Part shown: positions 1-64,000 of the stretch, one piece after another
Position numbering within the stretch: the stretch's first letter is position 1
Layout: each line of letters starts with the position of its first letter
Notes under the pieces: model-generated
Told to the model about the DNA's origin: nothing
Database searches by the model: none
Seen by the model: the letters and a program-made list of their open reading frames with translations, nothing else
Origin: an uncultured Candidatus Micrarchaeota archaeon
GTDB lineage: Archaea; Micrarchaeota; Micrarchaeia; Anstonellales; Bilamarchaeaceae
Length of the DNA stretch: 64,000 bases
Assembly: GCA_963714085.1 (NCBI GenBank)
Contig: OY970229.1
Location: forward strand, 960,001-1,024,000
Direction: 5' to 3'
Program-made: the position numbers and the translations under genes

Positions 1-64
1 ATCCCAGGAAAGGTATTAAAACGATTAGGGAACCCGGACTTCCACTATTCTTATTAAACCTTGC

Positions 65-1264
65 GTGAGAAATCACCCCATGGTTTCTTTTGATCAAATC
101 CTCTCAAGGCAATCCATCTTCAGGGATCAGTCCGTGCTCTCGCCGCACTTCGTCCCCAGGGTGCTGCCGTTCAGGGACATGCTGATCTCCGAGATAATGA
201 CCTCCGTGTCCCCGGCCCTGAAAGGGAGGAAGCCGAGGAACCTCATACTATACGGGGCGACAGGCACAGGCAAGACCGTGAGCATGAAGCGGGTGATGGA
301 GGAGTTCCAGGCGCAGAAGGCCGGCATACCCATGTTCTACCTCAACTGCAGGATATACAACTCACGCTACCGCATATTCCAGAAGGTGCTCAAGGAGCAT
401 GTGCCAGAGATCGAGAAGTCCGGCTTCGGGCTGCCTTTCCTCTATGAAAAACTGCTCGAGCTGGCGAACCAGGGCCGGCAGCTGGTGATCGTGCTCGACG
501 AGATAGACATGGTGAAGGACCTGGACGACCTGGTGTACACGCTCACCCGCGCCAATGACGAGCTCAAGGCCGGCGGGATATCCATAGTCGGCATATCGAA
601 CAAGATATCATTCAAGGAGAAGCTGGACCCCAGGAGCCTCTCGAGCCTGTACGAGACCGAGCTCATGTTCCCGCCATACACGTCCGACCAGCTGCAGAGG
701 ATCCTGTCCCAGAGGGTGAAGGACGGCTTCCAAGACGGGGTGGTCGAGCAGTCAGCGGTGAACCTGACCGCGGCCATAACCGCGCAGGACTCCGGGGACG
801 CCAGGTACGCGCTCAAGCTCCTGCTAAAGGCGGGCGAGATGGCGGAGCAGGGCAACAGGAAGAAGCTGACAGACGAGGACGTGGAGGCGGCACGGCGCAA
901 GGTCGAGCTTGACCTGGCAGCTGAGACCATGTCCACGCTGCCGGAGAACCACCAGGTGGTGCTCTATGCCATAGCCAAGCTGTCTCTCAGCGGCTCGAAA
1001 TACTCCCGTTTGGAGGGCATGGACGACTCGTTCCTGTTCTCCGGGGAGATATACGACGAATACGAGGCCCTCTGCAAGAAGCTCAGGAAAAGGCCGCGCT
1101 CGCTGCGCTGGTACAAGGAGTACCTCAACGACCTGGAGATGCTCGGCCTCATAACGACCACGCCGTCGTCCAAGGGCATACGCGGCCATACCACGCTGAT
1201 ACGTCTCGGGCACAACCCCAAGGACATAGAGAAGCTGCTCAAGGGCAAGCTGTCGCTGGACTGA
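65..1264 (+). CDS. cdc6: Orc1/Cdc6 replication initiation protein (ATG at 80 is an alternative start)
   Basis: Walker A GATGTGKT, Walker B IVLDEID, GDARYAL sensor, C-terminal winged helix (YLNDLEMLGLI...GIRG). Confidence 0.95.
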   Translation: MRNHPMVSFDQILSRQSIFRDQSVLSPHFVPRVLPFRDMLISEIMTSVSPALKGRKPRNLILYGATGTGKTVSMKRVMEEFQAQKAGIPMFYLNCRIYNSRYRIFQKVLKEHVPEIEKSGFGLPFLYEKLLELANQGRQLVIVLDEIDMVKDLDDLVYTLTRANDELKAGGISIVGISNKISFKEKLDPRSLSSLYETELMFPPYTSDQLQRILSQRVKDGFQDGVVEQSAVNLTAAITAQDSGDARYALKLLLKAGEMAEQGNRKKLTDEDVEAARRKVELDLAAETMSTLPENHQVVLYAIAKLSLSGSKYSRLEGMDDSFLFSGEIYDEYEALCKKLRKRPRSLRWYKEYLNDLEMLGLITTTPSSKGIRGHTTLIRLGHNPKDIEKLLKGKLSLD

Positions 1265-1348
1265 TTGGCCGGAATGCACACATTTTAATATTCTTTTGCG
1301 CACATATATGTATACAACGAAACTCCCAAATATACCCAAGGCGAGAGC

Positions 1349-2533
1349 ATGGAGAGTCCGAACCGGCAGATTGTATTGAAACGCAGCGACATGCGGCTGG
1401 ATCGGAGCTGCTTTGCTCCCTGGAGAAGGGATTTGCCCGAAAAGTTCCTGCTGCAGATTGCAAGGCAACAACCATTCCTGATCGACCCGCTCAAAGACTA
1501 TCTCACATGCGGCAATGACGTGATTGTGCGCCAGGTAGCCGAGCACATCAGTGCGCACGGCCCGCTCCAGCATCCGAATCCATCAAAGAATGGTTATGTT
1601 ATCGGAATAAAGGAATGTACCGACTCCAGGGCGGTGACTACCGACTTGGCATTCCTGCTCGAATATGAGACAGTCCATCAGAGAACTGCCGGCAGTAGTA
1701 TCCGCAAGGCCAAGATATTCAAAACGCTTGCTCCCGGTGGCCTCGCGGTTGTCACGAGTCACCTCGCCTGCGGCGCAACCGATATTGCTCATAAGCTTGT
1801 GGGCCATGAAAAACCGGACATAGACCCATATGTTCTATCCCTAATAACCAGCATCCCATACCATGTGCGGGCCGAACCAAACCCGGCCATCCGCGATCCT
1901 GAGAACGCGATTGCGCACGCTTTCTCTGCGACAAGATTGCTCAAGCTCGCTGGCAGGGAAGATATCATCGTATGCCCTTCATATCTCGATTGGACACAAC
2001 CCGAGCCTTTCAATTGGCTTGAGTGTGCCCCACAATCCCCTTGCGCCGCGCGTTTGAAGGAGACTGCCAAAAGAATGACTGAATATGCCATGGCAGAGGG
2101 CAGGGATTTCAACACCCAGTACGCTATGCTCACGTTGCTCTGCGATGCTTGTCGTTTTGGCCGTATTGACGGCCCGCGCGAGGTATTCGGTGAGCTCGGC
2201 GACGCGATATTCTGCGTAAATGCCGACTTCCGCAGCTTTGATCCGTCATTGCGTCCCCGGCAGAAGCACATATCAAACACTGCCATGGGTTCTGTGATGT
2301 ACGCCGCTTATGACCACTTCCACGGTAATTATGGCCATGTGGCTGGAGTCGGAGGGCGTCAAGGCACTCACATACTCGGCATCATGGATGTATGCGCTAC
2401 AACTCTCCACAACGTCAAGAAGCATCTGCTGGATAACTACCCTTTGATACGCGACCTCACAGAGTACGGCAAGCGGATACTCCTCATACACTACGATAGG
2501 GGTACGGCTAAAATCACGTTCCTGAATGACTGA
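1349..2533 (+). CDS. Hypothetical protein with beta-carbonic anhydrase-like Zn motifs
   Basis: 394 aa ORF; CTDSR (CxDxR) and HLACGA (HxxC) motifs; AT-rich promoter-like region upstream. Confidence 0.55.
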   Translation: MESPNRQIVLKRSDMRLDRSCFAPWRRDLPEKFLLQIARQQPFLIDPLKDYLTCGNDVIVRQVAEHISAHGPLQHPNPSKNGYVIGIKECTDSRAVTTDLAFLLEYETVHQRTAGSSIRKAKIFKTLAPGGLAVVTSHLACGATDIAHKLVGHEKPDIDPYVLSLITSIPYHVRAEPNPAIRDPENAIAHAFSATRLLKLAGREDIIVCPSYLDWTQPEPFNWLECAPQSPCAARLKETAKRMTEYAMAEGRDFNTQYAMLTLLCDACRFGRIDGPREVFGELGDAIFCVNADFRSFDPSLRPRQKHISNTAMGSVMYAAYDHFHGNYGHVAGVGGRQGTHILGIMDVCATTLHNVKKHLLDNYPLIRDLTEYGKRILLIHYDRGTAKITFLND

Positions 2534-2893
2534 TTATTTCCTTCCCGCGAGCCAATAGGCCCCGCCGAAAACAAGCATCCCCAGCACCGCCACCGGCGCA
2601 TAGACCCTGAACACCGGCGATACGACGGCAATCATCAGGAGCCCCACGAACACTATGGCCAGCTTGCCGCTCAGGCCCCTTATGTCGAGCACATCAGTGC
2701 TTTCAGGCTCCGGTGCGACGGCCTCCTCGGGCATCTCCTTCTTCGGAAGTTCCTTCGCCTTCTGGGTGAACTGTGGCTTGTCGGTCGGCATGCCCTGGTA
2801 GCCGCATCTGGGGCAGTCAGCCTTGCCGCTGATGAACACGTTGCTCAGGTCCATCTCCGCGCCGCACTTGGGGCAAAATTTCTGATCCACCAT
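2534..2893 (-). CDS. Zn-ribbon membrane protein
   Basis: CPKC...CPRC pairs at the N-terminus, two C-terminal hydrophobic helices. Confidence 0.75.
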   Translation of the reverse strand: MVDQKFCPKCGAEMDLSNVFISGKADCPRCGYQGMPTDKPQFTQKAKELPKKEMPEEAVAPEPESTDVLDIRGLSGKLAIVFVGLLMIAVVSPVFRVYAPVAVLGMLVFGGAYWLAGRK

Positions 2894-2972
2894 GTGGTAC
2901 CAACTTTTTAAGCCTCATAAAACTACTTAATATTATGTGTCACGACCCTGAATGAAAAAAGAAAAATGAATC

Positions 2973-3251
2973 CTACTCCGGTATCAGCGGGTTCCTTTCG
3001 TCGGTGATCAGCAGCTGGTACGCACTGGCCTGCGCATGATAAACGCAGTACTTCTTCAGCCAACCGGTGAGGGTCGCGTTCCTCTTGCCCGTGAAGAGGA
3101 TAAACAGCCACTGTAGTGCAAAACATATGAGTGCTATTATTGCGAAGAAGAACAGGACGATGCACGTGATTATCGCCCACACCCACCTCACTATCAATTC
3201 TACGCGCGAAGCCTTATCATCGCTTTTGAGGTCGACCTTGACCGTGTTCAT
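2973..3251 (-). CDS. DUF4389-like small membrane protein
   Basis: SRVELIVRW...QWLFILFTGKR...AYQLLITDERNP pattern; GGTGGTG RBS before ATG 3251. Confidence 0.75.
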   Translation of the reverse strand: MNTVKVDLKSDDKASRVELIVRWVWAIITCIVLFFFAIIALICFALQWLFILFTGKRNATLTGWLKKYCVYHAQASAYQLLITDERNPLIPE

Positions 3252-3360
3252 AAAACACCACCCACGTAGCGATTCGGAGATAAATTTAATAAGAATGCAG
3301 TTTACGACCCGCTTCCGGCCCACTGCCCCTTCCGGCCGTACGGCATTTCCACGTTAAATG

Positions 3361-3423
3361 ATGTCAGCTCTCAAGATCTTCGTCACAGGGTCGCCCCTCA
3401 GAGGTATTGCATTTTCATCACTG
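3361..3423 (-). ncRNA. Box C/D guide sRNA candidate 1
   Basis: Minus strand: C GTGATGA, 13-nt guide, D' CTGA, GGG-GCGA-CCC spacer hairpin, C' GTGACGA, 12-nt guide, D CTGA; TATA-like TTTATTTA ~25 nt upstream. Confidence 0.8.
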
Positions 3424-3487
3424 ATTATTATTAGGGGGCTAAGGATAAATAAACCCGCCGGGAGAAGGCGGCAAACGATGATGGACG

Positions 3488-3548
3488 GTTCAGATGTGAT
3501 AATTTCCTCATCGGACTGAGTCCTCGGCCTGTCGAACAGTCATCATGT
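3488..3548 (-). ncRNA. Box C/D guide sRNA candidate 2
   Basis: Minus strand: C ATGATGA, 12-nt segment, D' CCGA, GGAC-TCA-GTCC hairpin, C'-like CGATGA, 14-nt guide, D CTGA; TTTATA ~28 nt upstream. Confidence 0.65.
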
Positions 3549-3607
3549 AGGATGAGATAAGGTAGAACGAGAATATAAACAGGAGTAAAAAGGAAGAAAA
3601 GGAAAAA

Positions 3608-4534
3608 TCAGAGGTTGACCTTGAGGCCGAGCTCCTTCTTGAGCTCGCGGTACCTGTTCCTGATGGTGACCTCGGTCACTCCTGCGACGTCGGCGACCTC
3701 CTTCTGGGTCTTCTTCTCTCCGAACATCGCGCTCGCGATGTAGAGCGCCGCGGCGGCCACGCCGGTCGGTCCCCTGCCTGAGATCAAACCTTTCTTGAGC
3801 GCCTTCTTTATTAGCCTGGTGGCCTCCTCCTGCACCTTGCCGCCCAGCCTGAGCGCGGTCGCGAACTTCGGCACGTACTGCGCCGGGTCGGTGAGCGGGA
3901 CGTTCACGTCCAGCTCGGTCTTCAGGAACCGGTATGCCCTGCCGATCTCCTTCTTCTCTATGCCGGACGCCCTGGATATCTCGTCCAACGTCCTGGGTAT
4001 GCCCTGCATCCTGCAGATGGCGTAGATGACCGCTGCGACCACGGATTCGATCAGCCTTCCGCGGATGAGCTCCTCCTTAACCGCCCTCCTGTAGAGGAGC
4101 GCGGCGGACTCCTTGATGTTCTCCGGAAGCCCCAGCGAGGATGCCACGCGGTCGAGCTCTGCTAGCGCGATGACCAGGTTCCTCTCCATGGACGTTGCGA
4201 TGGACACCCTCTTGTGCCATTTCCTCATCCTGTAGAGCTGGGCCTGCTTCTTGGGCGATATCTTCCCGCCCCTGATGTCCCTGTTATATTGGTCGATCTC
4301 GGTCACGAGTCCCTTGTTCGGCCTCATGTACTTTATCGGAGCGCCGCCCCTGGCCCTCTTGCCCTTCTGCTCGGCGTCGAAGGCGCGCCACTCCGGACCT
4401 AGGTCTTGGATGTTCTCGGCGATGATGAGCCCGCACTGGGCGCAGAGTACCTCTCCTTTCTCGTAGTCCCTGATGAGCCTGCTCCCCTTGCACTCAGGGC
4501 ATTTTGATACAGTCGTAGCTGCTTGTGTTGCCAT
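3608..4534 (-). CDS. tfb: Transcription initiation factor IIB
   Basis: CPEC...CAQCG Zn ribbon, GPEWRAF B-reader, two cyclin repeats, VTEVTIRNRYREL. Confidence 0.97.
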   Translation of the reverse strand: MATQAATTVSKCPECKGSRLIRDYEKGEVLCAQCGLIIAENIQDLGPEWRAFDAEQKGKRARGGAPIKYMRPNKGLVTEIDQYNRDIRGGKISPKKQAQLYRMRKWHKRVSIATSMERNLVIALAELDRVASSLGLPENIKESAALLYRRAVKEELIRGRLIESVVAAVIYAICRMQGIPRTLDEISRASGIEKKEIGRAYRFLKTELDVNVPLTDPAQYVPKFATALRLGGKVQEEATRLIKKALKKGLISGRGPTGVAAAALYIASAMFGEKKTQKEVADVAGVTEVTIRNRYRELKKELGLKVNL

Positions 4535-4597
4535 GTCAAAACCTCCCGATTCGCATAATAAGTTTTATAAATGTTACTCAGACGGGGTTTATATACC

Positions 4598-4676
4598 TGC
4601 GCTTTTTTCGGGCCTTGCACATAAACTATGGCCTGCACATAAATTGGGGGGTTTGCACATAAATTAAGGGAAAAAA
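4598..4676 (+). repeat. Left direct repeat with 3x TGCACATAAA
   Basis: Motifs at 4616, 4634, 4654; aligns without gaps to 13483-13561. Confidence 0.92.
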
Positions 4677-4685
4677 ATAATAACT

Positions 4686-4925
4686 TCATATCCGGTGTTT
4701 CTCAATGAAGGTAAGGAGTTCTCCTATTGAGTGAAACATTGCGCTATCCCCGCTTTGGGCGTGTTCGACACTTCCTTCCCAAAAGTGTCTAGTGAACCTT
4801 TTGCTCAGGGCGTTTGAGCGTATGTCGTGCCCTCTTGCCGATAGTTTAGCCTTGCTCATATCCCAAAGCCGGATTACAAATTTCGGCATGTCGCCCTTTC
4901 TTTTTACTTCGATTGTACTCTTCAT
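4686..4925 (-). CDS. Small basic hypothetical protein
   Basis: 79 aa ORF with GAGG RBS, 10 bp downstream of 4936-5343. Confidence 0.6.
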   Translation of the reverse strand: MKSTIEVKRKGDMPKFVIRLWDMSKAKLSARGHDIRSNALSKRFTRHFWEGSVEHAQSGDSAMFHSIGELLTFIEKHRI

Positions 4926-4935
4926 GTAATCGCCT

Positions 4936-5343
4936 CTAAACTTTCCCTTTTTTCGCCTTGAAGCTCTTCGCGTACTCCTCCAAAGACTTGCCAGTCAGAT
5001 CCTTGACTTGCTTGTCTGCCCAATAGCTCAAACTGACCTTATTGTCATGAGTCCACTGGAGGCTCGCACGCTTTCCGGTGAAAAATCCGGCAGATCCCTT
5101 CTTATCCTTGCCCATCTCGACCCAAAGTTCGTCGACCCGCTCTTTTGGTATCGGAGCTCCGTTAGCCTCGTTGTAGATTCGGCTCCAGAGCTCCATGCGG
5201 TCCTTCATCCAGCTAGGAATCTCGGCTTCGAGTCCCTCCTCCTGAACCTGCAATTCGGCCAAAAGAGTCGACGCTTCTTCCAACAGTCCCTGTATTTTCT
5301 CGATTTTTTCTTTTTCCTTGGTCATAAAATCCTCCTCCGCCAT
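4936..5343 (-). CDS. Hypothetical protein (N-terminal coiled coil)
   Basis: 135 aa ORF downstream of an AT-rich promoter region. Confidence 0.7.
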   Translation of the reverse strand: MAEEDFMTKEKEKIEKIQGLLEEASTLLAELQVQEEGLEAEIPSWMKDRMELWSRIYNEANGAPIPKERVDELWVEMGKDKKGSAGFFTGKRASLQWTHDNKVSLSYWADKQVKDLTGKSLEEYAKSFKAKKGKV

Positions 5344-5480
5344 ACTTATTTTCTTATTAATATTATATAGTATAGATATACTGTTTTATAAATATATCAT
5401 TTTTATCAAGTTTTGAGAATAGAACAATAAAAAAGAATGTCGTCTAAAAGTGTTTTTAAATCTCTTCTTCGTAAGATTAT

Positions 5481-5567
5481 TGGTGTTCGGTACCTTTGGG
5501 GAACCCAAGGCCCCTAACGGGTTCGATCGATGAGATCGCCAACGGTAATGAGCCAAAGGGTGCACCA
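5481..5567 (+). ncRNA. Structured leader / ncRNA candidate upstream of the RNase H-PIN gene
   Basis: Nested complementary segments TGGTG/CACCA, CCTTTGG/CCAAAGG, GAACCC/GGGTTC, CGATC/GATCG; TTTTTAAA just upstream. Confidence 0.5.
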
Positions 5568-5577
5568 CATTGTATTC

Positions 5578-7065
5578 ATGGCATCCAAAGTCTACAGCAT
5601 CCCCAGCAAGGATGCATTTCTCGCCTTTAAACAGAGCATTTCGACTCGTTTCACTTTAGATAGTCTGGCGCCCAAACAGCACATGGAAGATTCTTTTTCA
5701 ATCAAGTCCCCGAGCGGCAATCTCAAGGTCGATTACTATGCGTCCGGAAAGCTCGTTTTACAAGGCAACGAAGGCATGCCGGTTTTTATAGCAATGAAAT
5801 CCGAGTTGGACAAGGCGTTCACACCTCTAGAAAAGCAAAGCCCCGCAGAAGCGGCAATCGACTTGTTTTTAATAGATAAAAAGTTCTTTATAGGAGGAGA
5901 TGAAGCAGGAACCGGAGAAACGTTTGGGAGCGCCTTTGTCGGCGTCATTGCATTCGAAAAAGAGTCCCTAAAGCAGCTCGCCGATTTCATTAAAGTGCGC
6001 GATGTGAAAAATGAGGGTAGGCAGGGCATCGGAAGCTTATTCCGTGCTGCCAAAAAACACATGTCAGCTTACAGAATAACCCCGATTACGGCATACCAGC
6101 TCGACATAAACAACAAGAATGTTCTTTTGGACGAGACATATGTTTCGCTTTTAAAAGAGCTGAAAGAGTATCTGCCCGCTTCCTGCATCATCATAGATGA
6201 TTACGGCGCAGGCCCACACTTACGTAATTTTTTGAAGAAATGCGAAGCAGAAGGCGCCCGCGTAATATTGGTCAACAAAGCCGATGCAACATACCTACCG
6301 TCGATGCTTGCTTCTGTTGTTGCCAGGGATGCGCGCCTGGAGGACATGGAGAAGTTGTCAGCAGAAAATGTCCTGATTAATAACGAGACAAACGAAAGCA
6401 TCGCCTTCACAAGCGGAAGCCCCTCAGATTCCAGCACGGAAAAATGGCTTCGGGAGTATAGGAAGATTAATCCGCACTCAGATTTTCCGCCTTTTGTCAG
6501 GAGAAAATGGGCTAATGTAATTCGGATTGAAAAAGAAGTCCCCAAGTCCAGCTTCGAGTACGCTTATACTTGCGCAAACTGCAAAGAAAAGGTGGGCAAA
6601 TCGTATTTTACCTTTCATAAAATAAAGAACGCGACTGAAATGCTATGCGCATGCGGTGCACCCATCGGAAAAAGCGAGATTACTACGACGTTCGGTAAAT
6701 GCTCGTTGGTACTAGATACGAGTGCCGTGATTGGCCGGATTCTTTCAAAGGACTTAGAGACATCGAGGTTAACGGCGGGCATGAAGGTTATACTACCTTC
6801 GTGTCTATATGAAGAATTAGACAAAAAAGAACCGGACAAAAGAAGGGGGGCTCTTCGCGAAATCGATTTTCTGAAGAAGAAAAGCGACGAAGGACTTATT
6901 CGGTTTGAAGAAGCGGATGTGTCTGCATGGGTTGGCATGTCATATGATGATCAAATCAAATATCTAGCGCAAACAAAAAAGGCAATTCTTTTGACCCAAG
7001 ACCGGAATCTCGCTGCTTGGACCGCCCTGGGGACATTCGTGTTCGAGATTAAGGTATTCGGCTAG
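5578..7065 (+). CDS. RNase HIII-like nuclease fused to a Zn finger and a C-terminal PIN domain
   Basis: YYASGKLVLQG (RNase HIII N-domain), GGDEAGTGETFG, IIDDY, KADATY..LASVVARD; CANC..CAC; VLDTSA..YEEL..DD..LTQD PIN residues. Confidence 0.8.
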   Translation: MASKVYSIPSKDAFLAFKQSISTRFTLDSLAPKQHMEDSFSIKSPSGNLKVDYYASGKLVLQGNEGMPVFIAMKSELDKAFTPLEKQSPAEAAIDLFLIDKKFFIGGDEAGTGETFGSAFVGVIAFEKESLKQLADFIKVRDVKNEGRQGIGSLFRAAKKHMSAYRITPITAYQLDINNKNVLLDETYVSLLKELKEYLPASCIIIDDYGAGPHLRNFLKKCEAEGARVILVNKADATYLPSMLASVVARDARLEDMEKLSAENVLINNETNESIAFTSGSPSDSSTEKWLREYRKINPHSDFPPFVRRKWANVIRIEKEVPKSSFEYAYTCANCKEKVGKSYFTFHKIKNATEMLCACGAPIGKSEITTTFGKCSLVLDTSAVIGRILSKDLETSRLTAGMKVILPSCLYEELDKKEPDKRRGALREIDFLKKKSDEGLIRFEEADVSAWVGMSYDDQIKYLAQTKKAILLTQDRNLAAWTALGTFVFEIKVFG

Positions 7066-7176
7066 TTTGTTTGTCTATAAAAGACTGGCGATGCGGGCTC
7101 CAAGTAACCAAAAACTAAACTAACAAGAAGCCAGGCGCGGTTATTCTACTCCCAACGACTTGACGAACTCCAGTCG

Positions 7177-9855
7177 TTATTTTGGTGGTTTAAACGCCCT
7201 AAGAATGAATTGTGCTTCGGCAGTATCAAGTTTTAAGGTGGATTCTAGTTTATGCCTCGCATCTATCCTCTTTTTCTTGGCTTCCTGCTCCAACTTCTGA
7301 GCGTCCATCAAGTTATTAACAAGCTCTCTAGAAAGATCTGCTGGGGGTAGAGGCATTTTAATAGAAGAAATTGTGTTCCATTTAACCCTTGTTCTATTGA
7401 CTCCAGTTGCAGTTAATAGTAAATCTGCCCGAACTTCTGGTGTTCGTAATAGCATCCATACGATGTATGGATCAAAACCAGCTTTTGCTTTCAAAATAGT
7501 GAATTCTTTAGCTACTACACAACCGTCAAATTCGGGCAGAACTACTGCCGCCGCACCATACGTTGCGCTGATGTGGCTAATAACAATTTGGCCAGTATGA
7601 ACACGATACAATTCTGGATATTTGCAATCCGATGCTAACTGTTCATCTCCCTTTCTTGCAAATCCGTCATATGTAACTAAGAGAAACGAGACACTTTCAC
7701 TAGATTCAGAAGTATCGATAACATCTTCTTCACTTGGTTCAATAGGTTCGACAAGTTCGGATAGACTAGCTACTCGAAGACCCATATTAGTCCAGTTACG
7801 AATCTGACGGCCTGGAGTTTCAAGGCACGATTTTACATCCATTCTATCGGCGATGCGGGAGGACGGCACTACGAATTTCCTGACTGATGGGTCACCATTT
7901 AGGAATCGGTGGAATAGTTCGACAACCGTTTTTATTTCAGAAATGGCGTTTTGCCGATTAATCGCATCAATGGGAAGAATTCTTTGACGTGCAGGGTCAT
8001 CAAGTCCGATATGTATGCAACCATACATGAATACAGAACCTTGCTCTTGCATGGCTCCCTCTGTTTTAGCATCGTCTTCATCAGCTTTTTTTTCGAGGTA
8101 TAGTAGAGAGGTTTTTACTCTTGCTTGTGAACGCTGAAATGCATCTCCGGGTAGGGAGATGACTGCTTTGACAATGAACTTTTTTCGTATAAAATCTCTA
8201 ACCCAACTCATATCAGAACCACTAAGTATGCCGTCATCGATAACTGTTACCATCCTTCCGCCAGTTTTCAGGAGGTCATAGTATCGTTCGAGAAACATGA
8301 TGCTTGATTTCAAACCTTCTCTCGGAGTTTTCTGGCCATTTTCTAAGTTAAAACCTAGTTCATATTGATCAAGAACCTTAGCCTCGGAAGGCGTTTTTCG
8401 GTCATACGTTTTAGCAAACGGTGGGTTGGTTATAACTACATCTGCAAATCCCTTGCGCCCGATTAATTTCGCTAGTTCTTTTTTTTCAACTTTGACTTCT
8501 AAACTATCATTAGTCAGTATCGTCAGCTCTTTGTCTAGCACATCAGCTTCAAAGATTTTACTTGCTCCATCTCCGTGCAAATGCATATTCATCCGAGTTA
8601 AACGGGACATGTTGGGTTCTTTGCCAGCATCCACTCCGAATAGCTGATTATCGGCAATCGCTTTTTTCATCTCTGCTTTTTGTTTTTGGGATAACGACGA
8701 GTTTGCATCTATTTTAGCCCATATCTCTACCAATGCCTCGATTAAGAATCCGCCCGTTCCGCAACACGCATCTAAAACAACATCACAACGATTTCGTTCG
8801 AGTTGAATGTCTGCAAGGCGTGTCCCCAGCTTAACTATGCTTCTTGGAGTAAAGAATTGACCCAAATCTTTACCTCGCATTGTTGCGTTCAGGAACCTTT
8901 CAAAGAGACGACCATTCAAGTCTGCTTCGATACCGAAAAGATAGATGTGTTCTAATTTCCCTACGACTCCACTTATGATTTCCGGGCTGAGATTGATGTG
9001 ATCATTAGCCTCAAAAATGCGTTTCGTAGTCCCATCTCGGATGGCCTTTTCAAGTTCTTCTAATAGTTCATGGAATTGAATCGTATCCATGGGATTTTGG
9101 GCATCACTTTCTCTGCTTTTAATCCATGAAGAAGAAAAATGAACATCCTCAGCTTTCACATTAAACTGTTTTAGATTAACTAACTCAGGATATTTCGCTC
9201 TGATAAAGCGGTCAGATAAAAGCTTCAGAAAGACTAGCTTTACAAATTCTTCAAAACCCGCAGCTTGACTGATATTACCTTTCTTGTAGATATACTGATG
9301 GCACCAAGCAAAAGTGGCATTGAGTGATTCGAGGGCGGTGGGCTTAAGAAGTTCGTGCATGTCCGTAGCTGGCATTGGCTCTTTCGCTACTAGGTTTTCT
9401 CTGCTCATTAGCCGCTGCAAGTCTTTGAACTTGGGATTAGAGTCAGTAAAGTCATCAAAGTTCATCTTCACGAGTGGCTTATCAGAATCCCACTCATATA
9501 GTTCAGTAAAAACACCATTTGTGATGAGAAAAAACTGAACTGGATTTTCATTTTTGAACGTTTGATTTAGCATCAGGCAGTAACCTGCGCATTGTGACAG
9601 ATACTTGTGTATCGGCTCTGATGGGGATTTGGCATCAATTACTAATCGAGGTTTAGTTTTCAACTTTATGATGTAGTCCGGCGTATATGGAACCTTTTTG
9701 CTTCCCAAAGAAACAACGACGCTCTTAATCTGAGTTTTTGGGATTATCTCACTGTCTTTGAAGCCCAAATCTTGCAGCAATCGATTTAGAAAAAACTGTT
9801 CTACTGACGCCTCGTTCGATAGATTTGTCGAAGCGCAGTATTTGTTTTTGCTCAT
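7177..9855 (-). CDS. Fused restriction-modification enzyme (HsdR_N-like nuclease, N6-adenine methyltransferase, target recognition domain; type IIG-like)
   Basis: NEASVE..PDY..IDAK nuclease motif, GQFFTPR, VLDACCGTGGFL, NPPF, HsdS-like C-terminus. Confidence 0.9.
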   Translation of the reverse strand: MSKNKYCASTNLSNEASVEQFFLNRLLQDLGFKDSEIIPKTQIKSVVVSLGSKKVPYTPDYIIKLKTKPRLVIDAKSPSEPIHKYLSQCAGYCLMLNQTFKNENPVQFFLITNGVFTELYEWDSDKPLVKMNFDDFTDSNPKFKDLQRLMSRENLVAKEPMPATDMHELLKPTALESLNATFAWCHQYIYKKGNISQAAGFEEFVKLVFLKLLSDRFIRAKYPELVNLKQFNVKAEDVHFSSSWIKSRESDAQNPMDTIQFHELLEELEKAIRDGTTKRIFEANDHINLSPEIISGVVGKLEHIYLFGIEADLNGRLFERFLNATMRGKDLGQFFTPRSIVKLGTRLADIQLERNRCDVVLDACCGTGGFLIEALVEIWAKIDANSSLSQKQKAEMKKAIADNQLFGVDAGKEPNMSRLTRMNMHLHGDGASKIFEADVLDKELTILTNDSLEVKVEKKELAKLIGRKGFADVVITNPPFAKTYDRKTPSEAKVLDQYELGFNLENGQKTPREGLKSSIMFLERYYDLLKTGGRMVTVIDDGILSGSDMSWVRDFIRKKFIVKAVISLPGDAFQRSQARVKTSLLYLEKKADEDDAKTEGAMQEQGSVFMYGCIHIGLDDPARQRILPIDAINRQNAISEIKTVVELFHRFLNGDPSVRKFVVPSSRIADRMDVKSCLETPGRQIRNWTNMGLRVASLSELVEPIEPSEEDVIDTSESSESVSFLLVTYDGFARKGDEQLASDCKYPELYRVHTGQIVISHISATYGAAAVVLPEFDGCVVAKEFTILKAKAGFDPYIVWMLLRTPEVRADLLLTATGVNRTRVKWNTISSIKMPLPPADLSRELVNNLMDAQKLEQEAKKKRIDARHKLESTLKLDTAEAQFILRAFKPPK

Positions 9856-10190
9856 TTCCCCGCCTTCCTTATCCGATCTTTCGACGCTTCAATAACCTTT
9901 TGTCCTACAGGGCAACTACTAAATTCCTTTTTGCTCCAATCAATCATTTTGTGCTCATCAAAGAGCATATCACAATCATCACAAATATACGCATGAGCTA
10001 TTATCGAAACAAGACCGGAATGCGCGTCACCTTCGGAATCCATGCTGCAAAAAGGGAAGTCGCCTCCATTTAATCTAGGAGAAGCATGGGTGCCACACCA
10101 TCCGGTTACATCTACGATACAGCCGCTTCCACAATTTGGGCATTTGCCTTCTAGAAATGCTTTTTTATTAAACTTTTCGTCACTTCCCAT
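9852..10190 (-). CDS. Cys-rich (Zn-binding) hypothetical protein
   Basis: CPNC and CDDC motifs; ATGA overlap with the RM gene. Confidence 0.65.
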   Translation of the reverse strand: MGSDEKFNKKAFLEGKCPNCGSGCIVDVTGWCGTHASPRLNGGDFPFCSMDSEGDAHSGLVSIIAHAYICDDCDMLFDEHKMIDWSKKEFSSCPVGQKVIEASKDRIRKAGK

Positions 10191-10195
10191 TTACC

Positions 10196-10426
10196 TCACC
10201 TAATCCACCAAATCCAGATACCTCTCCCGGCCTTCAGTTGTTTACCATTAATGCGGTTATCGCCTCGTAACATAAGTAAGCGATGAAAAACCTTGGTGCG
10301 TGTGATTTTCTTATCTTTAAAACGGTCTACGATTTCCATAGTTTCAAGAGGTTCTTGTGCCATTCTTATGATGGAATAAAGATTTTCACGAACAAGATCT
10401 TCTTTGCCGTACTTTTTTCCATCCAT
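10196..10426 (-). CDS. Small winged-helix protein, possible regulator of the RM operon
   Basis: 76 aa; PLETMEIV...TRTKVFHRLLML...GIWIWW helix-wing pattern. Confidence 0.6.
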   Translation of the reverse strand: MDGKKYGKEDLVRENLYSIIRMAQEPLETMEIVDRFKDKKITRTKVFHRLLMLRGDNRINGKQLKAGRGIWIWWIR

Positions 10427-10546
10427 AGATAAAAGTATATATTGATAGATTTATGAATCAACCTTTCCATAAATACTTCAAAATATTAATCGATGAATGT
10501 ATAGAACTAGCTATAACTCATAAAACAGAAGAAGGCACAAAGAGAG

Positions 10547-11335
10547 CTATGGTTTCTCGGGTTTTGGAGGGTAATAGACCCCGATTATTAGCCACTCATT
10601 CCAATTACTCTCTGTTCCTACAAAAAAGTACACGTCCTTTTTAGATAAAAATTCCGTCTTATACTTCTGGACACATTTTTGAATTGCGGTTTCTTCAGTT
10701 CCATATTTCTTTAGCATCTGCCGATATAACTCCAACAATTCCCAGTCTTCTACCATCATATCATGACCAGGACAGGTAGCATCACACCTAAACTTATATG
10801 CAAAACGGTAAGGGATTTTGTCTAATGGACTTTTGTATGGTTCCCCCCCCAATGTCTTCTGCTTTCCTTCGACCAAATCTTTTTCCCAACCTCTTGCTTT
10901 TTCAATTGGTTCGGCATAAAAGTCGTCGATAAATTCTGGGTGGATGAATCCCAAAGACGTGTGGTCCTTATCATACTCGGTTTTAAGTGCCTCTATTGAT
11001 GGCATTAAGAATGGTAATAAGAACGTGTTTCGTTTTTTCCAGTCGCCTTCTGTAGGGATATACTTTCCAGTACGTACAATCGTATCGTCCTTGACTTTAT
11101 GACTTTCTTTCCGTTTGAACTTTTCATTCGGGTTGTGCTCCGCATTTACCTCGATCAACTCGAATTTATGAGGTCTTTTTTCATAAGGTAAATCGAAAAA
11201 TCTTACCGGGTATATCCTAATCCATTCTTTAGCGTCAATGTCAATTCCGGCCATACAAGCCGTTCGTTCATATTTTCGACTAAGGTTGGGGTATGTTTTT
11301 ACCAAAAGAAGAACCTTCCTTCTTTTGAATGTCAT
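10547..11335 (-). CDS. Conserved hypothetical protein associated with DUF488 (OB-fold-like)
   Basis: KTYP..S.KY.ETxCxAG..WIRIYPV-type N-terminus; coupled to the DUF488 gene by ATGA overlap. Confidence 0.65.
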   Translation of the reverse strand: MTFKRRKVLLLVKTYPNLSRKYERTACMAGIDIDAKEWIRIYPVRFFDLPYEKRPHKFELIEVNAEHNPNEKFKRKESHKVKDDTIVRTGKYIPTEGDWKKRNTFLLPFLMPSIEALKTEYDKDHTSLGFIHPEFIDDFYAEPIEKARGWEKDLVEGKQKTLGGEPYKSPLDKIPYRFAYKFRCDATCPGHDMMVEDWELLELYRQMLKKYGTEETAIQKCVQKYKTEFLSKKDVYFFVGTESNWNEWLIIGVYYPPKPEKP

Positions 11336-12135
11336 ATATCTACCACCCTGAACCCATCCCGAATCAATTTCTTTTTTATGATGCTCCTATGGCATTTGTT
11401 AACGTCCTTTTCAAAACACATCATCACCGTTTTCCTTACCTGAGCCAACCCTTCAAGATCCAACAACTGTTCTTGAGATTCGGGTTTTGATAGTGCTTCT
11501 TCGTACTCTTTAAAAAACTCAGGATAATCCCACCCCTCCCAAAGCTTATGTCTAAGTTCCCTTGGCGATCCTAAAAGCGGGAAGTGTTTGTATACAATCC
11601 CGTTTTCCTGAAGTGCTTTCGACAACGCTGATTTTGCAAAACCATTTTTCCTACTAAAAGCGAGTTCTCTTACGTCGATTACCTGCTGAACCCCATTTTC
11701 CTTCAAAACACCGACAAATTCTAATAGATTCTTGCCTTCGTATCCGATGGTAAATACTACAGTGTCGCTTTTATGCGGGAGATACCAGTAAGTCAAGGTC
11801 CCTTCCTTCCTTCTTTGAAGCTTAACCTCTTCTTCAAGTCGCCTAACCCATGAGTTGTTTGGGACTTCTTGTGGCAGACCGAGTTTGGTTTTTATATCAT
11901 GCCACGTCATGCCTGCCTTTGTTTTGTTCAATAAGTTCGTGATCTTAATTTTGAACTCTTCATACGTCAATACGTCCGATTTTATTACGACAAGTCCTTC
12001 CGTAGTTACATGAGTTTTGAGGTTTTGGCCTTCTTTCCATCCGAGTAATGCTATGTCGCTGGGTGGGATGGTTATTACCCATTTTGTATACTCTTTATCA
12101 TCGACCTTTCTGGATAGCTGTTTTTGTAATTGCAT
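11332..12135 (-). CDS. AbrB-like + helical domain + DUF488 fusion protein
   Basis: KWVITIP..LLGWKEGQ (AbrB-like); FTIGYEG, IDVR, SRKNGF, LGSP, MCFE..CHR (DUF488). Confidence 0.85.
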   Translation of the reverse strand: MQLQKQLSRKVDDKEYTKWVITIPPSDIALLGWKEGQNLKTHVTTEGLVVIKSDVLTYEEFKIKITNLLNKTKAGMTWHDIKTKLGLPQEVPNNSWVRRLEEEVKLQRRKEGTLTYWYLPHKSDTVVFTIGYEGKNLLEFVGVLKENGVQQVIDVRELAFSRKNGFAKSALSKALQENGIVYKHFPLLGSPRELRHKLWEGWDYPEFFKEYEEALSKPESQEQLLDLEGLAQVRKTVMMCFEKDVNKCHRSIIKKKLIRDGFRVVDI

Positions 12136-12144
12136 ATCTCTGTC

Positions 12145-12236
12145 TTAGGTACCAATATTTATATATCTTGGTAGGTACCTACATAGTATTTAAATCAATA
12201 GGTACCTAATATATCTGTAAGCTGTTAGGTACCTAA
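12145..12236. promoter_or_regulatory. Divergent promoter with four TAGGTACCTA-like palindromes
   Basis: GGTACC cores at 12148, 12174, 12201, 12228, interleaved with TATA-like TTTATATA and TTTAAA. Confidence 0.8.
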
Positions 12237-12244
12237 GATATGAA

Positions 12245-13471
12245 ATGATACACTGGATGATTGAAATGCCTGAACAAAACCCACCCTGCAAGCACTGCGG
12301 CTCTCCCTTCGTCATCCGAGACAGCGTAATCCAAACCGCCGAATGGGAGAACGGGATATACACCTGCTGCCGATGCATGAGGAGCTTCACCCAAAAGGTC
12401 GAGAAAAAGATGGAAATCGAAAGACCCGAAGGCTTCCAGTCCTTCCTCCCTCCGCCCAGCCCTACAGCGCCTATCCAATGGTCCCAATACAACGAGGCTC
12501 AGGTGCGCGAGAAGCTCCTGTTCCTCGAAATCCTCCAAGACCTGTGCTCCAGGCTTCCGGACGGAGAACCGGGCAAGGTAGGCCGTCCCAGGGCTTCCAC
12601 AAGAGAGATGGTCTTCTGCATGGTAGCCAAGCTCTACGAGGGACTGTCCTCCCGCAGGGTGTCTTCGGACCTCCAAATAGCCGCCCAAAGGGGCCATATC
12701 GCCAAGGTCCCGCATTTCAATACTGTCCTCAAGTACTTCAACGATCCCGGCATGGCGCCGCTCCTGACCGGGCTTATCCAGCTCTCATCGCTTCCTCTGA
12801 GGGACTTCGAGACCACGTTCGCGGTGGATGCAAGCGGCCTCAGCTCCGCGTTCTATTCGAGATGGTTCGATTACAGGTTCGGGCATCTCGACGGAAGGGA
12901 AAGCAAGGCCCACGACTGGATAAAAATCCACGTCGTCTGCGGGGTGAAGTCAAACATCGTGACCTCAATTGTTGTCACCGACGGCAAGACCAGTGACTGC
13001 CCCCAATTTCCCGCGCTCCTGAAGACCACGGCGGAGAACTTCGACGTCAAGGAAATCACGGCGGATAAGGGTTATTCAAGTCGGCGGAATATCGACGCGG
13101 CATTCGAGATCGGCGCCGTCCCGCTCATCCCATTCAAGTCCAATACTACGGGAAACGCGGGCGGAAGCCTAGCCTGGAGCAAGATGTACCATTACTACCA
13201 GCTGCAAAGGGAGGCTTTCCTGGCTCGGTACCACCAGCGGAGCAACGTAGAAAGCACGTTCAGCGCCCTGAAAAGGAAGTTCTCGACCAAGCTTATGCTG
13301 AAAAACGAGCCCGCCCAGGTCAACGAAGCCCTTGCCATGATCCTTTGCCACAACATCTGCGTCCTGATCCGGGAAGCGTTCGAGAACGGGATTTCTACTG
13401 AGTTCGAGGGGGTTGCACATAAAGTTCCGGTGCTGCACATAAAGGAGGGGATAACGTTTGGAAATCGCTAA
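12245..13471 (+). CDS. DDE transposase (IS4/IS5-like, DDE_Tnp_1 type) with N-terminal Zn ribbon
   Basis: AVDASG, WIKIH, TADKGYSS, YHQRSNVESTFSALK (Y-2-R-3-E-6-K); CKHC..CCRC. Confidence 0.9.
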   Translation: MIHWMIEMPEQNPPCKHCGSPFVIRDSVIQTAEWENGIYTCCRCMRSFTQKVEKKMEIERPEGFQSFLPPPSPTAPIQWSQYNEAQVREKLLFLEILQDLCSRLPDGEPGKVGRPRASTREMVFCMVAKLYEGLSSRRVSSDLQIAAQRGHIAKVPHFNTVLKYFNDPGMAPLLTGLIQLSSLPLRDFETTFAVDASGLSSAFYSRWFDYRFGHLDGRESKAHDWIKIHVVCGVKSNIVTSIVVTDGKTSDCPQFPALLKTTAENFDVKEITADKGYSSRRNIDAAFEIGAVPLIPFKSNTTGNAGGSLAWSKMYHYYQLQREAFLARYHQRSNVESTFSALKRKFSTKLMLKNEPAQVNEALAMILCHNICVLIREAFENGISTEFEGVAHKVPVLHIKEGITFGNR

Positions 13472-13561
13472 TTTGTGTGCAATGCCCTTTTTTCGGGATT
13501 TGCACATAAACTAGGGGCTGCACATAAATCGGGCTGCTTGCACATAAAATAAGGGATAAAA
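13414..13561 (+). repeat. Right-end motif array and right direct repeat
   Basis: TGCACATAAA at 13414, 13434, 13501, 13519, 13539; inverted variant TTTGTGTGCA at 13472. Confidence 0.92.
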
Positions 13562-13578
13562 CAATCGACGTCCGGGCT

Positions 13579-14154
13579 CTATCTACCGAACCTTCTCTCG
13601 AGCAGCTCGGCGGGCGGCTTGGTGAAAAGATAGTACTTCTCGTGGCCCTCGAGCTCGTTGAGTATCCTGTGGCTGAAGACCGCTACCGGGTCGGCAAGGC
13701 TCGGCACCCTCTTGTGGAGGTCCGCGAAGCTCTCGAACGGAGTCTTCTCCCGCTCTGTGAGCAGCGCCTCCATGGTCTTCTTGCCTATGCCTGGGAGCAG
13801 GTCCAGGGTGTGCACCCTTATGGATATGGGCTTGGCCCTGTTGAGGAAGTCCACGAACTCCTTCTCCCGCTCCGTTATCGCCTTCTTCACTATGTTCGGC
13901 AGGAATTCCCTCGCGCCGTTTGTGAGGTCCTCGTATTTTATCCTGCCCTTGATGTGCTCGACCTCCTGCCTGCCCTCCTTGCCCACGCACACCTTCTGGC
14001 CTATCACTATGGCCGCTTCCGGCTTGACCGACGCCTCGAGCAGGGTGAAGAACCTTGTGCCCAGCAGCTGGACCATGGGCTCCCTCTTTATGGCAGCCGC
14101 ATGGCCAAGTGGCATGTATTCGACGACCCAGGCGTAGTCCTCCATAGTGAACAT
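13579..14154 (-). CDS. DUF655 family putative RNA-binding protein
   Basis: FTLLE, LLPGIGKK helix-hairpin-helix, KYYLF; conserved position after rpl21e-rpo4. Confidence 0.92.
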   Translation of the reverse strand: MFTMEDYAWVVEYMPLGHAAAIKREPMVQLLGTRFFTLLEASVKPEAAIVIGQKVCVGKEGRQEVEHIKGRIKYEDLTNGAREFLPNIVKKAITEREKEFVDFLNRAKPISIRVHTLDLLPGIGKKTMEALLTEREKTPFESFADLHKRVPSLADPVAVFSHRILNELEGHEKYYLFTKPPAELLERRFGR

Positions 14155-14155
14155 C

Positions 14156-14476
14156 TCATTTCTGCAATTGCTTTAGGATCTCTGCCGCATCCTCATCTTT
14201 CATCTCGATCTTGTTCTTGGCTATTATGGCCTTGAGCGTCTCCTGGTACTTCGGGCTGAGGTCCACGAGCTTGACCGCGGTCTCCCTGTCCACAACGCCC
14301 TTCTTGACCAGACCGTCCGCGGCCTTCTCGGCCTCCGAGGGCGTCCAGCGGGAGAACTTCTCCGCATGCTCGGCCGCCTGCGCCTGCTCGTATTCGAGCT
14401 CCTTGTCCTTCTTCCGCTCCTCGAGCAGCTCCTTGACCTCGGCTATAGAAGCCGGCCTTGATTTCACGATCTTCAT
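14156..14476 (-). CDS. rpoF: RNA polymerase subunit F (Rpo4)
   Basis: SIAEVKELL..ELEYEQ..HAEKFS..AVKLVDLSP; synteny. Confidence 0.9.
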   Translation of the reverse strand: MKIVKSRPASIAEVKELLEERKKDKELEYEQAQAAEHAEKFSRWTPSEAEKAADGLVKKGVVDRETAVKLVDLSPKYQETLKAIIAKNKIEMKDEDAAEILKQLQK

Positions 14477-14487
14477 GTTGCAACACC

Positions 14488-14763
14488 CTACGCGGCTTTG
14501 AGATGTATCGGGCTGGCGATCAGCCGCTTCTCGAGTCCGCCGTCCTTTATCTTTATCACGTAGCATCCGCCCCTCTTCTCGACGATGGTGCCGTGCCTGC
14601 CCTTGTACCTCATGTGCGGCTGGCCCGAGGATGCCGCCCTCTGCTTGATGACGACCTTGGTGCCGACCTGGAAAGTCTTGACCTGATCGCACACCGTGAG
14701 GTTCATCCTGCCCCGGAGCTTCCTGGAATTGCCGCTCAATGTCCCTTTGGAATTTTTGACCAT
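14488..14763 (-). CDS. rpl21e: 50S ribosomal protein L21e
   Basis: SKG..SRKL, PHMRYKGRHG, DGGLEK..PIHLK. Confidence 0.93.
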   Translation of the reverse strand: MVKNSKGTLSGNSRKLRGRMNLTVCDQVKTFQVGTKVVIKQRAASSGQPHMRYKGRHGTIVEKRGGCYVIKIKDGGLEKRLIASPIHLKAA

Positions 14764-14934
14764 TTATCCCACCTTATCGTATGTACGGCATGGCACCGGA
14801 TGCCCATTAAAGCCTGTGGCTCCTGCGCACGTGCCCTGCACAACCCATTATCATGACGAAATGTTTTTAAAAGGCAGCCGCTCCTTTTAAAAGGTTCCTT
14901 TAAAAACGATTCCTTCCATTTAAAAATAGGTAAG

Positions 14935-15504
14935 GTGGTCTTTTTGTCTAAAAACCCCGAATTCGTAATCACGAACATGGTGGCTTCTGCGTCGCTCGGC
15001 CTCGAGCTCGACCTCTACTCGCTTGCGCAGAAGATAAAGGAGATAGAGTACGAGCCCGAGCAGTTCCCAGGAGCCATACTGAAGTTCAAGGATCCCAAGG
15101 CGTCGCTGCTCCTCTTCAAGAACGGCAAGGTCGTGTGCGTCGGCTGCAAGAAGCGCTCGCTCATAGAGAAGACCATAGAGAGGACCATAAAGCTCCTCAC
15201 GCCCTACGCCAAGAGGATAACCAAGACCAAGAAGCCCAAGATAGAGATAACCAACATCGTCGCCTCGGCCGCCCTCGGCATAGACCTGGACCTCTACAAG
15301 ATCGCCTACAAGGTCAAGGACGTGGAATACGAGCCCGAGCAGTTCCCCGGAGCCATACTGAAGTTCAAGGAACCGAAGGCATCATTGCTCCTCTTCAAGA
15401 ACGGGAAGGTCATATGCGCCGGAGCGAAGAACGAAGCGGACATACGCACCGTGCTCCGCAAGGCCAAGACCCTCCTAGAGAAATACAGCGAGAAGAAGAA
15501 ATGA
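14935..15504 (+). CDS. tbp: TATA-box binding protein (TTG at 14944 is a likely start)
   Basis: Two repeats of N.VASA..EYEPEQFPGAI..LLFKNGKV.C.G. Confidence 0.97.
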   Translation: MVFLSKNPEFVITNMVASASLGLELDLYSLAQKIKEIEYEPEQFPGAILKFKDPKASLLLFKNGKVVCVGCKKRSLIEKTIERTIKLLTPYAKRITKTKKPKIEITNIVASAALGIDLDLYKIAYKVKDVEYEPEQFPGAILKFKEPKASLLLFKNGKVICAGAKNEADIRTVLRKAKTLLEKYSEKKK

Positions 15505-15520
15505 TCCCACGGTTGATGCG

Positions 15521-16078
15521 GTGAGGGGCCTATTCGCGCTTGGCATAACCATCCTGCTGCTTTTCGGCTGCATATCCAGCGACACCAAGGTCGGCCTCAC
15601 CACCGAGGCCGCGTGCGACAACCCCACGCCGCCCAAGCCCCCGTTGCGCGACTCCGAGAAGATCGCATGCTACCACCAGGCGGCGATCAGCGACGCCTAC
15701 CTCGTGGATAACAACGGCGCGCGCGATACATGCTCCGACATCATGAACAAGATAGGCGACAATCACCCGAACGACGACATCGGCGCGCAGGCCGAGACCG
15801 AGCGCAACCTCTGCTTCTTCGACATCGCGAAGATAATCGCCAGGCAGAACGGCATGCAGCAGTTCGCGCTCGACATATGCAGCAACATACGTGACAGCAC
15901 CGGCCACAGCCTGACCGGCGCGCAGGTCACGGAGGACACCTGCGCGAGCGAGGTGCAGAAGCAGGCGGCCGTAACCACGGAGCAGTACTACGCGAGCCCG
16001 AACAACATCTGCAGCCTGGCCCTAATCCTGCCCCTCATCCTCGCGTTCGCGCTGTTCGAATGGAAAAGGCGCGAATGA
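15521..16078 (+). CDS. Cys-rich lipoprotein with C-terminal TM helix
   Basis: LLFGC lipobox-like signal, paired Cys, hydrophobic tail followed by KRR. Confidence 0.7.
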   Translation: MRGLFALGITILLLFGCISSDTKVGLTTEAACDNPTPPKPPLRDSEKIACYHQAAISDAYLVDNNGARDTCSDIMNKIGDNHPNDDIGAQAETERNLCFFDIAKIIARQNGMQQFALDICSNIRDSTGHSLTGAQVTEDTCASEVQKQAAVTTEQYYASPNNICSLALILPLILAFALFEWKRRE

Positions 16079-16092
16079 CGACTTTCCGAAGA

Positions 16093-16106
16093 CAGCCTTC
16101 GGGCTG
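16093..16106. terminator. cUUCGg hairpin between convergent genes
   Basis: CAGCC-TTCG-GGCTG. Confidence 0.35.
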
Positions 16107-16142
16107 CGGGCCCTGGAATTCAATTGAAAAGAAGAAAACAAG

Positions 16143-16454
16143 CTAGTCCGGTTCGTTCGCTGCGGCTATGTCCATTATCTCGAGCGCCTTCTTCACGGAC
16201 ATCCCCTCGCGGATCCCGAGGTCCTCGGCCCATGTGGTCGTGGTCCTTATCTTCGCCTTGAGGAAGTCGTCCATACACTTCACGCCCGAGACGAAGGCAG
16301 CGACATCCCCGACCTTCTCCGCAGTCTCCTTGTCTATGTAGGAGCACGCGACATAGCCTTTCTTGGCCTTGACGACGATAAGCGGGAGGTTTCCGAGTGT
16401 CTGCCTGAGAGCGTTATATTTCCGACCGTCGCATTCCACGACGCTCTGTTCCAT
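16143..16454 (-). CDS. DUF1805 (YunC-like) protein
   Basis: PLIVVKAKKGYVACSYID..AA.VSGV..LGIREGM..ALE. Confidence 0.88.
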   Translation of the reverse strand: MEQSVVECDGRKYNALRQTLGNLPLIVVKAKKGYVACSYIDKETAEKVGDVAAFVSGVKCMDDFLKAKIRTTTTWAEDLGIREGMSVKKALEIMDIAAANEPD

Positions 16455-16705
16455 CAGAATCCCCCGGCGCGCTCCCTCCTGCGCTCAGCCTGCTCCCGTT
16501 TCTTCTCGAATATCCCTTTGTGTTTGGCGCAGCTTATGCAGTAGTAGACGTCGTTTTCAGAGAATGCCGTCACATTGTCTCCAGTCGGTAAGTCCGTTGA
16601 GAACCTGCTCCTTCTCGTATAGGAGATCGCCTTGTCGCGCGGTATGGTCCTGCCGCACGAGCAGCACGATTCAAGGCGTTCTCGCCCCCTTCTCTTTTTG
16701 CCCAT
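16454..16705 (-). CDS. rps26e: 30S ribosomal protein S26e
   Basis: KKRR, CxxCGR.IPRDKAI, YYCISCAKH. Confidence 0.9.
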   Translation of the reverse strand: MGKKRRGRERLESCCSCGRTIPRDKAISYTRRSRFSTDLPTGDNVTAFSENDVYYCISCAKHKGIFEKKREQAERRRERAGGF

Positions 16706-16710
16706 GGGAA

Positions 16711-17424
16711 TCAACCTTTGATGTCTTTCAGTTCGCCCAGCAATGTTCCATCAAGACGATATACAGATGCGGCGTCCATTTTAAATAGGTTATTGCTCAG
16801 CAGAGGGCCCATGCGCGCCCCGGAAGCCGTGAACGACGCTCCGACCAGTGGATTGAACGCCGGCATGAGCACGAGCTTTATTTTCCTGTTGAACTCCTTG
16901 TAATGCGCCGCGATGCTCTCCGGGTCCGGCTCGGCGATCATCCACACCGGCTCGCTGTGCCGCCTCCCGGACCTGTCCGTGAGCGAGAGCTGCGGGTGCT
17001 GGTGCGCGGACACGAGGTACTCCGCCTTCATGCATTCTTCAGAGGGCCAGCCGTGGCCGTGCACGAGCCCGAGCTTGCCGTGCACGAAACCATCCGACGG
17101 GACGATCCGCGCGGCGCACCCCTCTATCCCTCCGTCGTGGTTGCCGCGCACTATTGTAAGCTCGCAGAGCATGCTGAGCCTGGCGAGCATGTCCGCGGTG
17201 TTCGGGTCGAGCACGGTTATCTTCTCCTTCACGTCGCCCAGGATTATCAGCTTCTCCGCCTTGGTCTGCGCGAGAAGCTCCTTTATCCTCGTGAATATCC
17301 TTTCGCTGAAGCCCTCGTCGAATATGCCCTCCTGCCTCAGCCTGTCCTCCATGCCGAAGTGGGTGTCCCCGATGATCAGCGCCTTCCTGTGGAATATCGC
17401 AGGGGCGTTGTAGAGGAATCTCAT
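16711..17424 (-). CDS. Metallophosphoesterase
   Basis: GDTH, LGD, GNHD, HGH, AHQHP, MPAFN motifs. Confidence 0.9.
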   Translation of the reverse strand: MRFLYNAPAIFHRKALIIGDTHFGMEDRLRQEGIFDEGFSERIFTRIKELLAQTKAEKLIILGDVKEKITVLDPNTADMLARLSMLCELTIVRGNHDGGIEGCAARIVPSDGFVHGKLGLVHGHGWPSEECMKAEYLVSAHQHPQLSLTDRSGRRHSEPVWMIAEPDPESIAAHYKEFNRKIKLVLMPAFNPLVGASFTASGARMGPLLSNNLFKMDAASVYRLDGTLLGELKDIKG

Positions 17425-18683
17425 CCGCGCCTCTTCCCCCAGACGCCTATGTCGTTTCTGGAGCGCAGGTTCCCGCGCACCGCACCCAGCGCGGCCTCCA
17501 CCCTGCGCGCAGCCTCGTCCAGGCCATCGCCTTTCGCGGCCACCGCCAAAGCCCTGCCCCCGCGCGCCACGTAGCTGCCCTCCACCCCGTCAACGGATTC
17601 GAAGAGCACACCCGCGCCGCTGTCCCACACCGCGCGCTCGTCGATCTCTATCGTTTCCGCCCTCTGCCTGCCGCGCGGATAGCCTGGATGCACCGCGAAC
17701 CGCGCCACGTTCGCAGCGCCGTCGAACGCGACGTGCTTCAGGTTGCCATGGACGACGGACTCGAGCGTCTCGGCGAGATCCCCCCAGAGCGAGCCCAGGT
17801 TGCAGATGGTCTCCACCGTGCCGAGCGTAGAATTGATATCGAGCATCTTGACATTCTTCCCGGACAAGAGGAATCTCCCGCACAACGCGCCGCGGTAATT
17901 TATCCCGCGCCTGCGCAACTGGTCCACGATCGCAGTCAGCGATCCCCGCGCGGCCTCGTAATCGCTCCGGCTCATGAAGGGGAGCAGCGCGCCGCTCGAG
18001 AAGCCGCCCATGCCTTCGGTTAGCGCGCCCTGCTCGTTCTCGTTCCTGCGGAAGGAGACGTGGACCGGCGGCATGGCGGACAGTTCCCTCCCGTCCGTGA
18101 ACGCCTGCAGCGAGAACATGCCGCCCTTCTCGGCCCGCTCGAGCACGACCGCGCCATGGCGCCTTATCAGCGCCTTGCAGTGGGCGGCCAGCTCATCCCG
18201 GCTCGTGAAGTCCATCTCGCTGAACATCGCGCCCCTGGCTTCCATGCGCAGGGCCGGCTTCACGACCACCGGTCCGAGGTTGCGGAGCGCCCTGCGGATG
18301 TCGGTCTCGTTCCTGCACACGCGCCGCTCGGGAGTCCGTATCTTCGCGGCCGCCATGAGCCCGGCTGCGTATAACGCGTTGTTACCCATGACCGCTCCCG
18401 CCGAAGTCGGGCATGCCAAGGGGATGCCGGCATCGGCGAGCGCGTCGGTCAGCCCGCACTGGAGCGCGGTCTCGCTTGTAACGAACGCGAGCTCTATCCT
18501 GTTCTGTATCGCCCATGTCCCGATAGCCTCCACCGCGGTGGCCGGGCAGAGGAACGAAGAGTGCGAGAGCGATGCGATGCCGGGGTTCTTCCTTCCCATC
18601 ACGGAGAACAACATGGCCCCGCGCGCGAGCCGCTTCGCGATGGCGTGCTCCCGAGCACCGTCCCCTACAAGGAGTATGCGCAT
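17421..18683 (-). CDS. Divergent phosphoribosylamine-glycine ligase (PurD)-like ATP-grasp protein
   Basis: ILLVGDGAREHAIA, NPGI, GMG, GYP, GGR, R.DIG; several catalytic motifs altered. Confidence 0.75.
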   Translation of the reverse strand: MRILLVGDGAREHAIAKRLARGAMLFSVMGRKNPGIASLSHSSFLCPATAVEAIGTWAIQNRIELAFVTSETALQCGLTDALADAGIPLACPTSAGAVMGNNALYAAGLMAAAKIRTPERRVCRNETDIRRALRNLGPVVVKPALRMEARGAMFSEMDFTSRDELAAHCKALIRRHGAVVLERAEKGGMFSLQAFTDGRELSAMPPVHVSFRRNENEQGALTEGMGGFSSGALLPFMSRSDYEAARGSLTAIVDQLRRRGINYRGALCGRFLLSGKNVKMLDINSTLGTVETICNLGSLWGDLAETLESVVHGNLKHVAFDGAANVARFAVHPGYPRGRQRAETIEIDERAVWDSGAGVLFESVDGVEGSYVARGGRALAVAAKGDGLDEAARRVEAALGAVRGNLRSRNDIGVWGKRRG

Positions 18684-18733
18684 GCGTGTATAAAACAGGC
18701 AAGACTTATAACGTTTGAGTCTCAGAAATATAC

Positions 18734-20593
18734 GTGGCCGAATTCTTCTTCAGGCACCATGCCCCCAGACCCCATCAGCAGGAGCTCATGGATGATGCTT
18801 TCGAGGCGCTCAGCTCGGGAAAGGCGCTGCTCGCCAACGCGGCAACGGGCTGCGGGAAAACGGACGCGGTGCTCTCCGCTGCGATATCCTACGCGCACGG
18901 GACGGATATGACGGTGTTCTTCCTCACCCCCAAGATCTCCCAGCACAGGATCGCGGTCGAAGTGGTGAACGGGATCGCGGCCAAGCACAATCTCGGCATC
19001 CGCGCGGTGGACCTAATCGGACGCAGGCACGCTTGCATAGACCCGGTGCTCAGCGACCTGGACCACGACGGATTCTACCAGTCCTGCGAGAAGAAGCGGA
19101 AGAAGGAGGCATGCGTCTTCTACGGGAACGCGAAGGGATTCAATAAAACGCAGGAAGCCAGGGCGAACATGCTGTTCAAGAAAATGCTCGACAACTACGG
19201 GGCCGCGCGTGCGCACCAGGACGTGGTCAGGCTCGGCGAGCAGACCGGGTGCTGCCCCTACGAATGGCTCATGAAACTGGCCGGCGCATCCAACGTGGTG
19301 ATCGCGGACTACTACCATTTCATGATACCGGAAATACGGGACATCCTGCTCCTCAAGACGAAGAAGAAGATAGAGAACTCCATAGTCATCGTGGACGAGG
19401 CGCACAACCTCGCGAGGCGCGTGCGCGAGCACCTTTCATCCAGCGTCTCAAGCTACGTATTCGCAAGGGCGGAGAAGGAGATGCGGTTCCTGGGCGCGGA
19501 GCAGATGCCGTTGGAGGAGGGGTTCAACAAGTGGGCGCAGGAGCGCCTCGGGAAGACCGGGGAGAAGCTCGTGTCTAAGCTCGGGTTCGACAACTTCCTC
19601 TCCGATCTCGGGAAGGAGCAGCTCGCGGAATATTTCGAGGAGCTGGGATCGGAGTTCGTGGAGCGCACGAACAGGAAGTCCGCCTGCCTGCGCATGGCGA
19701 GGTTCATAGAAGGCTGGAAGAGCGACGAGGAGGGCGTGGTCAGGATATTGAAGGGGAAGGGGGAATGGTTCTCGCTCTCCAAGCGCTTCCTCGACGCGTC
19801 CGTGGCGACATCCGTGCTCAACAGATGCCATTCCTCGATCCTCATGTCCGGGACATTGCTCCCGCTCGAGATGCACAGGGACACGCTGGGCCTGGATCCC
19901 GGGAACACCATAATGAGGAGCTATCCCTCGCCCTTCGACCGCGATAACACCGTGCACCTCATAGCCGAAGGCCACACCACACGCTACTCCAAACGCGATG
20001 CCGCGAATTACGCGGCTATGGCCGGGCAGATAGACCGCATAATCTCCGAGACCCCCGGAGGCACGGCGCTCTTCTTCCCTTCTTATGCAGTGCAGAACGC
20101 CGTGCTCCCATTCATCAAGTCCGGCGACCTCCACGTCCAGCACGAGAGCGCGAGCCCGGACGAGGTGAACGAGCTGCTGCGGAAATTCGGGAACGGCGGC
20201 GTGCTGGTGGGCGTGCAGGGAGGGAGCCTGTCGGAAGGGGTGGATTTCTGCAACGAGGAAATCAAGACCGTGGTCATCGTGGGCGTCGCGCTCGAGGAGA
20301 TGAGCCTGGAGGTACAGGCGCTCATAGACTACTACCAGGATAAATTCGGCAAGGGCTGGGAATACGGCTACATGTGGCCCGCTGTCATCAAGGCGATGCA
20401 GGCGGCCGGCAGGGGCATAAGGAAGGAGACGGACCGCTGCGCGATCGTGTACATGGACGAGCGCTTCGCATGGAAGAGCTACAAGAGCGTGTTCGATTCC
20501 GGAACAAGCTTTATTATGACTTCCGAGCCAGAGAAGTACGTTAGGGAGTTCTGGGATGATCATCATGCTTCTCACCGACAGATACGCGCCTAA
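18734..20593 (+). CDS. xpd: XPD/Rad3-like FeS DNA helicase
   Basis: ATGCGKT, four-Cys cluster, DEAH, MSGT, SEGVD, QAAGRGIR. Confidence 0.93.
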   Translation: MAEFFFRHHAPRPHQQELMDDAFEALSSGKALLANAATGCGKTDAVLSAAISYAHGTDMTVFFLTPKISQHRIAVEVVNGIAAKHNLGIRAVDLIGRRHACIDPVLSDLDHDGFYQSCEKKRKKEACVFYGNAKGFNKTQEARANMLFKKMLDNYGAARAHQDVVRLGEQTGCCPYEWLMKLAGASNVVIADYYHFMIPEIRDILLLKTKKKIENSIVIVDEAHNLARRVREHLSSSVSSYVFARAEKEMRFLGAEQMPLEEGFNKWAQERLGKTGEKLVSKLGFDNFLSDLGKEQLAEYFEELGSEFVERTNRKSACLRMARFIEGWKSDEEGVVRILKGKGEWFSLSKRFLDASVATSVLNRCHSSILMSGTLLPLEMHRDTLGLDPGNTIMRSYPSPFDRDNTVHLIAEGHTTRYSKRDAANYAAMAGQIDRIISETPGGTALFFPSYAVQNAVLPFIKSGDLHVQHESASPDEVNELLRKFGNGGVLVGVQGGSLSEGVDFCNEEIKTVVIVGVALEEMSLEVQALIDYYQDKFGKGWEYGYMWPAVIKAMQAAGRGIRKETDRCAIVYMDERFAWKSYKSVFDSGTSFIMTSEPEKYVREFWDDHHASHRQIRA

Positions 20594-21749
20594 GAAGCTC
20601 GACGAGCTGATCGGCAACGACGACGCGCGCGCAAGGGTCCGGCAGTGGATCCTCAACTGGATAGCCGGGAATAAGCAGCGGCCGCTGCTGGTGTACGGGC
20701 CGGCGGGCGTTGGGAAGACCGCGACAGCCTGCGCGCTCTCCAAGGAGTTCGAGCTCGATTTGATAGAGATGAACGCGTCCGAGCTGCGCAACAAGGCGCG
20801 CATCGAGAAGGTGCTCCATGGGGCGACCATGGCCGGCTCGCTCACCGGGAACGGCAAGCTCCTGCTCATAGACGACGCGGACGCGTTCCAGGGCAGGAAG
20901 GATTTCGGCGGCGCGGGCGCGGTGGCGAAGATACTCTCGGAATGCGCGTGCCCCATGATCGTGACCGCTACCGAGATCTGGGACAAGAGCTTCTCCTCCA
21001 TACGCTCGGAGTGCGAGCTCCTGGAGATGAAGAAGGTCAGCAGGCCGACCATAAGGCGGCTGCTCGGGAAGATAGCGGACGCCGAGAAGCTCCCGGCGAG
21101 CGCCGAGCTGCTGGACGAGATATCGGACAACTGCGGCGGGGACGTGCGTTCCGCGCTCAACGACCTCCAGGCCCTGAATCCGGGCGTGCGGGACCGGGAG
21201 AAGGACATCTTCAACACCATACGCACGATATTCAAGGCAGCGACCATCAAGGAGGCCCAGGAGGCGACCCGCGGGGACCTGGACTACGAGTCCATGAAGC
21301 TCTGGATAGACGAGAACATACCCAACGAGTACACGAAGCCGGCAGACTGCGCCCTCGCGTACAACTATCTCTCGCGCTCCGACATATTCGACGGCAGGAT
21401 AAGGAAATCCAACTGGAAGTACCTCCGCTACTCCATAGACCTGGGAACCATCGGCGTCTCCATGGCCAAGGCCGAGCCGTACAGGGTGTTCACGAAATAC
21501 GCGTTCCCCAGCTACCTGCGCGAGATGTCCCGCAGCGTCGCGAGGAGGGCCATGCTCAAGGCCATAGGGCTGAAAATCGGCGGCCACGTGCACGCGAATC
21601 GGCGCGAGGCGCTTGAATATCTCCCGCTCATACAGGAGATGGGCAGGAAACACCAGGACGCGGTTGCCGACCACTACGGATTCGACGACGAGGAGACCGC
21701 GTTCATAATGGAGACAAGTCCGGGCAAGCTGCGCGCAAGGGAGAGATGA
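20556..21749 (+). CDS. rfcL: Replication factor C large subunit
   Basis: RYAPK, GPAGVGKT, EMNASE, GDVRSALNDLQ, WIDEN. Confidence 0.92.
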   Translation: MIIMLLTDRYAPKKLDELIGNDDARARVRQWILNWIAGNKQRPLLVYGPAGVGKTATACALSKEFELDLIEMNASELRNKARIEKVLHGATMAGSLTGNGKLLLIDDADAFQGRKDFGGAGAVAKILSECACPMIVTATEIWDKSFSSIRSECELLEMKKVSRPTIRRLLGKIADAEKLPASAELLDEISDNCGGDVRSALNDLQALNPGVRDREKDIFNTIRTIFKAATIKEAQEATRGDLDYESMKLWIDENIPNEYTKPADCALAYNYLSRSDIFDGRIRKSNWKYLRYSIDLGTIGVSMAKAEPYRVFTKYAFPSYLREMSRSVARRAMLKAIGLKIGGHVHANRREALEYLPLIQEMGRKHQDAVADHYGFDDEETAFIMETSPGKLRARER

Positions 21750-21752
21750 ATC

Positions 21753-23249
21753 CTAGAAGAAATCGCTCATCTTCCTTTGGCCCGGGGGCGCTTTGGGTTT
21801 TTCGATTTCTGCAGCCACCGGTCTTTCCGAAGCATTGACCCTCATCTTCCTCTGCATGCCGGCCAGTATGCTCTTCATCATCTGCTCCTTCCGCGTGGAC
21901 GCCCAATGATAGTACTCGTCGCGCGTGCCCTCGGTCATGAGGATTATCACTTCGCCCTCCTGCAGCCTGGCTGCCCTGCCCCTGCGCTGGATGGAGCGTA
22001 TCTCGGACGGTATGGGCTCGTAGAATATCACGGAGTCCACCTTGGGTATGTCCAGACCCTCCTCGCCTATGGAGCTGGAGCAGAGAACGTCGAACTTCCC
22101 GGTCCTGAAGTCCATTATCGTCTGCTCCTGTATCTTGCGCGTCACGCCGTCCTTCTTGCCCACGAATATGTGCGCGCTTATCCCCTCTGCGTTCAACGTC
22201 TCCACTATCTTCTTGAGCTGGTCCCTGTACTGGGCGAACACTATGACCTTCTTGCCCTTCATCCCTTTCAGGAGCTCCACGAGCTTCTTCAGCTTCGGAT
22301 GCTCCTCCCCAGAGGCCGCGAGCTCCCTCACCCTTGCGATGCCGGGTTCTTTGAGGACTCCGATGGCCGACTTGCTCTCCTTCTCCTCCATCTTCTCCAG
22401 GTATCTGTTGAACGCGAAAACCCCCTGCGTCTCGAGCAGCTCGGACATGTGGAGCAGGTGCATCAGGGAGTAGTAGCAGAGCATGGCCGGGTATTTCACG
22501 TTGTGCTTCAGGTTCCGCAGCCGCTCCCCGAGCTTCATGAACTGCCCCTTGTGCTTGAGCGGGGGCGGGAAGCCCATGGCGGAGAGCCGCTGGGCGTATT
22601 TGCCGGTCATCGCCTCGAGCTCGCGCTTGATGAGCAGGAGCGTGGGGGAGAGCCTGACCGGCACCCATTTCATGGAGCTCTTCTGGATGTATGGCGCCAC
22701 GTCAGGGTCCAGCGACGTCCTTATCTCGATGTTCTTTATGAAAAGCGCGTCCAGCACCTCGCTTATCCGATCACGCCTGCCTCCTGGCGACGCGGTCAGG
22801 CCGACGAAAAGCGCCTCGTCCTTCATCTTCTCCGCTATGTACGTGTACGCGTAATCCCCTATCGCGCGGTGGGCCTCGTCGAAGATGACCAGCTTGAAAT
22901 CACTGCCGAACCTGTCGTGCATCATGTCGTTGCGGATGGTCTGCGGGGTGGAGACGATGACGTCCTTTCCGTACTCCTCCTTCCGCTTCGCAGGGGGCAT
23001 CTCGCCTGTCACGAGCGATACGCTCTTGTCGTCCAGTTCCAGGATCTCCTTTATGGAATCCGCGTGCTGTTTCGCGAGCGGCTTGGTCGGCGTGAGGAAA
23101 AGGCACCGCCCCTCCTTCATCTTCGCCCTTATCAGCATCAGCGCGATCAAGGTTTTCCCGAGTCCCGTCGGGAGCACGACCAGCGTGTTGCCCCTTGCCA
23201 TGATGGATTCGAATATGGAAAGCTGGTAGGCGCGGGGGATGAGTTGCAC
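21753..23249 (-). CDS. Hef/FANCM-like DEAH helicase lacking the nuclease domain, with C-terminal PIP box
   Basis: PTGLGKT, DEAH, LTASPG, GEEGLDIP, IQRRGRAAR; ends QRKMSDFF. Confidence 0.92.
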   Translation of the reverse strand: MQLIPRAYQLSIFESIMARGNTLVVLPTGLGKTLIALMLIRAKMKEGRCLFLTPTKPLAKQHADSIKEILELDDKSVSLVTGEMPPAKRKEEYGKDVIVSTPQTIRNDMMHDRFGSDFKLVIFDEAHRAIGDYAYTYIAEKMKDEALFVGLTASPGGRRDRISEVLDALFIKNIEIRTSLDPDVAPYIQKSSMKWVPVRLSPTLLLIKRELEAMTGKYAQRLSAMGFPPPLKHKGQFMKLGERLRNLKHNVKYPAMLCYYSLMHLLHMSELLETQGVFAFNRYLEKMEEKESKSAIGVLKEPGIARVRELAASGEEHPKLKKLVELLKGMKGKKVIVFAQYRDQLKKIVETLNAEGISAHIFVGKKDGVTRKIQEQTIMDFRTGKFDVLCSSSIGEEGLDIPKVDSVIFYEPIPSEIRSIQRRGRAARLQEGEVIILMTEGTRDEYYHWASTRKEQMMKSILAGMQRKMRVNASERPVAAEIEKPKAPPGQRKMSDFF

Positions 23250-23381
23250 AAACGGTTATTGCCGTGACGAGTTTTTAACACTCTCCGCTGCAGCACCCTT
23301 TATAAACATTTTCACATAAATAGTAACAAAGAAAAGGACAAGGAAAAGGGGGATATTCTGGCTGATGAAAGCAAGGCGTCG

Positions 23382-23894
23382 TTGGACGCGATCCGCGAGT
23401 CCGAGGACTCGGCATTCCTCATAAGCGTTTTCCGCACAGGTAGAAAAGAGGAATGCGAGGCCGCAGCCGAAAGGTTCGTCAGCCTGCCAAGCTCCAAGCT
23501 CGTGCACCTCATTCCTGCGTTGAAGGATGCCGACGAGAACGTCAGGACGTGGTCAGCAGTTTCGATGGGCAGGATAAAAGACGCTTTCGTCACCGAGCAC
23601 CTCGTCGACGTGCTCAAAGACGATGACAGCGAGAGGGTGCGCGACGCCGCATTCGATGCGCTCAAGGCAATGAGGTCGACGGGCAATCTGATCGAGCTCA
23701 TCTCAGCTGAAAGGGCCAAGACCAGTTCCCTGGAAGGGAGCGCCAGGCTGGGTTCCTACTTGGACAGGATGCTGATCGATTCCCTGCCCGTGCACACGGG
23801 CCGGTATGAGGCGCCTGGGCAACCGTGCGCAGTATTGCTCATAGTGAGGCGCGAACCCCGGCCGCAAATCCGGAAGAGAACTTTGGCCAACTAG
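23382..23894 (+). CDS. HEAT-repeat protein (start uncertain)
   Basis: LIPALKDADENVR..A..MG and LVDVLKDDDSERVRDAA..AL. Confidence 0.7.
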   Translation: MDAIRESEDSAFLISVFRTGRKEECEAAAERFVSLPSSKLVHLIPALKDADENVRTWSAVSMGRIKDAFVTEHLVDVLKDDDSERVRDAAFDALKAMRSTGNLIELISAERAKTSSLEGSARLGSYLDRMLIDSLPVHTGRYEAPGQPCAVLLIVRREPRPQIRKRTLAN

Positions 23895-23895
23895 G

Positions 23896-24774
23896 CTATT
23901 CCAGTTCCTTATAAGCCATCGATATGTCCACGTTGCTTATGTCCTGCTTGACCAGCGGCTTGTCCTTTATCTGCGGCAGCATCTCCTCGTAGGTCGGCCG
24001 CTCCTCCTTGTAGAACAGCCCGATCGGGACCTTCTTGTAATTCGTCCTCGAGTCCTCAAGCGCCTTGTCCATGGCCGCGGCCTTGTCCTTGGGGTTGTGG
24101 CCGGCGGCCTCGAGCTTGTACACCCGCTCCTGGAACCACTGGTAGGTGTTGAGGTAATTGAACGTCACGCACGGCTGGAACACGTCCACCAGCGCGAACC
24201 CCTTGTGCGTGATCGCGCCCTTGATGAGCTCCTTGAGGTGGGGGATGTCCCCTGCGTAGCCCCGTGCCACGTAGGTCGCCCCTCCGTTGATGGCCGTGGA
24301 TATCGGATTGAACGGGACCTCGATCACGCCCCACGGGGTGGTCTTCGTCTTCATGCCCAGCAGCGCGGTCGGCGCGGCCTGGCCCGTGGTGAGGCCGTAC
24401 ACCTGGTTGTCGTGCACGATGTAAGTGAGGTCGTAGTTCCTCCTCATGATATGCACGAAATGCTGTACGCCTATGCCATAGCCGTCCCCGTCCCCGCCCT
24501 CGGCTATCACCGTCAGGTCCGTGTTCGCGAGCTTTATGGCGGATGCGACAGGAAGGGACCTGCCGTGCAGGGATTCGAAGCCATAGGTGCTGACATAATG
24601 CGATGTCTTCCCGGAACAGCCTATGCCTGTCACGATGACGGTCTCGTGCCTGTTCAGGCCGAGTTCTGACAACGCACCCTTGAGGGCGGCCAGCAGGCTG
24701 ATGTTGCCGCAGCCCGGGCACCACTGCACCCTCGGCTTCACTCCCAGTTCCTCGACAGTCGCCATCATGACCAC
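23896..24774 (-). CDS. korB: 2-oxoacid:ferredoxin oxidoreductase beta subunit
   Basis: WCPGCG, GIGCS, GGDGD TPP motif, YGLTTGQ, QPCVTFN. Confidence 0.95.
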   Translation of the reverse strand: MVMMATVEELGVKPRVQWCPGCGNISLLAALKGALSELGLNRHETVIVTGIGCSGKTSHYVSTYGFESLHGRSLPVASAIKLANTDLTVIAEGGDGDGYGIGVQHFVHIMRRNYDLTYIVHDNQVYGLTTGQAAPTALLGMKTKTTPWGVIEVPFNPISTAINGGATYVARGYAGDIPHLKELIKGAITHKGFALVDVFQPCVTFNYLNTYQWFQERVYKLEAAGHNPKDKAAAMDKALEDSRTNYKKVPIGLFYKEERPTYEEMLPQIKDKPLVKQDISNVDISMAYKELE

Positions 24775-26583
24775 CTAAAGCCCGTACCTCTGTGGGCTGT
24801 AATACTCGTAATCGCTGTCCCCGATCCTTACCTCTTTCTTGCCCTTGAACCCCTTTGCCGCGAGCTTCGCCACCTCGTCGGCTACCTGCTCCGGGAAGAA
24901 CGGCCTGCCGTCGTATTTGAGCAGGTGGAAATCGAACTCCGCGCTTGCATATTCCTTGAGCAGGCCTGCCAGCTGCGCAGTCGCGTTGTTCTCCAGGAGC
25001 ACGGTCTTAGCGCATTTGGAGAGCGCCTTGCGCACCTCCTTCTCGTTCACAGGGAACATGTAGGAGAAATGGAGCAGGTTCGCCTTCACGCCCTTCTCCG
25101 CGAGCAGCTCCAGGCTGTCCAGGCAGGGGAGCTTCTGGCTGCCCCAGCACACCAGCGTCACGTCAGCGGTCTTCGGGCCGTAGAGCTTCGGGCCGGGTAT
25201 CTCCTTCATCAGGCCCTCCAGCTTGGACATCCTCTTGTCCACGTGCGCCTTGCGCACCGAGAAATCCTCCGAGCTGTAGCCGGTTTCGTCGTGCTCGTAG
25301 CTCGTGGCCACGTGCATGCCGTTGGGCTCGCCCGGGAACGGCCGCGCGGACACGCCGTCGGCTGAGAGCGCATAGCGCTTGAACCTCGTGTTCGGCGCGA
25401 GTTCCGGCAGCCCCCTTGCTATCTTGCCGCGCTCTATCCTCACCTTGCTTTCGTCGAAGCGCTCCGTGGAGAATATGCTCTCCCCGAGGAACTTGTCCAG
25501 CAGTATTATGACCGGCATCTGGTATTTGTCCGCGAAGTTGAACGCCCTCCAAGCCAGCTCGAAGCACTCGTCCACGTCCCCTGGCGCGAGTATCACGCGC
25601 AGGAACTCCCCCTGGGAGGCGTGCAGCGCGAACCTCAGCTCCGCCTGCTCGGTCCAGGTGGGCATGCATGTGCCCGGTCCTGGCCTCGAGACGAGCGTGA
25701 CGACCACGGGGGTCTCGGACTCCGCAGCCATGCCCATGGCCTCGACCATGAGCGAGAATCCCCCTCCGGAAGTGCCGGTCATGGCGCGCACGCCGGCGAA
25801 GTTCGCGCCGACCGCGTAGTTCATGGCCGCTATCTCGTCCTCGGTCTGCTTCACCACTATGCCGAAATCGCGCTCGTTCTCGCACAGGTAATGGATCAGG
25901 GTGGACGCCGGGGTCATGGGGTAGGCGACATAGAACTTCATGCCGGCCTTCACCGCGCCCAAGGACACCGCCTCGTTCCCCTCCACGAATATCTTCCTCT
26001 TGTCCGAGACCGGCTTCACGCTTTTTGAGAATCCCTTGAAATTACCCTTCGCATGGTCGTAGCCGGCTTTCGCCGCCGCTATGTTCTCCTTGACCACGTT
26101 CTCCCCCTTGCGCGTGAACTCGTCACGCAGCACGTTCTCGAGCTGGTCGAAAGGATAGCCGGAGACCGCGAGCGCGGCGCCGAGGGCGACCGTGTTCGCC
26201 ATCCTCGCGGCGGCCCCTGACTTGGCGAGGAGCTCCTCGGTAGGAAGGCGGAACAGCAGGATGTCCTTCCTTGGCTTGAACTTGGCCGCGTCTATCCTGG
26301 AATCGTATATCATGGCGCCTCCCTTTGAGACCGACTGCTCGTGGAAAAGCACCGCGTCCTGATTGAGCGCGACCACGATGTCGCTGTGCATCGTCGGGGA
26401 GTGCACCGGCTTGTCCGATATCACCACCTGGTAGGAATTGTGCCCGCCGCGTATTATGGACGGATATTCCGGATAGGCGACGACGTTCAACCCGCCCCTC
26501 GTGAAGCACTTTGCGAGCGAACGGCCTGTCACCATCACACCCGCGCCCGCCTGCGCGCCGATCTTTATGCTGAGAGCCAACAT
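24775..26583 (-). CDS. korA: 2-oxoacid:ferredoxin oxidoreductase alpha (gamma-alpha fused) subunit
   Basis: YPSIIRGGHN, YPMTP, EDEIAA, TSGGGFSLM, RPGP, EHDE. Confidence 0.95.
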   Translation of the reverse strand: MLALSIKIGAQAGAGVMVTGRSLAKCFTRGGLNVVAYPEYPSIIRGGHNSYQVVISDKPVHSPTMHSDIVVALNQDAVLFHEQSVSKGGAMIYDSRIDAAKFKPRKDILLFRLPTEELLAKSGAAARMANTVALGAALAVSGYPFDQLENVLRDEFTRKGENVVKENIAAAKAGYDHAKGNFKGFSKSVKPVSDKRKIFVEGNEAVSLGAVKAGMKFYVAYPMTPASTLIHYLCENERDFGIVVKQTEDEIAAMNYAVGANFAGVRAMTGTSGGGFSLMVEAMGMAAESETPVVVTLVSRPGPGTCMPTWTEQAELRFALHASQGEFLRVILAPGDVDECFELAWRAFNFADKYQMPVIILLDKFLGESIFSTERFDESKVRIERGKIARGLPELAPNTRFKRYALSADGVSARPFPGEPNGMHVATSYEHDETGYSSEDFSVRKAHVDKRMSKLEGLMKEIPGPKLYGPKTADVTLVCWGSQKLPCLDSLELLAEKGVKANLLHFSYMFPVNEKEVRKALSKCAKTVLLENNATAQLAGLLKEYASAEFDFHLLKYDGRPFFPEQVADEVAKLAAKGFKGKKEVRIGDSDYEYYSPQRYGL

Positions 26584-26682
26584 ACCACCTGTTCATCATG
26601 TCGTTTCGGGAGTCGTCTCCTGATAGGAAGAATAGCGCTTTTAATTTATCGTATTTTGCTATGGCGGATGACGAAGTAGGGG

Positions 26683-27507
26683 CTATCTCGAGAACCTCGG
26701 GACGTACTCCCTTATCACGCCGTTCAGCCTCTTGGCTTCCTTGAGCGCGGCATCTACCGGATTGCCCCCGGCTTTCTCGTATGCGTACGCGATGGACGAG
26801 CTCGCGCTTATGCGGTGGATGTGCGGATTGGGTTTGAGCGCCTCCATCACCATCTCCAGGTCGCCGCCCTGCGCGCCGATCCCTGGTATGAGGAACGGGA
26901 CTTCGGTCCCCACGCTTTTCGTGAGCTTCTTTATCGAGGCGCTCGTGGCGCCCACGACAAGGCCGCAGCCCCAGGCGACCGCCTTCTCCGCTACTATGTC
27001 ATAGAGGAACTTCCTGCCGCACCTCAGCTCCTGGAAATCCTTCGCCCCGGCATTCGACGTCCTGCAGAGCACGTAGGCGAGCTTCCCCTCGCGGACGAAG
27101 GGCCTCACCGAATCCTCGCCCATGTAAGGGCTCACGGTGAGCGCGTCCGCGCCCCAGAAATCGAACGCCTCGGCGGCGTAGGCGTCGCTGGACTTCCCGA
27201 TGTCGCCGCGCTTCCCATCCAGGATTATGGGTATCTTGTTCTTGTAGCGCTGCATTATGCCCTCGAGGACGTACAAGCCGTCGAACCCGTATCTCGCGAA
27301 ATACGCGTAATTCGGCTTTATGGCGGATATCTCGTTCTCCTCCAGCAGCCTATCCGTGATGTCATGGAAAAAAGGCTCTATGCGCTCCTCGATCGCGCCG
27401 GTCGCGGAGCCGACGTTCACCTTCTCGAGGACCGGGTCTATGCCGAAGCACAGTATGGTGTTGCGCTCCTCCGCGCTTCTCCTGAGGTACTCGGGCATGC
27501 TCGCCAT
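26683..27507 (-). CDS. pyrF: Orotidine-5'-phosphate decarboxylase
   Basis: GIDP, KPN, DGKRGDIG, RTSN, VGAT, PGIGAQGG. Confidence 0.95.
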   Translation of the reverse strand: MASMPEYLRRSAEERNTILCFGIDPVLEKVNVGSATGAIEERIEPFFHDITDRLLEENEISAIKPNYAYFARYGFDGLYVLEGIMQRYKNKIPIILDGKRGDIGKSSDAYAAEAFDFWGADALTVSPYMGEDSVRPFVREGKLAYVLCRTSNAGAKDFQELRCGRKFLYDIVAEKAVAWGCGLVVGATSASIKKLTKSVGTEVPFLIPGIGAQGGDLEMVMEALKPNPHIHRISASSSIAYAYEKAGGNPVDAALKEAKRLNGVIREYVPRFSR

Positions 27508-27596
27508 GGTTGAATAAGAAAGTGGAACGGGTTAAAAAACAAGACGCCTGCCCAGATTGCGGCAACCCAAGGCCCGTCCGCCAACCCTTCCCCTGG

Positions 27597-28385
27597 CTAA
27601 TACCCTCCAGGATAATCGGATTCCGAGACGCAGACGAGGGTCAATGTGCCTTTTTTCACGGTCCCGTAGCACGGGTCCCCCCCGCAATTAGCGTTGTTGA
27701 AAGCAACGGCGCAGCTGTTGGCCCCGAGTGTGCACTGCCCGCATTCAACCCCTGCCGACGAGGGGCAATTCGTTCCGTAGGTCGAGGTATAGTCCGAAAT
27801 GACGTACCCGTTCTCGCACGATACGCCCGCAGTGTTCCCTTCGTTTACCGTGGAAGAAACGGTGTTGTTCGCTATCGGGGCCACTAGGTCGTCCGGCAGC
27901 GTCACCCAGGAATCCTGCGTCAATGCGCTTCCCCCGCCATCAGGCACGAAGCGCATGTTCGCCGTGCCGCTGGTGGAGGAGTAGTTGGATCTGTTCACAG
28001 CGCTGTACGGTATGTCCCAGTAGTAAGCGTAGGAAGTCGAGTTGAAGAACCCGTAGCTGGAGGTGGTCGCGTTGTAGTCCGCCGCCGCGACGTGGAACGT
28101 CGATTTGTACAGTTGCACGTTGCCGCTGTCCAGTATGGAGACCGTCACGGTTCCCGGCGCGGCCATGTCCTTGCCGTACTGGTCCTGGACGTCGAACTCC
28201 CCGGTGAAGTACTTCTGGCTCGCGTCCCAGCTGCTCGCCACGTCAAACACGTATATCTGCGAGGCCTTGCCCTCTGGCTTCGTGATGGTGGCGTTGATCG
28301 GCTTGGCCACGACCTTCCAGTCGGAGATGCAGCCGCAGAGCAGGATGAACGCCAGGGCGAAAGCCGCTATCAAGGGCTTGTTCAT
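27597..28385 (-). CDS. Secreted lipoprotein-like protein, Ser/Thr/Cys-rich
   Basis: LLCGC signal; many NxS/T sequons. Confidence 0.7.
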   Translation of the reverse strand: MNKPLIAAFALAFILLCGCISDWKVVAKPINATITKPEGKASQIYVFDVASSWDASQKYFTGEFDVQDQYGKDMAAPGTVTVSILDSGNVQLYKSTFHVAAADYNATTSSYGFFNSTSYAYYWDIPYSAVNRSNYSSTSGTANMRFVPDGGGSALTQDSWVTLPDDLVAPIANNTVSSTVNEGNTAGVSCENGYVISDYTSTYGTNCPSSAGVECGQCTLGANSCAVAFNNANCGGDPCYGTVKKGTLTLVCVSESDYPGGY

Positions 28386-29122
28386 TTTCTCACCAACATC
28401 ATGGCTGCGAACGCCAACACCGCAAGAACGACCAGCACGACCACCCCGAGCGCGGCCACGACGAACCAGTTTATGTCCTGGGACTCCACCACGATCGGCG
28501 TTCCGTTGTTCATCATCTGCAGGACATCGAAGTCCGCTTCTGTCGAGTTGAAAGTTTTCGCGCCTGCGGCCGAGGTTATGCTGCCCGGCATCGAGATGTC
28601 GTATTCGTATTCCACCCCGGCGGCCTTCAGTATGGAAGACGAAGCCTTGCTGCTGGGCGCAGTTATGCTAACGCTGCTGTAATCGCTGTACGGGCCCAGG
28701 GAAGCTGCCGAGCTTCCGAGAGCCGAAGTGTCTATCCGCGGGAGAGAGTCCACAGTGAGCCTGTACTCGGTCATGACTATGTCATCCTTTGTCTCGAAAG
28801 TGTAGAATGCATCCGAAGGCCCATAGGTCCTCTTGAGCGTTATCACGCCCCCGTTGCTCGCGGTGCAGTTCACATTCGGATTCTGCAAGGTGATGTTCGC
28901 GCAAAGGAGCCCCATCTCCGTGTCGATGTCCGACTCGTTGTAAGAGCTCCCATAGGACGACGCAAGGGCCATGAGGCTGCTCATGTCCAGCTTCTGCGTC
29001 ACGACTGCGCTCCCGTTGGCCAGCTGCGCGTGCGTGTCTGTGATCGTCACGCAGCCTGAGAGAACAAGTGCGGAAAAAAGCGCAAAAAGCAGAAAAATCC
29101 GGTTAACGTCATTCCCCCCCAT
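28382..29122 (-). CDS. Lipoprotein with C-terminal TM anchor
   Basis: LVLSGC signal; hydrophobic C-terminus followed by RK. Confidence 0.7.
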   Translation of the reverse strand: MGGNDVNRIFLLFALFSALVLSGCVTITDTHAQLANGSAVVTQKLDMSSLMALASSYGSSYNESDIDTEMGLLCANITLQNPNVNCTASNGGVITLKRTYGPSDAFYTFETKDDIVMTEYRLTVDSLPRIDTSALGSSAASLGPYSDYSSVSITAPSSKASSSILKAAGVEYEYDISMPGSITSAAGAKTFNSTEADFDVLQMMNNGTPIVVESQDINWFVVAALGVVVLVVLAVLAFAAMMLVRK

Positions 29123-29183
29123 GAAGTGTGTTCTGGCAACAGCGTTTTAAAAAAGCTCCTTCCTTATTCCAAATCGTGGTCTT

Positions 29184-30767
29184 ATGCGCCAACCGACGCT
29201 ATTGCTCCTTCTCTGCCTCATGGTTTTTTTCGCAGCCGGCTGCCTGATGAAGCCACTCTCCGGAGGGACCGGCACTAACGCGAGCCCAGCGCCAAAGTCA
29301 GGCTGCGCGTACCAGAATCCTCCGTGCAGCCAGGGCTACGCATGCGTGAACAACACCTGTGCCGCAATTCCGGCCAACGCCTCCCCCGCGGTTCCGGCTC
29401 CAGCCAACGTCTCACCGCAGTCCGGCTGCGCCTATGATAATCCGGCCTGCGGTTCAGATTACGACTGCGTGAACAATTCCTGCGTGGAGAAGACGATATG
29501 CGGCAAATTCGGCTGCCAGGCCGGAGAGAACTATAGCAATTGCTGCACAGACTGCGGTTGCCCGGTAGGGTACACCTGCGGTACTGACAACGCATGCTCG
29601 CTGAGCGTGGGGCAGATAGTCGTAGAGAACGTGTCCGTGGTCCCGCTTTCGCCCGTGGTGCTGTACGCCGTGCCGCACAAGACCATAGAGAAGGGCGTGG
29701 GCCCGGTGATCCGGGTCACCCTGGAAAACAGCGGCAACGCCCCCATATCCGACCTGATCATCAAGCCCGAGGTCCAGGACTACACCGGGATAGACATATA
29801 CGATGTCGGAGCCATCGCGCCAGGGGCCTCGCTCGTGTTCAACTACACCCCGGCATTCGCCGAGAATCCATTGGCCGCTGTCGGCAACTCCACGGCAAGG
29901 CTCGAGCTCGGCCTGCAGTATTCCTCCCAAGGCGCGAACGGCACAGGCTCGTTCGCGGCTGAAATAGCCCTGCAGCCGGTGAATTATTTCGACTGGAGGG
30001 TCCCGGAGGCCGCCGCCGCATGGGCGGATTCAGACGACCCGAGCGTGAGCGGCCTGGCGCTCGACGCGACCCTCGGCGTCCAGCCTAAGACGGACGCCGA
30101 CACGGAGCGCGAGGCGCGGCAGATATTCGGAGACCTCCAGGCGCGCACAATCCAGGTCCGGGGCGGCCAGGGCGCGTGCTATTCGGACACGCTCGCCTTC
30201 CCTGCGGACGTGCTCAAGGCGCGCTCCGGGGACTGCGCCGGGCTGTCGGTGCTTTTCGCGGCCTCCCTAGAGGCGGCGGGGATCAGGAGCGCGGTGATAA
30301 AGACGCCGGACGCTGTGCTCGCCGCTTATGCAGATCCGGAAGGCTCGCTGGTACCTATAGACATGAGGGACCTCGTGGGCTCGAATTTCTCCGGTGCGCT
30401 GGCGGACGGGGCCTCGGAGTTCTCGAACTCGTCCTCTGACGCAGTGGTCGTCTATCCAGAGGACCAGTGGGGCCTTGGCGTGAAGAAGGTGATGCCCGGG
30501 ACCCAGGCGCCCTCGTCCATAATAACCACCACGGCGCAGACCTGCCGGCTGCTTCCAGGCACGCTCACGGTCAACTATTGGTTCGTCAACAACGGCTACG
30601 ACTCAGGAAGGCGTTGCGTGAATGCGACGGTCTACCAGGGCACCGATATCTATACATCCAAGCTGTCCTGCGTGGACGTGTACGTGAACGACAAGAAGAA
30701 CGTGACCTTCGACATAACCGGGCTGCCCACGAACACGAGCCTCGATGCGAATTGCTCGCTGGACTAG
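29184..30767 (+). CDS. Secreted Cys-rich protein with Ig-like and transglutaminase-like domains
   Basis: AAGC signal, SGCAY.NP.C repeats, GEN..NC..DC, GDC..LSVLFAASLEAAG. Confidence 0.7.
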   Translation: MRQPTLLLLLCLMVFFAAGCLMKPLSGGTGTNASPAPKSGCAYQNPPCSQGYACVNNTCAAIPANASPAVPAPANVSPQSGCAYDNPACGSDYDCVNNSCVEKTICGKFGCQAGENYSNCCTDCGCPVGYTCGTDNACSLSVGQIVVENVSVVPLSPVVLYAVPHKTIEKGVGPVIRVTLENSGNAPISDLIIKPEVQDYTGIDIYDVGAIAPGASLVFNYTPAFAENPLAAVGNSTARLELGLQYSSQGANGTGSFAAEIALQPVNYFDWRVPEAAAAWADSDDPSVSGLALDATLGVQPKTDADTEREARQIFGDLQARTIQVRGGQGACYSDTLAFPADVLKARSGDCAGLSVLFAASLEAAGIRSAVIKTPDAVLAAYADPEGSLVPIDMRDLVGSNFSGALADGASEFSNSSSDAVVVYPEDQWGLGVKKVMPGTQAPSSIITTTAQTCRLLPGTLTVNYWFVNNGYDSGRRCVNATVYQGTDIYTSKLSCVDVYVNDKKNVTFDITGLPTNTSLDANCSLD

Positions 30768-32353
30768 CGCCTTTTCGAGTCGAGCAGCCGCTCTATTTCC
30801 AAAGGAGTGCCAAGCATCCTTAGGATTTCTGGGCGGCCTGTTGCCAGCGTCACCGCAGTTTCACCATGCTTGCCTTTGATCGCCGGGTCTGCGTCCAGGG
30901 AACTCAGAAAGAACACCATGAGAGTGTTTCCGGCCGAAGCCGCGAACATGAGCGGCGTCCATCCTACATCAGCGCCGGGTTTGTTGATATCAGCTCTCCA
31001 ATCCTTCAGCAGCTTCACCATGGACCTGCCCACCGTTGACTTATCCGCCATGGTTTGATTATCCATGATCACCGCGCGTATCATCGGGGTCCAAAGGCCC
31101 TTGTCCTCGGCATTCGGATTCGCGCCCTTGCCAAGGGCATCTTCAGCTCTTTCATGGTCCATCGCGTCTATCGCGGCGAACAGTTCCTTATCCAGCGCCA
31201 GCTGCGTTGGGTCCGGCGGATCTTCGACATCGAAGACCTCACCGATAAGAATCTCCTCCACCGAATCCTCTACCACTCCATGTGCGGGGCCTCCAGCCGT
31301 ATCCCCATGTGCTTCCACTGGATCCTCTGCCGTGTCGCGCACAGGGTCTCTTCCCGTAACCCGAGAATCAGCTACTTCATCCGGCAGGCCCGCTGGCTCT
31401 TCATGTGCTTCCACTGGATCCTTTGCCGTGTCGCGCACACTTTCCGTAACACATGCTCCGCCCGGGGGGAAAACCATGTCGGGTGGCCCATCCACAAGGT
31501 TCGGTATCCGCACAGAGGCGTCTACAAACGCATCTTCAAGCGCATCTACAAGCGCATCGAACCCGGTGGACCCCGGCCCAGCACCTTCGTCCCGGGTCGT
31601 TAATCGTGGCTCTCCCGCATCTATCGGCGTACCATAAGGCGGGGTATTCCCAGAATTACCGACATCTATCACGCCGCTTCTTTCGAAGGTCCCATTCCCT
31701 TCACGCGCTTCGCCAGAGAGCAATCTCCTCAATCCAGCCTCGTCCAGGTCGATTAGGCTGCTGGCGACCACGACCATCATCATCTTGTCCGGCTCAGCGG
31801 GGCTGTTGTGCGTCCTGATGAAGTCGGTAACCGCCCACTTCATGCTCGGGCATTGCGCGAGGCGTTCTTTTATGAGCCGCCTGGTCTCGCCGTCGGCTTC
31901 TCGCGCCATCTCCACCAGTTCCGCCACCACGCCCTTTGACGCGGCATGCCTGAGCGGATGCTCGCTCAACACGTCGTCCTCCATCAGCATATTGGTTATC
32001 CCGGCCATCTTTCCTACCGCGTCGACGAGCGTTTTCCCGCGCCCGCCTTCATCCACCTTCCTGATGGCTTCGAATACCGTCCTGACAGCACCGCCCACGG
32101 CCTGTTCCGTGAAGTCGGCCGTCCCAAGCGTGCGTTCGAATCCGTCTATGGCCGCGCCGACCTCTTCTTCCGGGGCCCTTGCCTTTTCCACCGCGGGCGC
32201 AGGCAGCTCGTGCCCTGATGCCCTGAGCGCCTGCCTGTCCAGCGCCCGGGCCGTCACATTGAAGCCCCTGCTACTCCCGTATCCTCGGAGTATCCTGCCG
32301 AGGGTTATGGTTCTGTGTAGTTTGTTGGTAGTTGGTTCCTGCATGACGATCAC
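30764..32353 (-). CDS. Acidic protein with C-terminal ankyrin repeats
   Basis: GANPNAED..WTPM, ADINK..GWTPLMFAASAGN, GETA. Confidence 0.8.
   Translation of the reverse strand: MIVMQEPTTNKLHRTITLGRILRGYGSSRGFNVTARALDRQALRASGHELPAPAVEKARAPEEEVGAAIDGFERTLGTADFTEQAVGGAVRTVFEAIRKVDEGGRGKTLVDAVGKMAGITNMLMEDDVLSEHPLRHAASKGVVAELVEMAREADGETRRLIKERLAQCPSMKWAVTDFIRTHNSPAEPDKMMMVVVASSLIDLDEAGLRRLLSGEAREGNGTFERSGVIDVGNSGNTPPYGTPIDAGEPRLTTRDEGAGPGSTGFDALVDALEDAFVDASVRIPNLVDGPPDMVFPPGGACVTESVRDTAKDPVEAHEEPAGLPDEVADSRVTGRDPVRDTAEDPVEAHGDTAGGPAHGVVEDSVEEILIGEVFDVEDPPDPTQLALDKELFAAIDAMDHERAEDALGKGANPNAEDKGLWTPMIRAVIMDNQTMADKSTVGRSMVKLLKDWRADINKPGADVGWTPLMFAASAGNTLMVFFLSSLDADPAIKGKHGETAVTLATGRPEILRMLGTPLEIERLLDSKRR
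31306..31438. repeat. Intragenic ~37 bp direct repeat, 96 bp apart
   Basis: CATGTGCTTCCACTGGATCCT(C/T)TGCCGTGTCGCGCAC twice; encodes VRDTA(K/E)DPVEAH. Confidence 0.85.
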
Positions 32354-32434
32354 TGGTCTTTTCCCATTCTATGTGTTCAAATATGTCCGAAAAGGTTTAA
32401 AAATACGTGTGCCGGCCTGGAAGCAGCTGAAATC

Positions 32435-32542
32435 TGGGGTCACGGAGATTTGAACTCCGATATGCAGGTGTCGGCCTCATTGTGCCTTCGTAAGAAGGCG
32501 GGATCTGGAGCCTGCCGTACTACCTAGTTATACTATGACCCC
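32435..32542 (-). tRNA. tRNA-Trp(CCA) with ~35-nt intron (32470-32504)
   Basis: GGGGTCA/TGACCCC acceptor, GCAGG-CT-CCA-G...A-CCTGC anticodon arm, CGGAG-TTCAAAT-CTCCG T arm. Confidence 0.92.
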
Positions 32543-32608
32543 CTGAGAAGTGGGCGCTCTCTTGATATTACCATATCAATAAAAAGCATTCCTGCCAGAA
32601 GCCCTCCT

Positions 32609-33388
32609 ATGAAAAACACGATATTGGCAGTGGTCCTGCTCTCGATAGCCCTGCTGACCGCCGGGTGCACCGGCCAGCCGCAGCCGCAGCAGAACGCCAC
32701 GCTGACTGCGCAGTACGGCGACATGGTCTCTGTGGATTACACGCTCCGCGTGGACGGCGCGGTCGCGGACACGTCGCTCGCGGACGTCGCGAGGCAGGCG
32801 GGCGTATATGACGCTTCGAGGACGTACCAGCCCATATCGTTCAGGATGGTGCTCGGCGGCCAGATGATAGACGGGTTCGTGAAGGGCATCGTCGGCATGC
32901 ACCAGGGGGAGACCAGGAACTTCACCGTCAGCGCCGCGGACGCCTACGGTTTGGTGGACCCGAGCAAGATAACGAACCAGTCGCGCTATTACAACATGTC
33001 CGTGTACGAGGACGTGCCCATGGATTATTTCGTATCGCAGAACGTCACCCCGGCGGTGGGCTCCGTGTTCCCCTCTGTCGTGGGCTACGTCTCGGTGGAG
33101 AACGTCACCAACACCACGGTCCGGATCAAATACCTGCTCAGCCCAGGGCAGCAGTTCGCCATGGATGGCCTGCCACAGACCGTGGTGAATGTCACCAACG
33201 ACACCCTGCTCATCCGCTTCGACGTGGTGCAGGGCGGCACCTACAACGTGACCGACCAGAGCACCGGGGCGGCAGTCCCAGCAAGGGCGGTCTACGTTGA
33301 CAACCAGACCATGGTCATAGACGAGAACAGCCCGCTCGCCGGCAAGGACCTCGATTTCGAGGTCACGGTGAGGTCCATAACGCAATAG
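32609..33388 (+). CDS. FKBP-type (SlyD-like) peptidyl-prolyl isomerase with lipoprotein signal
   Basis: LTAGC, GDMVSVDYT, DTS, MIDGF, AYG, N.PLAGKDL.FEV. Confidence 0.88.
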   Translation: MKNTILAVVLLSIALLTAGCTGQPQPQQNATLTAQYGDMVSVDYTLRVDGAVADTSLADVARQAGVYDASRTYQPISFRMVLGGQMIDGFVKGIVGMHQGETRNFTVSAADAYGLVDPSKITNQSRYYNMSVYEDVPMDYFVSQNVTPAVGSVFPSVVGYVSVENVTNTTVRIKYLLSPGQQFAMDGLPQTVVNVTNDTLLIRFDVVQGGTYNVTDQSTGAAVPARAVYVDNQTMVIDENSPLAGKDLDFEVTVRSITQ

Positions 33389-33509
33389 CGCCCCGGACTC
33401 CCGCCTACGACGTTGCAACCATTGCCTAGCCCCGGCCCCTTAACGGTGAATAAGACAAAAAAAACCATAAAACACAACCTTTATAAATGTTCGATGCGTA
33501 ATACATCAT

Positions 33510-35621
33510 ATGACCGATACTACCACAGCAGTCCAGGTCGTCGCGAGAGTAACAACCCCCACCCCGCAAATCGCCACTAGCACGAGACGGAGCTTTTGGG
33601 CCAAGGCGTTTGACCCGTGGCAGCGCAAGGAAATAAACCGGGCCATCCGCGGGGTTCGCGAGGGCGATGATGACGCTGTTGAAAAGTTCGTCAGCCTGTA
33701 CGCGTCGCTGCGCATGAAACCGAAGCGCCAAGCCACGGTGCTCGATAAGCTGGCATGGGAATTCAAGAGCCAAGCCACGACGCTCGATAAGCTGGCATGG
33801 GAAGCCAAGAGCCAGACCAGCGAAGTGCCCATCGACCAGGAAGCCGCGCTCCCAGCAGATAATCTGGTGTATGCTTTCAGGCAGCTCGTCCGGAGCCGCG
33901 CCCTCGAGATCAAGGACAAGGCCACTGACTGGACGGTGCAGGAAACGGGCATCGCTGACGCAGTACAGAGAATGCAGGACCAGATAAGCGCCATCGTGAG
34001 GGACGAGACGGAGGCTGGCACATATCAGGAATACCCGGAGCTGCGGCTCTCATGCGCCAAGGCGGAATTGGCACTGCTCAAGGACAAAGAAGCGCGCGAG
34101 GACAGGCTATCACGTTTCGTGAGGGATGACCAGCTGCAGGGCTGGGCGCTGGAAATCGCCACGAGGAGCATGTACAGGAGTGTCATCGAGCACGCCTGCC
34201 ACATCGAAAACCTCGTGCCGAGTGTCATCGGAAACGGCTACAGCAGGACGGTCATGGCGGACATGATCACAGCCGCAACGAACGGCGAGCGGGAGGCGCT
34301 GCTCGGATCCATATCTTCAATCTCCGACGCGTCCAAGCCTGGCGGGTCCGGAGTCATGCCGCTGCTCGCAGCGCTGGTGGGTAACCCGGACACGGTTTTC
34401 GACGTGCTCGCCTGCGCTTCTCGCTGCAAGGCGGTCAGTCTGGACGACGAGGTGACACTCACATCGAAGCTGCTGGAGAAAGGCCATAAGGGCGAGAGGA
34501 CCCTGAAAAAGGCGCTCCACAAGCCAGAAACCGTGGTCATAGCCATCCGCTCCCTGGTCGGCTCGGAGAGGGGAAGGCAGCTGGTTATGCGTGCTGTGGA
34601 AGAGGCCGGCAAAGAGCGTGCAAGGACCATGTACTATAGAACATCCGATCCTGCCAGGGAACCCGTTTTCGAGATGGACGACCTGGACGAAAGATCCGCG
34701 AAAAAGCGCATGGCAATGCACCTCAGCGCAAAGGAGAGCACGATGCTGGAAATCCTCGCGGGGCTCGGAGAAGAGAAGATTGTACACGTCCTCGCGGAAT
34801 GGAGTAGCAAGCCCGAGACCAGGGGGTACTTCCTCAGGCTGGCCGCGATGCTCGATGTCCGGTCCGTGATCCTCCATAATTCCGTGTACGGATACACCCA
34901 AGCCGACGAAGCCGACGGGCCGAAAGGAATGAGCAAGTACGAAATGAAGCGCGAGAGAAGGGCGGCAAGGAGATCCATGATCAAAATGATGGAGGCCGAG
35001 GCAGAGCGCAGGATGGTCCCGCTCAGGGACGCGATGCAAAGGATGTTAGATGCAACTTCGAAGATTGTGGAGGCGGATCCTAAAAAAGACGAGATATACA
35101 TGGGAGCCTACGCTGAGATAGACGGCGTGAGAGCGCAGATCAAGGCCGGGTTCAGGTACGGAAAGGCACCTCCTCCGGAGCCTGAGAGGCGGACCGCGAC
35201 CGAAGAGCCCATCCTCACGAGCGCGCAGAGGCAGGCGAAGATCGCCGCTCTCAGGGCGTCTCTGGACGCGAAGCAAGCCGCGAAAGAAAGAGAGGCCGAT
35301 TCCGAAACAGCGGGCGGTTTCGATTCCACGGCTTTCATAGCGAAGGAGTTTAGGGCTGCAGTCGCGAAGCCTGCCGTGTCCGAGGTGACAGAGGCGAACA
35401 CGAGGATCGTCGCTCTCAAGAAGGCGATGGGTGCGCTGTTTTCGAGCTTTTCGCAACAGCTGCGCCTGAAGCAGCGGGCTGTGGGACTAGAAACTGCCTT
35501 CGGAGCCAGAGAGGGCGACGTTGAGCTGCGCGGCATTGCGGAAGTGGAATTCACCAGCGACTCCTTCGTCGACCCCACGATCGCCAGTCCCACCGGGCAA
35601 AGCACGAGCACGCAGGGCTAG
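33510..35621 (+). CDS. Large helical hypothetical protein
   Basis: 703 aa ORF; TTTATAAA ~25 nt upstream. Confidence 0.75.
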   Translation: MTDTTTAVQVVARVTTPTPQIATSTRRSFWAKAFDPWQRKEINRAIRGVREGDDDAVEKFVSLYASLRMKPKRQATVLDKLAWEFKSQATTLDKLAWEAKSQTSEVPIDQEAALPADNLVYAFRQLVRSRALEIKDKATDWTVQETGIADAVQRMQDQISAIVRDETEAGTYQEYPELRLSCAKAELALLKDKEAREDRLSRFVRDDQLQGWALEIATRSMYRSVIEHACHIENLVPSVIGNGYSRTVMADMITAATNGEREALLGSISSISDASKPGGSGVMPLLAALVGNPDTVFDVLACASRCKAVSLDDEVTLTSKLLEKGHKGERTLKKALHKPETVVIAIRSLVGSERGRQLVMRAVEEAGKERARTMYYRTSDPAREPVFEMDDLDERSAKKRMAMHLSAKESTMLEILAGLGEEKIVHVLAEWSSKPETRGYFLRLAAMLDVRSVILHNSVYGYTQADEADGPKGMSKYEMKRERRAARRSMIKMMEAEAERRMVPLRDAMQRMLDATSKIVEADPKKDEIYMGAYAEIDGVRAQIKAGFRYGKAPPPEPERRTATEEPILTSAQRQAKIAALRASLDAKQAAKEREADSETAGGFDSTAFIAKEFRAAVAKPAVSEVTEANTRIVALKKAMGALFSSFSQQLRLKQRAVGLETAFGAREGDVELRGIAEVEFTSDSFVDPTIASPTGQSTSTQG
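33723..33815 (+). repeat. Intragenic 42-bp tandem duplication
   Basis: K(R/S)QAT(V/T)LDKLAWE(F/A) twice. Confidence 0.85.
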
Positions 35622-35732
35622 CGCGCCCGACGGGATGGGAAATCAGGGTTCCGGGTCAGCTCCCTTCTTCAAAACGTATATAAACATTCCGCCATAGTAT
35701 AATCTGTGACGTATTCTCCCGAGGTAAGTTTT

Positions 35733-36362
35733 ATGGACAGCGAATCCAATAGGGAAACTGTGAAGAAAACAGGCACGACGACGATCGGCCTTGTCTGCAA
35801 GGATGGCATAGTGATGGCGTCGGACCGGCGCGCGACCATGGGATATTTCATAGCCTCCAAGGACATCGACAAGATATACGCGATAAACGACCATATCGCC
35901 ATGACCATCGCGGGCGGCGTGGGCGATGCCCAGATGCTGGTGCGCTGGATGAAGGCGGAGTCGAAGCTCTACGAGCTCAAGCAGGAGAAGAAGATAAGCG
36001 TGGAGGCTGCGGCGACGCTGCTTGCCAACATACTCGCCCAGTACAAGTTCTTTCCGTTCTACGTCCAGCTCCTCCTCGGAGGCATGGACGAGAAGCCGCG
36101 GATGTTCAGCGTGGACATGCTGGGCGGCATCACGGAGGAGAAGATGACCTCGACCGGCAGCGGCTCCCCGATAGCCTACGGTGTGCTGGAGGAGCTGTTC
36201 CAGGAGGACAAGCCCGTGGAGGCAAACCTGCCCATAGCGGCCAAGGCCGTGCGCGCGGCGATGAGGCGCGATGCGGGATCCGGCGAGAACATCGACCTGA
36301 CCTATATCACGAGGCAGGGATTCAAGAGGATGGACCGCGAAGATGTGAAGAAGCTGCTCTGA
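35733..36362 (+). CDS. psmB: Proteasome beta subunit
   Basis: Propeptide KKTG|TTTIG, GSGSP.AYGVLE, RDAGSG. Confidence 0.96.
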   Translation: MDSESNRETVKKTGTTTIGLVCKDGIVMASDRRATMGYFIASKDIDKIYAINDHIAMTIAGGVGDAQMLVRWMKAESKLYELKQEKKISVEAAATLLANILAQYKFFPFYVQLLLGGMDEKPRMFSVDMLGGITEEKMTSTGSGSPIAYGVLEELFQEDKPVEANLPIAAKAVRAAMRRDAGSGENIDLTYITRQGFKRMDREDVKKLL

Positions 36363-36483
36363 AGGGGCGTTCGAAGTCGCGATTTAACGGTTCTTTTTCC
36401 TTTCCATACGTTTCTTTTCATGCTCAAGACCCGGGCATAAATCCCGGAACCGAGAAAACCGATAACAACAAGGGGGTGTTGCA

Positions 36484-38379
36484 TTGCACTACAAAGACAT
36501 AGAGAAGATAATCACCGAGACCATGCCCAAGGAATGCGAGGTCACGAGGAGCGAGCCCGAAGGCCTCTCCACTGTCATCTACATAAAGAACATAGGGGCG
36601 TTCTACCAGAACGACCAGCTCATCAGGCAGCTGGCCGGCGCGCTCAAGAAGAAGGTCACCATACGCGTGGACCCGTCCGCGCTCATGAACGTCGAGGACG
36701 CCAAGAGGCTCATAGAGCAGACCATACCGGCCGAGGCTTCCATCCGCTCCATCAGGTTCGTACCCGAGATGTGCGAGGTGCACATAGAGGCGCTCAAGCC
36801 CGGCCTCGTCATAGGCAAGGGAGGCTCCGTGCTCAAGGAGATCATGCTCAGGACAGGATGGGCCCCGATAGCGATAAGATCGCCCACCATGCCGTCCGTG
36901 ACATTGGAGGGCGTGCGCAAGATAGCGGTCGCAGAGGCGGCCGAGCGGAAGAAGTTCCTGGTGAACATCGGCAAGAAGATATGCCAGCCGGTCGCCGCCT
37001 CGGACTGGATACGCGTGGTGTCGCTCGGAGGCTTCCGCGAGGTCGGCCGCTCGTGCCTGCTGGTGCAGTCGCCGAACTCCAAGGTCCTCATCGACGTGGG
37101 CGTGAACACCGCCACCGGCGACCCGACCAAGGCCTACCCCTACCTGAACATGACCGGCTTCTCCATCAGCGAGATAGACGCGGTCGTGATATCCCACGGC
37201 CACATGGACCACATGGGCTTCCTGCCCTATCTCTTCGCCTACGGCTACGACGGCCCGGTGTACTGCACCCCGCCGACCAGGGACCTCATGGTGCTCCTGC
37301 AGCAGGACTACATCAACATAGCCAAGAAGGCCTTCAACGTGGAACCAATATACTCCAAGAAGGACATATACAACGAGCTGCGCCACATCATAACCGTGGA
37401 CTACGGCGAGGTGGTGGACATCACGCCGGAGATAAAGATGACGCTCTACAACGCCGGCCACATACTCGGCTCGGCCTCGGTCCACCTGCACGTGGGCGAG
37501 GGCGCGCACAACCTGGTCTACTCCGCGGACATGAAGTTCGGCTTCACGCGGCTCTTCGACCCGGCGAACACGCGGTTCCCGCGGCTCGAGACTCTGCTCA
37601 TAGAGTCGACATACGGCGGCAAGAACGACCATTCCATAGCGAGGTTCGACAGCGAGAAGAACCTGTGGGACATCATAACCGCCACCGTGAACCGGAGGGG
37701 CAAGGTGCTCATCCCGGTCTTCGCTGTGGGGAGGAGCCAGGAGATACTGCTCGTGCTCGAGGACTTCTACAGGCGCAACCCGGAGCTCAACATCCCCGTC
37801 TACATAGACGGCATGGTGCTGGAGGCCTCCGCGATACACACCGCCTACCCGGAATACCTGCGGGAGCAGCTGCAGAGGCGCATACTCTCGGACAGGAGCC
37901 CGTTCGAATCGCCCATGATAAAGGTGGCCAAGGGCGCGGACCGCGAGGCGATAGCCAACGGCGAGCCATGCATCATACTGGCCCCGTCCGGCATGCTCGC
38001 CGGCGGCCCGTCGCTTGATTATCTGAAGATGATGTGCGGCGACGAGAGGAACACGCTGGTGTTCGTCGGCTACCAGAGCGCGCTCTCGTTAGGCGCGAAG
38101 CTGCAGTCCGGCCAGAAGGAGATACCCACCATCGGAGACGACGGCAAGACCAAGATGCTGGATGTCAAGATGCAGATCGCGACCGCCGAGGGCTTCTCCG
38201 GCCACAGCGACCGGGCGCAGCTCATGGCGTACCTGAAGAACCTGAGGCCGACCCCGGAGCGCATAATAACCATGCACGGGGACTGGGGCAAGACCGAGGA
38301 TTTCGCGCGCTCTGCGGGCATGATGCTGCGCAAGGAGTCGCGCGCCATGGCCAACCTCGAGGCAGTAAGGCTGAGATAA
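36484..38379 (+). CDS. fttA: aCPSF1/FttA beta-CASP ribonuclease
   Basis: KH domains (KPGLVIGKGG), HGHMDH, AGHILGS, GFSGHSD; follows psmB. Confidence 0.95.
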   Translation: MHYKDIEKIITETMPKECEVTRSEPEGLSTVIYIKNIGAFYQNDQLIRQLAGALKKKVTIRVDPSALMNVEDAKRLIEQTIPAEASIRSIRFVPEMCEVHIEALKPGLVIGKGGSVLKEIMLRTGWAPIAIRSPTMPSVTLEGVRKIAVAEAAERKKFLVNIGKKICQPVAASDWIRVVSLGGFREVGRSCLLVQSPNSKVLIDVGVNTATGDPTKAYPYLNMTGFSISEIDAVVISHGHMDHMGFLPYLFAYGYDGPVYCTPPTRDLMVLLQQDYINIAKKAFNVEPIYSKKDIYNELRHIITVDYGEVVDITPEIKMTLYNAGHILGSASVHLHVGEGAHNLVYSADMKFGFTRLFDPANTRFPRLETLLIESTYGGKNDHSIARFDSEKNLWDIITATVNRRGKVLIPVFAVGRSQEILLVLEDFYRRNPELNIPVYIDGMVLEASAIHTAYPEYLREQLQRRILSDRSPFESPMIKVAKGADREAIANGEPCIILAPSGMLAGGPSLDYLKMMCGDERNTLVFVGYQSALSLGAKLQSGQKEIPTIGDDGKTKMLDVKMQIATAEGFSGHSDRAQLMAYLKNLRPTPERIITMHGDWGKTEDFARSAGMMLRKESRAMANLEAVRLR

Positions 38380-38415
38380 TCCCTGTTTTTAATCTCTTTC
38401 GAGCATGTCCAGCCC

Positions 38416-39138
38416 ATGGCAGGCGTGGACGGCCTCGTGCCGGCAAGGCAGGACCCTTTCGAGGATGCCATTCATGCCGTGCAACTGGGGACCAGGTCCT
38501 TCGGAGCGACGGGGCCGAACCGCCCCACCGCGCACGACGGAATGGACCTTTTCGTCCCAAAGGGCACGCCGCTCCAGGTGCCCGCGGAAAGGGCGATCCT
38601 CATCGGGATCACGCGGCAGTATTCGAAGCCGGGCGAGACCATGGGGAACGCGCTGCTCTTCTTCGTGCCTGATAAGAAAGGGCCTTATTTCCTCGCGCTG
38701 CTGCATCTTGACCGGAAGACCTTCAAGGTGCTCAATGAGAGGAACCTCGGCACCGAGCTTCTTTCAGAGCCCGGCGTGAGCAGGATCGTGGCATACACCG
38801 GGAATTCCCCCGCAGTACCCCACCCGCACCTGCATGTGACCGCATCCACCCGCTTCCAGATCGCCGCAAAGATGTATACGGCCGCGGATTTCATGGAGAT
38901 ATACGAAGGTAAAGCGCTGAGCCCGGCCTTCCTGGCATCCCTGAACCCGGACGGCAGAAGCGGAGTCAGTTCCATAACACCGCCCAGCTCCCGGGGCATA
39001 AAGGGCAAGAAAGGCCTTCTGGCAGCAGGCTATCTGGACCCGGAGAAACTCATAGGCCATGGCCTCAGGTTCTCCACGGCGCCTCCCCGGCGTCTGACCG
39101 AAGAGACCGTGAAAACGCCCGAGAAGCTGTTGCGCTAA
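38416..39138 (+). CDS. M23-like metallopeptidase
   Basis: HDGMD (HxxxD) PKGTP, GN, HL, YTGNS, HPHLH (HxH). Confidence 0.7.
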   Translation: MAGVDGLVPARQDPFEDAIHAVQLGTRSFGATGPNRPTAHDGMDLFVPKGTPLQVPAERAILIGITRQYSKPGETMGNALLFFVPDKKGPYFLALLHLDRKTFKVLNERNLGTELLSEPGVSRIVAYTGNSPAVPHPHLHVTASTRFQIAAKMYTAADFMEIYEGKALSPAFLASLNPDGRSGVSSITPPSSRGIKGKKGLLAAGYLDPEKLIGHGLRFSTAPPRRLTEETVKTPEKLLR

Positions 39139-39626
39139 CCCACCCGCCCTTTTCCCAGTTCCCTCTCCGCCTCGTGCACTTCCCAGGGATAGACTATCCA
39201 GGCATCCGTGCTCTCCAGGAAAAAATCGGGCTTGAACTCCGATGCCGGCTTGAAGTGCAGCGTGGCCATCCTGCTTTCTTTGGCGCCAAGTTTTTTCACG
39301 TAATCCGCGGCCACGAGCAGGGAGTGCCCGGTGTCCGCCACGTCGTCCACTATGAGCACCCTCTTACCCTTCAGGTCCACGGTGAGCGGCTGGGTTATCT
39401 TCGGGGATTTACCGGTCTTGCCTATGCCGGTATAAAACTCGATCCTCATCACCGCCACGTTGCGGTTGTCCAGCATGTCGGAGAGCAGGCGCACCGGGAC
39501 CAGTCCTCCGCGCGATATGCCCACGAGCACATCCGGTTTGTAGGGCCTCACCTTCTTCGCGAGCGCCTCGCACATCCTCGTTATCCTGCCCCAGCCCGGT
39601 TTTATCAGTCTCACTCTGCGTGCCAT
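39135..39626 (-). CDS. Purine phosphoribosyltransferase family protein
   Basis: ISRGG, VLIVDDVADTGHSL, WIVYPWE. Confidence 0.92.
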   Translation of the reverse strand: MARRVRLIKPGWGRITRMCEALAKKVRPYKPDVLVGISRGGLVPVRLLSDMLDNRNVAVMRIEFYTGIGKTGKSPKITQPLTVDLKGKRVLIVDDVADTGHSLLVAADYVKKLGAKESRMATLHFKPASEFKPDFFLESTDAWIVYPWEVHEAERELGKGRVG

Positions 39627-39683
39627 GCGGATATCATGCGGCGCATCAGTATAAATGTTGCGCATTTTTTACGGGAAAAAAGA

Positions 39684-39758
39684 TGCTCCGTCAGGGATTT
39701 GAACCCTGGTCGATGGAGTGAAAGTCCACTATCCTTGACCGGTCTAGACGAACGGAGC
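39684..39758 (-). tRNA. tRNA-Glu(TTC)
   Basis: GCTCCGT/ACGGAGC acceptor, TGGA-CT-TTC-AC-TCCA anticodon arm, GGTTCAAATCC T arm. Confidence 0.95.
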
Positions 39759-39787
39759 GGCTGCACAACTGTTGGCGCAATCGGTTT

Positions 39788-40363
39788 TTATACCTGTTTT
39801 CCCAGCGCCTTGGCTATCTCCCTGTGGACTTCCTCGATGGATTTCGAGCCGTCTATCTTCCTCCAGTCCTCGCAGAGGAATCTCTCTTCGTACAGCCTGA
39901 GGAAGTTCCCTCTCACCTTGCGCAGGTACTCCATGTCCTCCTCGTAGCGGTCAAGGGCCTTCTGCTTCGCCTTGCGCTCCTGGGATACCTCGGGCGTGAT
40001 GTCGAGCAGCACCACCATGTCGGGCTTGAGGAAGCCAATCCCCTCCACGATCTTCTTCGCCTGGGGATAGAGGAATTCGTTGACCTCGTATGCGATGGTG
40101 GAGAACACGTAGCGGTCCAGTATGACCGTCTTCCCCTCGTCCAGCGCCGCCTTTATCTTCCGCTGCTCGTTGGCGATGTCAGAAAGGAAGAGCAGGAAAA
40201 GGGACTTGGGAGCGAGCTCGAGTTTCCTCTCCAGGTAGTCATTGAGCATCTGGAACGTGTGCGTCGGGTATTTGAAGACCTTCGCCTCGGGGAATTCCTT
40301 CCTCAAGAGGTCTATCTGCGCGCCTTTGCCGCAACCGTCAATCCCTTCTATCACTACAAGCAT
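39788..40363 (-). CDS. tmk: Thymidylate kinase
   Basis: EGIDGCGK, LDRY..STIAY, KPD. Confidence 0.92.
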   Translation of the reverse strand: MLVVIEGIDGCGKGAQIDLLRKEFPEAKVFKYPTHTFQMLNDYLERKLELAPKSLFLLFLSDIANEQRKIKAALDEGKTVILDRYVFSTIAYEVNEFLYPQAKKIVEGIGFLKPDMVVLLDITPEVSQERKAKQKALDRYEEDMEYLRKVRGNFLRLYEERFLCEDWRKIDGSKSIEEVHREIAKALGKQV

Positions 40364-40441
40364 GAGACTGATAATTTCGTGTATACTAATATAAACCTTG
40401 AGACCGATATATAATCCTGATTCTCATATGGAGGCGCGTTT

Positions 40442-41338
40442 ATGGACCTGATTTCGATCCGTGATCTGGAGCAGAAGGACATCGAGCTAATACTCGACAG
40501 CGCGGAGAAGATACTCTCCGGCAAGAAGAAGCCGGACCACGGCGGCGAAATCCTCGCCACGCTCTTCTTCGAGCCCTCCACGCGCACCAAGCTATCATTC
40601 CAGAGCGCGGCCCAGAAGAACAAGATGGGGATCATAGATTTCCTCCCGGAGACCAGCTCTTTGAAAAAAGGCGAGTCGTTCACGGACACGGTCCGCATAA
40701 TAGAGGGATACGCCGACGTGCTGGTGGTCCGGCATCCGGTCGAGGGCTCGGTGCGGCTCGCGGCAGATGTCTGCGAGCGGCCGGTTGTTAACGGTGGTGA
40801 CGGGGCGAACCAGCACCCGACCCAGACGCTAATAGATTTGTTCTCAATCAGGAAAACCAAGGGCAAGATAGAAGGGATGAACGTCCACCTGGTGGGCGAC
40901 CTGAAGCACGCCAGGGCGATGCGCTCACTGGCCTACGGCCTCGCGATGTTCGGCGCGAAGATAACCGCGGTCTCGCCCAAAGGGCTTGAACTGCCAAAGT
41001 CCGACGTGGAAGAGATAAAGGCGAAGTTCGGATGCACAATCGCGACGAAAGACAGCCTCGACCTCGCTGATGCGGACGTGCTCTACGTGTGCAGGATACA
41101 GGAGGAGCGGTTCGCGGACCCCATGGAGGCCAAGCGCATGAAGGAAAAGTTCATGATAAGGAAGGACGACCTGAAGGGCGCGAAGAAAGACCTGGTGATA
41201 CTGCATCCGCTTCCCAAGGTGAACGAGATAGAGAGCTCCATAGACTCGATGCCCCAGGCGAAATACTTCGAGCAGGCGCACTACGGAGTGCCCGTGAGGC
41301 AGGCGGTCCTGGACTGGGTGCTCTCCAAGCGAGGTTGA
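40442..41338 (+). CDS. pyrB: Aspartate carbamoyltransferase catalytic subunit
   Basis: FFEPSTRT, HPTQ, RIQEER, HPLP. Confidence 0.97.
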   Translation: MDLISIRDLEQKDIELILDSAEKILSGKKKPDHGGEILATLFFEPSTRTKLSFQSAAQKNKMGIIDFLPETSSLKKGESFTDTVRIIEGYADVLVVRHPVEGSVRLAADVCERPVVNGGDGANQHPTQTLIDLFSIRKTKGKIEGMNVHLVGDLKHARAMRSLAYGLAMFGAKITAVSPKGLELPKSDVEEIKAKFGCTIATKDSLDLADADVLYVCRIQEERFADPMEAKRMKEKFMIRKDDLKGAKKDLVILHPLPKVNEIESSIDSMPQAKYFEQAHYGVPVRQAVLDWVLSKRG

Positions 41339-41342
41339 TGCG

Positions 41343-41774
41343 ATGCTTAAAGTCGACGTCATAGAGAAAGGGACGGTTGTGGACCACATAAAGGCCGGCA
41401 ACGGCCTGAAGGTTTTCACTATGCTCGGCGCTGCAGGCGGCTACTCGGAGCGGGCCGCGCTGGTGATGAACGTGCCCAGCAAACGGCTCGGCAAGAAGGA
41501 CATAGTCAAGATAGAGGGCAAGACGGTGTCGGATGAGGCCGCGAGCATGATCGCGCTGCTCTCGCCCGGCGCGTCCATAAACATAATCGAGAACTCGAAG
41601 GTCTCAAAGAAATACGTGGTCTCGGTCCCGGAGAAGCTAAAGGGCGCGGGCACGTGCCCGAATCCGAACTGCATAACGAACAAGGAGGAGTGCGTCAAGG
41701 AGTTCAACAAGGAAGGAGAAAAGTTCCGCTGCCACTACTGCGAGCGGTTAGTGGGCGCGGAAGAATTGGTCTAA
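41343..41774 (+). CDS. pyrI: Aspartate carbamoyltransferase regulatory subunit
   Basis: GTVVDHI, KKDIVKIE, CPNPNCIT..CHYCE. Confidence 0.96.
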   Translation: MLKVDVIEKGTVVDHIKAGNGLKVFTMLGAAGGYSERAALVMNVPSKRLGKKDIVKIEGKTVSDEAASMIALLSPGASINIIENSKVSKKYVVSVPEKLKGAGTCPNPNCITNKEECVKEFNKEGEKFRCHYCERLVGAEELV

Positions 41775-41795
41775 CACGCGCGATTCGGTCGGGTG

Positions 41796-42152
41796 CTAAT
41801 AGCCCCTTCCAAGGTTCCTTATCTCTGCTGCAACGTCCTGAAGGAACTCGCGTTTTGAAGCGTTGTCGTGGAGCCCCGCAACTTCATCGAAGGCAGTCGC
41901 GAGTATCTCGCGCTCGTCCTTGTTCCTGCATTTGGCTGAAAGTTCTAGCGCTTCTTGCCTTGCGGAAAATGCCCTAATTACGGCCGGGAATCTGTAGCTA
42001 AGAGCAATGTCGTCTGCCTTTCCCCTGAACGCGGTCAATGCTTCGCACTCCCTGGAAATCAGCAAAGCATCTGCAATATACCTCGCAACTTTCCTATCCT
42101 TCCTAGACACAGTTCCGCCATTTCCCGTGGTGTGCAGTTGGGTTCCATTCAT
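41796..42152 (-). CDS. Hypothetical protein
   Basis: 118 aa ORF; AGGT RBS and AT-rich upstream region. Confidence 0.6.
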   Translation of the reverse strand: MNGTQLHTTGNGGTVSRKDRKVARYIADALLISRECEALTAFRGKADDIALSYRFPAVIRAFSARQEALELSAKCRNKDEREILATAFDEVAGLHDNASKREFLQDVAAEIRNLGRGY

Positions 42153-42220
42153 GCTATCGACCTGTTAATATAATGCATAAAAGTATTTAAAAATGTTTGT
42201 TTGTGGTGATTAAAATACCA

Positions 42221-42796
42221 TTAAACATCGGGCGTTTCCCGTATGACCTCAGCGCATTCGCGGAATACCCGCTTCCTTCTCATCAGTTCCATGAGGCCGC
42301 CCTTGTAGAATCGGCTGAACTGAGCTGCCGCGAACGCCTGCATGACATCGCTTTTCGTGAGCGCGGCCTCTGCCATATCTCTGGCCGGTTTTGATTTCGC
42401 CTTGCCGGCTTCGTCCTTGAGGAAGGAGGTTATGCTCCCGGAGCACCACGCTTCCATGAGCCTGAACTCGAAGCCGAGTTCCTTTTCTTTCAGCTCTCCG
42501 CTCAAGTAGGACATTATGATCTCGACCGCCTGGAGCAGCGCGAAGCTGTCCTCCGTTTTAGCGGTGACCAATGCGGCGTACCTCTCCAGCCGCGCTCTTT
42601 TGTCCGGTTGGAGCTTCGCCTCGGCCAGAGCCCTCTTCGCCGCCTCGAACTTGTCGAGCGTCGTTTCCTTCGGCCTGATTCCGTAGACGCTCGCCACGTG
42701 CATGGCCCTTTCCGCGACCAAGGGATCGACAGTGCGTATGTTCCCGAAAGGAACGACCTTGTTTCCCGCAGCGCGGGGCGCCTTCGCCTCTGGCAT
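42221..42796 (-). CDS. Hypothetical protein (start could extend to 42904)
   Basis: Open frame with host-like codon usage. Confidence 0.6.
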   Translation of the reverse strand: MPEAKAPRAAGNKVVPFGNIRTVDPLVAERAMHVASVYGIRPKETTLDKFEAAKRALAEAKLQPDKRARLERYAALVTAKTEDSFALLQAVEIIMSYLSGELKEKELGFEFRLMEAWCSGSITSFLKDEAGKAKSKPARDMAEAALTKSDVMQAFAAAQFSRFYKGGLMELMRRKRVFRECAEVIRETPDV

Positions 42797-42966
42797 GCAC
42801 CATACTTGCCTGCCAAAGTTTTTAATCCCCCTCGGAGCGCGCGCCGGCTCCTCTGCCTGCCGCAATGCCGCAAGATACGCTAGTTCTGGACGACCACCAT
42901 ACATAACTATAAATTAAAACCAAACAGTTTAAAAAACAGGCGCAACGGAAATAATCCTGATTCCAT

Positions 42967-43626
42967 ATGGAAAAGATATTCGACGGCGTGTTCAGGGTGG
43001 ACCCGCGCACCATCGCCACGCGCAACGCGATTCCGGGAATGCGGGTATACGACGAGCGGCTGCTGAAATCAAACGAAGGCGAGCTCCGCACCTGGGACCC
43101 GTTCCGCTCCAAGCTGGCTGCAGCGATACGAAAAGGCCTCAAGGAGTTCCCGTTCGTGGAAGGGAGCAAGACGCTCTACTTGGGCGCCTCCACAGGGACG
43201 ACGATATCCCATCTCTCGGACATAATCGGGGAGAAAGGCGAGCTGTTCGCGGTGGAGATCGCTCCGCAGTGCATGAAGTCTCTGCTCCCCCTCTGCGATA
43301 TCAGGAAGAACATAATCCCCATAAACGCGGACGCGCGGCAGCCCGCCCAGTACAAGGAGGTCGGCGAGGTGGACTGCCTCTACCAGGACGTGGCGCAGCC
43401 CGACCAGGCGGACATACTCGTGAAGAACGCTGAGATGTTCCTCAAGAAGGGCGGGATCGCCATGATCGCCATAAAGAGCCAGAGCATAGACGTCACGAAG
43501 AGCCCGAAGGAGGTCTTCGCCGGGGTCCTCGCGATCCTCGAGAAGAGATTCGACGTGCTAGAAAGATATGAACTTGAGCCTTTCGACAAGGACCACCTGT
43601 TCGTGGTGCTTAAGTGGAAAGGATAA
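42967..43626 (+). CDS. flpA: Fibrillarin-like rRNA/tRNA 2'-O-methyltransferase
   Basis: WDP.RSKLAAA, LYLGASTGTT.SH.SD, YQDVAQP.QA. Confidence 0.96.
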   Translation: MEKIFDGVFRVDPRTIATRNAIPGMRVYDERLLKSNEGELRTWDPFRSKLAAAIRKGLKEFPFVEGSKTLYLGASTGTTISHLSDIIGEKGELFAVEIAPQCMKSLLPLCDIRKNIIPINADARQPAQYKEVGEVDCLYQDVAQPDQADILVKNAEMFLKKGGIAMIAIKSQSIDVTKSPKEVFAGVLAILEKRFDVLERYELEPFDKDHLFVVLKWKG

Positions 43627-45255
43627 TCAGCCTGTTCTGTTCCGGGTACGCGTAACATTCACGATTGGATTGCCGGATTCCGGCGCCCTGAAAGTCTTAT
43701 TCCATGCGCGGTGCTCGCTGCAGAACGTCTTGCCTGGGTGTTCCAAAACCCTTTGGTGCAGTTCTTCACGGAACACCCGTTCAAGGCCAATGACCTGCTG
43801 TGCATCGTTTCGTGCCACATGCCCGATGCAAGTCCCCCGCGTTCCAGGGGAAAAGCAGTGAACCGTAAGCGCGCCGTCAGACCGCACAGTGAACGGAGGA
43901 ACCTCCCCGGTGTGCCCGAGGCCTTTGCACATGGCCAGCTTTCCGCGGTCGGCAAAGGAGGTGTTGTCGTACAGTCCAAAGTCGCGGCGTATGGCGTTTG
44001 ATATCATGGAAGTCAGTACGTCCGCGCTGCAGTCCGTAACCGAAGCAGGCATTTTTTCCAATCCTCTTCCAGAAGAGCCGATCAAACGCATCGGGTAACC
44101 ACCATGAGCGAGTTCCAAGCCATACTTCTGCTGAAGGGAAGCGAACCTTCCCTTGGTTTCAGCTTCATTCTCCTTGGAGTACATCACGATCACATCCTTT
44201 TGGCACGGCAGCCCCGAAAGGAGTTCGAATGTTTCCTCCATGGACTGCACGTAACGGTCGATGCTCCCAATGTCTTTGAAGAAGAAGTTGAAACTCACGG
44301 TTATCGCTATGTCGGAAGCATAAGGCCCCAGGCTTCCCAAACCCTCCAAAACCCGCACTCCGGCCTTTCTATTCTGCGGTATGAGCCCGGCAGTGGTGAA
44401 TTGCACCCCGACCGGCCTGGCAAAAAGGATTTCGCGGATTGCATCAGCCAGGTTTTTCCCCTCTTCTCCGCCCTCGTAGAGCAACACCTCTCCGTCACCA
44501 AGGTGCACCTGCGGCATGAAGGCAATCTGAGGGCTTTCCAGGAGCGCGTGCAGCAGCGCCCAGTCCATCTGCCCGTCGCTTGGACGCGCGTCGATTGAAC
44601 ATCGGGGGCAGCAGCCGAAACACCGTTCGGACAGGTTCAGCCCGCCAATCGGCAGCCTTTTGTCGAGTGTATCCATGTTCACTGCAGGAAGGCTTTCTCC
44701 CCTGCAACGCAAAGCTATCGCATCGCTAAGTCCATCGTAGTACATCCTCTCTTCGACATCGAAGCCGTGCACCGGCCCGCCAAGCCTCCTCAAATCCCTT
44801 TCAAAACCAATCAGCGTTTTCAGGCCGTAAGGGATTGAGTCGAAGTCCTTGCCACACGAAGCATCTATCCAATGGAACCTGAAGAGGCTCTCGAGTATTT
44901 TGAGCGCTGATTCGATCTTCGCTCCTATCTTTTCGCCGAACCAGTAGGAGGCCGGCAGTTCCCTTCGCGCTTTTTGCCCCTTGGCCGATGCGAATTCACG
45001 AAGAGGGGCCTCCCTGAACTCCCGGACCATGGGAAGAACGATGTTCTCCAGGGTCAGCGCGAGCTTGTCCATCGCATAAAAATGTTCCTGCTTAACAGCA
45101 AACGCTAATCCAAGCTCACGTTCTACTGCCCTTGACCTTTCCTGGAATCCGACAATCTCCTGGAACCGTTCTTCCGGGAAGCGCCGGTCTTCGCCGGTAA
45201 GAATCCGCATCACCTTCGCATAGGCGCTGCTGAACGGTGCATAATCAGGCCTCAT
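43627..45255 (-). CDS. Radical SAM-like protein with long N-terminal extension
   Basis: LSERCFGCCPRCS (CxxxCxxC), GDGE, FTTAG, ITVSF, C-terminal Cys residues. Confidence 0.65.
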   Translation of the reverse strand: MRPDYAPFSSAYAKVMRILTGEDRRFPEERFQEIVGFQERSRAVERELGLAFAVKQEHFYAMDKLALTLENIVLPMVREFREAPLREFASAKGQKARRELPASYWFGEKIGAKIESALKILESLFRFHWIDASCGKDFDSIPYGLKTLIGFERDLRRLGGPVHGFDVEERMYYDGLSDAIALRCRGESLPAVNMDTLDKRLPIGGLNLSERCFGCCPRCSIDARPSDGQMDWALLHALLESPQIAFMPQVHLGDGEVLLYEGGEEGKNLADAIREILFARPVGVQFTTAGLIPQNRKAGVRVLEGLGSLGPYASDIAITVSFNFFFKDIGSIDRYVQSMEETFELLSGLPCQKDVIVMYSKENEAETKGRFASLQQKYGLELAHGGYPMRLIGSSGRGLEKMPASVTDCSADVLTSMISNAIRRDFGLYDNTSFADRGKLAMCKGLGHTGEVPPFTVRSDGALTVHCFSPGTRGTCIGHVARNDAQQVIGLERVFREELHQRVLEHPGKTFCSEHRAWNKTFRAPESGNPIVNVTRTRNRTG

Positions 45256-45408
45256 GAGTTATTTACCCAGTTAGTGTTTATAAATGTTTGTTAGTGCTAA
45301 AGATGACCATCTCTTCGTGGTGCTCAGGTACGAATGAGTCATACAGGTCCGGCTGTCCGCTTTCCGCAGATAAGTCCAGATTCTTAAACTTTACTACACA
45401 TAATCACC

Positions 45409-45888
45409 ATGATTGCGATGAGCCATCAGGAATCCCGTATACGCGTGAAACTAATCCGACGCAAACTATGCCAATTGCGTAAGGAAAAAGGCAATACCCA
45501 GTCGTACTACCGCGATCTGCCCAGGGCCGCTAAAGAGTGGGCCGAGCGTTGTCCTAAGCTGGAACCTGCCGAGATGAAGTTCGTGCTCAGGACCGTGGCC
45601 GTGCCTGAGGATTACGACAAGGTGGTCGAGCACCTCGGCAGCTGCAGCCCCAAGACCCGCAGGATAGCCGACCATGCGCTCGGCCTATGGGAGAAAGTCC
45701 AGCCCCAGATATCCATGATCACACTGAAGGGCGCTTTTTTCGACGAACGTGGAAAACTCAAATCTCATGATATCGATGCCCTTTTCAGGGAATTCAATGG
45801 TATGATCAACTACGTTCACGATCGTCTCGCCAAAGACGCGCGCATAATGAAGAAAGACCCACAATCAGATTTGTCCGAGCGCAATTAG
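45409..45888 (+). CDS. Hypothetical protein
   Basis: 159 aa ORF, convergent with and overlapping the 3' end of the giant ORF. Confidence 0.6.
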   Translation: MIAMSHQESRIRVKLIRRKLCQLRKEKGNTQSYYRDLPRAAKEWAERCPKLEPAEMKFVLRTVAVPEDYDKVVEHLGSCSPKTRRIADHALGLWEKVQPQISMITLKGAFFDERGKLKSHDIDALFREFNGMINYVHDRLAKDARIMKKDPQSDLSERN

Positions 45889-48800
45889 GAAATCCCTCTC
45901 TTCCACGCCTGCCTGCTTGCAGAGCCTTTTTACGAACGCGACCGGTTCCACCCTGTTCTGCGGTATCGAGACTCTCCTTCCGTCCGGGTGCCCGTATATG
46001 GAGTGGCTGGTGGCGTTCTGCCGCTCGAATCTGAAACCCAGCGCCTTGAACGTAGCATTTATTCTATCCGAGCTCAGCGGCTTCCATGCTGCGGCCACGG
46101 GGCGATTCGGCACGATTCCCGCCGGTATGCGCGCCTCGATCAGTCTGAAGTAATCACGGTCCCCGAGGATGATATCCGCTACCTTCTTCGGGTATCCGTT
46201 GTCCATGAGCCATTTTTCCCCTGCGGTGAAACCGCCGTTTCTAACGGCAGCGACAAGTTCCGCGTCTTTTTTGCCTTTCATCTCGGTCTCCCATCTTTGA
46301 CTAAACCTGTCGCCATGCTTTTCAAGTAACTGCCGTATCTCCTCATGGCCCACGCCCTCCGCCCCGAGCATCTGTCCGATCTCATTTGGAGAGAATGAGC
46401 TTACCATCTCGTCTTCCGTAAAACCGATCTTTCTTAGCGCTGCAGGGGTCTTCATCTCAGGAGGCGGAGTCCTCTTCTCCGCCGCCGCATGCGTAGCCCT
46501 GCCCAGCGCATCCTCCGCCGCTGCCCGCATGCCCGGTTTCACGCCCTCCATTGGCGCCGCATCCTTGTCCAGCGCATTCGCGAAGAGTTCGAATCTCCGA
46601 GCCTCCTTCACGCCGCCCCAATTCATGTCTCTGGCAGTGGTCGTTCTGAACCTGAGGTATGCGTCGAACATGACGTTCTCATCCATCTTCATCGCCGCCG
46701 CAGCCCGTCCCAACGCGTCGTCCGTTACCGTGTTCCATCCGACCCCCGCACGTTTGGCTTCCGCCTGCCTCCGGATGAGTTCCGGGTCGGACACACCCCC
46801 TCCCATCTCGCCTCTGGGAATCCCATATCGTTGTTTGAACGCCGCGTCCCTCGTGCGCTCCTCCCTCAGCTTCCGCAGCGCCTCGTCCGCCCGCGGGGCC
46901 TTCCTCGCAGGCGCAGCCTCCGGCGCAGCGCGCTTCAGTATCCTGTGGGGCAGCGCGTAGATCCTGAAAAGCCTGTCCAGCCCGTCTCCGGTCGCGCCGT
47001 TCCGCAGCAGCGCGGGCCGCAGGTCCTCTATGCCGCGCAGCCATCTCTCCTTCTTAGCCTTTATCGCGGCGTCCACGGTCGGCTGGTCGACGCCGTTCAA
47101 TGAAAGATAATCACGGAACGCCTTCTCGTCCGCGACGTGTATGGCGGATATGAGCTTCTTCGCGTTCATGTCCGCCTGAGGGCTGACCGCCTCGGCCGGC
47201 TCGCCGAAAAGCGCGTCCGCCACGCGGTAGCGGCCCTCCCGCACCGTCGGGGTCCTGAATGTCCTGACATCCTTTACCCCGACGTCCTTAGGGACGCTCT
47301 GCAGGAATCGCTGTTCGGTCCTGCCAAGGACCCGGGCCATGACCCCGCTGTCCACAGGACCGCTGAAGCTGAAGCCGAATGCCATGGGACCGGTCTGGTA
47401 TACCGTCACTTTCCCGGAAAGCCCCGCCTCGGCAGCGGCCTTCTCGAACGCTCTCGCGTAGTGCGCGGAGAGCCCGTCCGTGAACGCGCTTCCCGCCACG
47501 CTGTTCGTGACGCTCGGTCCGATGAGGTTCTTTTCCACGGCGCTGACCCCCTTCCCCTTGATCTCGGCGCCGCGCATGAAAGCGGCCCGCGTGCCATCCT
47601 CGAACGCCACGCGGAAGGTGATCGCCTCGTCTATGCGGACCGGGGCGCCCGAGGAGTCGACAGTCTTGCCCTTCACTTCCTTCACAGGATTGCTCATTGC
47701 CTTCGCTTTCGGGGGCTGGTCCCTGTCGAAGGCCGTGGCGGCACGCTCAAGGCGCTCTGCCGCGGCAGGGTCCACAGCCCTAACCTTCTCCACCACGGAC
47801 TTGGACTCCACCGCGCCCACCGCTGCCTCCATGGTCTTGTAATGCCTGCCGTTGCTCGCCAGCGTCCACTCGCGTTTCACGCCGTTCCGGCCCATCGCGT
47901 CCCCGATCCCAGTGAAGTCGCTCAGCGCATCTGCCAGCGCGGGCGATGTGACGCCCATCTGCCTGCTGGCCGCGCGGGCCTCGTCCCTGAAGCGCCCCAC
48001 CACCAGGTCTATTGCCTGCTTCTCGTTTTTGACCGCGAACCTCTCCTTGAGCCGCTGGAAGCCGAGGTCTGAGACCACTATCGTGGCGTCGTCCGCCCCT
48101 GTGCGCACTATGCTGACGCCCTCGATGCCAAGGCCCTTCACCGTATCGGACGCGGCCCTGAAAAAGACTACCAGCCCCAGGTCCCCGTACTCCCCATGGT
48201 CGCTCAGCGAGTTGAGCAGCCATGTCTTGCCCTTGTCGAGCGATATGACCACCCGGGCGTAATCCTCGGTCGCCAGCGGGCTGACCTTCCTGAATGTGCG
48301 GAATACCCAGTTCTCCCTCGCCCTGACCGCATCGTCCAGTCCCCTGAAGACCGGCCCGGCGGTCTCGATGTTGCCGCGCATGCGGTCCACCGCGGAGTGC
48401 AGCGCATCGGCGTTGGACAGCACGGTCTCGTGCAGCGTCTTCCCGGCTATGGTCGGCTGCGCGGTGAGCACCGCCACGTTCCTCGCGAGCGCGGTGCCGT
48501 CTCCGGCCAGGCTCTTGGCTACGAGCGCAGATGCCTGGGGAGGGGCCGCGCGCACCTTCTCCGCAGACAGAGGCGCCTGGTCCATCTGGACGGCGCGCGG
48601 GCGCTCCATCACCGCCTCGGCCTCGCGCCTTCCGGTTTCCGCCATGAGCACTTTCATCGCGTTCAGGTCCTCGTTTCTCCATAGCCCCCTTTTCGGCAGC
48701 CCCAAAGTCTCGCTTTCCTTAGCGACCAGGGCGGCCATCTCCACCGGAGTCAGCTTCTTGCCGCGTGCGAATTTCGCTTCTGCCCCCGGCGTGATCTCCG

Positions 48801-50676
48801 CCCGCAGCTTGTTGACGGCCGCCACCTTCTCCGCAGTGATCCCGAAGGGCAGGCCCTCCGCGCTCTTGTTCACCGTGATGGCCATCTCGACCCTGGCGCT
48901 GCGTTCCCTTGCCGCAGCCGCATCCACCACTGACAGCTTCCTTGGCATGATTGTCTCCCTGCGGGCCTCCATCATCTTCGTGGCCTTGGAATGCACCACG
49001 CCCGCCGCGATCGGAGCCGCGAGTGTGAGCGTGCTGAAGATGGCCTCCTCGAGCGCCTCCCGGCGCTCCATCCTATCCGATTTCGGGGCTACGTAATACG
49101 CTGCCCATGATTCCGCCATGTGCCTCGCCTGGGGCACTGTGAGCGCAGCCGCTGCGCCGAGCTGGGCGAGCCGGAGCATGGACAAGCCCTCGACCGCCTC
49201 TTTCGCGATGCGGCCCGGCGCTCCGAGCAGCGCGACCGCGGCCATGACGCCGGTCAGGGGGGATATCTCCCCGGTCGCGGCATAATCGTGGGCCGTGCCT
49301 TTTATCACGGAAGCCGAGCCGATGACCGGGACGAAGCTGACCAGGACGTCTATCCCCTGGCCGATCCTCCTGACAGTCCTTACGCGCGCATAGAGGGTCT
49401 CGCTGTCGCTTTTGGCGGCCGCGGAGATCGCCGCGGCTTCTTTTTCCGCAAGCGTCGCCTTCCCTCCGGAAAGCAGCGAAGAATAATTCGCGACCAGCTT
49501 CTCCGAATCCGCTATCACGTTCTGCTGGAGCCTTGCCTCGACCGAAGAAAAAACCTTGTCCGAGGTCACCATGCATATCTCGAGCTGCGTCAATGCCGCG
49601 CCGAGCGGTGCGAGGTTCCTGTCGAACCCGCGGATGGAAGCGTCGTATAGGGAAACTAGCGCGTCCCTGTAGAAAGCGAACTGTTTCGTCGGGTCGTAGG
49701 TCCTGTCAGCCGCGCGCCTGACGTTCTCCGCGATGCTGCTCTCGTTGATGTAAAGCCGCGCGAGCACATCCGTCTTGTCTTCGGCCGCGGCCACGAACTC
49801 TTTCCTCACGCCCTTCATGTTCTCCGGCGCGTACTGCATTATGCGCAGCGCTTCCCTGAGATGCCGCCCCGCGCTTTCCAGGTACTCCAGCGCATAGACC
49901 TTGTTGAGGGAATGGTCCGCAGCCTCGGACTCCCTCAGATAAGCCATGAGGCCGTCGTGCTTCTTCAGTTCGAGGAGCAGCAGCTTCGCCGGGTGGTATT
50001 CGACGTCCACAAGCTGCCGGTAGTCCGACTGCAGCTTTTCCACGCGCGCGGAGAGCGCATCCGGCCCGGCCTTCCCTACCTCCCCCCGCAACGCGTCTAT
50101 CTCTTCGATGATGGTGCCGAGCTTCCTGTAAAGCCAGTAGCCGTCGGACCTTTCCGGGGCGTACATGTCCACCAGGCCGCTGTCGCGCATCTCCGTCCTC
50201 AGCCCCTTGACGACCTCGTGCACGGAGCCGAGCTCGCGCCTGAGGTTCTCCGCGGGATCCGAGACGCGCCTGTCCGCGTCCGCTGCGAGAAAGACGGCGA
50301 AGTCGTGGGCATACTGCCGTCTCAGCTTCTCGAACTCCTCTTTCGGCGCATCCCCGCGCACGGCACGCTGGCGTATGGTTTCGAGTTGCCTCTGCTCCTC
50401 CGCAAGCGCGGGCGGCAGCGCGATGTCCGCGGTCTGCGGATGGAATACGCCGAACTTGAGCGATGCGTCGACGCGTTCGGCGCTGCGCACGGTCCCGTTG
50501 GCCGCGTCCATGGCACGTTTCGCCGCAACCTCCGCCATGACAGGGAGGCCGAGGCCGCTGACTATCTTCTGCGTCTGGTCCTTCCCGAATCTCTCTACCT
50601 GCTCATCCGCCCTGGCCAGCCGCTTCGCCACCTTCGTCGCTTCGAGTCCCTGTTCGGCCAAATGCACACCTTTCAT
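45865..50676 (-). CDS. Giant (~1600 aa) protein: coiled coil, hydrophobic segments, degenerate GGDEF-like region, C-terminal HicA-like domain
   Basis: Start set by ATGA overlap with the upstream gene; C-terminus LSS..ALGF..RQ..SHSIYGHPDGRRVSIP..KQAG. Confidence 0.75.
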   Translation of the reverse strand: MKGVHLAEQGLEATKVAKRLARADEQVERFGKDQTQKIVSGLGLPVMAEVAAKRAMDAANGTVRSAERVDASLKFGVFHPQTADIALPPALAEEQRQLETIRQRAVRGDAPKEEFEKLRRQYAHDFAVFLAADADRRVSDPAENLRRELGSVHEVVKGLRTEMRDSGLVDMYAPERSDGYWLYRKLGTIIEEIDALRGEVGKAGPDALSARVEKLQSDYRQLVDVEYHPAKLLLLELKKHDGLMAYLRESEAADHSLNKVYALEYLESAGRHLREALRIMQYAPENMKGVRKEFVAAAEDKTDVLARLYINESSIAENVRRAADRTYDPTKQFAFYRDALVSLYDASIRGFDRNLAPLGAALTQLEICMVTSDKVFSSVEARLQQNVIADSEKLVANYSSLLSGGKATLAEKEAAAISAAAKSDSETLYARVRTVRRIGQGIDVLVSFVPVIGSASVIKGTAHDYAATGEISPLTGVMAAVALLGAPGRIAKEAVEGLSMLRLAQLGAAAALTVPQARHMAESWAAYYVAPKSDRMERREALEEAIFSTLTLAAPIAAGVVHSKATKMMEARRETIMPRKLSVVDAAAARERSARVEMAITVNKSAEGLPFGITAEKVAAVNKLRAEITPGAEAKFARGKKLTPVEMAALVAKESETLGLPKRGLWRNEDLNAMKVLMAETGRREAEAVMERPRAVQMDQAPLSAEKVRAAPPQASALVAKSLAGDGTALARNVAVLTAQPTIAGKTLHETVLSNADALHSAVDRMRGNIETAGPVFRGLDDAVRARENWVFRTFRKVSPLATEDYARVVISLDKGKTWLLNSLSDHGEYGDLGLVVFFRAASDTVKGLGIEGVSIVRTGADDATIVVSDLGFQRLKERFAVKNEKQAIDLVVGRFRDEARAASRQMGVTSPALADALSDFTGIGDAMGRNGVKREWTLASNGRHYKTMEAAVGAVESKSVVEKVRAVDPAAAERLERAATAFDRDQPPKAKAMSNPVKEVKGKTVDSSGAPVRIDEAITFRVAFEDGTRAAFMRGAEIKGKGVSAVEKNLIGPSVTNSVAGSAFTDGLSAHYARAFEKAAAEAGLSGKVTVYQTGPMAFGFSFSGPVDSGVMARVLGRTEQRFLQSVPKDVGVKDVRTFRTPTVREGRYRVADALFGEPAEAVSPQADMNAKKLISAIHVADEKAFRDYLSLNGVDQPTVDAAIKAKKERWLRGIEDLRPALLRNGATGDGLDRLFRIYALPHRILKRAAPEAAPARKAPRADEALRKLREERTRDAAFKQRYGIPRGEMGGGVSDPELIRRQAEAKRAGVGWNTVTDDALGRAAAAMKMDENVMFDAYLRFRTTTARDMNWGGVKEARRFELFANALDKDAAPMEGVKPGMRAAAEDALGRATHAAAEKRTPPPEMKTPAALRKIGFTEDEMVSSFSPNEIGQMLGAEGVGHEEIRQLLEKHGDRFSQRWETEMKGKKDAELVAAVRNGGFTAGEKWLMDNGYPKKVADIILGDRDYFRLIEARIPAGIVPNRPVAAAWKPLSSDRINATFKALGFRFERQNATSHSIYGHPDGRRVSIPQNRVEPVAFVKRLCKQAGVEERDFLIALGQI

Positions 50677-50993
50677 GCGTTCTCGTATTCGTAGCAGATC
50701 TCGACGAATTCGCGCAGCATGTCGATGCGGTCTTCCCTTCCGGCGCGTCCTGCGCGGAGCACGGAGTATTCCACGCCCCATCTCACGAGCGCCGTGCGGA
50801 ACCTCTTGAGCCTCTCTAGGGTCGGCGCCATGTTCCTGGGCTTCACCTTCGCGGCGTTCCATGCGGACATCGCGTTCTCTATCACAGAAACAGTCCTGGC
50901 CGCGTTCCTGAGAGTGTCCGACTCTATCTCGTCCAGCTTCTCTTCGGAAACGGTCGCTCTTCCACCGCCCTGCCGCGGCGCAATGGTTGCCAT
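50673..50993 (-). CDS. Hypothetical protein coupled to the giant ORF
   Basis: 106 aa; stop overlaps the downstream start; TTTAAA upstream. Confidence 0.65.
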   Translation of the reverse strand: MATIAPRQGGGRATVSEEKLDEIESDTLRNAARTVSVIENAMSAWNAAKVKPRNMAPTLERLKRFRTALVRWGVEYSVLRAGRAGREDRIDMLREFVEICYEYENA

Positions 50994-51046
50994 GTCAATA
51001 CCATGGAATAAACTCTTTAAATAATCGAGCGAAGAACCTATCCTGT

Positions 51047-52183
51047 ATGCACGACGACCAGGACAAGAGAGGCACGCTGCCGCAGCTATTGGCAGCCTAC
51101 ATGCTCTGGATCGCGGCGGGCGTGCTCGGTGGAAGCTTCATGTACCTCTTCTACCTGGAATCAGGCGCCAGCCTCGCCGAGCTCGTGCTGTCCTTCTTCT
51201 TCTGGGCCGCGGCGCCCGTATTCGTCATCCACCTGCTGAGCGGCCGCAAGGGGCTGGACATGCGGACGGTGCTCGTCTCAGGAGTCGTTCTGGTGGTGGC
51301 ATCCTACCTGCTGATGGCTCTTGCCGCACCGACCGCATTGATACTATACGCGGCACAGTTCCTCCAGGGCATGTGCAGCTTCCTGTTCTGGGTGCCGTTC
51401 AACGTGATGTATTTCGAGTTCAGCAAGGACAGGGCCGCGACGCACGGTTCGGTGTACTTCGCCATAAGCCCGCTGTTCGGCGTCTTCCTTCCCCTCATCG
51501 GAGCGGTTCTCGCATCGGCCTACGGATTCGGCCTGGTCTTCCTCCTCTCGGCGCTCGTCTACGCGCTCATAATCCCCTTCGCATTGCTGACGCTCGGGAA
51601 GAGGCGTCTTTCCTTCCGGATCAAGGACTGCCTCGCCGGGCTCAAGGGCTTCAAGACGCTGATGTTCCTGGAGGGCATATACGGGGGCGGGATAACCGCC
51701 GCGATAGCGGTGATACCGCTGCTCTATTTCACGAATCCAAAGGACCTGGGCGTGTACCTCGCGGTGACCACGCTGTTCTCCGTGCTCGCGTCCTTCGTGG
51801 TGAGCAGGCTCTCGGACAAGTCGGGCAAGAGGAAGAGATACATCTCCCTGTTCGGGAGCGGGCTGGGCGTAAGCACCGCGATCGCATCCTTCGCAGGCAC
51901 AGCATTCCTCTGGTCCGCGGCCTCCTCGCTCCGCAACTTCTTCTCCACGCTCTTCTATCCCTTCACGACCGCCATCATCATGGACAACAAGCAGGAATCC
52001 CTGGAGGGCGTGTTCATAGGCAGGGAGTGGCTGCTCAACACCGGCCGCTGCCTGGGGATCGGGCTCGTGTTCCTGTGCACGGCGCTGGTCGAGATCCACC
52101 TCTCGCTCGCGTTCCTCGGGCTCCTCATGGCGGCCTATCCGCTGGTGATAGGGCTCAAAAGGCGCCACATCCGGGTCGACTGA
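51047..52183 (+). CDS. MFS transporter
   Basis: About 12 hydrophobic segments; SRLSDKSGKRK motif A. Confidence 0.88.
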   Translation: MHDDQDKRGTLPQLLAAYMLWIAAGVLGGSFMYLFYLESGASLAELVLSFFFWAAAPVFVIHLLSGRKGLDMRTVLVSGVVLVVASYLLMALAAPTALILYAAQFLQGMCSFLFWVPFNVMYFEFSKDRAATHGSVYFAISPLFGVFLPLIGAVLASAYGFGLVFLLSALVYALIIPFALLTLGKRRLSFRIKDCLAGLKGFKTLMFLEGIYGGGITAAIAVIPLLYFTNPKDLGVYLAVTTLFSVLASFVVSRLSDKSGKRKRYISLFGSGLGVSTAIASFAGTAFLWSAASSLRNFFSTLFYPFTTAIIMDNKQESLEGVFIGREWLLNTGRCLGIGLVFLCTALVEIHLSLAFLGLLMAAYPLVIGLKRRHIRVD

Positions 52184-52272
52184 TACCTTTAAATATCATT
52201 ATCAGCATTACTTTTCGTTGCTTGTTTACGGCTAATTACGGTGCAACGTAATCTGGCTTATGAGGTGAACCA

Positions 52273-52695
52273 ATGGTTACAGCGTTAGATGTCGACACGA
52301 ACAGGCTCATGGAGAACGTGGCCAACAAGCTGAAGGCCATGAAAATCGAGAAGCCCGCATTCGTGGGGTTAGTGAAGACCGGCAGCCAGAAGGACCGGCC
52401 TCCGGAGCAGGAGGATTTCTGGTTCGTCAGGTGCGCTTCCATAATGCGCCATATCTATGTGCGCGGCTCGGTGGGCACCAACAAGCTCAGACGCCACTAC
52501 GGGGGCAGGAAGGCCCGCGGAGTGAGGCCGGAGCATCACCGCCAGTCCGGCGGCAACACCATACGCAAGGCGATGCAGCAGCTCGAGAAGGCTGGACTGC
52601 TCGTCAAGCCGAAGACCGGCGGCAGGAAGCTGACGGCCAAGGGCCAGGCGCTCCTGGACAAGGCAGCCAAGGAAGTCGCCCGCACCCAGGAATGA
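52273..52695 (+). CDS. rps19e: 30S ribosomal protein S19e
   Basis: VKTG..RPP..W..R.ASI.R, YGGRK.RG, QQLE.AG. Confidence 0.96.
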   Translation: MVTALDVDTNRLMENVANKLKAMKIEKPAFVGLVKTGSQKDRPPEQEDFWFVRCASIMRHIYVRGSVGTNKLRRHYGGRKARGVRPEHHRQSGGNTIRKAMQQLEKAGLLVKPKTGGRKLTAKGQALLDKAAKEVARTQE

Positions 52696-52702
52696 CCTGG
52701 GG

Positions 52703-53017
52703 ATGAAGATGGACGAGGACGAGCCCGAGGAGGCCAAGAAGCGGAGGCTGGCCGAGAGGCGCAAGGCCTCCGAGTCGAGCGCCGCCGAGGAGCAGCTCAA
52801 GGAGGCGCTCCGCAGCGCGCTGGACCCCGGGGCGTACGACCGGATGTCCAACGTCGCCATGGCCAACAAGGAGCTCTATGTGATGGCCGCGCAGCAGGTG
52901 CTCATGGCGCGCAAGCGCATCGGGCGCCCGATAACCGAGGACGAGCTCCTCACGGTGCTGCGGGCGCTCAAGGCGCGGACGGAGAAGGAGACGTCGATAA
53001 CGTTCCATAAGAAATGA
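52703..53017 (+). CDS. PDCD5/TFAR19-like DNA-binding protein
   Basis: LRSALDPGAYDRMSNVAMA..ITEDEL; conserved position after rps19e. Confidence 0.85.
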   Translation: MKMDEDEPEEAKKRRLAERRKASESSAAEEQLKEALRSALDPGAYDRMSNVAMANKELYVMAAQQVLMARKRIGRPITEDELLTVLRALKARTEKETSITFHKK

Positions 53018-53035
53018 GGAAACCAAGGTGATCCT

Positions 53036-53200
53036 ATGGGAAACAAATCGCTTGCTAAGAAGATAAGGCTCGCGAAGGCATGGAGGAAGAGCAGGAGGCT
53101 CCCGGCGTTCGTGATGGTACGGACCAAGAGGAAGGTCACCCAGAACCGCAACAGGCGCTCCTGGCGCACGGACAAGCTCAGGATAAAGGAAGAGGAATGA
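53036..53200 (+). CDS. rpl39e: 50S ribosomal protein L39e (not in ORF track)
   Basis: MGNKSLAKKIRLAKAWRKSRRLPAFVMVRTKRKVTQNRNRRSWRTDKLRIKEEE. Confidence 0.93.
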   Translation: MGNKSLAKKIRLAKAWRKSRRLPAFVMVRTKRKVTQNRNRRSWRTDKLRIKEEE

Positions 53201-53204
53201 TCAC

Positions 53205-53642
53205 ATGGCAGAGGAAAAGCTCGAGAGGATATACACGGTGCCGCTGGCAGCGGCTTTCGAATACAAGCGCACGAACAGGGTGCCGCGCGCAGTCAAGGTG
53301 CTGAGGCAGTTCATATCAAGGCACATGAAGACGGAGCTCGATAGCGTGCTTCTGAGCAACTCGCTCAACAGCAAGCTCTGGGCGCGCAGCATACAGAAGC
53401 CGCCGCGCAGAATCAAGGTGCGTGCCATAAGGAAGGAGGGCATCACCCACGTCTACCTGCCTGACGAGGCCACCGAGGATGAGAAGAAGGCTAAGAAGGA
53501 GGCCGAGGAGAAGGCCAGGAAAGAGGCCGAGGCGAAGACCGCGAAGCCGGCAGCCGCGGTCACTGCCCCGAAGGCCGTTCCGGCCGCGGCGCCGAAGCCG
53601 CCGGCCGCCCCGGCTCCGCCAGCAGAAGCGAAAACGAAGTGA
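53205..53642 (+). CDS. rpl31e: 50S ribosomal protein L31e with Ala/Pro/Lys-rich tail
   Basis: ERIYTVPL, RAVK..F..RHMK, LN..LWARS..KPPRRIKV. Confidence 0.95.
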   Translation: MAEEKLERIYTVPLAAAFEYKRTNRVPRAVKVLRQFISRHMKTELDSVLLSNSLNSKLWARSIQKPPRRIKVRAIRKEGITHVYLPDEATEDEKKAKKEAEEKARKEAEAKTAKPAAAVTAPKAVPAAAPKPPAAPAPPAEAKTK

Positions 53643-53649
53643 GCTCGAG

Positions 53650-54312
53650 ATGCGCGAGAGGTGCACGTATTACGGGAATCCGTGGATCGGCATGTTCGTC
53701 AAGGCCAGCGACAGCGTGGTGCTCACCCCGCTCGACTGCCCGGACAAGCTCCTAGCGAGCCTCCGCGAGAGCCTGAAGGCCGAGGTGCGCAGGGTGTCGG
53801 TGGGGGACTCGAACCTCGTGGGCGTCTATCTCGCGATGAACAACAACGGCGTCATAATGCCCAACATCTCATCGCCCGAGGAGGTCGCGGTGTTCAGGTC
53901 CGCGGGCCTGAACGTATACCATTCCCCGGAGAGGCAGAACGCCCACGGCAACAATCTCGCGATCAACGACAAGGGCGGCGTGATAAACCCGCACATACAC
54001 GCGGCGGAGCGCGGGAAGATGGAGGACGCATTGGGGATCGAGCTCTTGCCCATGCGCATAGGCGACTATGCCACCGTCGGCTCGTCCTGCCTCGCGGGCA
54101 ACAAGGGGTTCCTGGCGCACTACGCCGCCAGCGACGACGACATGAAGGCGCTGGAGTCCGCGTTCAAGGTCAAGGGGGAGCGCGGGACCGTCAACATGGG
54201 CACGGGCTTCGTGTCCTTCGGAGTGGTCGCGAACCGCCACGGCTACAGCGCCGGCGAGGCGACGAGCGCGCACGAGCTCGGGCGCGTGGAATCGGCATTG
54301 GGTTATATTTGA
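53650..54312 (+). CDS. eif6: Translation initiation factor 6
   Basis: GNPWIGMF, N.NG, GN...NDKG, GTVNMG, T..HELGRVESALG. Confidence 0.95.
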   Translation: MRERCTYYGNPWIGMFVKASDSVVLTPLDCPDKLLASLRESLKAEVRRVSVGDSNLVGVYLAMNNNGVIMPNISSPEEVAVFRSAGLNVYHSPERQNAHGNNLAINDKGGVINPHIHAAERGKMEDALGIELLPMRIGDYATVGSSCLAGNKGFLAHYAASDDDMKALESAFKVKGERGTVNMGTGFVSFGVVANRHGYSAGEATSAHELGRVESALGYI

Positions 54313-54325
54313 TCGGGGTGATTTG

Positions 54326-54505
54326 ATGAAATGGAACGTTTGCGGAAAGATAAAGCTCGGCAGGGGCGAGAGGAAGTTCTCCAAGGTCGTGGATGCGGAG
54401 ACTGAGAACGCGGCGCGGGAGAAGGCTTATGCGCTTTTCGGTTCCAATAACGGCGTGAAGCGCTCCCGCATGGAGATAGAGCGCGTCGAGAAATCAGGTG
54501 GATGA
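54326..54505 (+). CDS. rplX: 50S ribosomal protein LX (L18a/L20e)
   Basis: FSK.V.A.TEN.AREK.Y..FGS...VKR..I; synteny. Confidence 0.9.
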   Translation: MKWNVCGKIKLGRGERKFSKVVDAETENAAREKAYALFGSNNGVKRSRMEIERVEKSGG

Positions 54506-54952
54506 ATGGTTTCGCTCGAGGAGAACAGGGTAAGGATGAACTACGAGGTCGCGGTCTACCGCGAGCAGCTCACCATGCTCCGCAGGGAGATGGAGAGGGT
54601 CTCGCTGACCACCCTGGACCTCACCAGCGCGGTGCAGGCCGTAAACGGGCTCAAGAACTCGCAGATACTCGCTCCGATAGGGGGCGGGGTGTACGTGAGG
54701 TCCGACATAAAGGACACCCGCGTGATCGTGCCTATCGGCGCCGAGTTCGCCGTCGACATGGAGAAGGGCGAGGCCGCGGCCGAGCTCCAGCGCAGGGTGG
54801 ACGCCACGCGCCAGGCTGTGATGAAGCTCAACGAGGAGTTCGAGAAGATAAACAAGAAGCTCCGCGAGGTCTCACTCAGCCTCCAGGAGGTAGAGCAGCA
54901 GCTTCGGATAAGCAAGCAGGTGGATGCCGGAGTGAAAGAGGATTACATCCGA
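54506..54952 (+). CDS. pfdA: Prefoldin alpha subunit (no stop codon; reads through into FtsY)
   Basis: Coiled coils flanking ILAPIGGGVYV and VIVPIGAEFAV hairpins; synteny. Confidence 0.88.
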
Positions 54953-54958
54953 TTTCCC

Positions 54959-56365
54959 ATGTTCGATTTCCTCAAGAAGAAGATAAGCGGCTTCATCGAC
55001 GGCTTCACTGGCAAGGAGGAGGCGAAGGCCGGGCCGGAGCCAGTTGAAAGAGAGCCCGAAGTCGTAGAAAAGCCAGAGCCGGCGGTTGAAAGGGAAAAAC
55101 CGGAAACAAAGCCGGAACCGATTTTTGAAAAGCCCGCGGTCGAAAAACCGCAGGTGAGAGCCGAAGCGAAGCCGGAACCGGTTGTCGCGAAGCCTCAGGC
55201 GAAGCCCGCGATTCAAACCAAACCCGTAGAGCCGAAGCCCCTGCCCGCGATTGAAACGAAGCCAATACTCGAAAAGAAAAAACCGGAACCAAAGGCGAAG
55301 CCCGAGCCCGTAATCAGGAAAGAAAAGCCTGAAACCATAGAGACCAAGCCCGCGGCCGAAAAGCGGAAGCCTGAACCGAAAGCTGTTCCTGAGAAACCGA
55401 AAACCGAAACGAAGCCCGAGCCCGCGGTCTCGCTGCCGCAGTTCCGCGAGGAGAAGGAGCGGGCGAAGAAATCCGCGGTCTCGTTCAGCCCGCTCAAGGC
55501 CATAAGGACGCTGGTGAGCCGGGAGGTCGAGATCTCCGAGGACGATGTGAAATCCCTGCTGGAGAACTTCGAGCTCGAGCTCCTAGAGAGCGACGTGGAG
55601 CTGAGCGTGGCTGAATCCATAAGGCAGGAGTTGGCGCAGAAGCTTGTCGGCGCGAAGGTGGAGAAGGCCAATCTCAGCCAATTCGTGAAGCAGGCAATAG
55701 CCACCACCCTGGTGGACACCATGTCCGTGGGGGAGCCGCTGGACATGCTCGGATACGTCAGGGATAGGGAGAAGCCGGTTAAGATAGTCTTCCTGGGCAT
55801 CAACGGGGCCGGGAAAACCACCACAATAGCAAAAATGGCCAACATGCTCATGCAGGATGGGCGCACGGTGGTGTTCGCGGCCGCGGACACGTTCCGCGCC
55901 GCGGCCATAGAGCAGATGGAGGTCCACGCGGCGAAGCTCGACGTCCGACTCATAAAGAGGGAATACGGCTCTGACCCGACATCGGTTGCCTACGACGCGG
56001 TGAATTACGCGAAGGCGCACGGCATAGACGCGGTGCTGATCGACACCGCCGGCAGGCAGGACACCAACGTGAACCTCATCAACGAGCTCAAGAAGATGGA
56101 CCGCGTCATCAAGCCCGACCTGAAGATATACATCGGGGAGTCCATAGCCGGCTCCTCCATAATCGGCCAGGTGTCCTCGTTCAACCGGGAGATAGGCGTG
56201 GACGGGGTGATACTCACAAAGCTGGACTGCGACCCAAAGGGCGGCACAGTGCTCTCGGTGTCGAAGGCGACCGGCATACCCATAATCTACATCGGGACCG
56301 GCCAGAAGTACGAGGATATCGAGCGCTTCGACGCGAAGAAGATGGCAGAAAGGATAATCTCCTAG
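54959..56365 (+). CDS. ftsY: SRP receptor FtsY with Pro/Glu/Lys-rich linker
   Basis: MFDFLKKK start, GINGAGKTTT, DTFRAAA, DTAGR, TKLD, GTGQ. Confidence 0.95.
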   Translation: MFDFLKKKISGFIDGFTGKEEAKAGPEPVEREPEVVEKPEPAVEREKPETKPEPIFEKPAVEKPQVRAEAKPEPVVAKPQAKPAIQTKPVEPKPLPAIETKPILEKKKPEPKAKPEPVIRKEKPETIETKPAAEKRKPEPKAVPEKPKTETKPEPAVSLPQFREEKERAKKSAVSFSPLKAIRTLVSREVEISEDDVKSLLENFELELLESDVELSVAESIRQELAQKLVGAKVEKANLSQFVKQAIATTLVDTMSVGEPLDMLGYVRDREKPVKIVFLGINGAGKTTTIAKMANMLMQDGRTVVFAAADTFRAAAIEQMEVHAAKLDVRLIKREYGSDPTSVAYDAVNYAKAHGIDAVLIDTAGRQDTNVNLINELKKMDRVIKPDLKIYIGESIAGSSIIGQVSSFNREIGVDGVILTKLDCDPKGGTVLSVSKATGIPIIYIGTGQKYEDIERFDAKKMAERIIS

Positions 56366-56476
56366 TTACAAATACTCTTCTTTCCACATACTGATACATT
56401 TAAAAGCGTTCCCCGTAAAACGTTTTCGTTGTAAATTTTCCTCTTATTTATAATCTTTTCCCATCCATATTATACC

Positions 56477-58303
56477 ATGGGTGATACCACTTTCGCCCCG
56501 CAAAAGAAACAGGGGGAGACAGCAGCACGGAACGCGGCACTCGAGGCCGTGCCCCAGAAGAAGGAAGTGGAGAAGCTGCGCGGTCAGCTCAATGCCCTGG
56601 ACCGCCAGTACGACTTCCTGAAACAGAGGTTCGACAGCACCTGGGCCACCAACGACCGGACAGTGAAGCTAGAATCGATGTTCCTCGGAAGGAAGCCTAA
56701 CGACGACGAATTCCTGGCCATGCTCATGAACGCTGGCATGGGCGGGGAGAAGCCCATAACCAGCCAGGTCGAGAAGCTGCACCAGCAGTGCTCGGAGCTG
56801 TTCAAGAAGCTCCTGGACGCGGGGCTCGACAATTTCGCAGGCACCGACGTTTATAACCGTGTCTTCATCGGCAACGACCCGCGCTGGCAAATCGTCGTCG
56901 AATCGGCGACCGACATGCACGTCTCCTGGGGAAAACAGCAGAAGCAGCTCATGAAAGACCTCGAGCCCAAGCCCTACCCAACCATCGGGGCGCGGGAATG
57001 GGAGCCACCTACCGTGGAATTCCCTAGAACCGGGGTCGACCTGCTTCACGGGGAGAGAGTGTTCGTGGGTGAGGGCGGCAGGGTGGTCCCGGAGTCCGTG
57101 CTCACGCTGGAGCGCGAAATCAGGCGCAGGGGCCGTGTGACGCCCAAGGGCGTGAGGGTGGAACTCTCCTTCCAGGAGTTCTACGACATGTTCGTGCCCG
57201 TGCTCCCTTCCCTGGACGCCGCGATAACCAATGTCCAGGTGATGTGGGACAAGGGCGTGAGCGCGAAAGGCGTGGTTAAAGTCGTATTCAATCTCGTCAT
57301 GGCAGGGGTCGACGTGGTGCTCGTGGGCCAGCTCGCGACGAAGAGCGCCGCGCGCCTCAGCGGCAGGGAACTGATGGACTCATTGGAGAAGACCGAAGGC
57401 AGGTCCTTCATGTCCAGGCAGGAGTGGGACGTGCTCGAAACCGCGATCCGCGAGCTCAAGCCCGGCGAAGTGAACGACCTGTTCAGACTGGCGAGGCCCG
57501 CGATAGGCACAGGCTTCGATTGGACGGTGTTCGAGGAGCTGGCGCTCAGGGCAGGAGACGAGGAGGTAAGCGGAGACCTGATCCGTGCCTATCTGCGCGA
57601 GCAGACCGGTGCGACGAGACTCAGCCGCGCGGCCTGGAGGCTCAAAGCCGGCACACTTGATTTCTGCGAGAACGGGCTGAGCCTGCTCGGAAGGGAGAAG
57701 TTCAGGAAAAGAGTCGCCGCGGAGATATTCAACGAGCTCAGGATGAGCATCGACCACAAGGCGTCGAAGAGGCTCGCGGAACTTCTTGTGGAGTCGGGCA
57801 TGCCCGAGGCCTCCCGGCATCTGGCGTCCGATGCGATGTTCAGTACGCTCACCTCATTCAGCAAGGCGCCGCAGCGTGCCCTGCTCAAGCTCGTGGAGAA
57901 AGAGGGCTGGCCCAACGTCGTGGCCAGGCTGAAGAAGGACGGCCTTGAGAAGATGCTGCCCGAATACGCGGCAGCGTTCCGCTACGCGCCCATGCACAGG
58001 CTGGTGGAGTACGGTGTGTTCCGCGCGACGTTCCCCTATGCGGTGCAAGCGGTCTATGGCGTGATAAGCGACATGTCCGCGAGCAAGGTGAAGGAGCCGG
58101 AGATACTGACGTACGATGACATGCTCAGGAATTATTTCGAATCCATGCACAGATTCGGGAAACCGCTGACTCTTACGGAAGAGGAAAGACGCAGGAGATA
58201 CTCCGACCTTTCCGATAAATTAGGGAAACCGACCAAAGAGGACATACGCAAGAGATACTCTAAAGTAATGGATGAATTAGAAAAAAACGGTATGAAGAAG
58301 TGA
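56477..58303 (+). CDS. Hypothetical protein with central hydrophobic segment
   Basis: 608 aa ORF after AT-rich promoter region. Confidence 0.75.
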   Translation: MGDTTFAPQKKQGETAARNAALEAVPQKKEVEKLRGQLNALDRQYDFLKQRFDSTWATNDRTVKLESMFLGRKPNDDEFLAMLMNAGMGGEKPITSQVEKLHQQCSELFKKLLDAGLDNFAGTDVYNRVFIGNDPRWQIVVESATDMHVSWGKQQKQLMKDLEPKPYPTIGAREWEPPTVEFPRTGVDLLHGERVFVGEGGRVVPESVLTLEREIRRRGRVTPKGVRVELSFQEFYDMFVPVLPSLDAAITNVQVMWDKGVSAKGVVKVVFNLVMAGVDVVLVGQLATKSAARLSGRELMDSLEKTEGRSFMSRQEWDVLETAIRELKPGEVNDLFRLARPAIGTGFDWTVFEELALRAGDEEVSGDLIRAYLREQTGATRLSRAAWRLKAGTLDFCENGLSLLGREKFRKRVAAEIFNELRMSIDHKASKRLAELLVESGMPEASRHLASDAMFSTLTSFSKAPQRALLKLVEKEGWPNVVARLKKDGLEKMLPEYAAAFRYAPMHRLVEYGVFRATFPYAVQAVYGVISDMSASKVKEPEILTYDDMLRNYFESMHRFGKPLTLTEEERRRRYSDLSDKLGKPTKEDIRKRYSKVMDELEKNGMKK

Positions 58304-58307
58304 TGTT

Positions 58308-61300
58308 ATGGCAGAAGCCCAAAAACCGCCTGAGGAGGAGCCCCCGAAAGTGAAAACACCTGCGCAACCACCGCCCGCGCAACCACCCGCGGAACAGAGA
58401 CAGCTTCCGGCGTTGACCAAGGCCAAGAGGTATGTGTTTGGCTATGACCCTGCCAAGGCAAGCGCGACCGCGGCGGGCAAAGCCAGGAAGGCACATGACA
58501 AGGCGGCAGCGAAGGCTGCGAAGAACCTAGCCGGCCCATCCGTGTACGCCGACCTGGAGGAGATGAAAACCCTCTGCGAGAAATACCGGAAGGGAATAGA
58601 TTCGTTGAGGCCTGCTGACGCGATAGAGCTGATGAAGAAGATCTACGTGCACTTGGAGACCGGCACTCTGGACGCGGACACTACGAGTTCGCTCTATGGA
58701 ATACTGGAGCGGCTCTACCTGCGGCCGAACGTGCTTGCAGCCGTTAATAGTTCTACGGACCCCATCGTCGCCAAGGGTTTCCGCCAGCATCCGGGTATGC
58801 GAGAGGCTCTCGAGAAACATATCGCCCGCTCAGCTGCAAAGAAAAAATTGACTCCGGCAAATTATCAGGACCTCGCACGGCTCAAGCCCGAGATGCGGAG
58901 GCTTGAAAATGACCAGATAATCCGGATGGCAAGGATAATAGGGAAAGACGAGGCAGACCCTGTCGCTGCCATCACTAGGTCATTCGGCGTCGGCGCCAAA
59001 GCAACCACACTGCCCGAGCAGGCGGCCCTCATGCTCGAGCTCAATTCCAAAGGGATAGTGACGGAGAGAGCGGTGGCTGAATTATACATCAATCATGCGG
59101 ATAACGCAATAGCTGCTTTGGGGAAGATGAGAACAAGTGACGCCGCGACCCAGCGCGTACTTCTGGAGATTCAAAATGATATCCTCTCCGGCAAGGTCGC
59201 CAGCGCGGACGATGCTATAGTCGGGATATTCAAGAATGAAAAGCTCAGGGAAGACCTCCAGAAGATTCTCGGTCCGGGATCCAAGTCGTTGCTCGATGAG
59301 CTCTCGAAGGCAACTAATCTGAAGGAGATGGCTGCATTGCTCAAAGGGGTGGAGAAGTTTCCTAAAGGTGTACCTAACCCGGAGCGTTTAGTAAACGCCC
59401 TAAACAGCTTTGCGGTTCCTCTCAATGCAGAACACTTCATAAATAACCTGAGTGTTATGGGTAATCGGGTCGAGCTTGTCGGCGCGCTCCAAGCAAGGCG
59501 CGTGCTGGACAGCAGCACAACGGAGATGTTCAATGCGGTACGTGCTCTCAGCCTGCAACGGGCCAAAGACATGAGGGGCCTGGGCCCGGCTGCGATTGAG
59601 ACAAGCACGAATGCCGTCGTGGGAGGGGCTAAGCTCGTCAAGTTCGGGCTCTCACCAGTCATCGCGCCAGGAACCAGAGCATTCGAGAATTTCGCGGAAG
59701 CCGAAGTCGCTAGTGTGAGGCCGAGAAAGATCATCAAGGGCACTCTATGGACTACCGCAGCCGTAGGCTCGTTTGCCTTGATGAGCTGGCTCGTATACCA
59801 TTTCGAGTGGGGCAAGGACAAGACCGAGCGCGAGGAGGCCAGGCTGAAGCTCCAGAAATTATGGAAAGTGAGTATCACCACCGCCACTGCCAACAGCATA
59901 AGGGACTCCCCCATCGCGGACGGGTTCTTCAGGAACTGGTTTGACATCCACTCGCTCGAAAAACTCGGGTCCCGTCTCGTGCCGAAGAACGATAAGGAGC
60001 TCAACGAGCTGCTGACAGAGGGAGGATCCTCGGCGTCAGCTAAGAAGCAAGTGCCCCTCTACGTACACCCGGCTTGGATAAACGAACTGGCCGCAGAGGT
60101 CGACGCACAGATAAAGGACATGAAGAAGCAGGGAAAAACCGACACTGAGATAAAGGCAGCGCTTACCGCCATGGTTACGACCAGCTGGAGGGACAAGGGT
60201 TATTTCCTGACCCCAGGGGAGGCTTTCATAGAGAGCTTCGCAAGGGACCTCTTTGGAAATGACCCTGAAAAGCGCCCCATGATAGATTACATGAAGGCCG
60301 CAGTGCTCGGCGAAAAGAAACCAGAGACCAGCGTCAAGAAACCAGAGACCAGCGTCAAGCACCCCGAGCTCTTCACGCTGCTTTGGTCCGGGATACGCGA
60401 CGGCTCGCTGCCGCGTACCTTCGCCGCGGACGTCGCATTGAACCTCTACGCTATAATCAGCGACGACACCCTGGATCCTAAGACCGGCAAGATCAAAGGC
60501 GAGCTGGCATTCGAGAGAATAAAGAAGCAATTGGAGGTGCGGAAGGCCGCGGTCTATCCGAACCTGCCTTCTGTGCGGGACACCCTGGCCAAGGCAGAAA
60601 TAACCGACCAGTACCTGCTCAAGAAGCCGATACCGCCCGGCTCGCTCATGGATATCTACGACCAGCACGTGGTCGCATCCCATGACGAGGGTATGGAGAT
60701 GGGCTTCAAGGCCGTGCTCGAAGCGTACCAGAGCGACGAGAATACAGCGGCGCGGCTGGATGCATTCAGGCTGAATCCCGACGAGGTGATATATGGGGAC
60801 GTGCCGGATATAGTGGCCCAAGTGGCTGGCGGCACGCTCACACTGGACGCCGCCAGGGACCAGCACGTAGTAGCTGACGGTATATTCGCCCGCTTTAACA
60901 CCATCAACACGGCTTCTCAATTTGACGAGAAGAACAAAGGGCTCATCGAATTCGTCTATGAGAATTCGTCTGTCTCAGCAAACGGAAAGACGCAAGGCGT
61001 GCTGGACTGGCTCAAGCGCAATGCCAAGAACATACGGAACGCCCCGAAGCTGATAGAGGATCTCGAGGCCAGCAGCGCGCTTTTCGCCGCAGCACCCATG
61101 GAAAACACCAACGACAAAGACAACCCGAGCAAATCCCAACTGTGCGACAGGCTTGCCAACCAGCTCATAGCAGGGTATATCAAGGAAGAGAAGGACCGGG
61201 GCATGCTGTCCAAAGGGTGGGGCGCGACCAAAACATGGTGGAGCGGGAAGCCGGAAGAGCTGCCTGAGCGCTGGTACGTGAGGACGAATGAGCCGTTCGT

Positions 61301-61919
61301 GAGCCATACGCCGCGCGACATCATGCCAAGAGGCCAAACCGATGTCGCGCAACCCACTCCAGTGGTGGACGTGACGAGCGCGGCATCGCTCAGGGAAAAG
61401 CTCGGCGTTCTAATCTATCCCAAGAAAAACGAGGCTACGTTCAGCCCGCAGGACAAACGGGTGAGGGAAGAGGTCTACCAAACTATCGCGGACAAGGCTC
61501 CACAGACCGCCGGCAGGAAAGGCCTCGCCGCTTCTGGAATAGAAGTGAAAGACGGCCCGGTCGGCCTTGTCATCAGCTCTCCTGAGCCAGATGCCAAGGA
61601 ATACCCCGCTTTCCAGAAGCTCGTCAGTGATGCCGTAAAAACCGAGTTGGCCACCATCGCGGTGGAAGACGCCCTGCGCCCGAGCGTGACTGCCGTGCTG
61701 AAGTCCGATAAATCCGAGAAGCCGAAGCACATCTCCGATGTCATCGGAGCGATAGCTGGTGTGATAGTGGACGGTACAGACCAGGAGAACGCAAGGCTCT
61801 CCAAGAACGGCATCAACGTGACGCGGAACAGGAAAGGGGTCCTGGTCGTGAAGGTGCCGGAGGCCACGGAAAATTTCCAGAAGTTAGTCAAGGGCATGGC
61901 AGCCGAGGTGCCCAAATAA
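58308..61919 (+). CDS. Large hypothetical protein with a single predicted TM helix
   Basis: 1203 aa; TLWTTAAVGSFALMSWLVY. Confidence 0.78.
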   Translation: MAEAQKPPEEEPPKVKTPAQPPPAQPPAEQRQLPALTKAKRYVFGYDPAKASATAAGKARKAHDKAAAKAAKNLAGPSVYADLEEMKTLCEKYRKGIDSLRPADAIELMKKIYVHLETGTLDADTTSSLYGILERLYLRPNVLAAVNSSTDPIVAKGFRQHPGMREALEKHIARSAAKKKLTPANYQDLARLKPEMRRLENDQIIRMARIIGKDEADPVAAITRSFGVGAKATTLPEQAALMLELNSKGIVTERAVAELYINHADNAIAALGKMRTSDAATQRVLLEIQNDILSGKVASADDAIVGIFKNEKLREDLQKILGPGSKSLLDELSKATNLKEMAALLKGVEKFPKGVPNPERLVNALNSFAVPLNAEHFINNLSVMGNRVELVGALQARRVLDSSTTEMFNAVRALSLQRAKDMRGLGPAAIETSTNAVVGGAKLVKFGLSPVIAPGTRAFENFAEAEVASVRPRKIIKGTLWTTAAVGSFALMSWLVYHFEWGKDKTEREEARLKLQKLWKVSITTATANSIRDSPIADGFFRNWFDIHSLEKLGSRLVPKNDKELNELLTEGGSSASAKKQVPLYVHPAWINELAAEVDAQIKDMKKQGKTDTEIKAALTAMVTTSWRDKGYFLTPGEAFIESFARDLFGNDPEKRPMIDYMKAAVLGEKKPETSVKKPETSVKHPELFTLLWSGIRDGSLPRTFAADVALNLYAIISDDTLDPKTGKIKGELAFERIKKQLEVRKAAVYPNLPSVRDTLAKAEITDQYLLKKPIPPGSLMDIYDQHVVASHDEGMEMGFKAVLEAYQSDENTAARLDAFRLNPDEVIYGDVPDIVAQVAGGTLTLDAARDQHVVADGIFARFNTINTASQFDEKNKGLIEFVYENSSVSANGKTQGVLDWLKRNAKNIRNAPKLIEDLEASSALFAAAPMENTNDKDNPSKSQLCDRLANQLIAGYIKEEKDRGMLSKGWGATKTWWSGKPEELPERWYVRTNEPFVSHTPRDIMPRGQTDVAQPTPVVDVTSAASLREKLGVLIYPKKNEATFSPQDKRVREEVYQTIADKAPQTAGRKGLAASGIEVKDGPVGLVISSPEPDAKEYPAFQKLVSDAVKTELATIAVEDALRPSVTAVLKSDKSEKPKHISDVIGAIAGVIVDGTDQENARLSKNGINVTRNRKGVLVVKVPEATENFQKLVKGMAAEVPK
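60315..60359 (+). repeat. Perfect 21-bp tandem duplication
   Basis: AAGAAACCAGAGACCAGCGTC x2 (KKPETSV x2). Confidence 0.9.
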
Positions 61920-61931
61920 GGAGGGAGTGGC

Positions 61932-63248
61932 ATGGCAGATAACGAGACTAGGAAAAAACTGCGTGCGTTCCTCGATGCCCTTCCCGACGAGAAGAAAGAA
62001 CCGCAGGGGAAAAACAAAGCCGAGCCGCCTACGACGATCAAGGGCGCGACGCCGAAGCGGATGCACGCCGAGAAACCACCCCGGCAAGAGAAGCCGGCAA
62101 AGACCAAAGCCGGGCGCGCCGCGAAACCAACAGCGGAAGCGAAACCCGCAGCCGAGGCGAAACCCGCGAAGGAGTCCAAGCCCATGAAGGTCGTCATGCC
62201 GACCGTGACGAAGGCGCTCAGGGGCCACAATCCGAGCGCCATAATATCCCTCGCAAGGACCAAGGACGGGCTCGAGAACCTGCTCGCGGCGGGCAGGAAC
62301 CGCGAGACGGTCTCAGCGATCATAGTCAACGGCCTGGCTGCCGTGATGAAGGCCAACGGGCTCGAGAGCCCGAAGGAACTCATCCTGAACGCCAGCTCGG
62401 ACGTGAAGCGCATGAGCCTCGTGAGGGGCTTCCTCCAGAGCTATATCGGCCCTGGCAACGAGCTCTACCAGAAGGAGATCGTGCCGCTCAAGAAATACAA
62501 GAAGGACGAGATGGGCGCTCCGCTCGACGCGGACACGGTCGTGGCAGCCGCGGACTACCTCTGGCGCTGGAGCAAGAACAACCCGAAGAACCAGCTGGAC
62601 CTCACTCCGACCCTCCCGCAGGACAAGGCGAAGGAGGTGCCGTCCATCAAGGCGCCCGAAGCCAAGGCTGACGACTCAGTGCTCGCACAGGCCAAGGGCA
62701 TGCTCGACCTTTCGACCTCGGCCAAGGCATCCGACCTGCTCAAGCTGATCCAGGACGCTGAGAAGAAAGGCGGGGCGAAGCTCGAAGACGCCAAGACCAT
62801 CGCGGTGCAGGGGCTGTTCAACGACCTCAAGTCGCACGATAGGGGTTTCACGGCCTACCTGGAGATGTTCTCGCGTTACGACACGATACGGGCGCAAGCC
62901 GATAGTCTGCGCACAGACAAGGTCGACCCGAGGGCAGACCTAGCATTGGAAGGCATCATCGGATTCCTCAACCAAAGGGCGAACATCGGCGTGTGGAGGA
63001 TAGAGAACCTCAACTGGGACTTCCGCGCGCTCAATCTCGAGCTGGGCAGGAAAGTCCCGGAAAACGGGGGCACCACCCTTCCGAAGGACAAGCCGCAGTT
63101 CGCCGATGCGCTGCTCGGCTGCGCGGTCTTACGATGGCGCCAGGCCAACCCGACCAAGGACGGTGGCGCATGGGCGAGGCCGCCGGAGCCAAAGAAGGCC
63201 GAGGAGCCGGCGTCCAAGAACAGCTGGCTCATGGAGGGGCGGCATTAA
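61932..63248 (+). CDS. Hypothetical protein with Lys/Pro/Ala-rich N-terminus
   Basis: 438 aa; GGAGG RBS. Confidence 0.75.
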   Translation: MADNETRKKLRAFLDALPDEKKEPQGKNKAEPPTTIKGATPKRMHAEKPPRQEKPAKTKAGRAAKPTAEAKPAAEAKPAKESKPMKVVMPTVTKALRGHNPSAIISLARTKDGLENLLAAGRNRETVSAIIVNGLAAVMKANGLESPKELILNASSDVKRMSLVRGFLQSYIGPGNELYQKEIVPLKKYKKDEMGAPLDADTVVAAADYLWRWSKNNPKNQLDLTPTLPQDKAKEVPSIKAPEAKADDSVLAQAKGMLDLSTSAKASDLLKLIQDAEKKGGAKLEDAKTIAVQGLFNDLKSHDRGFTAYLEMFSRYDTIRAQADSLRTDKVDPRADLALEGIIGFLNQRANIGVWRIENLNWDFRALNLELGRKVPENGGTTLPKDKPQFADALLGCAVLRWRQANPTKDGGAWARPPEPKKAEEPASKNSWLMEGRH

Positions 63249-63273
63249 TAACATACTAAAGGCAGGAATCACC

Positions 63274-64000
63274 ATGGCAGCACCACTTCAGGTATCCCGG
63301 ACGGACCGCCAGCAAGTCGAGGCGGATGCGAAAGAGTGCGCGGCTTCGCTCAAAAGCTTCCTCGAGACGGGGAACGCAGCCAAGTACGTGCAGTTCACCG
63401 AGCTGTTCAGGAGATACTACGGATTTTCCACGTCCAAGGACGCCACCGAAGCGGAGAAGCAGAAGGGTTCCATGTTCCGCGATGTCTTCTTCGGCAAGGA
63501 GGCGTCCGGATACGCGGCCCAGCTGCGGGAAGGCAGGTCCGCCGACATGGTCTCGGCATTCGGGAAAAGCCATCCCAATGGGTTCCTGCCGAACGAGCTC
63601 GCAGACGCAGCCTATGAGGTATACTCGAAATGCACAAAGCGCGAGCGCATCCCCGAGGATTTCAACAAGAAGTACGGCGAGGACTTCATGAGAGCATCCA
63701 GGGAGGCGTACTATGCGGCGCATCCGGGCGAGATCTCGATAGCGCCGCCCTCAGAGGTGGTGCCTGTCCGCGTGCCGCCGCTCCCCCAGAGCGTCACCGA
63801 AAGCACGGTAGACATATTCCTGGGCCAGTTCGGCATGTTGGACCAGTTCTCGGCCGAGAGCCGGGACGGGAAGTACAGGGGGCTCGTCGCTACCGTGGTG
63901 ATCCCATTCAACCTCAAGAACCTGCGGGACGCGGGCGACCTCGCAGGAGCGCTCATGCAGGCCTACCAGCGCCTAGGGACCGATGACAGGGAGAGTTTCC
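63274..64000 (+). CDS. Hypothetical protein, 3' truncated by the window edge (not in ORF track)
   Basis: MAAPLQVSRTDRQQVEADAKEC... open to the end of the window. Confidence 0.7.
   Translation, partial: MAAPLQVSRTDRQQVEADAKECAASLKSFLETGNAAKYVQFTELFRRYYGFSTSKDATEAEKQKGSMFRDVFFGKEASGYAAQLREGRSADMVSAFGKSHPNGFLPNELADAAYEVYSKCTKRERIPEDFNKKYGEDFMRASREAYYAAHPGEISIAPPSEVVPVRVPPLPQSVTESTVDIFLGQFGMLDQFSAESRDGKYRGLVATVVIPFNLKNLRDAGDLAGALMQAYQRLGTDDRESF

Follow-up and report, generated by a model that had tools for sequence, protein, structure and literature searches.

What placed a set of defence-like genes between tfb and the DUF655 gene of an uncultured Candidatus Micrarchaeota archaeon, and why does this island appear to lie between two long direct repeats? 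A first-pass annotation of the window (the whole 64,000-nucleotide stretch of DNA analysed here) had described the island as bounded by a gapless 79-nt direct repeat with about 11 mismatches, each copy holding three perfect motifs at 18 and 20 bp spacing. Re-alignment of 4598-4676 with 13483-13561 gave the same gapless repeat, with 11 mismatches and three perfect TGCACATAAA copies per repeat, spaced 18 and 20 bp apart. The mismatches do all lie outside the motifs, with 0 in the 30 motif positions (chance 0.003, for a motif defined after the fact). Genome-wide scatter of the motif, which the annotation had named as a result that would count against it, is not what was found: 8 of the 10 perfect TGCACATAAA copies in the 1.57-Mb genome sit at the tfb-DUF655 island, and matches with at most one mismatch number 11 in the window against 1.64 expected (0/100 shuffles). 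Our overall explanation, which we consider probable, is that an IS903-related DNA transposon with defence cargo targets archaeal promoters and enters the DNA upstream of them at one fixed register. The features of the host locus and of the element ends are as follows.

3608..4534, minus strand: tfb (TFIIB family), intact host gene (Pfam TFIIB and Zn_Ribbon_TF; 99% identical in G001)
4588..4595, minus strand: TATA box of the distal tfb promoter, reading TATATAAA towards tfb (11.2 bits)
4596..4601, minus strand: BRE position, the 6 bp between the target 9-mer and the TATA box
4602..4610, plus strand: left copy of the target duplication (exact match to 13487-13495; single copy at the empty G001 site)
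4611..4676, plus strand: left end, a 15-bp tip and three motif copies (4616, 4634 and 4654, that is, offsets 5, 23 and 43)
13414..13486, plus strand: right end, motif copies 13414 and 13434 in the transposase gene and the inverted 15-bp tip 13472-13486
13487..13495, plus strand: right copy of the target duplication
13496..13561, plus strand: stump, an isolated left end derived from an older sibling element (motifs 13501, 13519 and 13539; orthologous lone stump in L170)
13579..14154, minus strand: DUF655 host gene, intact (Pfam DUF655; adjoins tfb in G001, G002 and L170)

The direct repeats turned out not to be the bounds of the island. The true element runs from 4611 to its right boundary at 13486 (8,876 bp) and has inverted tips (4611-4625 and 13472-13486, matched at 13 of 15 positions with 2 mismatches) and an exact 9-bp target duplication (4602-4610 = 13487-13495). 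Three further motif copies lie at its right side: those at 13414 and 13434, in the same direction as the left array, fall within the 3' end of the transposase gene, and the third, at 13472-13481, is inverted. The right 79-nt repeat consists of 4 nt of right-end tip, the 9-nt duplication and a second left end from 13496, and the first 4 nt of the repeat alignment are host DNA that resembles the right tip by coincidence. Read from the sequence, the apparent direct repeat is two left ends of an IS903-like element stacked at one spot. The complete elements of 32 relatives are 2.6-14.8 kb long, and the family also includes MITEs of 57-96 bp. Ordinary inverted-repeat ends on homologues had been put forward as evidence against the first-pass interpretation, and the homologous elements do carry such tips together with 9-bp duplications, the latter exact in 32/32 paired elements in a search that had allowed at most one mismatch. 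Family ends are asymmetric, with three motif copies at offsets 5/23/43 on the left (recurring in 50/50, 36/50 and 31/50 complete elements, respectively) and, on the right, one inverted copy at the terminus together with a reversed pair spaced by 20 bp. As anticipated, motif arrays co-occur with homologous transposases; the motif copies are predicted to be transposase binding sites, helically phased as in multi-site ends.

The contents of the element bear out the description of a cargo-carrying element with one DDE enzyme that delivers defence genes, as 4611-13486 encodes a single DDE_Tnp_1 transposase and defence-like cargo (a restriction-methyltransferase-specificity protein and a PDC-M19 pair).

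4686..5343, minus strand: two short cargo ORFs of 79 and 135 aa (no Pfam/PADLOC match; the 135-aa protein is blank in the atlas)
5530..7065, plus strand: fusion of an RNase HII/HIII-like nuclease with a weak PIN-like domain (RNase_HII 1.4e-16, PIN_4 0.014; atlas cluster 0.96)
7177..9855, minus strand: fused restriction-methyltransferase-specificity protein, type IIG-like (HSDR_N_2, N6_Mtase; MTase and specificity models)
9852..10426, minus strand: two short cargo ORFs, one of 112 aa with a weak zinc ribbon and one of 76 aa
10547..12135, minus strand: candidate defence pair, PDC-M19B-like and PDC-M19A-like (DUF488) (PADLOC 1.5e-62 and 2.9e-37; Pfam DUF488)
12146..12235, no strand: four operator-like palindromes (TAGGTACCWA) spanning the region in which the DUF488 gene and transposase promoters diverge
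12245..13471, plus strand: DDE transposase, IS5-family/IS903-like, 408 aa, with an N-terminal CxxC..CxxC zinc ribbon (PF01609, DDE_Tnp_1, 1.2e-20)

A profile scan detected no second recombinase-like ORF between the repeats, in agreement with the earlier claim that the DDE_Tnp_1 protein is the sole recombinase there. Residues D195, D274 and E336 of the transposase are invariant across 66 sequences, and a fold search returned general DDE folds only, with the Tn5 transposase as the best full-length match (TM 0.43). Its start codon may lie a few codons downstream of 12245. A defence role is putative for the RNase HII/HIII-PIN-like protein. The PDC-M19B/PDC-M19A-like pair recurs in elements L369 and L392, and the N-terminal part of the PDC-M19A-like (DUF488) protein looks AbrB-like by eye. 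All four copies of TAGGTACCWA in the genome fall within 12146-12235, 26-27 bp apart, and their sequence suggests operators. Restriction-modification genes are carried by 21/32 elements.

Comparison with orthologous sites reveals three states of the tfb-DUF655 interval: empty in G001 and G002, stump alone in L170, and element plus stump in the window. The expectation of one repeat copy at empty sites held for L170, which has a single decayed left end, and failed for G001 and G002, which have none; there the 9-mer and promoter are present with no motif array. The anchor of the insertion is the distal tfb promoter, whose TATA box is conserved in G001, G002 and L170, most relatives having twin promoters upstream of tfb. 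Flanks of the L170 stump are ~92% identical to the window. The window stump differs from the live left end at 10 of 66 nt and from the L170 stump at 6, and these three left ends are mutual nearest neighbours among 139 (6-10 mismatches versus at least 11), a closeness that a self-attraction or conversion model would produce likewise. As the sequence shows, an older sibling at the tfb promoter decayed to a 66-bp left-end stump and a newer sibling later inserted between promoter and stump, creating the apparent direct repeat. A second before/after pair (L192/L211 versus L214) has 0 mismatches over 330 nt of the older element. These comparisons also bear on whether the duplication could be an assembly artefact, for which the only point is that the right junction is unbridged among the contig pieces listed. 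This explanation has a negligible chance of being correct, given that the repeat copies differ at 11 positions, that L170 has an orthologous stump, that a Logan contig from run X1, which may be the source sample, crosses the left junction (3945-4825) without a difference, and that the layout of right end, 9 bp and further end recurs in L088, L100, L214 and others. Two other runs, X2 and X3, contained almost nothing of it.

What the insertion sites of the family have in common is a promoter. A promoter matrix was trained on 647 upstream regions from this genome, element excluded. At 27/32 complete elements identified through their transposase it detected a BRE-TATA promoter pointing away from the element, and in each case the target 9-mer lies upstream of the TATA box with 6 bp in between. 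The BRE starts directly after the 9-mer, and the promoter stays intact after insertion. Other offsets to 46 account for 0-5 transposase-found elements each, against a background of 1.6% of intergenic sites. Among left ends located by their pattern, the register reaches 7 bits or more in 20/32 genome sites and 40/100 metagenome sites, compared with 0.3% and 0.7%, respectively, at other offsets. No scoring promoter was present on either side of 5/32 transposase-found and 4/16 pattern-found complete genome elements, and a hunt for more tips at the register in the G000 genome gave no clear excess (10 tips there, and 1-11 at the remaining offsets). The promoter-facing end of the 27 register-positive elements is the left in 13, the right in 13 and both in 1 (8 left and 4 right in the close clade); the right-end cases rule out strict orientation towards the promoter. 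We also ruled out that the element enters at the start site of a promoter directed into it, the BRE lying on the element side. A long ORF starts 15-90 nt downstream of 15/26 targeted promoters versus 8/25 on the opposite side, so not every target is demonstrably a working promoter. Could near-random insertion followed by selection leave survivors only upstream of promoters? The intergenic share of this genome is ~9%, and survivors must crowd there, but selection gives no single-base register, and with 27/32 elements at one offset, 0 at 1-7 and 13-20, and at most 2 at 21-46, we regard this account as very improbable. Altogether, we are highly confident of the anatomy and promoter register of the element as read from its sequence.

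Promoter anchoring also accounts for reuse of the tfb site. Since insertion is anchored to the promoter, a newcomer at an occupied promoter lands between that promoter and the older copy, which gives the order right end, 9 bp, older end. In 6/32 elements another end lies past the duplication, in every case on the promoter-distal side (4 clear, 2 doubtful). The alternative is the att-like or self-targeting insertion of the first-pass annotation, in which a resident left end attracts the newcomer through stump-bound transposase or circle recombination. It would fit the exactly one repeat copy at the L170 site, the close kinship of the live left end and the two stumps, and a frequency of tandem ends (6/32 sites and 5/105 metagenome left ends) above uniform choice among hundreds of promoters. 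Yet 26/32 filled sites have no stump, the stumps are mostly of another motif subtype than the new element and are confined to the promoter-distal side, the 9-mers are exact copies of each other whereas 10/66 positions distinguish the left ends, and the empty orthologous sites offer 9-mer and promoter without an array. We therefore judge self-targeting improbable, although a stump may have a modest helper role, and attribute repeated insertion to the neighbouring BRE-TATA promoter rather than to likeness to the element's own end. The observation in the first-pass annotation is partly confirmed and its interpretation partly supported.

How the register is measured is a separate matter, and here we lean, by a small margin over even chances, towards the TBP-TFB complex on BRE-TATA as the ruler. 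Four lines of sequence evidence favour a host ruler. First, the target logo follows the host promoter logo: the family logo, conditioned on the promoter matrix used and drawn from surviving insertions that selection has filtered, matches the host BRE, and at TATA position 7, A prevails both in promoters of this genome (77%) and in close-clade targets (75%), and T both in host promoters of the distant clade (65%) and in the targets there (83%). Second, a strong BRE is enriched at targets (21/24 versus 100/188 host sites; Fisher p 0.002, with kin not independent). Third, the register is common to transposases with an N-terminal zinc ribbon, a SWIM domain or neither, and the same register in SWIM-type members disfavours the zinc ribbon as the targeting domain. 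Fourth, the register is found in 0/4 complete non-archaeal-looking elements (including L119 and L124, with bacterial-type flanking genes), a control that is small and GC-rich. A bacterial host with the register (P0029, labelled Jorgensenbacteria) was rejected: its core is that of L122, whose flanking genes are archaeal, and the contig is probably mis-binned. It is also conceivable, though rather unlikely, that the transposase itself reads A-tract/TATA sequence 7-23 bp beside the cut site and that TBP and TFB are unnecessary. Some targets have the register with respect to TTTAAAAA copies that belong to end arrays of other IS elements (L200 and L152), some are not upstream of a gene, and targets are more stereotyped than host promoters, all of which would suit direct readout. 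This reading sits poorly with a register that persists through N-terminal domain exchange and 36-70% core identity, a logo that shifts with the host, a BRE read on the correct side only, and absence of the register from bacterial relatives with the same end motif. Complex prediction with transposase, TBP and TFB core scored 0.00 and carries no weight either way.

With a TBP-TFB ruler, the complex would either contact the transpososome or offer bent, protein-edged DNA for capture. The element would gain a safe landing spot, and each targeted promoter would become a slot that can be filled again with restriction-modification or other defence genes. If the two left ends recombined, the island could be lost and a new stump left in its place; the contigs examined contain no excision joint, which carries no evidential weight. 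Our joint reading, offered tentatively and at slightly under even chances, is of a DPANN DNA transposase with a TBP-TFB ruler, a prokaryotic cut-and-paste counterpart of Ty3. Strong promoters would serve as ordered, refillable defence slots in which the newest element lies next to the BRE and older ones are pushed away and decay, left-end stumps would permit pop-out, and the same core would target repeat arrays in bacteria.

The family matches 59 of 400 sampled genomes of the phylum (an unpublished genome left out of the count) and has 1 match in a viral collection. The end pattern occurs in 0/151 genomes of the phylum of G411, the bacterial control. Searches of the openly accessible literature returned no report of archaeal promoter-register insertion, and the words 'promoter' and 'TATA' are absent from the main text of a 2026 archaeal IS survey (PMC13343696). 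Analogues of such targeting are already published for bacteria (TnGBS/ISLre2) and yeast (Ty3). What the present family adds is a base-exact, testable landing rule for a widespread archaeal transposon, and a route by which tiny-genome archaea may gain and swap restriction-modification genes while their genes and promoters stay intact. In uncultured archaea, promoters could also be mapped from the insertion sites. Were TBP-TFB the ruler, all three domains would have promoter-guided integration, carried out by different enzymes, and a 400-aa protein that on its own, with ends of 60-70 bp, moves 9-15 kb to promoter-adjacent safe sites would be a useful tool.

Among known systems, Tn7/Mu-type elements have asymmetric ends with arrays of transposase sites, carry cargo and insert in tandem at one site, using a TnsB/MuA enzyme with an AAA+ regulator and making a 5-bp duplication. 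The window element resembles them in its asymmetric arrayed ends, cargo and tandem insertion and differs in its 9-bp duplication and IS4/IS5-type enzyme; no ATPase, target-selector or TnsB/MuA-type ORF was found among the 9 island proteins scanned. A DDE_Tnp_1 transposase with an intact triad is a feature that it shares with the IS903 group of the IS5 family. On plasmids, the proteins most similar to a family member are IS5-family transposases, among them ISPam1, ISPko1 and ISEcl3 (~25% identity), and a relative bears the name 'Is5 family IS903 group' in its source. The tip start GGCTTTG is common to L234 (ISPam1), L235 (an annotated IS5-family element) and the family consensus, and L235 also has a 9-bp duplication. 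L234 and L235 are 1.05-kb single-gene IS, whereas the window family comprises cargo carriers and MITEs and, unlike IS903-group IS, has arrayed subterminal motifs, an additional zinc-ribbon or SWIM domain and the promoter register. The window transposase falls under the curated cut-off of every IS5 model (NF033579, 118.7 versus 140 bits), and the family forms a long branch in a quick tree, taken for placement of groups only.

PMC3942029 describes DDE elements (TnGBS ICEs, the ISLre2 family and the ISKra4 group, together p-MULT 3/4) inserted 15-17 bp upstream of the sigma-A -35 box, and proposes the initiation complex as the means. These share a fixed distance upstream of promoters with the window family, measured from sigma-A promoters there and from BRE-TATA here, but have a Mutator-like transposase, while the window family has only DDE_Tnp_1 and IS4/IS5-type model matches. 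According to the same paper, p-MULT 3 (TnGBS, ISLre2) is oriented, whereas the window family (13:13:1) is not, like ISKra4, and the archaeal case, ISH6, has an AT-rich duplicated target with no spaced register. In yeast Ty3 and S. japonicus Tj1, integration is positioned by TBP and the TFIIB-family Brf1 of TFIIIB (PMC4600332). Those are LTR retrotransposon integrases acting at Pol III genes near the start site, whereas the window family has a DNA transposase and inserts at protein-gene promoters, upstream of the BRE, with a presumed TBP/TFB contact. Ty3/Tj1 offers the closest mechanistic model for a TBP-TFB ruler.

The pair of stretches at 4598-4676 and 13483-13561 recorded in the first-pass annotation is real, as the gapless 79-nt alignment shows 11 mismatches (about 11 had been claimed) and three perfect motifs in each stretch, but it was misread. 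The stretches had been taken as long direct repeats ending an att-like island, in contrast to the short inverted tips and few-bp duplication normal for IS4/IS5 elements. Homologous elements at loci L043 and L045 instead have inverted GGCTTTGCAC-type tips with 9-bp duplications on both flanks, and so does the window element, which carries an IS903-like DDE transposase and defence cargo between the host genes tfb and DUF655:

4602-4610, 9-bp target duplication, first copy
4611, start of the left tip of the element
13486, end of the right tip of the element
13487-13495, 9-bp target duplication, second copy (same 9-mer)
13496-13561, second left end (stump), orphaned from an older sibling element

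Because the right end at 13486 is followed by the 9-mer and then by another left end, the "direct repeat" amounts to a duplication plus a left end, present twice. Perfect copies of TGCACATAAA number 10 in the 1.57-Mb genome, 8 of them at the element island, and the window holds 11 motif matches versus 1.64 expected by chance. The first reading overlooked three copies: those at 13414 and 13434 fall in the final codons of the transposase gene, and the one at 13472-13481 is inverted. The last 20 residues of the transposase (13402-13471) are coded across motif copies of its own right end, which gives the close clade its conserved AH..P.LHI tail. GC content is 42% in the cargo, 56% in the transposase gene and 57% in the genome. 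Another end of the element family, with TGCACCTAAA motifs, lies outside the window at about 223,527-223,600 of contig C1 of the same genome (G000).

The expectation that motif arrays accompany transposase homologs was borne out by an end plan common to the family, derived from 50 complete elements longer than 1 kb. Left-end copies begin at offset 5 in 50/50, offset 23 in 36/50 and offset 43 in 31/50, and the right end has a terminal copy in 43/50 along with a reversed pair 20 bp apart (33/53, 43/63 or 22/42). In MITEs of 57-96 bp with exact duplications, a single array does for both ends. We infer that the motif copies are putative transposase sites.

In the same-genus genomes G001 and G002, tfb adjoins DUF655, and G001 has a single copy of the 9-mer next to the same TATA box. 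The metagenome contig L170, with flanks approximately 92% identical, has the promoter, the 9-mer, a lone left-end stump and then DUF655; in the window, the entire element sits in front of an L170-like stump. The prediction of one repeat copy at empty sites therefore holds for L170, with its single stump, but not for G001 and G002, which have no array. The window 9-mers are identical but the two left ends differ at 10/66 positions, none in the motifs, and this comparison of sequences argues that the element is a recently transposed sibling and not a copy of the stump. The L170 stump is equidistant from both window left ends (6 and 6 differences), and L170 could be the pop-out product of a tandem arrangement. 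A second before/after pair is formed by L192/L211, with a left end at a promoter, and L214, with an identical element (0/330 differences); in L214 a newer element that bears a transposase lies ahead of this older one, its right end followed by the 9-mer. In G001 (locus L014), the interval from the 9-mer to DUF655 contains a hairpin-forming stretch and ~160 bp that neither the window nor L170 has; in both, the stump occupies that place. A 394-aa ORF without a Pfam match follows cdc6 at 1349-2533 and has a more diverged version in L170.

The target 9-mer ends 6 bp upstream of a TATA box, with the BRE between them and the promoter pointing away from the element. A left-end pattern search matched 35/401 phylum genomes, G223 counted in (reversed control, 4), and at least 120 metagenome stretches. 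With duplicates and tandem cases removed, information in the flanks peaks at -10 to -23, a BRE plus TATA box read away from the element. A promoter matrix trained on 647 upstream regions of the window's genome, element excluded, has the same columns, with the TATA start mostly 29-31 nt ahead of the start codon. At one register, 20/32 genomic and 40/100 metagenomic pattern-found left ends reach 7 bits or more, versus 0.3% and 0.7%, respectively, at other offsets. To avoid pattern bias, the phylum was also searched with the transposase core, and 60 of 82 matches were fetched (omitting 7 already in hand, 4 from G223, 1 within another region, G376 and the 9 weakest). Paired ends with a 9-bp duplication were located in 32/60, many of the other 28 being at contig ends. 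A promoter stands at the register in 27/32 elements (facing the left end in 13, the right end in 13 and both ends in 1), a count that includes related, nonindependent elements with target 9-mers varying between sites; a scoring promoter was absent at 5/32. Offsets 8, 9, 11 and 12 give 4, 5, 2 and 1 elements because the TATA box is AT-repetitive, remaining offsets give 0-2, and 1.6% of background intergenic sites score. Long ORFs start downstream of only 15/26 targets, versus 8/25 on the other side, which, like the 5/32 elements lacking a scoring promoter, counts against promoter placement. A further end lies directly past the duplication in 6/32 elements (4 clear cases and 2 doubtful ones) and is promoter-distal in every one, as expected if the promoter places each newcomer. 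Self-targeting, in which an element would choose sites resembling its own end, was the earlier proposal and is improbable as the main cause of site choice.

Of the two tfb promoters in the window, the distal one anchors the element and is conserved in G001, G002 and L170. Such twin promoters are usual in relatives, as a tandem BRE-TATA pair ~24-40 bp apart (window 4535-4601; loci L237-L265) conserved among Micrarchaeota relatives, and possibly serve autoregulation. Near 176,580 of C1, outside the window, a candidate tip lies at a promoter register.

As read from the sequences, insertion geometry, the 9-bp duplication and stacking polarity are established. The target starts where, presumably, the TFB footprint on the BRE ends. 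TBP-TFB bound at the promoter would act as the ruler, by contact or by capture of bent DNA, and we lean somewhat toward a host factor of this kind setting the register. Direct readout of the target by the transposase is the less probable reading. Against it, the target logo shifts along with the host promoter logo and strong BREs are enriched among targets, the register is unchanged when the N-terminal domain is swapped and at identities of 36-70%, and it is found in 0/4 complete elements of relatives that share the end motif and lie on contigs with bacterial-type genes, where short repeat arrays are the sites. None of the three observations is decisive, since available promoters would shape the logo under both models; together they favor the host ruler.

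Loci L117, L119, L124, L128, L129, L139, L187 and L219 have the same end motif, mostly on GC-rich, bacterial-looking contigs, and their left-end flanks consist of tandem and inverted repeats of REP- or STRR-like type, not TATA boxes. At L136, L152, L200 and L231, left ends lie within or beside the end arrays of a sister IS subtype whose TGTTTAAAAA motif is in some cases at the TATA register, and at L178, a SWIM-type element, the left end abuts an apparent 3′ half of a tRNA gene. The CPR label of P0029, a transposase recorded under Jorgensenbacteria, probably reflects mis-binning, its core being identical to that of the transposase at L122, a contig that carries archaeal genes.

The transposase has 408 aa, an intact DDE triad and an N-terminal zinc ribbon that is swapped for SWIM or missing in other family members. 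Its structure model is confident (pLDDT 87), and a fold search returned general DDE folds (Tn5, ISCth4). The window cargo combines an RNase H-PIN fusion and a PDC-M19A/B-like pair with a restriction-modification fusion protein. The 32 elements encode 109 cargo proteins that reach 150 aa; among these, PADLOC (cut-off 1e-15) found matches in 23/32 elements, and 21/32 have a methyltransferase or restriction gene. PADLOC gave no match for the fusion at 5530-7065 (RNase HII/HIII-like, zinc finger, PIN-like; atlas cluster of 240 members), a candidate undescribed defence nuclease. Four TAGGTACCWA palindromes at 12146-12235, 26-27 bp apart and found nowhere else in the genome, lie across the divergent promoters that serve a DUF488 gene and the transposase; the equivalent place in L043 and L045 holds a small regulator gene, divergently oriented, with palindromes of its own.

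A literature search of titles and abstract openings, with supplements and subscription journals outside its scope, found no promoter register of this kind in archaea, and the portions of a 2026 archaeal IS survey available to us (PMC13343696) describe none. New from the window locus is the empty/stump/filled series at one orthologous promoter; the second before/after pair, one-sided stacking and the host-tracking target logo are also new. The nearest named kin of the transposase are IS903-group elements, which have the tip and 9-bp duplication in common, and the window element belongs to a related clade outside that group's size and model-score limits. TnGBS/ISLre2 elements insert upstream of sigma-A promoters at a fixed distance (PMC3942029), and TBP and Brf1 guide integration of Ty3/Tj1 (PMC4600332). 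The window element works like the former, sharing a fixed promoter distance, and probably like the latter, yet stands outside either group.

Follow-up and report, generated by a model that had tools for sequence, protein, structure and literature searches.

Genomic setting of the gene

The window, by which we mean the whole stretch of 64,000 nucleotides analysed here, carries Cdc6, TFB and TBP genes that mark its host as an archaeon. An insertion of ~8.9 kb between the TFB and DUF655 genes contains a plus-strand gene (5578..7065), delimited from its open reading frame, Pfam, TIGRFAM and AlphaFold, that encodes a four-domain protein of 495 amino acids. The insertion is absent from two congeners (G401 and G402), in which the flanking TFB and DUF655 genes stand ~150-210 bp apart, and it is low in GC—the gene has a GC3 of 0.51, against ~0.85 in the flanking core genes. 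It is bounded by a pair of 79-bp direct repeats (4598..4676 and 13483..13561; 86% identical and not found at the G401/G402 junctions), the right copy lying behind a plus-strand gene for an IS5-like DDE transposase (12245..13471; Pfam and NCBIfam). On the minus strand, the insertion further holds a gene for a fused R-M-S protein of 892 amino acids (7177..9855; Pfam, NCBIfam and PADLOC), which is not a conserved partner, and DuOB-like and DUF488 genes (10547..12135) that match the PADLOC candidate PDC-M19B/M19A. Together with the transposase, these genes bear out the defence-island setting proposed in an earlier note on this DNA. The host genome also has a canonical rnhB with the GRG motif and tyrosine, so the fused gene is a second, accessory RNase H, and canonical RNase HII is likewise present in the four other fused-gene genomes examined (5/5 with the host). 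We place the start of the gene at the ATG at 5578 and not at the upstream ATG at 5530, as listed, because the latter falls within the RNA element described below and 5578 is where homologues start; for P0097, a call of 534 aa likewise reads through the RNA element.

Several other features of the island and its surroundings were recorded. A 10-bp motif occurs eight times at the island ends (4598-4676 and 13414-13561) and twice elsewhere in the genome; these motifs are likely transposon-end sites, and the island may therefore move as a composite unit. The R-M-S fusion (7177-9855) is similar to the MADS2 and MADS5 models below their cut-offs, and the DUF488 protein of the 10547-12135 pair has an additional N-terminal region. 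An imperfect palindrome (12145-12209) lies between the divergent DUF488 and transposase genes, two small divergent ORFs of the island (4686-5343; 79 and 135 aa) have neither a family match nor a counterpart elsewhere among the loci, and a Pfam-negative ORF of 394 aa (1349-2533) follows cdc6.

Domain architecture of the protein

All four domains are encoded on the plus strand. Residues 1-84 (5578..5829) form a TBP-like N-domain in which Y54, S56 and Q62/G63 align with the hybrid-binding positions of RNase H3; the family profile matched the TBP structure 1mp9 (E 3.5e-4) and aligned to the N-domain of Aquifex RNase H3. A type 2 RNase H domain follows (residues 101-322; 5878..6543), with D108, E109, D207 and D236 and an H3-type glutamate (E114), then a four-cysteine zinc ribbon (6565..6663; C332, C335, C357 and C359) that would bind zinc and, finally, a PINA/YacL-like PIN domain (residues 374-495; 6697..7062) with D380, E413, D457 and D475. 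This architecture agrees with the reading of the earlier note, which had listed an RNase HIII-type N-domain, an intact catalytic set, a CxxC...CxC finger and a C-terminal PIN domain with its acidic residues. In Pfam, RNase_HII covers residues 105-314 (E 1.3e-16) and PIN_4 gives a sub-threshold match at 377-478 (E 0.013); the RNase HIII model TIGR00716 matches residues 40-263 (E 2.3e-17) with 63.2 bits, below its equivalog cut-off of 161.2.

The AlphaFold model of the 495-aa protein had a mean pLDDT of 87.9, and its Foldseek matches were RNases H2/H3 and PIN domains. When modelled alone, the C-terminal 174 residues gave a single folded unit (pLDDT 90.6, pTM 0.86), with 5f4h (PIN of PINA; Z 13.8), 3i8o (MJ1533; 13.8) and 3ix7 (TTHA0540; 13.0) as its best PIN matches; the match at Z 13.8 spans 118-121 residues, and the zinc ribbon was barely covered by the fold search. 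The PIN fold and its four acidic residues place this domain in the PIN superfamily, and the structure check rules out a non-PIN fold. VapC toxin structures reached only Z <=7.7; since the domain is closest to PINA/YacL (Z 13-14) and not to VapC, 'toxin' is not readable from the fold, a correction to the earlier interpretation. PINA/YacL PINs are not listed as TA toxins in the accessible part of a PIN classification (PMC5499597). Moreover, the PIN domain is fused and has no conserved adjacent protein antitoxin at the 21 loci compared, which sets it apart from VapBC. No PADLOC model matches the 495-aa protein, and none of the ToxN, CptN, TenpN or AbiF (HEPN) families was matched by it in Pfam, NCBIfam and PADLOC. 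Homodimer prediction for the full protein, run twice without controls, scored 0.00 and was given no weight either way.

The RNase H half mixes features of RNases HII and HIII

The catalytic half has the RNase H2/H3 fold with four carboxylates that defines type 2 RNases H in the broad sense. With bacterial RNase HIII (RnhC; Ta-RNase H3, PDB 4py5) it shares the TBP-like N-domain with its Tyr, Ser and Gln-Gly positions, the DExGxGE motif with an equivalent of Glu84 after GxG (E114, found in 53/55 homologues) and the lack of a junction tyrosine (S281 here). It differs from that enzyme in its fourth carboxylate, which is not the Glu of a D-E-D-E site (D236 here; Asp in 47 and Glu in 7 of the 55 homologues), in its archaeal-H2-type C-terminal helices, in the added zinc ribbon and PIN domain, in a score below the TIGR00716 cut-off and in forming a separate, accessory clade. 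Archaeal RNase HII (RnhB) supplies the best sequence and structure matches (1uax) and has in common with the family the DEDD set, with Asp as the fourth ligand, and the C-terminal extension, whereas the family lacks both the GRG arginine (GTG in the window protein; Arg at this position in 6/55 homologues) and the tyrosine, and the host has its own rnhB.

In catalytic-domain trees (56 rows picked from 100), the family falls on one side of a branch with an SH-aLRT of 89; it is sister to HIII at a support of 80, and archaeal HII as its sister is not rejected (p-AU 0.563). The catalytic domain forms a lineage apart, in which traits of H3 are combined with those of archaeal H2, and it belongs neither to canonical RNase HII nor to canonical RNase HIII—so that the RNase HIII identity given in the earlier note holds for the H3 features, and not for membership in the bacterial enzyme. 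The known roles of type 2 RNases H are in housekeeping; the family would represent a third lineage beside HII and HIII, living as mobile cargo, and it bears on how RNase HIII arose because it combines the traits of H3 and archaeal H2. We predict that hybrids are cut and that single ribonucleotides are not repaired by this domain. In the accessible sections of the respective studies, loss of Glu84 lowers the activity of Ta-RNase H3 100-fold (PMC4132731), and the junction tyrosine is needed for single-ribonucleotide cleavage by RNase HII (PMC3025331). A fusion of this type is not mentioned in the available part of a survey of TBP domains (PMC3597702).

A divergent family with fused and PIN-less forms

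A first search returned 66 relatives, 13 of them full length with 31-44% identity, and a profile search found 101 proteins with E <=1e-30. The family comprises at least 55 divergent near-full-length proteins, which were picked by length and aligned; its named members come from DPANN-type archaea, an Aenigmatarchaeota MAG and a few bacteria, and a 240-member cluster in the ESM Atlas is labelled RNase_HII only. Among these 55 homologues, the RNase H acids are retained in 53 (D108), 53 (E109), 54 (D207) and 54 (D/E236) sequences, the cysteines in 52 (C332), 52 (C335), 49 (C357) and 52 (C359), and the PIN acids in 50 (D380), 45 (E413), 44 (D457) and 46 (D475). An insert of 10-40 aa ahead of the zinc ribbon splits the family into two clades. 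In clade A (n=28, window protein included), both acid sets, of four PIN and four RNase H residues, are complete in 28/28 proteins and the four cysteines in 26/28; in clade B (n=27), the PIN acid set is intact in 14/27. PIN-less forms are nested within fused ones at several places in both clades of a FastTree reconstruction (100 rows, in which some short proteins may be contig fragments). By this nesting, the fused form looks ancestral within the family, with repeated loss of the PIN domain.

The gene is rare, and its family has a sporadic distribution over integrated elements, casposons and R-M islands. Within its own phylum, the fused form was found in 1/401 genomes sampled; 20 weak matches in the same set were discarded as PIN-ATPases, all of which carry Walker A and lack the RNase H motif. 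The family occurs in 1/401 genomes of the phylum of G410, in 1/26 genomes around G411 and in 15/301 nitrososphaerial genomes, 14 of these with a PIN-less form. No relative was confirmed in viral contigs searched with protein queries, and a tblastn search of phage and plasmid collections with P0087 gave no match.

The PIN-less forms have settings of their own. In Nitrosopumilus, a form of 329 aa follows a gene for a DinG/XPD-like helicase, together with a divergent NERD nuclease (L009:7426-10876; also L012, L015, L023 and L024), often with integrases or transposases nearby—possibly a three-gene mobile module. The PIN-less form of WOR-3/Hydrothermota (L018:9677-10669; L022:81-1019) adjoins parA/parB or metabolic genes and is the sole full-length RNase_HII match; it may have been domesticated as the RNase H of the cell. 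A separate protein, the third type 2 RNase H of genome G408 (L091; G408:C5:63054-63650), groups with bacterial RNase H3 and shows no N-domain.

Neighbourhoods of the fused genes

To the window locus we added 20 other fused loci, in which 149/158 ORFs within 5.5 kb were scanned with Pfam and 59 ORFs with PADLOC. Their neighbours include integrases (L003, L016, L075, L076, L083), casposon Cas1 alone or together with PolB (L079-L081), type I/II R-M (L019, L069, L082), OLD/AAA_15 ATPases (L074, L075, L080), DarT (L020) and HNH (L070). In two casposon-like elements (L079:7685-14274 and L081:1726-8299), the fused gene and its RNA stand between cas1 and a gene for protein-primed PolB. No protein partner is conserved among the 21 loci, only integrases and Cas1 recurring in more than two. 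Scored with five marker families that cover integrases, DNA methyltransferases, AAA_15 ATPases and Cas1, 13/21 loci (9/12 clusters at 70% identity) are positive within 5.5 kb, compared with a baseline of 0.099 of positions in five host genomes and with 1/5 canonical rnhB genes in range of a marker; these markers were chosen after inspection of the loci and indicate mobility more than defence. The marker-negative loci are L020, L070, L071, L072, L073, L078, L084 and L085, four of which are on short contigs. Most homologues lie outside housekeeping contexts, so that the second condition named in the earlier note as refuting its reading did not arise; L072 is placed among housekeeping genes.

These distributions bear on a reading without any defence role, in which the protein is an accessory hybrid-clearing enzyme that removes R-loops or primers for an element or its host, the PIN domain degrading the released RNA and the upstream RNA tuning expression. 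The C-terminal end of the PIN-less Nitrosopumilus forms, which we take to be a PIP-box-like motif, would fit such a role, and so would the short form of WOR-3/Hydrothermota, the only full-length RNase_HII match amid housekeeping genes. The PIN domain, moreover, is PINA-like, and PINA acts at forks and Holliday junctions according to the accessible parts of two reports (PMC6061704, PMC6555300). Against this reading stands the rarity of the family (1/401, 1/401 and 1/26 genomes, always with a canonical RNase HII as well); the genes also occupy cargo positions in unrelated element types and gave no match in the phage, plasmid or viral collections, where replication helpers would be expected. On balance, we consider the hybrid-clearing reading improbable.

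A conserved structured RNA upstream of the gene

Between a TATA-like box (5453..5460, plus strand) and the start codon lies a structured RNA of 87 nt (5481..5567, plus strand), which ends 10 nt before the ATG. This element is not in the earlier note, and it changes the likely mechanism of control. The box, centred ~24 nt upstream of the first paired base of the RNA, is likely an archaeal promoter; AT-rich boxes stand at similar spacing in most of 16 aligned loci, as judged by eye, and a sigma-70 scan remained at chance level, sigma-70 models not covering archaeal promoters. Flank comparison revealed a stretch of 64-88 nt upstream of the gene in which the window shares 75-81% of nucleotides with loci at ~33-44% protein identity. 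The fold derived from the alignment consists of the outer stems P0 (5481-86/5562-67) and P1 (5493-99/5553-59), a K-turn (GA at 5501-02, 3-nt bulge at 5547-49, GA at 5550-51), P2, a 3x3 internal loop and P3, which closes a three-way junction whose two hairpins are linked by UUC (5522-24), all on the plus strand.

Covariation argues for this fold. On a 17-locus alignment, RNAalifold called 26 pairs, 18 of them with two-sided (compensatory) changes; in a trimmed alignment of 16 rows, 95.7% of cells are paired (34-49% in slid controls), and 0/500 shuffles reached any of its pairing measures—a result that is not a probability, because the aligned rows are related. The fold is kept in the most distant rows, whose identity to the window RNA is no more than 43-61%; by itself, the window RNA folds no better than shuffles (z -0.28). 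As read from the alignment, tandem G:A and A:G pairs come after a 3-nt bulge in the predicted K-turn, with a covarying helix on either side, in line with the definition in the accessible part of PMC8191799; both GA dinucleotides are invariant in 16/16 rows, and 3b:3n is mostly A:G. Outside the K-turn, the UUC junction and the internal-loop adenines are unpaired and invariant. In many loci, T-rich runs come after the RNA, which is single-copy and free of repeats; a search of sequencing runs listed no run with it. A guide-RNA reading was rejected, as the RNA offers no extended single-stranded region that varies. The compact fold with its invariant junction and loop bases would suit a self-cleaving ribozyme or a small-molecule riboswitch controlling how much nuclease is made; against such a role stand the lack of a match to any Rfam family (E up to 5; second search, E up to 1), covariation that is explained by nested structure with no pseudoknot needed and a strict linkage to one gene clade, and we hold this reading to be very improbable.

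The RNA accompanies clade-A fused genes

A search with model R1 over 49 sources (matches at E <1e-6) returned 19 matches, all directly upstream of clade-A fused genes. The RNA precedes 19/19 clade-A fused genes with upstream DNA, the sequences of L070 and L084 ending inside the gene. Since 16 of the 19 matches are rows that trained R1, there is little out-of-sample support, which comes from L071 (partial, E 2e-7) and from two near-copies (L074 and L080). R1 matched 0/18 PIN-less loci and 0/15 further PIN-less loci, some of them the same as before, and it had no match in the clade-B fused loci L020 and L136 or in the RNase H2/H3 controls; these two clade-B loci share no upstream element with each other either. 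On whole genomes, R1 gave one match in the host and none in four others, and the RNA core pattern was found in 1/371 genomes—the holder of the gene—and in 0/301. Two viral matches to the core pattern (L133 and L134) were dismissed as chance, being antisense in coding frames and without the outer stems; R1 scored L133 at E 2.6 and did not list L134. As the PIN-less forms nest at several places in the fused family, PIN domain and RNA appear to have been lost together more than once, in what we count as two or three independent events. L020, which has the PIN acids and no RNA, indicates that not every intact PIN in the family requires the RNA.

The position of the RNA between the TATA-like box and the start codon raises the question of a purely cis-acting leader, at which translation would be limited or early termination caused, either by the protein itself, through binding or feedback cleavage, or by L7Ae of the host acting on the K-turn; the protein would then be an auto-inhibited or constitutive anti-invader nuclease that forms no stable complex with the RNA. 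The canonical K-turn, with its invariant GA pairs (16/16) and a 3b:3n that is mostly A:G, fits this possibility, as do the T-rich runs after the RNA in many loci and the fact that both RNA-less fused loci fall in clade B. However, the invariant unpaired bases beyond the K-turn are shared by DPANN-type and nitrososphaerial hosts, at a protein identity of ~33%. Their invariance across such distant hosts suggests a surface for a specific ligand that travels with the RNA, more than L7Ae would require, and a leader acting in cis only, although possible, strikes us as rather unlikely.

A candidate RNA-controlled defence module

A role in conflict of some kind is quite likely for the gene. To the narrower reading that it belongs to an RNA-antitoxin-type defence module, with the PIN domain as effector and the RNase H half as sensor or processor of hybrids, we assign about an even chance, ahead of the alternatives discussed above. 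The small folded RNA in front of a rare mobile gene suggests an undescribed RNA-controlled anti-virus or addiction module. A brake on a toxic nuclease would be the simplest function of the RNA, because it travels and is lost with the intact PIN domain and because there is no protein counterpart.

In such a mobile two-part module, one promoter would drive both the small structured RNA and the dual nuclease. The RNA would form the 5' end of the transcript, as the promoter spacing indicates, and would probably also be released as a short RNA. It may bind its own protein, most likely at the zinc ribbon-PIN half, and either keep the protein inactive or limit its synthesis. Infection could upset this balance in two ways: the RNA may decay after host shut-off, or the TBP-like/RNase H half may engage invader RNA/DNA hybrids and thereby free the PIN domain. 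The freed PIN would cut cellular or viral RNA, leading to dormancy or death. Transcription, RNA-protein binding, toxicity, the trigger and defence itself are all steps that we infer. A more specific version—a new archaeal RNP immune module in which the K-turn RNA locks the PIN domain, and the fused RNase H senses invader hybrids and unlocks the PIN by displacing or cutting the RNA—is one that we put forward tentatively and regard as unlikely.

Precedents exist for the individual parts, each as given in the accessible portion of its source. AbiF comes nearest, its upstream RNA being a repressor in cis that also neutralises the protein in trans (PMC12373285). PIN-based defence by a single protein with no antitoxin has been validated (PMC13092281). 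RNase LS proteins in which HEPN is joined to TBP-like or RNase H domains have been read as hybrid-directed defence (PMC3710099), and the cargo position that the fused gene takes in casposons is also one for OLD and HEPN nucleases, which are of defence type (PMC6563490). Several points weigh against an RNA-antitoxin-type module, namely the RNA-less loci L020 and L136, the PINA/YacL affinity of the PIN domain and the lack of a PADLOC match. An RNA 10 nt before the start codon suits a plain cis-regulator equally well, and mobile elements also carry non-defence cargo.

If the more specific version with the K-turn lock is correct, the module would be the first to pair an RNA antitoxin with a PIN effector, the first RNA-antitoxin system in archaea, as far as searched, and the first case of a type 2 RNase H as an immune sensor. 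Neutralisation of the protein by the RNA would extend RNA antitoxins to PIN nucleases and to archaea, and a triggering role for the RNase H half would make RNA/DNA hybrids an infection signal. The covarying, Rfam-absent RNA tied to the intact-PIN clade also defines a testable two-part system of 87 nt and 495 aa. In the literature searched, which included the supplement of PMC6563490 in its accessible part and left most subscription journals and bioRxiv supplements outside, we found no description of the fusion or of the RNA; as far as searched, the combination is undescribed, in keeping with the earlier note, which did not recognise the architecture.

Comparison with known systems

Taken as a whole, the module does not appear to belong to RNase HII, RNase HIII, VapBC or any of the named type III families, and it plausibly works like type III. 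It resembles AbiF and the type III TA systems (ToxIN, CptIN, TenpIN) in the conserved structured RNA that stands right in front of the nuclease gene, in the lack of a protein antitoxin and in its mobile setting. In contrast to these systems, the nuclease domains are RNase H and PIN, not HEPN or the ToxN fold of the known toxin families, the host is archaeal and neutralisation is putative. ToxI-type antitoxin RNAs have repeats, whereas the RNA found here is single-copy and built around a K-turn and a three-way junction. RNase LS (RnlA/LsoA) is similar in that a hybrid-binding or RNase H module is fused to an RNase effector; the effector is HEPN there and PIN here, the RNase H module is RNase H1-like there and of type 2 here, and RNase LS has a protein antitoxin, RnlB. 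Finally, PINA (PIN-ATPase) and PIN.COG4956 provide the nearest PIN structures (Z 13.0-13.8), but the protein described here has no ATPase, KH, TRAM or membrane part and is not encoded by a core gene.
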